From the NCBI RefSeq assembly GCF_003334765.1, contig NZ_QOWT01000073.1: 2,550 bases of DNA; one strand, 5' to 3'. Positions 1 to 2,550 of this stretch are shown here, one piece after another; positions within the stretch are counted from its first letter, which is position 1, and every line of letters begins with the position of its first letter. Source of the stretch: Escherichia coli. Its GTDB lineage: Bacteria > Pseudomonadota > Gammaproteobacteria > Enterobacterales > Enterobacteriaceae. Both the position numbers and the translations under genes were made by a program. The notes beneath the pieces are model-generated. The model saw only the letters and a list, made by a program, of their open reading frames with translations. It had not been told where the DNA came from and did not search any database.

Positions 1-1502
1 TTTAATCCGCGATATAACGAAGCTCCCGGAGCTGCGTAAGGTCTTTTTGGGCTTAATATTTGACAAAGGTCATAAGAATTTTTCTTTCCGAGACAGACTG
101 CACGAAGCGCTCTTTCCGCTGTGTTATTGTCCGCCTCCGCCAGACCGTCATCACAGAAGTTGCACAACGCAACCCAGTGCTTCCTGATATACCGGAACGC
201 ATCTCTCAGACGGCATTTTTTCGATAACGTGTGTTCTTTCTCCTGCATCAGCTTATACAGGGAAGTCAGTAGCGGTTTACTCTGCATTTGCCTGACCGCC
301 AGGCGTTCAGACACCGGCAACCCGCGTATTTCGTGCTCAATGGCGTACAGTTCGCCGATTAGTTTCAGTGCTTCTTCCGCCGTCGCGCTTTTGGTACTGA
401 TATATACATCGTGGATTTTGCGCCGCGCATGAGCCCAGCATCCTGCTTCCGTCAACGCGCCGCCTTCACGTTCGGCACTGAACAGCCGATCGTAACCTGC
501 GAACGCATCTGCCTGCAGGATACCCCGGAAGGGACGAAGGTGTTGCTCCGGATGTTTACCCTGATGGTCCGGTGAGTAGGCGAACCAGACCGCCGGAGGT
601 TCTGGCGAACCGGCATTTCGGTCATCCCGGACATACGTCCAGATATATCCTGTTTTCGCCTTCTTCCTGCCCGGTGCCAGTACTTTTACTGGTGTGTCAT
701 CAGTGTGAACCTTGCGGGTGTTCATCACATAACTGTACAGGGCATCATTCAGCGGCGTCATTAACTGGCAGCACGCATCAACCCAGTTGGAGAGTAAGGC
801 ACGGCTCAGTTCGACACCCTGGCGGGCAAAGATTTCACTCTGACGATACAGTGGCAGGTGTTCGCAGTATTTTCCCGTTAACACGCGGGCAAGTAACCCC
901 GGGCCCGCGATACCACGCTCTATCGGACGGGATGGTGCCGGTGCTTCAACGATGCAGTCACATTTTGTACAGGCTTTTTTTACCCGTTCTGTGCGGATCA
1001 CTTTCAGGGCGCTGCTCACCAGTTCCAGTTGTTCTGCACTGACTTCCCCCAGATAATCCAGCTCACCGCCACACTCCGGGCAACAGCTTTCTTCAGGCTC
1101 CAGGCGGTTTATTTCGCGGGGCAGATGCTCCGGTAACGGACGACGATGGCGTGACTGTCGCAACTGGCGGGGAACCTGCGGGTCATCCTCTCGCCCACTG
1201 TAACGATCGCTGTCCTGTTCGCGTTGCTTCAGCAGGGCCTCAGCCTGTTCAACTTCACGACGCAGTTTTTCAGAACGGGTACCGAACAGCATCCGGCGCA
1301 GTTTTTCTATCTGAGCCCGCAGATGTTCTATTTCCCGTTCATCTTCTTCGATCTTTTCTTCGGCACGTGCCAGCACAGAACGCAGGAAGGCCTCCGTCTC
1401 TTCAACCAGACTCAGTTGTTGGTCTTTCTGACGGAGGGCTTCAGCCTGCTCAGAGAGCAACCTTTCCAGCTCTGCGATGCGAATGAGGTATTTCTGACTC
1501 AT
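1..1502 (-). CDS. tnpC: IS66-family DDE transposase TnpC (Orf3), 3'-partial: 500 codons in window, no stop before the window edge
   Basis: ATG is the reverse complement of 1500..1502; I checked every codon in this frame down to position 3 and found no stop. Translation starts MSQKYLIRIAELERLLSEQAEALRQKDQQL (coiled-coil-like), then CPECGGEL...CTKCDC (zinc-finger-like), HTDDTPVKVL and LQADAFAGYDRLF (DDE core), GCWAHARRKIHD, and DNNTAERALRAVCLGKKN near the end. These are hallmark IS66 transposase motifs. Starts 30 bp after the tnpB stop. Confidence 0.9.
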   Translation of the reverse strand, partial: MSQKYLIRIAELERLLSEQAEALRQKDQQLSLVEETEAFLRSVLARAEEKIEEDEREIEHLRAQIEKLRRMLFGTRSEKLRREVEQAEALLKQREQDSDRYSGREDDPQVPRQLRQSRHRRPLPEHLPREINRLEPEESCCPECGGELDYLGEVSAEQLELVSSALKVIRTERVKKACTKCDCIVEAPAPSRPIERGIAGPGLLARVLTGKYCEHLPLYRQSEIFARQGVELSRALLSNWVDACCQLMTPLNDALYSYVMNTRKVHTDDTPVKVLAPGRKKAKTGYIWTYVRDDRNAGSPEPPAVWFAYSPDHQGKHPEQHLRPFRGILQADAFAGYDRLFSAEREGGALTEAGCWAHARRKIHDVYISTKSATAEEALKLIGELYAIEHEIRGLPVSERLAVRQMQSKPLLTSLYKLMQEKEHTLSKKCRLRDAFRYIRKHWVALCNFCDDGLAEADNNTAERALRAVCLGKKNSYDLCQILSPKRPYAAPGASLYRGL

Positions 1503-1532
1503 GACCGTTTTTATAATGCGGTCAGGAGTTTT

Positions 1533-1883
1533 TTACAACATTGTCAGTGAGTTAAGGCGGGATGTTTTTGGCTGACGCCAGTCCAGCTTATCGAGGAGCA
1601 TTACCAGTTGCGAACGGGTAATGGATACCTTGCCGTCACGTACCGCAGGCCAGATAAACTGGCCTTCCTTCAGGCGTTTGGTGAACAGGCACAGACCATC
1701 AGCATCAGCCCAAAGAATTTTAACGGTGTCACCCCGTCGGCCACGGAAGATAAACAGGTGGCCGGAGAAGGGATTATCATTCAGCACATGTTGTACCTGT
1801 TCTCCCAGTCCGTTGAAGGATTTACGCATATCGGTAACGCCGGCAACGAGCCAGATACGGGTACCTGATGGGAGTGAAATCAT
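1533..1883 (-). CDS. tnpB: IS66-family accessory protein TnpB (Orf2), 116 aa
   Basis: ORF-track protein MISLPSGTRIWLVAGVTDMRKSFNGLGEQVQHVLNDNPFSGHLFIFRGRRGDTVKILWADADGLCLFTKRLKEGQFIWPAVRDGKVSITRSQL..., which I recognise as the IS66 Orf2 type common in enterobacterial elements. Size and position between tnpA and the transposase fit. Confidence 0.9.
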   Translation of the reverse strand: MISLPSGTRIWLVAGVTDMRKSFNGLGEQVQHVLNDNPFSGHLFIFRGRRGDTVKILWADADGLCLFTKRLKEGQFIWPAVRDGKVSITRSQLVMLLDKLDWRQPKTSRLNSLTML

Positions 1884-2305
1884 CTTCCCCTCCCGCTCAG
1901 TTCGCGGATCAACACCGTGAGCAGCTCTGGCGATGGATTTTCCAGCGTCATGTTACCGTGACGGAACTCCACCTTGCAGGAACTGGCACTGACTCTGGTC
2001 TGAGTGGAAGTGGATAAAGACGGCGCAATGGCCGCCACAGGTTTTTTCTGCTCATCCGGCGTTATTTCTACAGGTAATAATTCAACGCCAGTGTCAGAAG
2101 AGGTCGTTACCGGAAGACGCCGCGAAACACGCCCTTCGTTCTGCCAGAGCCTGAGCCATTTGAAAATAACATTATCATTGACGCCATTTTCACGTGCAAT
2201 CTGTGCAACACAAGCTCCAGGTTGTGATGCCAGTTCCACCATACGAAGTTTGAATTCATTCGAATAGTTTTTACGAGGTTCTTTTCGCCAGTCCTGTAAT
2301 TCCAT
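1880..2305 (-). CDS. tnpA: IS66-family accessory protein TnpA (Orf1), 141 aa, HTH-like N-terminus
   Basis: ORF-track protein MELQDWRKEPRKNYSNEFKLRMVELASQPGACVAQIARENGVNDNVIFKWLRLWQ...; N-terminal region resembles the helix-turn-helix of IS3 OrfA / IS66 Orf1 proteins. First gene after the repeat; its TGA stop overlaps the tnpB ATG (ATGA at 1880..1883). Confidence 0.8.
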   Translation of the reverse strand: MELQDWRKEPRKNYSNEFKLRMVELASQPGACVAQIARENGVNDNVIFKWLRLWQNEGRVSRRLPVTTSSDTGVELLPVEITPDEQKKPVAAIAPSLSTSTQTRVSASSCKVEFRHGNMTLENPSPELLTVLIRELSGRGR

Positions 2306-2320
2306 ACTTAGATGTCCGTC

Positions 2321-2348
2321 TATATCAGATGGGCGTCTAAGTTACCAA
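2321..2348 (-). promoter_or_regulatory. Possible sigma70-like promoter for tnpA in the leader between the repeat and the tnpA start
   Basis: Minus strand reads TTGGTA (plus 2343..2348) then 16 nt then GATATA (plus 2321..2326). Weak match to consensus, and the resulting leader before the ATG at 2305 would be very short. Speculative. Confidence 0.15.
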
Positions 2349-2365
2349 TTTTCGTCTGATGGCTA

Positions 2366-2390
2366 TATACGGCGGTCAGTTTACGCTTAC
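2366..2390 (-). repeat. Terminal inverted repeat (left end) of the IS66-family element; outer boundary at 2390/2391, inner extent uncertain
   Basis: Plus strand 2371..2390 is ggcggtcagtttacgcttac; its reverse complement begins GTAAGCGTAAACTGAC. The flanking transposase reading frame runs right up to 2391 and then breaks. Length cannot be fixed without the partner repeat. Confidence 0.6.
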
Positions 2391-2550
2391 AAAACGATAG
2401 TGGCTCAGGCTCTCATTTTTCAGCGTTCCCCAGAAGCTTTCCATCGGAGCGTTGTCGTAACAGTTACCTTTACCCATAGAGGCGGATATAAGGGGAATGC
2501 CGGCAGAGCAGCGGCTTGCTGAACGTCAGCGAAAAACGAAACCGCTGTTG
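2391..2550 (-). pseudogene. IS3-family transposase (OrfB, DDE catalytic core) fragment, interrupted by the IS66 insertion; extends beyond the window
   Basis: Minus-strand translation of about 2391..2480 gives GIPLISASMGKGNCYDNAPMESFWGTLKNESLSHYRF. The CYDNA...ESF(W/F)..LK.E pattern, with K seven residues after the catalytic E, is the IS3-family signature. The frame ends exactly at the IS66 repeat junction. An in-frame TGA lies upstream at 2526..2528. Confidence 0.75.

What the first reader, a model, noticed from the sequence alone, without database searches (positions are those of the whole stretch)
1..95. tnpC diverges from the IS66-family C-terminus right after the GRKN-like motif: probable 3' truncation or rearranged right end
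Minus-strand codons at 78..92 encode LGKKN, closing the conserved DNNxAERxxRxxxxG(R/K)KN segment. In IS66-family transposases as I recall them, this is followed by (W/Y)LFxGS and a C-terminal domain of roughly 60-70 aa. Here the next residues are SYDLCQILSPKRPYAAPGASLYRGL, still open at the window edge, and neither other frame restores the motif. No GTAAGCG-type repeat is present in 1..100. Positions 1..77 are therefore probably not IS66 sequence; I cannot identify what they are.
Basis: partly seen in the sequence, partly recalled or inferred. Interest (0 to 1): 0.4.

Follow-up and report, generated by a model that had tools for sequence, protein, structure and literature searches.

The report
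ISEc45 inserted into ISEc43 transposase gene
The IS66-type transposase gene loses its normal ending at position 77 because a second, named mobile element (ISEc45, an RNA-guided IS110/IS1111-type insertion sequence) has landed inside it. This nested insertion is common, already annotated in hundreds of E. coli genomes, and always sits at the same codon.

Summary
Minus-strand codons 92..78 read LGKKN, and similarity to intact ISEc43 TnpC (473/475 identical) stops at residue 475.

The cause is an insertion, not a deletion. Window 1..76 is the last 76 nt of ISEc45, a 1,447-bp IS110-family element of IS1111 type. In the closest genome (99.8% identical over the whole window), the complete ISEc45 is followed by the missing 62 codons of tnpC, its stop codon and the GTAAGCG right repeat.

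About 600 of 5,426 complete E. coli genomes carry this same ISEc45/IS66 junction. That is about as many as carry ISEc45 at all. All seven further E. coli copies examined sit at the same codon and in the same orientation, in diverged IS66-family hosts. So do relatives in Enterobacter (73% aa) and Agrobacterium vitis (57% aa).

The non-coding region downstream of the ISEc45 transposase gene folds into a conserved bridge/seek-RNA-like structure. Its loop segments match each element's own target flanks and its own right end.

Window 1..76 lies just after that RNA. It holds a candidate -35 box (TTGACA, 60..65), the right subterminal inverted repeat (65..73) and the 3-nt terminal extension (74..76).

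This is a named element behaving as its family is known to behave. The IS66-codon specificity was not found in the searched literature. Low to moderate interest.

The parts
1..76 (+). Last 76 nt of the right end (RE) of ISEc45, an IS110-family element of IS1111 type. In the closest genome the full element is 1,447 bp.
   Evidence: Identical to L001 6001..6076, the end of a complete ISEc45 at L001 4630..6076. ISEc45 is present at >=80% length in 625 E. coli records. The conserved bridge/seek-RNA fold ends about 3 nt before window position 1. The 76 nt on their own fold no better than shuffles, z -0.57.
60..65 (+). TTGACA, a candidate -35 box of the promoter that would form when the element ends are joined in the circular intermediate. 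The -10 would be TATGAC, preceded by TGA, 17 bp away in the left end.
   Evidence: Simulated RE-LE junction. TTGAC is conserved at this position in 7 of 10 aligned relatives. No promoter is detected in the linear element. Junction promoters are documented for this family (PMC11187229, PMC11208160). This is an inference and was not tested.
65..73 (+). Right subterminal inverted repeat AAAGGTCAT. Its partner ATGACCTTT lies at the left end of ISEc45, outside the window.
   Evidence: The repeat is conserved as GGTCAT in relatives.
74..76 (+). 3-nt right terminal extension AAG. Together with the core it is matched by the donor-loop segment AUAAGAG of the ISEc45 non-coding RNA.
   Evidence: This segment follows each element's own right end across lineages: AUAAGAG, CAUCGGAG, AUGAGAG, AUAUCAG. 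A 7-nt left and 3-nt right extension is the IS1111 family rule (PMC11187229).
77..78 (.). Target core dinucleotide AA. The uninterrupted site reads ACACGT-AA-TTTTTC. ISEc45 and its relatives begin with AG, and most of their right flanks begin with AG, so this target has a non-canonical core. That explains the single ambiguous A at the junction.
78..1502 (-). ISEc43 tnpC codons 1-475, the 5' part of the IS66-family DDE transposase gene. It lacks the last 62 codons.
   Evidence: RefSeq marks the equivalent gene as a pseudogene 'missing C-terminus'.
79..89 (+). Right half of the ISEc45 target (TTTTTCTTTCC, the antisense of the GKKN codons). With the core, it is bound by the 5' loop segment (GUAAAAGAAUU) of the predicted RNA.
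   Evidence: Seven contiguous pairs for this copy and 11/11 for the L008 copy. Own-target helices average 7.8 nt against 5.0 for other lineages.
1533..1883 (-). ISEc43 tnpB, intact, 116 aa.
1880..2305 (-). ISEc43 tnpA, intact, 141 aa.
2376..2391 (-). ISEc43 left terminal inverted repeat (T)GTAAGCGTAAACTGA. This is the end of homology to intact ISEc43.

Best explanation
Window 77..2391 is an ISEc43 (IS66 family: tnpA, tnpB, tnpC on the minus strand). Its tnpC is split between codons N475 and Y476 by an ISEc45. Window 1..76 is the right end of that ISEc45.

ISEc45 is a DEDD-transposase element of the IS110 family with IS1111-type organisation:
- a 60-nt left end and a 255-nt non-coding region downstream of the transposase gene;
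- 9-bp subterminal inverted repeats with a 7-nt left and a 3-nt right extension;
- no target duplication.

The insertion is site-specific. The non-coding region encodes a bridge/seek RNA.
[quoted passage not shown] - The 3' side of a second loop matches the element's own right end plus core.

A circular intermediate recombines with the target at an AG core (AA in this target) without duplication.

The consequence is that tnpC loses the end of its DDE domain and its C-terminal domain. It reads through into ISEc45 as a 522-aa fusion and is very probably inactive.

Shown: the junction, the identity of both elements, the recurrence at one codon, and the guide/target covariation. Inferred: transcription and processing of the RNA, the circle-junction promoter, and loss of TnpC activity.
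For: **Identity of the junction**
- Homology to intact ISEc43 stops at window 77 and resumes 1,447 bp further left in L001.
- PGAP annotates an ISEc45 transposase between the two tnpC pseudogene pieces.
- The ISEc45 Tnp (377 aa) matches NF033542 at 278.9 bits against a cutoff of 140. It has DEDD_Tnp_IS110 and Transposase_20.

**Site specificity**
- 7/7 other sampled E. coli copies lie at the same codon and orientation, in ISEc43, ISEc23-like and other IS66 hosts with four different target sequences.
- The RE/IS66 junction is found at >=80% coverage in 637 records (602 genomes). ISEc45 itself is found at >=80% in 625 records (587 genomes).
- The Enterobacter relative (73% aa) and the A. vitis relative (57% aa) lie between GRKN and FLFFGS / WLFAGS of diverged IS66-family TnpCs.

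**RNA**
- The non-coding-region fold has z = -2.9 against shuffles.
- The consensus structure over 10 elements has 34 pairs, 20 of them with compensatory changes.
- Loop segments match the element's own DNA better than that of other lineages. Mean longest helix, own against other: RTG 7.8 vs 5.0, LTG 6.0 vs 3.9, LDG 6.9 vs 4.9.
- Specific covariations: the L009 guide changed CACGU to CAUAU and sits in target CATAA; the L008 guide GAAAAAGAAUU is the exact complement of AATTCTTTTTC; L010 has CAGGU against target CAGGA.

**Agreement with published work**
- The architecture fits IS1111 seekRNAs, where the top-strand match lies 5' of the bottom-strand match (PMC11187229).
- It also fits the bridge-RNA guide definitions, in which the core is included in each pairing (PMC11208160).
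Against: - Only 76 nt of ISEc45 lie in the window. Whether the copy in the source genome is complete rests on the five genomes that match the whole window at 99.6-99.8%. RE-only remnants exist elsewhere (H57 and H60).
- The guides of this copy fit the ISEc43 target imperfectly: 7 contiguous pairs on the right, and an AA core where the donor has AG.
- The right-donor guide test did not discriminate own from other ends (5.0 vs 4.9).
- No Rfam family matches the non-coding region.
- No strict sigma-70 promoter or terminator was found. The proposed -10, TATGAC, lacks the conserved final T.
- The Tnp is 377 aa, longer than the 330-350 aa quoted for IS1111-family transposases.
- Many of the ~600 junctions could descend from a few insertions, spread by mobilisation of interrupted IS66 copies in trans or by vertical descent. 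Only about six independent events are demonstrated.
Confidence: 0.9

Rival explanations
1. Simple 3' truncation or deletion junction. The end of tnpC and the right IR of ISEc43 were lost, and unrelated DNA now abuts position 77.
For: Within the window alone the ORF loses homology and no right IR is visible. Some loci do carry secondary deletions next to ISEc45, for example L004, where the left end abuts the tnpC stop region, and L010 and L011, where the upstream part of tnpC is truncated.
Against: Window 1..76 is identical to the end of a complete ISEc45. The missing 189 nt and the IR are present and colinear on the other side of it in the closest genomes.
Confidence: 0.04
2. One chance (untargeted) insertion of ISEc45 into an IS66 copy, later spread by descent, horizontal transfer and trans-mobilisation of the composite. 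The recurrent junction would then say nothing about target choice.
For: ISEc45 copies are 97.4-100% identical, and many junctions have identical flanks (L001, L003, L005, L007). Interrupted IS66 copies keep both IRs and could be moved by intact copies.
Against: The same codon boundary and orientation occur with four different E. coli target sequences. They also occur in Enterobacter and A. vitis elements only 73% and 57% identical in Tnp, inside IS66 TnpCs only 38-65% identical over the C-terminal fragment that remains. Loop segments covary with the targets.
Confidence: 0.04
3. The junction is an assembly or chimera artefact at a repeat boundary.
For: IS-rich regions are prone to misassembly. 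The two flanks of ISEc45 in L001 differ in their identity to reference ISEc43, 96.4% against 99.8%.
Against: The identical junction is present in more than 600 complete (mostly long-read) genomes, on both chromosomes and plasmids.
Confidence: 0.01

Closest known systems
ISEc45 (ISfinder name, IS110 family; RefSeq 'IS110-like element ISEc45 family transposase', WP_000555401.1)
   Same: Window 1..76 is 100% identical to the right end of this element. The context is the same as in hundreds of E. coli genomes.
   Different: Nothing differs in sequence. Its target preference for the IS66-family tnpC (R/K)KN codons was not found in the searched literature.
IS1111-family elements with a seekRNA (ISEc11, ISKpn4, ISPa11; Siddiquee et al. 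2024, PMC11187229)
   Same: The long non-coding region lies downstream of the transposase gene. There are subterminal inverted repeats with 7-nt and 3-nt extensions, and no target duplication. The top-strand match lies 5' of the bottom-strand match in the RNA. Candidate -35 and -10 boxes (untested) lie in the RE and LE and would form a promoter only at the circle junction.
   Different: The Tnp is 377 aa, against the typical 330-350. The subterminal repeat is 9 bp perfect, against the usual 11-13. The target is a protein-coding motif of another IS. There are no experimental data for ISEc45.
IS621 bridge RNA (Durrant et al. 2024, PMC11208160)
   Same: There are two internal loops. [quoted passage not shown]
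   Different: The RNA is encoded in the RE rather than the LE. The guide order is reversed. The core is AG rather than CT. The right-donor guide is not supported here.
[quoted passage not shown] IS4321 and IS5075, which target Tn21-family terminal repeats, are a further example.
   Same: The strategy is the same: an RNA-guided IS that uses a conserved sequence of another mobile element as its landing site.
   Different: The host family (IS66) and the motif (GRKN followed by W/Y/F-LF) are different, and the element has IS1111-type rather than IS110-type organisation.
ISEc43 / IS66 family (tnpA-tnpB-tnpC)
   Same: Window 77..2391 is 99.8% identical to intact ISEc43.
   Different: tnpC is interrupted. 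No 8-bp target duplication flanks this copy.

Membership tests
IS66 family (ISEc43) | Three-gene arrangement tnpA-tnpB-tnpC on one strand | tested here: met
   ORFs at 2305..1880, 1883..1533 and 1502..78 on the minus strand.
IS66 family (ISEc43) | TnpC with complete DDE_Tnp_IS66 and DDE_Tnp_IS66_C domains | tested here: not met
   The window ORF matches the DDE model at 1-274/284 and has no C domain. Intact ISEc43 has both. The missing part lies beyond ISEc45 in L001.
IS66 family (ISEc43) | Terminal inverted repeats beginning GTAAGCG | tested here: met
   One repeat is at window 2384..2390 on the minus strand. The other is at L001 4412.., outside the window.
IS66 family (ISEc43) | 8-bp target site duplication | tested here: not met
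   The flanks are CAGCTTTC and AAAACGAT. The copy is probably rearranged or a hybrid.
IS110 family, IS1111 group (ISEc45) | DEDD (RuvC-like) transposase with a Transposase_20 C-terminal domain | tested here: met
   PF01548 and PF02371, and NF033542 at 278.9 bits. Tested on L001; the gene lies outside the window.
IS110 family, IS1111 group (ISEc45) | Subterminal inverted repeats with asymmetric extensions (7 nt left, 3 nt right) | tested here: met
   AGATGAT-ATGACCTTT ... AAAGGTCAT-AAG. The repeat is 9 bp perfect, within the 7-17 bp range of PMC11208160 but shorter than the 'usually 11-13' of PMC11187229.
IS110 family, IS1111 group (ISEc45) | The longer non-coding region lies downstream of tnp | tested here: met
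   61 nt lie upstream of the start codon and 255 nt from the stop codon to the right end, L001 5822..6076.
IS110 family, IS1111 group (ISEc45) | No target duplication; specific target and orientation | tested here: met
   The empty site ACACGT-AA-TTTTTC was compared with the filled site. One A is ambiguous and is accounted for by the core. The site and orientation are the same in all 8 E. coli copies read (L001 and L003-L009) and in 2 relatives from other genera.
IS110 family, IS1111 group (ISEc45) | Transposase length 330-350 aa (range quoted for IS1111-family Tnps) | tested here: not met
   377 aa. This falls in the 345-385 aa range given for an IS110 subgroup. Placement within the family by phylogeny was not done.
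Bridge RNA / seekRNA | Structured RNA from the non-coding region, with conserved stems supported by covariation | tested here: met
   RNAalifold gives 34 pairs, 20 with compensatory changes. The single-sequence fold has z = -2.9. This is computational only.
Bridge RNA / seekRNA | Loop segments complementary to both strands of the target, core included | tested here: met
   Own against other lineage: RTG 7.8 vs 5.0 nt and LTG 6.0 vs 3.9 nt, with natural guide/target co-changes.
Bridge RNA / seekRNA | Second loop complementary to the donor ends (LDG and RDG) | tested here: inconclusive
   The LDG matches the element's own RE plus core in every lineage (6.9 vs 4.9). The RDG does not discriminate (5.0 vs 4.9).
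Bridge RNA / seekRNA | The RNA is expressed, binds the transposase and is required for transposition | not testable with these tools
   This needs RNA-seq, RNP purification and transposition assays as in PMC11187229.
Bridge RNA / seekRNA | Match to a curated RNA family | tested here: not met
   Rfam 15 gives no meaningful hit on L001 4580..6130.

The most novel reading that the evidence does not exclude
ISEc45 and its closer relatives (at least 57% Tnp identity, from E. coli to Agrobacterium vitis) form a lineage of RNA-guided IS1111-type elements specialised on IS66-family transposons. Their right-target guide is essentially a copy of the sense-strand (R/K)KN codons of tnpC. Every insertion therefore cuts off the C-terminal domain of the host transposase. 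The elements would be dedicated 'parasites of a parasite' and a natural brake on IS66 activity. This specificity appears not to be described in the literature searched.
Probability: 0.55. Interest if true: 0.4.

Novelty: already known. Interest (0 to 1): 0.22.

Why it matters
For annotation, the apparent 'truncated' IS66 transposase is a nested-IS pseudogene. Window 1..76 should be labelled as the ISEc45 right end, not as unknown DNA.

More broadly, this adds a clear natural example, with built-in guide/target covariation, of an IS110/IS1111-type RNA-guided recombinase that uses conserved codons of another transposase as a safe landing site. ISEc21 does the same with IS3-family genes. The natural guide/target pairs listed here, including tolerated mismatches and an AA core in place of AG, could inform specificity rules for bridge/seek-RNA recombinases. 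None of this overturns current understanding.

Tried and rejected
- **Rfam scan** of the whole ISEc45 at a permissive E-value gave only chance hits, SNORD65 and Xist.
- **Promoter and terminator scan** of the linear element found no sites. The hairpin plus T-run inside window 1..58 is therefore not claimed as a terminator.
- **Fold of window 1..76** is no better than shuffles, z = -0.57.
- **Right-donor guide (RDG) test** did not separate own from other ends. The RDG is left open.
- **Literature searches** for ISEc45, for ISEc43, and for IS110 or IS1111 together with IS66 found no description of this target. ISEc45 appears only in the transposase sequence and identity tables of PMC11187229.
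- **More distant relatives** (45-53% aa: L012-L021, including ISSso6) are not in IS66 tnpC. IS66 targeting is therefore limited to a subclade.
- **An earlier mis-count** of the insert as 1,446 bp was corrected to 1,447 bp once the shared A was assigned.
- **Metagenome and genome-collection scans** were not used. They were judged unnecessary for this question.
Full report
**1. Observation**

The minus strand of the window carries a complete IS66-type gene set: tnpA (2305..1880), tnpB (1883..1533) and tnpC starting at 1502. The tnpC frame stays open to the window edge. The other two frames contain stops and do not restore a (W/Y)LFxGS motif.

Against the intact 537-aa ISEc43 TnpC, the window protein is 473/475 identical up to N475 and unrelated after that. 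The intact protein continues YVFFGSDHGGERG.... Pfam and NCBIfam agree. The DDE_Tnp_IS66 match stops at model position 274/284 and the IS66 C-terminal domain is missing, whereas the intact protein has both. The only GTAAGCG-type repeat in the window is the left IR at 2384..2390.

**2. What positions 1..76 are**

A megablast of the window against 5,426 complete E. coli genomes found five genomes that match all 2,550 bases at 99.6-99.8%. Many others match only from position 77.

In the best match (NCTC9082, locus L001), RefSeq annotates in order: an IS66 pseudogene piece 'missing N-terminus'; an intact 'IS110-like element ISEc45 family transposase'; and then the ISEc43 tnpC 'missing C-terminus' that corresponds to the window.

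Aligning an uninterrupted ISEc43 (plasmid locus L002) to L001 shows two colinear blocks. L002 3001..5315 equals L001 6077..8391, which is window 77..2391, at 99.8%. L002 2777..3001 equals L001 4406..4630 at 96.4%.

The empty site reads ...GAAGAACACGT-AA-TTTTTCTTTCC. The filled site reads ...ACACGT-AG-ATGAT-ATGACCTTT...AAAGGTCAT-AAG-AA-TTTTTC. The insert is 1,447 bp, L001 4630..6076. Window 1..76 is its last 76 nt, and nothing of tnpC has been lost. The missing 62 codons, the stop codon and the right IR (GTAAGCGTCAACGG) lie on the other side of the insert. The read-through frame that leaves the window ends at a stop 65-67 nt further on, giving a 522-aa fusion.

**3. The inserted element**

The ISEc45 transposase (377 aa) matches NCBIfam NF033542, 'IS110 family RNA-guided transposase', at 278.9 bits against a cutoff of 140. 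It also matches Pfam DEDD_Tnp_IS110 and Transposase_20.

The element has these features:
- 61 nt before the start codon, and 255 nt from the stop codon to the right end;
- 9-bp perfect subterminal inverted repeats, ATGACCTTT and AAAGGTCAT;
- a 7-nt left extension (AGATGAT) and a 3-nt right extension (AAG);
- no target duplication.

These are the features that define the IS1111 type (PMC11187229; PMC11208160). The Tnp is longer than the 330-350 aa quoted for that group, so its exact placement within the family is left open.

**4. Site specificity**

Seven further ISEc45 copies were taken from across the identity range in E. coli chromosomes and plasmids. All lie in an IS66-family tnpC, antiparallel to it and at the same codon boundary.

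The host elements differ (ISEc43, ISEc23-like and others), and so do the target sequences:
- ACACGT|AA|TTTTTCTTTCC
- ACATAA|AG|TTTTTCTTTCC
- ACATGT|AA|TTCTTTTTCCC
- ACATAA|AG|TTTTTATTTCC

Reconstructed empty sites translate to ...CLGKKN|YVFFGS...CLGKKN|FMFFGS and ...CLGKKN|YMFFGS.

A 200-nt probe made of 100 nt of RE and 100 nt of tnpC is covered at 80% or more in 637 records (602 genomes). ISEc45 itself is found at 80% length or more in 625 records (587 genomes). So essentially every ISEc45 in E. coli sits at this site.

A tblastn search of plasmids found relatives in other genera.
- The Enterobacter element (73% aa, same repeats and extensions) lies between ...SLGRKN and FLFFGSDHGGERG of a diverged IS66 TnpC.
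- The Agrobacterium vitis element (57% aa) lies between CLGRKN and WLFAGSDKGGER.
- Ten more distant relatives (45-53% aa, including ISSso6) are at other sites.
- All four of those whose ends could be defined (L012-L015) begin with AG and are followed by AG. This defines an AG core. The ISEc43 target has AA, which explains the single ambiguous A at this junction.

**5. Mechanism**

The 255-nt non-coding region folds better than shuffles (z = -2.9). An alignment of ten elements gives a consensus with 34 pairs, 20 of which show compensatory changes. The consensus consists of:
- a long closing stem;
- a first internal loop bounded by CCUC/GAGG;
- a second loop around a GGGG/CCCC hairpin.

The structure ends about 3 nt before window position 1.

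In the first loop, the 5' side (ISEc45: G[U/A]AAAAGAAUU) is complementary to the top strand of the core plus right target. The 3' side (CACGU-AG) equals the left target plus core, so it pairs with the bottom strand. The 3' side of the second loop (AUAAG-AG) equals the element's own right end plus core.

Each segment follows its own element across lineages:
- right-target guide: GUCGAGAAUU with AGTTCTCGAC; GUUAGCGCU with AGCGTTAAC; CGUACGUU with AGCGTATG;
- left-target guide: CAGC-AG, CGUA-AG, UUCUU-AG;
- left-donor guide: CAUCGG-AG, AUGAG-AG, AUAUC-AG.

The mean longest helix with the element's own DNA, against that of other lineages, is 7.8 vs 5.0, 6.0 vs 3.9 and 6.9 vs 4.9 nt. The right-donor side did not discriminate (5.0 vs 4.9).

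Within ISEc45 itself there is natural co-variation:
- the L009 variant changed CACGU to CAUAU and sits in target CATAA;
- the L008 copy has GAAAAAGAAUU opposite AATTCTTTTTC, 11/11 pairs.

The copy relevant to the window pairs over 7 contiguous positions on the right, and over 8 on the left when wobble pairs are counted. It has a core mismatch.

This is the architecture described for IS1111 seekRNAs, with the top-strand match 5' of the bottom-strand match. It also fits bridge RNAs, with their LTG, RTG and LDG guides that include the core. Expression of the RNA, its binding to the transposase and its requirement for transposition are inferred by homology and were not shown here.

**6. What the 76 nt in the window contain**

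They lie downstream of the RNA structure and fold no better than chance. They carry:
- TTGACA at 60..65;
- the right subterminal repeat at 65..73;
- the extension AAG at 74..76.

Joining RE to LE in silico places TTGACA 17 bp from TGA-TATGAC in the left end, and TTGAC is conserved in 7 of 10 relatives. This fits the circle-junction promoter documented for this family. The -10 is imperfect, and no promoter is called in the linear form. It remains an inference.

**7. Comparison and novelty**

Both elements are named and annotated, and the nesting itself is routine.

IS110-type elements that land in conserved sequences of other mobile elements are known. ISEc21 targets the DDE codons of IS3-family genes. 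IS4321 and IS5075 target the Tn21 repeats (reference list).

I found no paper describing the ISEc45 target. The IS66 GRKN-codon specificity and its conservation from Enterobacteriaceae to Agrobacterium may therefore be undescribed. It would still be a new instance of a known behaviour.

**8. Verdict**

Confidence in the nested-insertion explanation is about 0.9. It is somewhat lower for the details of RNA guidance. Interest is low to moderate.

Noticed in passing
L001 4406..4630 compared with window 77..2391: The tnpC remainder and right IR on the far side of ISEc45 are only 96.4% identical to reference ISEc43, whereas the window part is 99.8% identical. No 8-bp target duplication flanks this ISEc43 (CAGCTTTC vs AAAACGAT). 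The two halves may come from different IS66 copies, joined by recombination between ISEc45 copies.
   Followed up: partly
window 2398..2484 (minus strand): This stretch encodes SMGKGNCYDNAPMESFWGTLKNESLSHYR, a remnant of an IS3-family OrfB (integrase core). ISEc43 abuts it directly.
   Followed up: partly
window ~2485..2550 (plus strand): This stretch encodes GMPAEQRLAERQRKTKPLL, an internal piece of another IS66-family TnpC. PGAP marks the equivalent as a pseudogene at L001 8476..8928. The region is a mosaic of IS fragments between espI and iha in the closest genome.
   Followed up: partly
L004 (plasmid NZ_CP023530.1) 1440..1500: In this copy the ISEc45 left end abuts the stop-codon region of tnpC. 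About 150 nt of the tnpC remainder next to the left end are deleted.
   Followed up: no
L009 (NZ_AP038228.1), positions 1272-1273 of the ISEc45 element: This ISEc45 variant has CG changed to TA in the left-target guide (CACGU to CAUAU) and lies in a CATAA|AG target. It looks like natural retargeting within a single IS species. The same variant has four more changes in the apical part of the target loop.
   Followed up: partly
L001 6061..6076 compared with ISEc23/IS682 empty sites (rows H72-H92): The last ~16 nt of the ISEc45 right end (CAAAGGTCATAAG-A) resemble the left half of ISEc23-type targets (CAAAGAACATAA-AG) closely enough for megablast to extend across them. The donor left arm and the target left arm are similar.
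   Followed up: no
window 1880..1883: The tnpA stop codon and the tnpB start codon overlap in ATGA, the usual IS66 coupling. tnpB and tnpC are separated by 30 nt.
   Followed up: no
Klebsiella pneumoniae plasmids (H108-H112): ISEc45-like transposase genes 96.5-97.1% identical at the protein level, but covering only residues 1-344, recur on several Klebsiella plasmids and are not annotated there. They are probably truncated copies.
   Followed up: no

Follow-up and report, generated by a model that had tools for sequence, protein, structure and literature searches.

Introduction

The closest described systems to the protein analysed here are the transposases of the IS66 family (Pfam PF13007, PF13005, PF03050 and PF13817; NCBIfam NF033517), which share with it the domain order, the pattern of four cysteines and the positions of the D/D/E residues. 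The terminal inverted repeats of IS66-family elements begin GTAAGCG. One member, ISEc43, is intact on the E. coli plasmid JE86-ST05_p1, where its TnpC (WP_011666429.1, 537 aa) is identical to our protein at 473 of the first 475 residues, and where the LZ, zf-IS66 and DDE domains, the tnpA-tnpB-tnpC layout and the left end are the same as in our copy. Outside the family, the closest solved fold to the full-length TnpC model is the ISCth4 transposase (PDB 6xgx, 6xg8), which belongs to a different IS family (IS256) and has a sequence identity of only 14-16%. The zinc-ribbon modules of NrdR, RPB9 and TFIIS are named among the closest known systems to the four-cysteine (Cys4) module of TnpC.

In this work, we analysed a stretch of 2,550 nt from Escherichia coli, hereafter the window, which carries a copy of ISEc43. 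Unlike the intact element, this copy lacks TnpC residues 476-537 and carries the substitutions E202G and C393R relative to that reference. Compared with the IS66 family in general, the window TnpC differs in its truncation and in two extra lineage-specific cysteines, C140 and C183. The original prediction for this DNA had described a CxxC...CxxC zinc-finger-like segment, which follows a coiled-coil-like N-terminal region in a TnpC with an incomplete C-terminus. The zf-IS66 finding itself confirms a standard IS66 transposase gene and aids the annotation of a mosaic of IS remnants that adjoins the virulence genes espI and iha in pathogenic E. coli. Beyond that prediction, the zinc 'finger' is predicted as a long hairpin bounded by two cysteine pairs, and the truncation of tnpC appears to be no random decay but a targeted strike on the IS66 coding segment of highest conservation, made by an IS110-family element. 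If confirmed, this would be a natural case of one mobile element using another as a landing site.

Results and Discussion

Layout of the ISEc43 copy

All genes in the window (tnpA, tnpB and tnpC) lie on the minus strand. The third frame has its ATG at 1502..1500 and runs without a stop for 500 codons, up to the left window edge. The features are listed below by position, strand and basis of assignment.

1..76, plus: last 76 nt of ISEc45 (IS110 family), including the sub-terminal repeat AAAGGTCATA; from the context in the closest genome and junction mapping
77..1502, minus: truncated ISEc43 tnpC, codons 1-475 of 537; from comparison with the intact ISEc43 TnpC, from which it diverges from residue 476
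77..917, minus: DDE_Tnp_IS66 catalytic domain (PF03050), TnpC residues 196-475, cut at its C-terminal edge; Pfam E 5.1e-92
701..699 (D268), 509..507 (D332) and 116..114 (E463), minus: candidate catalytic residues, all present
954..1085, minus: segment under study, TnpC residues 140-183 (CCPEC...CTKCDC); from exact translation and residue numbering
957..1091, minus: zf-IS66 domain (PF13005), TnpC residues 138-182; Pfam E 7.9e-12, full model 1-46 of 46
1082..1080 (C141), 1073..1071 (C144), 971..969 (C178) and 962..960 (C181), minus: codons of the conserved ligand-candidate cysteines
1113..1325, minus: LZ_Tnp_IS66 domain (PF13007), TnpC residues 60-130; Pfam E 1.3e-12
1281..1487, minus: predicted single long alpha-helix, TnpC residues 6-74; AlphaFold2 secondary structure, pLDDT about 88-94
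1533..1883, minus: tnpB, IS66 accessory gene; NCBIfam IS66_TnpB 117.9 bits, cut-off 50
1880..2305, minus: tnpA, IS66 accessory gene; NCBIfam IS66_ISRel24_TnpA 83 bits, cut-off 74
2331..2390, minus: ISEc43 left end, GTAAGCGTAAACTG from 2390; same as the left end of the intact copy (L002)

The stop codon of tnpA overlaps the start of tnpB (ATGA), and the order tnpA-tnpB-tnpC is as in IS66-family elements. The left end of ISEc43 begins GTAAGCG (window 2390, minus strand), homology to the intact element ends at about 2390/2391, and the right end is not within the window. With the chromosome of E. coli NCTC9082, the closest genome, the window shares 99.8% identity; fragments of insertion sequences are piled up there between espI and iha. 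Directly next to the ISEc43 left end is a remnant (87 nt) of an IS3-family transposase gene (MGKGNCYDNAPMESFWGTLKNESLSHYRF; window 2391-2477, minus); related records annotate IS600 there, and an IS600-like element may have been the insertion target of ISEc43. The window also carries part of another, divergent IS66-family tnpC (EADIRGMPAEQRLAERQRKTKPLL; window 2479-2550, plus), which aligns to TnpC residues 388-412, and the closest genome annotates it as an IS66 transposase missing its N-terminus.

The four-cysteine segment of TnpC

Residues 140-183 of TnpC, translated from window 1085..954 on the minus strand, read CCPECGGELDYLGEVSAEQLELVSSALKVIRTERVKKACTKCDC and agree letter for letter with the residues given in the original prediction, which had suggested a search for zinc-finger and IS66 transposase domains. 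In such a search, Pfam matched the LZ, zf-IS66 and DDE domains, and the NCBIfam IS66 transposase model NF033517 scored 397.1 bits, far over its cut-off of 180. Searching 1.8 billion cluster representatives with an E limit of 0.001 gave 42,990 relatives. The conservation alignment held 95 near-full-length members (32-47% identity), which were aligned under the intact ISEc43 TnpC to give 96 sequences.

Both the Pfam match and this family alignment place a zf-IS66 domain with two conserved cysteine pairs in the window TnpC. C141 is kept in 94/96 sequences, C144 in 93/96, C178 in 92/96 and C181 in 86/96, and among the 70 sequences bearing two CxxC motifs, 57 have a C141-to-C178 distance of 37; in some family members the first knuckle is CxC. 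Of the six cysteines in the predicted segment, these four hold up as conserved positions, but C140 and C183 are unconserved across the alignment and particular to this lineage. On sequence grounds, the conserved ligand candidates are C141, C144, C178 and C181 only.

Short CxxC motifs are common, which is the one point in favour of a chance cysteine pattern without function. Against it stand the Pfam match over the whole zf-IS66 model and the retention of four cysteines at 32-47% overall identity beside the unconserved neighbours C140 and C183; a functionless arrangement is refuted by these two results, and we give it a negligible probability. The CxxC...CxxC segment is real, and we assign it with high confidence to the zf-IS66 domain of TnpC, the DDE transposase of the IS66-family element ISEc43 in E. 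coli. The segment is already known as a standard domain of IS66-family transposases and nothing in it is novel in itself, as the original prediction had also held.

Predicted fold and possible role of the Cys4 module

The AlphaFold2 model of TnpC, built with the family alignment, had a pLDDT of 92.5 and a pTM of 0.80, and the zinc-finger region was modelled at pLDDT 97-98. The predicted order is a short strand (129-134), the C141/C144 knuckle, a hairpin (147-162/165-178), the C178/C181 knuckle and a strand (184-186). C141 and C144 lie just before the hairpin, C178 is predicted as the last strand residue with C181 after it, and 33 residues separate the two pairs. The isolated 73-residue segment gave the same predicted topology (pLDDT 88.6), and two cysteine knuckles bracketing beta-strands were predicted in both the full-length and the isolated-segment models. 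As modelled, the Cys4 module looks like a zinc ribbon with a long two-stranded beta-hairpin, not a compact classical finger.

Foldseek, run with the full-length TnpC model, matched ISCth4 over 382 aligned columns (E 1.6e-8, probability 1.0). A PDB sequence search with TnpC returned no relatives at E up to 1, and no solved structure was found for a transposase of IS66, one of the large IS families.

From this architecture and what is generally known of DDE transposases, one zinc ion would be bound by the four cysteines and stabilise the hairpin. The zinc module and the short helices after it (residues 201-260) would help to place TnpC on the terminal inverted repeats. Subunit assembly would fall to the long N-terminal helix, with synapsis of both ends preceding the cutting and joining of DNA by the D268/D332/E463 site. 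As the main rival, the Cys4 module could serve in protein-protein contacts or be purely structural, with no part in DNA binding; for example, it could brace a transposase dimer or tetramer or dock TnpA or TnpB. DDE transposases usually place end-binding domains just ahead of the catalytic core, and the position of zf-IS66 directly upstream of the helices preceding that core speaks against this rival, which we regard as unlikely; the evidence at hand itself fits DNA-binding and protein-protein roles equally. The searchable literature contained no experiments or solved structure on the zf-IS66 hairpin or on the roles proposed here for TnpC, among which DNA end positioning is the one we prefer for the Cys4 module.

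The N-terminal helix

The heptad-rich stretch pointed out in the original prediction, LIRIAELERLLSEQAEALRQKDQQL, corresponds to TnpC residues 6-30, and residues 1-100 consist to 77% of E/K/R/D/Q/L/A. Confidence was low for a second predicted helix (79-98) and for the linker that extends to about residue 128. In a crude, home-made test of heptad a/d positions, the best 28-residue window was 75% hydrophobic. Of the coiled-coil-like region proposed for the N-terminus, the continuous helix 6-74 and the LZ_Tnp_IS66 match stand, but the heptad score was equalled by 301/1000 composition-preserving shuffles. The model supports a long amphipathic helix at the TnpC N-terminus, and a coiled coil is something we only infer; because the heptad test was not above shuffles, we claim the helix and not the coiled coil.

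One report (PMC3971601) describes beta-sliding-clamp binding motifs in IS66 TnpC, at places that include upstream of the LZ domain, and states the consensus as Q-L-S-L-F/L. QLSLV at TnpC residues 29-33 (window 1418-1404, minus) fits four of the five positions of the consensus stated there and is a candidate only. It is located upstream of the LZ domain, and the model places it inside the long helix instead of a flexible tail.

The catalytic domain and the truncation of tnpC

In the 500-aa translation, the Pfam DDE_Tnp_IS66 match covers residues 196-477 and model positions 1-274 of 284, so that the last 10 model positions are missing. The candidate catalytic residues are kept in nearly the whole family alignment (D268 96/96, D332 95/96, E463 94/96). 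The DDE_Tnp_IS66_C domain, found at residues 494-530 of the intact ISEc43 TnpC (E 5e-15), is absent from the window copy, which marks a broken IS66 member and not a non-member. The 62 lost residues (476-537) hold 21 positions that are at least 70% conserved, and AlphaFold2 confidently predicts three helices in this segment after residue 482. The original prediction had regarded the N-terminal and catalytic parts as intact in spite of the C-terminus. This is correct in that D268, D332 and E463 are present and zf-IS66 is whole, but the DDE model is itself interrupted by the break at residue 475. The incomplete C-terminus itself is borne out, with the last 62 residues missing and ISEc45 inserted at window 76/77.

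Within residues 1-475, the only differences from the intact ISEc43 TnpC are E202G and C393R. Both G202 and R393 are the family-consensus residues, which rules out these substitutions as pseudogene decay. Separately, C355 and H358 in the TnpC stretch CWAHARR (window 440-429, minus) are invariant in 96/96 family members; they are more conserved than any zinc-finger cysteine and, within the catalytic domain, come after the second D and before the E.

Because the ISEc45 insertion at 76/77 removes the last 62 residues, tnpC in the window is a remnant unable to yield a full transposase, and its zf-IS66 domain is intact but idle. Judged from what is lost, the truncated TnpC protein is very probably inactive. 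The frame would read through into ISEc45 and give a 522-aa product in the closest genome (475 TnpC residues and a 47-residue tail), and such a protein, if still made, could act as a regulator by binding IS66 ends or the full-length subunits of other copies and inhibiting them. The open frame with its predicted product, the kept part free of damaging substitutions with helix, zinc ribbon and DDE triad retained, and the intact upstream tnpA and tnpB would agree with this; on the other side, the truncated protein may not fold after the loss of a strongly conserved, confidently folding segment, and PGAP annotates the gene in NCTC9082 as a pseudogene ('ISEc43 family transposase, missing C-terminus'). 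A regulatory role appears quite improbable to us, and we keep to the reading of tnpC as an idle remnant.

ISEc45 at a fixed position in tnpC

Homology to ISEc43 ends at window 77, and ISEc45 is inserted at window 76/77, after tnpC codon 475. In the corresponding locus of the closest genome (L001), the whole ISEc45 measures about 1,445 bp (L001 2632-4076), with window 1-76 equal to L001 4001-4076, and the remaining 62 tnpC codons lie across ISEc45 (L001 2442-2630). At a coverage of at least 80%, the right end of ISEc45 was present in 618 E. coli genomes; right-end places number about 991. The junction itself was searched by sensitive blastn as 100 nt of ISEc45 joined to 100 nt of tnpC; counted per genome, not per copy, it was covered to at least 80% in 607 genomes, about 98% of the 618 carriers. 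The host elements at the junctions are annotated as ISEc43, ISEc23 and ISEc22 families; one host is 88% identical to ISEc43 and another is far more divergent. Five copies were sampled evenly along the ranking, and all five were at the same tnpC position in unrelated contexts. Since such a share of the ISEc45-carrying genomes has a copy at the same tnpC position, in several IS66 hosts, site-specific targeting is suggested.

At every mapped junction, the left-hand bases are AG and the right-hand bases AA or AG. IS110-family recombination proceeds by exchange of a two-base core, and this junction pattern fits it. The candidate 24-bp target site of ISEc45 is GAAGAACACGTAATTTTTCTTTCC, and the target DNA encodes a conserved TnpC motif, with GRKN on one side of the boundary and (F/Y/W)xF on the other. 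One ISEc45 copy lies in yqhC with flanks similar to the tnpC target; therefore, it appears to be the sequence that is recognised, and not IS66 as such.

Two copies show further peculiarities. In the yqhC copy (L009 1884-2117, E. coli O18:H1 CFSAN067215), 117 bp of the ISEc45 right end are duplicated in tandem, and the duplication starts at an internal ...AATAAG followed by AGTTTG, like the true end ...CATAAG followed by A. At an ISEc45 left junction in a different IS66 host (L003, about 535-555), the flank is GAAGAACATGTAGAACATGTAG with a tandem repeat of GAACATGTA, and this repeat is absent from the other ISEc45 junctions.

An element from Enterobacter asburiae, 73% identical to ISEc45, is inserted at this codon boundary too, in a gene whose TnpC is only 65% identical. 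It is a tentative but reasonable possibility that ISEc45 is a site-specific parasite of IS66 transposase genes, with at least four IS66 hosts and this Enterobacter relative, and that it is maybe guided by a structured RNA at its 3' end. In the searchable literature, of incomplete coverage and with ISfinder outside the search, there was no report of ISEc45 targeting IS66 genes.

Two more distant relatives were observed next to IS66 genes, not at the exact ISEc45 site. ISSso6 on an E. coli plasmid (L016; recombinase 45% identical) lies just past the 3' end of an IS66 tnpC fragment (residues 40-537), and an element of Agrobacterium pTi1D1609 (L014; recombinase 49% identical) abuts, in opposite orientation, a TnpC fragment ending near residue 464. 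The flanks of the other four fetched ISEc45 relatives contained no TnpC fragment by tblastn.

The 3' non-coding region of ISEc45

ISEc45 has 10-bp sub-terminal inverted repeats and a 3' non-coding region of 252 nt (L001 3825-4076), whose predicted fold, a long stem enclosing internal loops, is better than that of shuffled sequences (z -2.7). In one of these loops, CACGUA, which equals the left target flank, faces AAAAGAAUU, which is complementary to the right flank in one host (L003). Exact k-mer matches between this 3' region and the target were 6-7-mers only, no better than shuffles (183/300). A search of the window and its 10.5-kb context against Rfam gave no match, with no known RNA family over the ISEc45 non-coding region, and nothing relevant on a link between seekRNA and IS66 was found in the searchable literature. 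Within E. coli, ISEc45 copies at different targets have identical RNA sequence. The Enterobacter relative has one covarying position, and the right-flank match was not found in it. From the predicted fold and the loop-flank matches, we put forward as a hypothesis that the 3' region of ISEc45 may serve as a guide RNA in targeting. The internal loop with CACGUA resembles the target loop of bridge/seek-RNA, and the candidate loop is placed at L001 3861-3871 and 3900-3909.

Follow-up and report, generated by a model that had tools for sequence, protein, structure and literature searches.

The window carries an interrupted ISEc43-like element

The window, which is the whole stretch of 2,550 nucleotides of Escherichia coli DNA that was analysed, contains an ISEc43-like insertion sequence of the IS66 family. 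The element lies on the minus strand, runs from 2390 to 77 (77..2390) and is truncated at its 3' end. Over 2314 nt it is collinear with the intact 2532-bp copy of E. coli S88 and 99.65% identical to it. In the PGAP annotation, near-identical copies are named 'IS66-like element ISEc43 family transposase' and are accompanied by tnpA and tnpB. When complete E. coli genomes were searched by megablast, 4454 of 5426 contained matches to the window and 2269 of the 5426 covered at least 80% of it at one place. Several complete genomes contained the full window at 99.6-99.8% identity.

Three genes were found on the minus strand, with the accessory genes tnpA and tnpB upstream of tnpC and in the same orientation. 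tnpA (1880..2305, stop codon TGA at 1882..1880) encodes a helix-turn-helix accessory protein of 141 amino acids, which matched NCBIfam NF047595 with 83 bits (cut-off 74) and Pfam HTH_Tnp_1 with E = 8e-12. tnpB (1533..1883, ATG at 1883..1881, TAA at 1535..1533) encodes the IS66 accessory protein of 116 amino acids, recognised by NF033819 with 117.9 bits (cut-off 50) and by Pfam PF05717 with E = 9e-36. tnpC (77..1502, ATG at 1502..1500) encodes the DDE transposase, the C-terminus of which is missing. It matched NF033517 with 397 bits (cut-off 180) and the Pfam domains DDE_Tnp_IS66, zf-IS66 and LZ_Tnp_IS66 (PF03050, PF13005, PF13007), corresponding to a DDE domain, a zinc finger and a leucine zipper. 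These matches confirm the IS66-type assignment of the three genes, which the first-pass annotation had made from the sequence alone, and its positions for the ATGA (1883..1880), the gap (1532..1503) and the tnpC start were all correct. The three gene boundaries were identical in the PGAP annotation of near-identical copies from two independent genomes. A search against Rfam gave no covariance-model match anywhere in the window at E-values up to 1.

The IS66 family has reportedly been described with IS66, IS679 and ISEc8 as examples. The element in the window resembles ISEc43 and the family in having a helix-turn-helix tnpA, a PF05717 tnpB and a tnpC with DDE, zinc finger and leucine zipper domains on one strand, a tnpB start that overlaps the tnpA stop in an ATGA, a tnpC that follows after a short gap, and repeats with GTAAGCG. 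The element is a known one, and both the ATGA overlap and the closely following tnpC have long been recognised as traits of the IS66 family.

Positions 1..76 of the window are the terminal part of ISEc45, an element of the IS110 family that has inserted here. This was recognised from a near-identical locus (L001), where a 1446-bp insert with an 'IS110-like element ISEc45 family transposase' splits tnpC in two. The break in tnpC is at 77/76, which the first-pass annotation did not mention. It leaves 475 of 537 codons in the window, the intact product in S88 having 537 amino acids; the rest of the gene lies beyond the ISEc45 insert, outside the window. Since ISEc45 cuts tnpC at this point, the window's copy is dead and cannot give rise to a transposase, whatever the mechanism of its expression.

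Similarity to the intact copies begins at the left terminal inverted repeat GTAAGCGTAAACTGACCGCCGTATAT (2365..2390, minus strand), where GTAAGCGTAAAC opens the element at 2390. The right repeat of the S88 copy, GTAAGCGTCAACGGAGCACCGTAT, matches it. Both terminal repeats begin with GTAAGCG, the right one being outside the window and present in the L001 locus and in S88. The intact S88 copy is flanked on both sides by the 8-bp target duplication TTATAGAC, whereas at the window's locus no such 8-bp duplication was found between the left flank ATCGTTTT and the right flank GAAAGCTG. Unlike the intact ISEc43/IS66 copies, the copy in the window is interrupted by ISEc45 and no longer has the duplication. 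All the other defining features of IS66/ISEc43 that were tested were present, and the missing duplication indicates a later rearrangement, not that the element stands outside the IS66 family.

Relatives used for comparison

Related elements were collected in three sets. The first consisted of 79 loci from viral contigs and the third of 120 metagenome stretches. The second contained 80 loci from species-representative genomes of alpha-, beta- and gamma-proteobacteria, which were identified by means of a profile built from diverse TnpB proteins. The junction statistics refer to 107 unique loci (junction combinations) from alpha-, beta- and gamma-proteobacteria. To express the strength of a Shine-Dalgarno sequence, the 20 nt preceding the start codon were paired with the 3' tail of the 16S rRNA and the duplex energy was taken; this strength was surveyed in 55 representatives with TnpB proteins at most 90% identical. 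For the motifs at the tnpC start, 46 representatives were anchored on the first in-frame tnpC ATG and 38 were anchored on the -10-like hexamer.

tnpA and tnpB overlap in an ATGA

The ATG of tnpB (1883..1881) overlaps the TGA of tnpA (1882..1880) on the minus strand, as read from the sequence and the list of open reading frames. The first-pass annotation had taken this ATGA (1880..1883) as the coupling arrangement expected for IS66 elements and had proposed a comparison with reference elements. When the comparison was run, 88 of the 107 unique loci of the IS66 family showed the 4-nt overlap (ATGA, GTGA or TTGA) and 10 further ones overlapped by 1 nt; the rest were damaged copies or could not be assigned. 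A sequencing error at 1880..1883, which had been named as a possible objection, was excluded by the same sequence in thousands of E. coli genomes.

The tnpB start is preceded by the Shine-Dalgarno sequence GGGAGGGG (1887..1894, minus strand) within the 3' end of tnpA. Its duplex energy of -10.8 kcal/mol places it in the top 0.26% of the positions of the window; this strong site is absent from the first-pass annotation. The tnpA start has essentially no Shine-Dalgarno sequence (-3.2 kcal/mol). Across the family tnpB starts with ATG, GTG or TTG, and a strong Shine-Dalgarno sequence was found in just 31% of the 55 representatives. Since the start codons vary and strong ribosome-binding sites are this infrequent, the overlap rather than the ribosome-binding site is the conserved feature of the junction.

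Stop/start overlaps (ATGA or TAATG) serve translational coupling in many operons, for example between trpE and trpD and between trpB and trpA. With a 4-nt ATGA overlap and a predicted Shine-Dalgarno sequence inside the upstream gene, the tnpA/tnpB junction appears to be of the same type. The family-wide overlap supports a translational coupling from tnpA to tnpB, and the two genes would then be translated as a coupled pair in which the ribosome that stops at the tnpA UGA sits on the tnpB AUG. This coupling signature has reportedly long been noted for the IS66 family and the present result agrees with it.

The folding of the junction predicted a hairpin (1865..1900, minus strand) in which GGGAG of the tnpB Shine-Dalgarno sequence pairs with CUCCC of tnpB codons 4-6, with the AUGA in the loop. 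Its energy was -15.8 kcal/mol (z = -2.4), which was equalled by 4 of 200 shuffles. A ribosome finishing tnpA may also open this local hairpin, which would otherwise mask the strong Shine-Dalgarno sequence of tnpB. The hairpin was retained in most of 39 near-relative variants, in which no clean covariation was detected and both arms are coding. We did not retain it as an independently selected structure, because its arms are bound by the coding sequence and the Shine-Dalgarno sequence and lack clean covariation; it stands as a prediction only.

The gap before tnpC varies in length and tnpC lacks a Shine-Dalgarno sequence

From the tnpB stop codon to the tnpC ATG the gap (1532..1503) is exactly 30 nt long and reads AAAACTCCTGACCGCATTATAAAAACGGTC. 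By duplex energy, no Shine-Dalgarno sequence was found in the 20 nt upstream of the tnpC start. The value of -2.4 kcal/mol is close to the window median of -2.5 kcal/mol, and 56% of the positions in the window are at least as good. The claim of the first-pass annotation that tnpC has no clear ribosome-binding site is thus upheld, and the median for the tnpC starts of the family is similar, at -2.6 kcal/mol. An enterobacterial subgroup with a 19-nt gap differs in carrying the Shine-Dalgarno sequence GAGG at tnpC (-7.6 to -7.8 kcal/mol), a point against the leaderless mRNA proposed below. No intrinsic terminator was predicted between tnpB and tnpC, and the hairpin described below is not followed by a T-run. 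The AT-rich stretch that the first-pass annotation had remarked upon in the gap is the -10-like hexamer described below.

The length of the gap is not conserved. Between the tnpB stop and the ATG of tnpC, distances of 17, 19, 29, 30, 31, 35, 37, 38, 51, 53 and 59 nt and on up to 126 nt were observed, two elements (L129 and L151) have gaps of about 300-320 nt, and all three phases occur across the family. Close relatives of the window's element have gaps of 29 and 31 nt.

These distances bear on two ways in which tnpC could be translated from a tnpA-tnpB-tnpC mRNA. By the first, ribosomes terminating at tnpB would reinitiate or scan as 70S ribosomes over the 30-nt gap, melting the base of a hairpin at the tnpC start as they do so, and transposase would be made only as far as tnpB is translated. 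The absence of a Shine-Dalgarno sequence at tnpC speaks for such a coupling, as does the fact that the three genes are co-oriented and closely spaced throughout the family. Speaking against it, the tnpC ATG stands anywhere from 17 to 126 nt behind the tnpB stop, and more than 300 nt behind it in L129 and L151, and in general ribosomes reinitiate poorly over 30 nt or more with no Shine-Dalgarno sequence. We regard coupling of tnpC to tnpB as rather unlikely.

By the second, readthrough of the tnpB stop codon would produce a TnpB-TnpC fusion. In the window the TAA and the tnpC ATG share a reading frame; they are 33 nt apart with no stop codon in between, which would permit a fusion. However, no conserved readthrough context was found and some gaps of the family contain stop codons. 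The 29- and 31-nt gaps of the close relatives and the occurrence of all three phases rule the fusion out as an explanation for the family, and we give it next to no chance.

A promoter-like motif is fixed to the tnpC ATG

On the minus strand of the window, the sequence TTGTAA (1538..1533) is followed after 17 nt by TATAAA (1515..1510), which is separated by the 7 nt AACGGTC from the tnpC ATG at 1502. TTGTAA, the candidate -35 hexamer, is made up of the last leucine codon of tnpB and its TAA stop. TATAAA is a candidate -10 hexamer on the grounds of its conservation: TATAA was invariant across 29 unique intergenic variants, although the flanking bases vary. TTGTAA at a distance of 17 nt is also found in distant elements of the Burkholderiales, in lineages with 29- or 30-nt gaps, and it is kept in these lineages although the C-termini of TnpB differ, so that the conservation is at the level of the nucleotides.

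Across the 46 representatives, the score for a sigma70 -10 element showed a sharp peak 6-7 nt upstream of the tnpC ATG and nowhere else. In 33 of the 46 the pattern TAnnn[TA] was found 5-7 nt before the first in-frame ATG of tnpC, compared with 4.4% of all ATGs in the same loci (binomial p about 1e-34, a value that overstates the independence of the representatives because they are related). The remaining 13 of the 46 first tnpC ATGs had no -10-like motif. A comparable signal was absent at the tnpA and tnpB starts, which served as negative controls.

Matches to the -35 consensus TTGACA peaked only at a spacer of 17 nt, with a mean of 3.13 of 6 positions against about 1.4 at other spacers, and at this spacer 50% of the elements reached at least 4 of 6 matches. 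When the elements were anchored on the hexamer, 34 of 38 had it at a distance of 6 or 7 nt from the ATG, and 31 of 38 had a C at -1. A pyrimidine at -1 followed by a purine at +1 is the preferred context for a transcription start. The full signature (at least 3 of 6 matches to the -35 hexamer at 17 nt and a pyrimidine at -1) was present at 25 of the 46 tnpC starts compared with a background of 1.1%. In elements with long gaps (L129, 321 nt; L127, 104 nt; L109 and L106, 81 nt) the motif adjoins the ATG and not the tnpB stop. Coupling of tnpC to tnpB leaves unexplained why the motif follows the ATG, why a -35-like element stands at exactly 17 nt and why TTGTAA is conserved at the nucleotide level.

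Taken by itself, the site in the window is inconspicuous. No other promoter-like site lies on the coding strand of the window, but with 9 of 12 matches the site is no rarer than expected by chance (2 sites found, 2.9 expected), and its TATAAA lacks the usually critical T at position 6. This non-significance of the single site could be taken to favour a simpler situation, in which tnpC is translated at a very low, unregulated level from the polycistronic mRNA and the motif is an A/T-rich enhancer or fortuitous. Transposases are in general expressed very weakly, which fits as well. A generic A/U-rich enhancer would, however, not look like this bipartite motif, whose 17-nt spacer, distance of 6-7 nt to the ATG and C at -1 are conserved across alpha-, beta- and gamma-proteobacteria, GC-rich hosts included. 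We see only a slim chance for this explanation.

The possibility that the intergenic region is a terminal-repeat copy lying inside the element was rejected as a chance resemblance. CTGACCGC is common to the intergenic region and the left repeat of the window, and this repeat also includes GCGTAAACT, which resembles the -10 region of the Burkholderiales elements. The left repeats of other elements read GTAAGCGTCCGG...CCGTCT and do not contain GCGTAAACT, and close relatives have not conserved the 8-mer.

An inverted repeat surrounds the tnpC start

Folding of the region around the tnpC start predicted a hairpin from the inverted repeat ACUC-C-UGACCG / CGGUCA-U-GAGU (1497..1529, minus strand). 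The arms flank the -10 hexamer, and the tnpC AUG lies in the 3' arm with its U mismatched. The energy of the hairpin was -12.6 kcal/mol (z = -3.9) and was equalled by 0 of 200 shuffles. In relatives the pairing is formed by other sequences, such as TCATGGCCG/CGGCCATGA, TCATAACCGC/GCGGTTATGA and CATCCCG/CGGGCATG. Among the 29 unique variants 76.7% of the cells were paired, compared with 22-35% when the partners were slid, and two pairs covaried, with 14 double-change cells against 5.0 +/- 3.1 in shuffles.

The RNAalifold consensus of the hairpin was weak, with 3 pairs kept, and an upstream sequestration of the tnpC AUG was better than in shuffles in only 10 of 38 representatives. For these two reasons we abandoned sequestration of the AUG as a feature of the whole family and downgraded it to an auxiliary of certain lineages. 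Altogether, there is weak-to-moderate support for a predicted hairpin masking the AUG of longer transcripts.

The hairpin can also be brought forward for coupling of tnpC to tnpB. It begins 3 nt past the tnpB stop and has the AUG inside, and some compensatory changes in the arms imply a selection on transcripts that hold the 5' arm. The conserved arms upstream of the transcription start proposed below imply that longer transcripts matter, and coupling would predict likewise.

Alternatively, the inverted repeat may act in the DNA, as an operator at which a dimeric regulator (TnpA, TnpC or a host factor) represses a tnpC promoter. A palindromic operator would account for the repeat equally well as a hairpin would. 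In L009 the arms are symmetric about the -10 hexamer in the form TCATGGCCG-GATTATAAAAA-CGGCCATGA and in L093 in the form GCATGCGCG-TAAACTC-CGCGCATGC. In addition, joint changes of two half-sites are indistinguishable from RNA covariation, and TnpA is a helix-turn-helix protein. The variants did not separate operator from hairpin: G-U type variants were found in L003, L171 and L184, and A-C mismatches in L165. Against an operator, the repeat is missing or in another register in many lineages. We consider an operator improbable. It concerns the role of the repeat alone and would be compatible with a promoter and a leaderless mRNA for tnpC.

Proposed expression of tnpC from an internal promoter as a leaderless mRNA

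The following interpretation starts from what is established, namely the identity of the element and of tnpA, tnpB and tnpC, the ATGA overlap between the first two, the gap of 30 nt, the tnpC start without a Shine-Dalgarno sequence and the truncation of tnpC. The gap varies in length while the -35 hexamer, the 17-nt spacer and the -10 hexamer stay fixed to the ATG, and for this reason we argue that tnpC has its own promoter and a leaderless start. tnpC would be uncoupled from tnpB and transcribed from a sigma70-type promoter with the arrangement TTGTAA-17 nt-TATAAA-7 nt. Transcription would start on the A of the tnpC ATG, producing a leaderless transposase mRNA for which no Shine-Dalgarno sequence is needed. 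Judged from the sequence comparisons, the most likely explanation is that tnpC is transcribed from an internal promoter into a leaderless mRNA. This would account for the tnpC start without a Shine-Dalgarno sequence, for the gap of variable length, for the conserved TTGTAA and for a motif with a spacer of 17 nt, a fixed distance to the ATG and a C at -1. Of these features coupling to tnpB explains the first alone, and it may also explain the hairpin.

The first-pass annotation had offered two possibilities for tnpC, namely that its expression depends on upstream translation or that it is intrinsically low. With the variable gap and a motif locked to the ATG, the dependence on upstream translation probably does not hold. 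A low intrinsic expression is still plausible.

Leaderless mRNAs do without a Shine-Dalgarno sequence and are weakly translated in proteobacteria. Classical examples with a promoter abutting the start codon are the phage lambda cI gene transcribed from PRM and tetR of Tn1721; genes of this type start obligatorily with AUG and are weakly translated. At the level of the sequence, tnpC resembles them in having the candidate -10 hexamer 6-7 nt before an AUG, a C(-1)/A(+1) start context and no Shine-Dalgarno sequence. Unlike in lambda cI and tetR, the candidate promoter of tnpC lies inside an operon-like array, and its -35 hexamer takes in the tnpB stop codon. Only 0.46-1.41% of the genes of gamma- and beta-proteobacteria have leaderless mRNAs (PMC6161684), a rarity that counts against a leaderless tnpC.

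The weakest step of the proposal concerns the hairpin. In read-through transcripts the AUG would pair with an upstream segment that is missing from the leaderless mRNA. Since an mRNA that starts at the ATG lacks the 5' arm, only read-through transcripts would be able to form the hairpin, and it would keep tnpC silent on foreign transcripts or on transcripts of tnpA and tnpB. An inhibition of transposase synthesis by fold-back of read-through transcripts has reportedly been described for IS10 and IS50. The predicted hairpin of tnpC would resemble these cases, as the complementary segment is upstream of the proposed transcription start and only longer transcripts could sequester the AUG. It differs from IS10 and IS50 in that their arm is near the terminal repeat and guards against outside transcripts, whereas here the arm lies between two genes of the element.

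Considered as one explanation, a coupled tnpA-tnpB pair, a tnpC with its own sigma70-type promoter and leaderless mRNA, and a hairpin that silences the AUG of read-through transcripts seems to us slightly more probable than its negation. When extended to the family, the proposal would be that in most three-gene IS66 elements tnpC stands outside the coupled operon and is transcribed as a leaderless mRNA from its own internal sigma70 promoter, whose -35 hexamer may extend over the tnpB stop and which would start transcription on the A of the ATG, with an AUG hairpin in some lineages, the window's among them. To this wider statement we assign an even chance. In the literature searched, with the primary IS66 papers and the text of ISfinder outside the search, no description of an internal promoter, a leaderless mRNA or a primary 5' end at the start codon was found for an IS66 tnpC, and the promoter reading of tnpC may be new.

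IS66 is one of the largest insertion-sequence families. Its elements are very abundant, and the TnpB family comprises over 12,000 clusters at 50% identity. The roles and the stoichiometry of the three IS66 proteins are poorly understood. The re-examination of this locus has led to a testable, family-wide hypothesis on the expression of the IS66 transposase. If it is true, the transposase and the accessory proteins of IS66 elements would be controlled separately, and the design of IS66 expression constructs and transposition assays would change. Proteobacteria, in which few leaderless genes are known, would also gain a widespread and conserved example.

Flanks and interruption of the ISEc43-like copy

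The surroundings of the ISEc43-like element (window 2390..77, minus strand) were analysed with the help of L001, a near-identical locus that reaches beyond the window. In L001, the element lies between iha and espI, amid a mosaic of insertion-sequence remnants. Directly next to its left repeat, at window 2391..2474 (minus strand), lies coding sequence for a piece of an IS3-family transposase, GKGNCYDNAPMESFWGTLKNESLSHYRF, which matched profile NF033516 at positions 308-334 with E = 5e-9. ISEc43 is therefore located within the remnant of another insertion sequence. The PGAP annotation of L001 includes an 'IS66 family transposase', marked as partial and running on the opposite strand, that extends into window 2476..2550 (plus strand). 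When the 25-aa piece encoded there was used as a query, no match was obtained.

This copy of ISEc43 has no 8-bp target duplication, as seen from the left flank ATCGTTTT versus the right flank GAAAGCTG (L001 6141..6160 and 10140..10165, both outside the window). A further IS66-family fragment forms the right flank in L001, an arrangement suggestive of recombination between insertion sequences.

The tnpC gene itself is interrupted by ISEc45, an IS110-family element of 1446 bp. Its end occupies the 76 bases of window 1..76 and it continues in L001 at 8475..9920, splitting tnpC between ...GAAAAATT and ACGTGTTC. The ISEc45 transposase gene is encoded on the strand opposite to tnpC.

The tnpB-tnpC junction in the window

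The stop codon TAA of tnpB and the ATG of tnpC are in the same frame, 33 nt apart, and no stop codon occurs between them (window 1535..1500, minus strand). This frame match is not kept in relatives, where the gaps are 29 and 31 nt. An 8-mer, CTGACCGC, is common to the left terminal repeat (2379..2372) and the tnpB-tnpC intergenic region (1524..1517), both on the minus strand; close relatives do not keep this 8-mer, and the sharing was judged to be a chance match. Antisense to tnpB, a promoter-like site was found at window 1751..1780 (plus strand) that consists of TAAACA and TATCAT spaced by 18 nt, with 9 of 12 matches. The count of such sites across the window was not above chance.

The start of tnpC in related elements

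Five enterobacterial IS66 elements (L051, L055, L058, L073 and L076), whose TnpB is 64-69% identical to that of the window, form a subgroup with a 1-nt or GTGA overlap of tnpA and tnpB and a 19-nt gap ahead of tnpC. Here, tnpC is preceded by a genuine Shine-Dalgarno sequence (GAGG or GGGG), for which pairing with codons 3-5 of tnpC is predicted, with the AUG in the loop. The hexamer 6 nt upstream of the tnpC ATG, a candidate -10 element, is still present as TAAAGT or TAAAAT.

Some copies on viral contigs (L037, L007 and L032) are visibly decayed at the junction, with the tnpB start changed to ATA, a shifted tnpA stop or a frameshift.

An ISEc43-like element of Acerihabitans arboris (L084) carries GGGGG in its tnpB-tnpC intergenic region in place of the 3' arm of the hairpin, the predicted inverted repeat that in the window includes the tnpC AUG (1497..1529, minus strand). 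With this replacement the hairpin is lost (-3.6 kcal/mol), and the GGGGG provides tnpC with a strong predicted Shine-Dalgarno sequence (-10.7 kcal/mol). Judged from its sequence, the L084 variant would be a natural switch of tnpC to a conventional start.

Follow-up and report, generated by a model that had tools for sequence, protein, structure and literature searches.

The window, by which is meant the whole 2,550-bp stretch of Escherichia coli DNA analysed here, is composed of segments of ISEc45, ISEc43, IS600 and ISEc8. Element names combine the family labels assigned by PGAP with identity to labelled RefSeq copies. The last 76 bp of ISEc45, a member of the IS110 family, occupy positions 1-76 on the plus strand and interrupt the tnpC gene of ISEc43. 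ISEc43, an IS66-family element, extends on the minus strand from the ISEc45 break at position 77 to its left terminal repeat ending at 2390, and is 99.7% identical to other ISEc43 copies, including that of E. coli S88. It is followed on the minus strand by an orfB fragment of IS600 (IS3 family) at 2391-2473, corresponding to nucleotides 1004-1086 of the 1264-bp element. The remaining positions, 2474-2550, carry the start of a 493-bp 3' remnant of tnpC from ISEc8 (IS66 family) on the plus strand. Comparisons were made with O55:H7 USDA5905 (L001) and NCTC9082 (L007, closest to the window), which are 99.6-99.8% identical over the whole window, and with strain 102651 (L006), which is 99.5% identical over window positions 75-2550.

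The genes of ISEc43 were identified by NCBIfam profile search. TnpC, encoded at 78-1502 on the minus strand, scored 393.8 bits against NF033517 (cut-off 180), and its frame is open from 1502 to 78 in the ORF listing and translation; the C-terminal end of the protein is cut off by ISEc45. TnpB (1533-1883, minus strand) scored 117.9 bits against NF033819 (cut-off 50) and TnpA (1880-2305, minus strand) scored 83 bits against NF047595 (cut-off 74). The tnpA and tnpB genes overlap by 4 bp and both lie upstream of tnpC.

Independent PGAP-labelled copies of ISEc43 match the window from 77 to 2390/2391 with 99.6-99.7% identity, and because these copies lose homology exactly at that point, the left terminal repeat of ISEc43 ends with position 2390. 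The repeat, as read from the sequence, lies on the minus strand at 2361-2390 (the 30-bp extent is approximate) and runs inward as GTAAGCGTAAACTGACCGCCGTATATAGCC. It starts with GTAAGCG on the minus strand, and its reverse complement, GTAAGCGTAAACTGACCGCC..., ends at 2390. Elements of the IS66 family are described in ISfinder as having terminal inverted repeats beginning GTAAGCG and generating an 8-bp target duplication. The intact ISEc43 of E. coli S88 (NC_011742 2057716-2060247; L003 1283-3814) is 2532 bp long, has GTAAGCGT at the start of both ends and lies between the two copies of an 8-bp duplication, GTCTATAA; terminal repeats and an 8-bp duplication of the IS66 kind were thus found for ISEc43 in S88 as well as at the present locus. 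Within the left terminal repeat (GGCTATATACGG), position 2366 is T in the window and C in S88, L001, L006 and L007. This is one of four differences in the ISEc43 part between the window and every copy compared.

Positions 2391-2473 are identical at 83 of 83 nucleotides to an intact, PGAP-annotated IS600 (L002; E about 1e-38), an agreement that, judged by sequence comparison, is far beyond chance. The intact element measures 1264 bp (L002 4455-5718); its terminal repeats start with TGAGGT, and PGAP annotates a programmed frameshift in it. The adjacency of IS66 and IS600 elements in that strain (Z1323MEC0002, hit H10) is coincidental, and the locus served here as a source of intact IS600 sequence. 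The IS600 piece in the window encodes (G)KGNCYDNAPMESFWGTLKNESLSHYRF, in which the motif MESFWGTLK can be read directly, and the peptide includes the catalytic E of the IS3-family DD(35)E triad, followed by K at +7. The minus-strand reading of 2477 to 2376 is MGKGNCYDNAPMESFWGTLKNESLSHYRF-VSVN*. Its segment GKGNCYDNAPMESFWGTLKNESLSHYRF aligns to profile positions 308-334 of 369 in the NCBIfam IS3-family model NF033516 with E = 5e-9, a match that falls under the whole-protein cut-off, only 28 aa being present, and the rejoined IS600 C-terminus matched the same model with E = 5e-24. The 33-aa ORF at 2376-2477 is a junction artefact, since both of its ends are supplied by junctions: the ATG arises from the IS600/ISEc8 junction, and the last four codons and stop (VSVN*) are read-through into the ISEc43 repeat.

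On the other side of the IS600 piece, window 2474-2550 translates to ...MPAEQRLAERQRKTKPLL on the plus strand. The corresponding 493 bp in L001 (8175-8667) are 99.4% identical to a PGAP-labelled ISEc8 (L005 3005-3497); the extended fragment matches profile positions 259-383 of 387 in NF033517 (E = 2e-43), and PGAP annotates the remnant in L001 as an IS66 family transposase pseudogene. The join between IS600 and ISEc8 tnpC at 2473/2474 is blunt and internal to both elements, and base-by-base comparison with L001, L002 and L005 revealed no element terminus, duplication or microhomology there. The window shares this junction string with L001, L006 and L007. The fusion appears to be a scar of deletion or illegitimate recombination and not a transposition junction. 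O26-type hits of 82% coverage (H76-H78) were considered as an ancestor of this join and rejected, as they represent an unrelated neighbourhood in which a full ISEc8 and a full IS600 stand in another order.

The first 8 bp of the IS600 piece, 2391-2398, read AAAACGAT and correspond to IS600 nucleotides 1079-1086. The far junction and any second copy of this octamer lie outside the 2,550-bp window and were therefore read in the relatives, which are 99.5-99.8% identical to it. In L001, L006 and L007, the rest of the IS600 orfB 3' end (nucleotides 1079-1264) is located beyond ISEc43, about 4.4 kb away. In L001 this piece occupies 3505-3690 and finishes in AAAACGAT, with GTAAGCGTCAACGGAG, the 16 bp that open the right repeat of ISEc43, immediately after it. 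A second copy of AAAACGAT accordingly stands right before the right repeat (L001 3683-3690), as it also does in L006 and L007. The two IS600 halves are colinear with the intact element, L002 4455-4640 corresponding to L001 3505-3690 and L002 4633-4715 to L001 8092-8174, and they overlap on it by exactly 8 bp (nucleotides 1079-1086). AAAACGAT adjoins GTAAGCG on the left and ...CGCTTAC on the right, with the same junction strings in L001, L006 and L007. In intact IS600 copies (L002, L008), TTATTAAAACGATAGTGGCTC is unbroken and AAAACGAT occurs singly.

Because the IS600 halves are colinear and overlap by AAAACGAT, the arrangement is that of an ordinary transposition event with duplication of an 8-bp target, in which IS600 was present first. 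Transposition by the DDE transposases of IS66-family elements duplicates 8 bp of the target. ISEc43 transposed into IS600 orfB at nucleotides 1079-1086, duplicating AAAACGAT and splitting the IS600 3' end into 83 bp at 2391-2473 and 186 bp beyond ISEc43. The first-pass annotation of this DNA had proposed an IS66-family element nested within an IS3-family transposase gene, the IS3-family copy being the older, and had predicted that the remainder of the IS3 gene would be found with an 8-bp duplication of 2391-2398. The terminus lies exactly at 2390 with IS600 starting at 2391, the colinear halves with AAAACGAT at both ISEc43 ends support the proposed order, and the predicted remainder and duplication were recovered in L001, L006 and L007. 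Its description of the target needs amendment: the sequence is indeed IS600 orfB, but what is present is a remnant and not a gene. A complete IS3/IS600 element, having orfA, orfB, a -1 frameshift and TG...CA repeats, was not found at the locus, where one IS600 terminus (TGAGGTGTACTGG...) is kept at L001 3505. IS600 at this locus is a non-functional 3' remnant of 261 bp.

The sequence expected without ISEc43 is TTATTAAAACGATAGTGGCTC followed by CCTTTACCCATAGAGG. A synthetic query for this empty-site allele, joining the espI flank, the rejoined IS600 remnant and ISEc8, retrieved no match among 5426 complete genomes, and the pre-insertion state at the locus was consequently deduced from intact IS600 copies elsewhere. 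The earlier annotation had counted an intact IS3-like frame, unbroken in a reference, as evidence against nesting. Such intact copies do exist, and they represent the empty site and thereby favor insertion. Of the right repeat of ISEc43, no more than 16 bp adjoin the left copy of the duplication before an ISEc8-like insert begins, so that the ISEc43 body beside the window is possibly a recombinant of two copies.

With a probability of approximately 0.93, window positions 2376-2550 span two junctions within a pile of defunct insertion sequences, and no working gene is located anywhere in this interval. Several other explanations were weighed against this reading. That 2391-2550 consists of a single IS3-family transposase gene whose sole break is at 2390/2391, as had been claimed from the open frame, is scarcely credible. 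The DDE-core peptide does exist, in a frame that reaches 2391, and the claim stands for the 83 bp of IS600 at 2391-2473, but IS600 identity ends at 2473, the same frame meets a stop 18 codons further upstream with no IS3 similarity on the way, and 2474-2550 is 99.4% identical to ISEc8 tnpC on the opposite strand; the supposed 160-bp IS3 piece is accordingly abandoned. It is very unlikely that the ISEc43/IS600 junction was produced by deletion or recombination instead of transposition, even though the adjacent 2473/2474 junction is a scar of precisely that kind and the ISEc43 body is apparently recombinant. The break coincides exactly with the final base of the terminal repeat, and the colinear IS600 pieces overlap by 8 bp, the length of an IS66-family duplication, for which chance agreement of an 8-mer would be about 1 in 65,000 with colinearity not yet counted.

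The reverse order of events, with IS600 inserting beside or into a pre-existing IS66 element, would draw on the abundance and activity of IS600 in many E. coli and Shigella genomes (hundreds of hits). The junction contains no IS600 terminus, however, and the base at which the elements meet is internal for IS600 (nucleotide 1086) and terminal for ISEc43, leaving this order a practically negligible chance. An assembly chimera was also considered, given that IS-rich regions are prone to mis-assembly and repeats may have been mis-joined in the source assembly. Identical junction strings are nevertheless found in independently sequenced complete genomes of different serotypes and countries, among them O55:H7, O111:H21, NCTC9082 and 102651 (Gambia), and the probability of such an artefact is close to nil.

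Further layers were recognized around this nest. Intact ISEc43 copies match the window from position 77 only, and in L001 an insert of 1446 bp (4332-5777) divides ISEc43 at 4331/5778, its CDS being annotated by PGAP as an ISEc45 family transposase. The 3' part of ISEc45 includes 252 bp of non-coding sequence. The ISEc45 label derives from PGAP, the insert junctions carry an ambiguity of at most 1 bp, and no inverted repeat is evident by eye. IS110-family elements encode a DEDD transposase, have no terminal inverted repeats and produce little or no target duplication. ISEc45 would have inserted into ISEc43 tnpC at a later stage; it is absent from ISEc43 in strain 102651. The ISEc45/ISEc43 junction (window 1-160, at least 80% coverage) was detected in 601 of the 5426 complete genomes of E. 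coli, which would reflect either repeated site-specific insertion or the spread of a composite element.

An internally deleted ISEc8-like element is situated 16 bp inside the ISEc43 right repeat of strain 102651 (L006 4644-5790), with a clean 8-bp duplication in which ...ACGCTTAC is followed by CAACGGAG and then CACCG...; this clean form was found in strain 102651 only. The 3' end of the ISEc8-like element is 87-88% identical to ISEc8, and L006 5066-5473 shows it to be a mosaic, tnpB/tnpA being 97.5% identical to ISEc8 and the 3' part of tnpC only 87%. In L001 (3691-4128) and L007, the ISEc8-like element is down to 406 bp and is followed by a complete ISEc43 right repeat, 16 bp of which are thereby present twice. 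A single insertion with an 8-bp duplication was tried as an explanation for the L001 insert and fails because of these duplicated 16 bp. In L001 and L007, the 219 bp of ISEc43 next to the right repeat (L001 4113-4331) contain 7 mismatches relative to S88 and L006, about 5 more fall in the 2314 bp outside this stretch, and this clustering suggests a hybrid ISEc43 derived from recombination between two copies. The ISEc8-like element would first have entered the right terminal repeat of ISEc43, 16 bp inside it, duplicating CAACGGAG. In the simplest scenario, a second ISEc43 copy may then have entered the ISEc8-like element and recombined with the first copy, with loss of the intervening DNA. In the lineage of the window, the ISEc8-like insert was probably cut to 406 bp in this manner, by recombination with the second ISEc43.

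Five complete E. coli genomes have a chromosomal segment that matches all 2550 bp of the window at 99.6-99.8% identity. A query comprising 2300-2550 (251 bp, spanning both junctions) was fully covered in nine of the 5426 complete E. coli genomes searched, in every case on the chromosome, and the 2390/2391 and 2473/2474 junctions are common to all nine. In the relatives, the locus lies between espI and iha, and the only IS600 end there faces espI. The LPA island carries both iha and espI (PMC6455142). The locus belongs to an LPA-type E. coli chromosomal virulence island. About 100 bp downstream of espI (L001 3400-3504), next to the IS600 end, also match sequence downstream of espP; the espP matches are on pO157-type plasmids (H80-H85), where IS600 occurs within about 1 kb. 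This match may represent a shared flank of two related autotransporter genes. Literature searches returned catalogue-style mentions only for ISEc43 and, in the literature searched, no description of the espI-iha stack itself.

All of the elements involved are catalogued and the mechanism is standard; the region is an ordinary cluster of IS remnants with no sign of new function. Directed targeting of one IS by another, in place of a neutral pile-up, is a rather unlikely explanation for the stack. It is suggested by three IS66-family insertions within other elements over a span of about 5 kb, together with the recurrent position of ISEc45 in ISEc43-type tnpC. IS110-family elements use guide-RNA-directed site choice. 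No RNA family was recovered when the nest was scanned in full against Rfam (L001 3400-8800, E up to 0.1). Were targeting to apply, ISEc45 would act specifically on the transposase genes of IS66-family elements, as their parasite or inactivator. The region is of value for its record of the order in which events occurred, and its importance beyond record-keeping is small. That record gives a chronology for the espI-iha island in which IS600 was followed by ISEc43, then by insertion of the ISEc8-like element, and then by recombination and ISEc45. Typing could make use of the lineage-specific junction strings, which nine of the 5426 complete genomes share. In annotation, the 33-aa ORF (2376-2477) is to be treated as an artefact and 2474-2550 as ISEc8 and not as an IS3-family gene.

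Compared with the ISEc43 of S88, window 77-2390 is 99.7% alike at the nucleotide level and shares the tnpA-tnpB-tnpC order, the GTAAGCG termini and the 8-bp duplication. Unlike the S88 element, the copy in the window has its tnpC split by ISEc45, the right end in the relatives of the window holds the ISEc8-like insert, and the first 219 bp of ISEc43 at the locus diverge by about 3% from other ISEc43 copies. With respect to IS600, window 2391-2473 is identical to nucleotides 1004-1086, including the NCYDNAxxESFW...K motif, whereas the locus keeps only 261 of the 1264 bp of the intact orfAB element and is without orfA, the D residues of the triad and the left end. The ISEc8 part, made up of window 2474-2550 and the next 416 bp in the relatives, is 99.4% identical to the 3' end of ISEc8, terminal repeat included. 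In contrast to intact ISEc8, only the last 493 bp are present, and their 5' boundary is an internal break joined to IS600. No mechanistic difference from the known remnant clusters of pathogenicity islands was found. As in the IS-remnant clusters of LPA, the elements are stacked and mutually interrupting between virulence genes, and whether a target duplication is intact or split likewise reveals the order of events.

Follow-up and report, generated by a model that had tools for sequence, protein, structure and literature searches.

Insertion sequence IS600, an IS3-family element of Shigella and E. coli, carries ORF1 and a 272-residue ORF2, and ISEc8, a member of the IS66 family, carries three ORFs, L0013, L0014 and L0015, with a 512-residue transposase (PMC2762410, Table 1). 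The literature documents nested multiple copies of ISEc8 and IS600 in virulence plasmids and islands of E. coli (e.g. PMC2762410). IS600, ISEc8, ISEc43 and ISEc45 are all catalogued insertion sequences, and the locus described here is an ordinary insertion sequence scar of an already known kind.

The window, i.e. the whole 2,550-nucleotide stretch of E. coli DNA that was analysed, ends on its right side in 160 nucleotides (2391-2550) that a sequence-only reading had taken for one IS3-family fragment, degenerate upstream of its DDE motif. Almost certainly it is instead three insertion sequences, IS600, ISEc8 and ISEc43, dead or nested, that meet in these 160 nucleotides, and not a single degenerate IS3 gene that fills them. 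The IS600 copy has two independent breaks: it has lost its N-terminal part at a blunt fusion with an ISEc8 remnant, and ISEc43 is inserted at 2390/2391. Sequences compared with the window include that of strain O55:H7 USDA5905 (L005), which is 99.65% identical to the whole window and of which 16 kb was used, reaching 8 kb past the right window edge, together with E. coli 042 (L002), an O100:H21 genome (L003), a full-length annotated IS600 (L004) and a longer ISEc8 tnpC fragment (L006). The features of the window are the following.

1-76, minus strand: end of ISEc45 (IS110 family), inserted in ISEc43 tnpC (L005 annotation and junction sequences)
77-1502, minus strand: ISEc43 tnpC, 475 codons, cut on its 3' side (NF033517, E = 8e-118, profile positions 4-346 of 387)
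1533-1883, minus strand: ISEc43 tnpB, 116 residues (NF033819 IS66_TnpB, E = 1.4e-34)
1880-2305, minus strand: ISEc43 tnpA, 141 residues (NF047595/NF038385 IS66 accessory TnpA; L005 annotation)
2306-2390, minus strand: left end of ISEc43 (IS66 family), its inverted-repeat tip GTAAGCGTAAAC ending at 2390 (free-standing copies match from exactly this base)
2391-2398, minus strand: one copy of the 8-bp target-site duplication ATCGTTTT (ISEc43 insertion into the IS600 remnant)
2391-2473, minus strand: IS600 (IS3 family) orfB remnant, 83 nt, truncated on both sides (identity to annotated full-length IS600)
2473-2474, no strand: blunt junction of IS600 and ISEc8 tnpC (three-way comparison of the window, L006 and L004)
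2474-2550, plus strand: start of an internal fragment of ISEc8 (IS66 family) tnpC, N-terminally truncated and running off the window (77/77 identity to ISEc8 copies)
2526-2528, minus strand: TGA stop, antisense of the ISEc8 TnpC codons CGT (2524-2526, Arg) and CAG (2527-2529, Gln) in the plus frame from 2461

The IS600 remnant

The IS3-family element was named as IS600 by protein search (native sequence ...SDRGSQYCAYDYRVIQEQFGLKTSMSRKGNCYDNAPMESFWGTLKNESLSHYRFNNRDEAI...). Window 2391-2473 is identical to the full-length annotated IS600 (L004 1649-1731) at 83 of 83 positions and codes for OrfB residues KGNCYDNAPMESFWGTLKNESLSHYRF, including the conserved KGNCYDNAPMESFWGTLK block, i.e. for no more than the surroundings of the third catalytic acidic residue. 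By tblastn, residues 330-356 of the IS600 frame match the window at 100% (27/27), and the remnant covers positions 308-334 of the 369 in the NCBIfam IS3 transposase profile NF033516. Across 2474-2550, identity to the native IS600 sequence upstream of GTAAAGG is 22/77, the random level. The NCBIfam IS3 model gives 35.8 bits for the 28 residues alone, 37.9 bits when the window's 25 upstream residues are added (with the stop replaced) and 68.5 bits when genuine IS600 upstream residues are added.

A frameshift-aware alignment of a full-length IS3 OrfB to sequence extended to the right had been proposed as a check of the earlier reading. When the whole IS600 OrfA/OrfB frame is compared by tblastn with the window and the 16 kb of L005, only residues 330-356 and 354-400 match, the latter in the part of orfB that lies beyond the inserted IS66 element. 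No frameshifted IS600 continuation is found within 8 kb past the right window edge in L005, and IS600 orfB is therefore truncated, not mutated.

Unlike IS600 itself, the window holds only 83 of ~1264 nt and lacks the left inverted repeat (IRL), orfA and the first and second catalytic Asp residues; in related genomes the leftover 3' 140 nt and right inverted repeat (IRR) lie 4.4 kb away, past ISEc43 (L005 12562-12748). Neither orfA nor the IRL occurs in the window or in L005, in which only the IRR (...CACCTCA) survives, at ~12748 and thus outside the window, and a complete DDE (rve) catalytic domain is missing, its Asp-bearing parts being absent across the 16 kb of L005. The IS3/IS600 arrangement of orfA and orfB with a programmed -1 frameshift, terminal inverted repeats (TG...CA) and a 3-bp duplication was likewise not found. 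With only the region around the third catalytic residue left, the remnant is not expected to be functional as IS600.

The ISEc8 fragment and the junction

The remaining 77 nucleotides of the window, 2474-2550, are identical at every position both to an ISEc8 tnpC fragment that reaches further upstream (L006) and to E. coli 042 (L002); translated in the plus frame that starts at 2476, they give IEADIRGMPAEQRLAERQRKTKPLL. Records that are 99-100% identical across the 491-nt fragment are annotated as "IS66-like element ISEc8 family transposase", and the L001 and L005 annotations label it "IS66 family transposase, missing N-terminus". The fragment runs in L005 for 150 codons to the TnpC stop and then to the ISEc8 inverted-repeat tip (GTAAGCGTACAGCG, L005 7586), 491 nt in all in the relatives. 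This 150-residue continuation matches the NF033517 IS66 transposase model (E = 2e-43, profile positions 259-383 of 387), scoring, as a fragment, below the full-length cutoff, and the 30 residues within the window are too short to score against the IS66 model. Identity of the ISEc8 TnpC fragment to residues 388-475 of the window's own TnpC is 52%. Membership of IS66/ISEc8 thus follows from the tnpC identity and the IS66 transposase model. Unlike ISEc8, this piece retains only the last ~150 codons, the 3' third of tnpC, and one inverted repeat (L005 7586), without tnpA, tnpB and the N-terminal ~360 codons of tnpC; a tnpA-tnpB-tnpC set with two inverted repeats beginning GTAAGCG is not present. 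It is a remnant, not an element, and is inverted relative to IS600 and ISEc43.

At 2473/2474 (slash at the junction) the window reads ...CAGTTACCTTTAC/CCATAGAGG..., ISEc8 reads ...CAGTTGTACG/CCATAGAGG... and the reverse complement of IS600 reads ...CAGTTACCTTTAC/GCGACATTG..., and this three-way comparison shows no microhomology. Only a weak TCTA(Y)GG similarity is seen, between the left neighbours in L003 and in the window. Megablast of the 160 nucleotides against 5426 complete E. coli genomes divides them between two unrelated homologies: query 1-87 (window 2550-2464) matches "IS66 family transposase" and query 77-160 (window 2474-2391), the sole IS3-matching part, matches "IS3 family transposase".

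A deletion or rearrangement would have cost IS600 its first ~980 nt and ISEc8 its first ~1.9 kb and joined the two bluntly, most likely through an IS-mediated event or non-homologous joining. This 5' truncation of IS600 would have preceded, or been independent of, the insertion of ISEc43. No allele with an intact IS600 or an intact ISEc8 at this place was found. The corrected reading shows where three insertion sequence remnants in the iha-espI virulence island begin and end, and it puts some of the events in sequence.

ISEc43 and ISEc45

Window 77-2390 belongs to IS66/ISEc43 by its inverted-repeat tip GTAAGCG, its tnpA-tnpB-tnpC set and the 8-bp target duplication seen in L005. Free ISEc43 copies match from 2390 down to 77 (query 160/161 to 2474) at 99.6-99.7%; unlike these, the window copy has its tnpC interrupted by ISEc45 at 76/77. 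The octamer ATCGTTTT occurs in L005 at 8153-8160 and at 12562-12569, flanking IS66-type ends (left end 8161, right tip 12561), and IS600 resumes straight after the second copy (AATAACCGGGATGAAGCC...). ISEc43 therefore transposed into the IS600 remnant, which would already have run, or later have come to run, from GTAAAGG to the right inverted repeat.

ISEc45 (window 1-76; L005 10475-11920) is found after ...GGAAAGAAAAAT of ISEc43 tnpC, and tnpC resumes at TACGTGTTCTTCGG 1.45 kb later in L005. Strain 102651, one of the nine complete genomes with the 160-nucleotide junction (see below), matches only as far as the ISEc45 junction (query 1-2476), a hint from sequence that ISEc45 may have arrived later. 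A site-specific ISEc45 event of the IS110 type at the IS600-ISEc8 junction was considered and rejected: the tnpC insertion site, GAAAAAT/TACGTG, is unlike CTCTATGG/GTAAAGG.

The right side of ISEc43 in L005 is further nested with another IS66-type tnpC fragment. This second, C-terminal tnpC fragment (L005 12140-12545) lies between the right inverted repeat of ISEc43 (12139) and a 16-nt stub, has an inverted repeat of its own, starts at ESWLREK and shares ~87% identity with ISEc8, an arrangement that suggests nested insertions followed, possibly, by recombination between IS66 copies. Stubs of 16 nt with an IS66-type inverted-repeat tip (CTCCGTTGACGCTTAC / GTAAGCGTTAACGGAG) adjoin the end of another IS66-family element twice, at L005 12546-12561 and in the reverse complement of L008 at 1577-1592, and it looks as if IS66 elements may insert 16 nt inside resident IS66 inverted repeats.

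Recurring breakpoints

Both breakpoints recur in other genomes with different partners. An IS600 remnant in the O100:H21 genome (L003 3001-3263) starts at the same base, G/GTAAAGGTAAC, as window 2473-2391. Both its neighbours differ from those in the window, native DNA downstream of espI/espP lying to the left and an outer-membrane-protein pseudogene to the right, and espI is inverted relative to the IS600 remnant as compared with L005. The ISEc8 tnpC fragment ends at the same base (...CCTCTATGG) in 042, 55989 and O104:H4 genomes (L002 4068-4090 vs window 2474-2482), and in these 042-type genomes the breakpoint borders directly on the IRL GTAAGCGTAAAGCC belonging to another IS66-family element, the IS600 piece being absent. 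The 042 element is a hybrid: its left ~400 nt (the IRL and most of tnpA) are distantly related to ISEc43 (L002 4088-4488 vs L005 8161-8562), and from the 3' part of tnpA on the two agree at 98%, with the ISEc45 insertion in tnpC common to both, which implies, on the alignments, a probable recombination between different IS66-family members.

Recurrence of the IS600 breakpoint in L003 and of the ISEc8 breakpoint in 042-type genomes is not predicted by a single random deletion and complicates the history given above. The IS600 sequence GTAAAGGTAA resembles the IS66 inverted-repeat tip GTAAGCGTAA, with 8 of 10 positions matching. It is conceivable, although we consider it doubtful, that the recurring breakpoints (IS600 G/GTAAAGGTAA; ISEc8 ...CTCTATGG) and the 16-nt inverted-repeat stubs reflect IS66-family transposases acting on or targeting sequences that resemble inverted repeats (GTAAnnGTAA). 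In that case, other insertion sequences would contain hot spots at which IS66 elements produce rearrangements reproducibly. The locus has no bearing on open biological questions, and the recurrence of identical breakpoints across genomes is its only mildly interesting residue.

The exact start of the IS600 remnant at this tip-like sequence, and the genuine IS66-family IRL that abuts the same ISEc8 breakpoint in 042-type genomes, would also fit a history in which an ISEc43 residing in an IS600 copy moved, together with an 83-84 nt passenger, into ISEc8 tnpC by using GTAAAGGTAA as a surrogate left end. Such a pseudo-end transposition is highly improbable, however, since in L005 the ATCGTTTT duplication and then the remainder of IS600 come after the right IS66 end, as is proper to an ISEc43 insertion in situ in a longer IS600 remnant, since the 8-bp ISEc8 target duplication that it calls for (CTCTATGG) is found at no right end, and since L003 has the same IS600 breakpoint with no IS66 element inside its IS600 remnant.

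Several further arrangements were set aside. Movement of the ISEc8 fragment and the IS66 element as a composite unit bounded by IS66-type ends is not accompanied by flanking 8-bp duplications in 042 or L005. An ISEc22 in yfaL (H82/L007) and IS66 elements beside other IS600 remnants (H153/H155; L010, L011) proved to be unrelated arrangements, and the 042 element (L008) is nested differently on its right side, which did not clarify the history.

The in-frame stop codon

The minus-strand frame from 2549 translates as NSGFVFR, stop, RSASRCSAGIPLISASMGKGNCYDNAPMESFWGTLKNESLSHYRFVSVN, stop. The first stop is the TGA at 2526-2528 (TCA on the plus strand), which does lie in the same frame as the CYDNA...ESFW...LK motif, as the sequence-only reading had stated, although 21 codons, and not about 15, separate it from the Cys of CYDNA. 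Beyond the motif the IS3-like frame exits at ...HYRF and enters GTAAGCGTAAAC, the IS66-family terminal inverted repeat. The other two minus-strand frames are open across 2474-2550, with no IS3 similarity found, and both were ruled out as a frameshifted IS3 continuation by tblastn and the HMM scores, in agreement with the earlier observation that no frame continues as IS3 upstream of the motif.

If the whole of 2391-2550 were IS3-family coding sequence, the TGA or a nearby frameshift would be the point lesion by which OrfB was inactivated, either ahead of the IS66 insertion or independently of it. The frame shared by the stop and the motif would fit such a lesion, as would the residues ...SASMGKGNC... 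that the junction creates, which by chance resemble the IS3-family consensus ...SMSRKGNC.... This explanation is nevertheless hardly credible, as upstream of 2473 neither the nucleotides nor the protein resemble IS600 or the IS3 HMM, and 2474-2550 agrees at 77/77 positions with ISEc8 tnpC, which lies on the other strand; alignments to intact IS600 (L004) and to ISEc8 (L006) refute it. The full-length IS600 natively reads ...FGLKTSMSR/KGNC..., and its upstream sequence is wholly unlike that of the window.

IS600 homology ends at 2473/2474, 53 nt before the TGA, and the bases of the TGA are identical in the ISEc8 tnpC fragments compared (L006 and E. coli 042). By our own calculation, 25 codons of unrelated sequence would hold one or more stops in any given frame with a probability of ~1-(61/64)^25 = 0.70, and because a stop is expected this often the TGA carries no statistical weight. 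Judged from these alignments, the minus-strand TGA is ISEc8 coding sequence read on the wrong strand and there is no lesion in IS3-family sequence. Thus the suggestion of damage upstream of the motif that is separate from the IS66-family insertion at 2390/2391 holds, but no nonsense or frameshift mutation lies behind that damage, and the lesion is not the TGA: homology to IS600 simply stops where the inverted ISEc8 tnpC fragment is fused to it. As a matter of annotation hygiene, a transposase motif with an in-frame stop can mimic a point-mutated pseudogene when it is really an opposite-strand breakpoint of two unrelated elements.

Occurrence and annotation of the junction

The 160-nucleotide junction is found at 100% identity in 9 of the 5426 complete E. 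coli genomes, in an island between iha and espI, and the genomes that carry it differ in serotype (O55:H7, O111:H21, NCTC9082 and others). Regions rich in insertion sequences are prone to misassembly, but a junction produced by faulty assembly or by a chimera in the source genome is practically out of the question here, since the same 160 nucleotides occur in nine independently sequenced complete genomes and the junction is therefore real and inherited. The NCBI pipeline, PGAP, annotates the pieces as separate pseudogenes. A 33-codon chimeric ORF, MGKGNCYDNAPMESFWGTLKNESLSHYRFVSVN, is predicted on the minus strand at window 2376-2477; ISEc8-derived DNA supplies its ATG, IS600 its body and the ISEc43 inverted repeat its stop.
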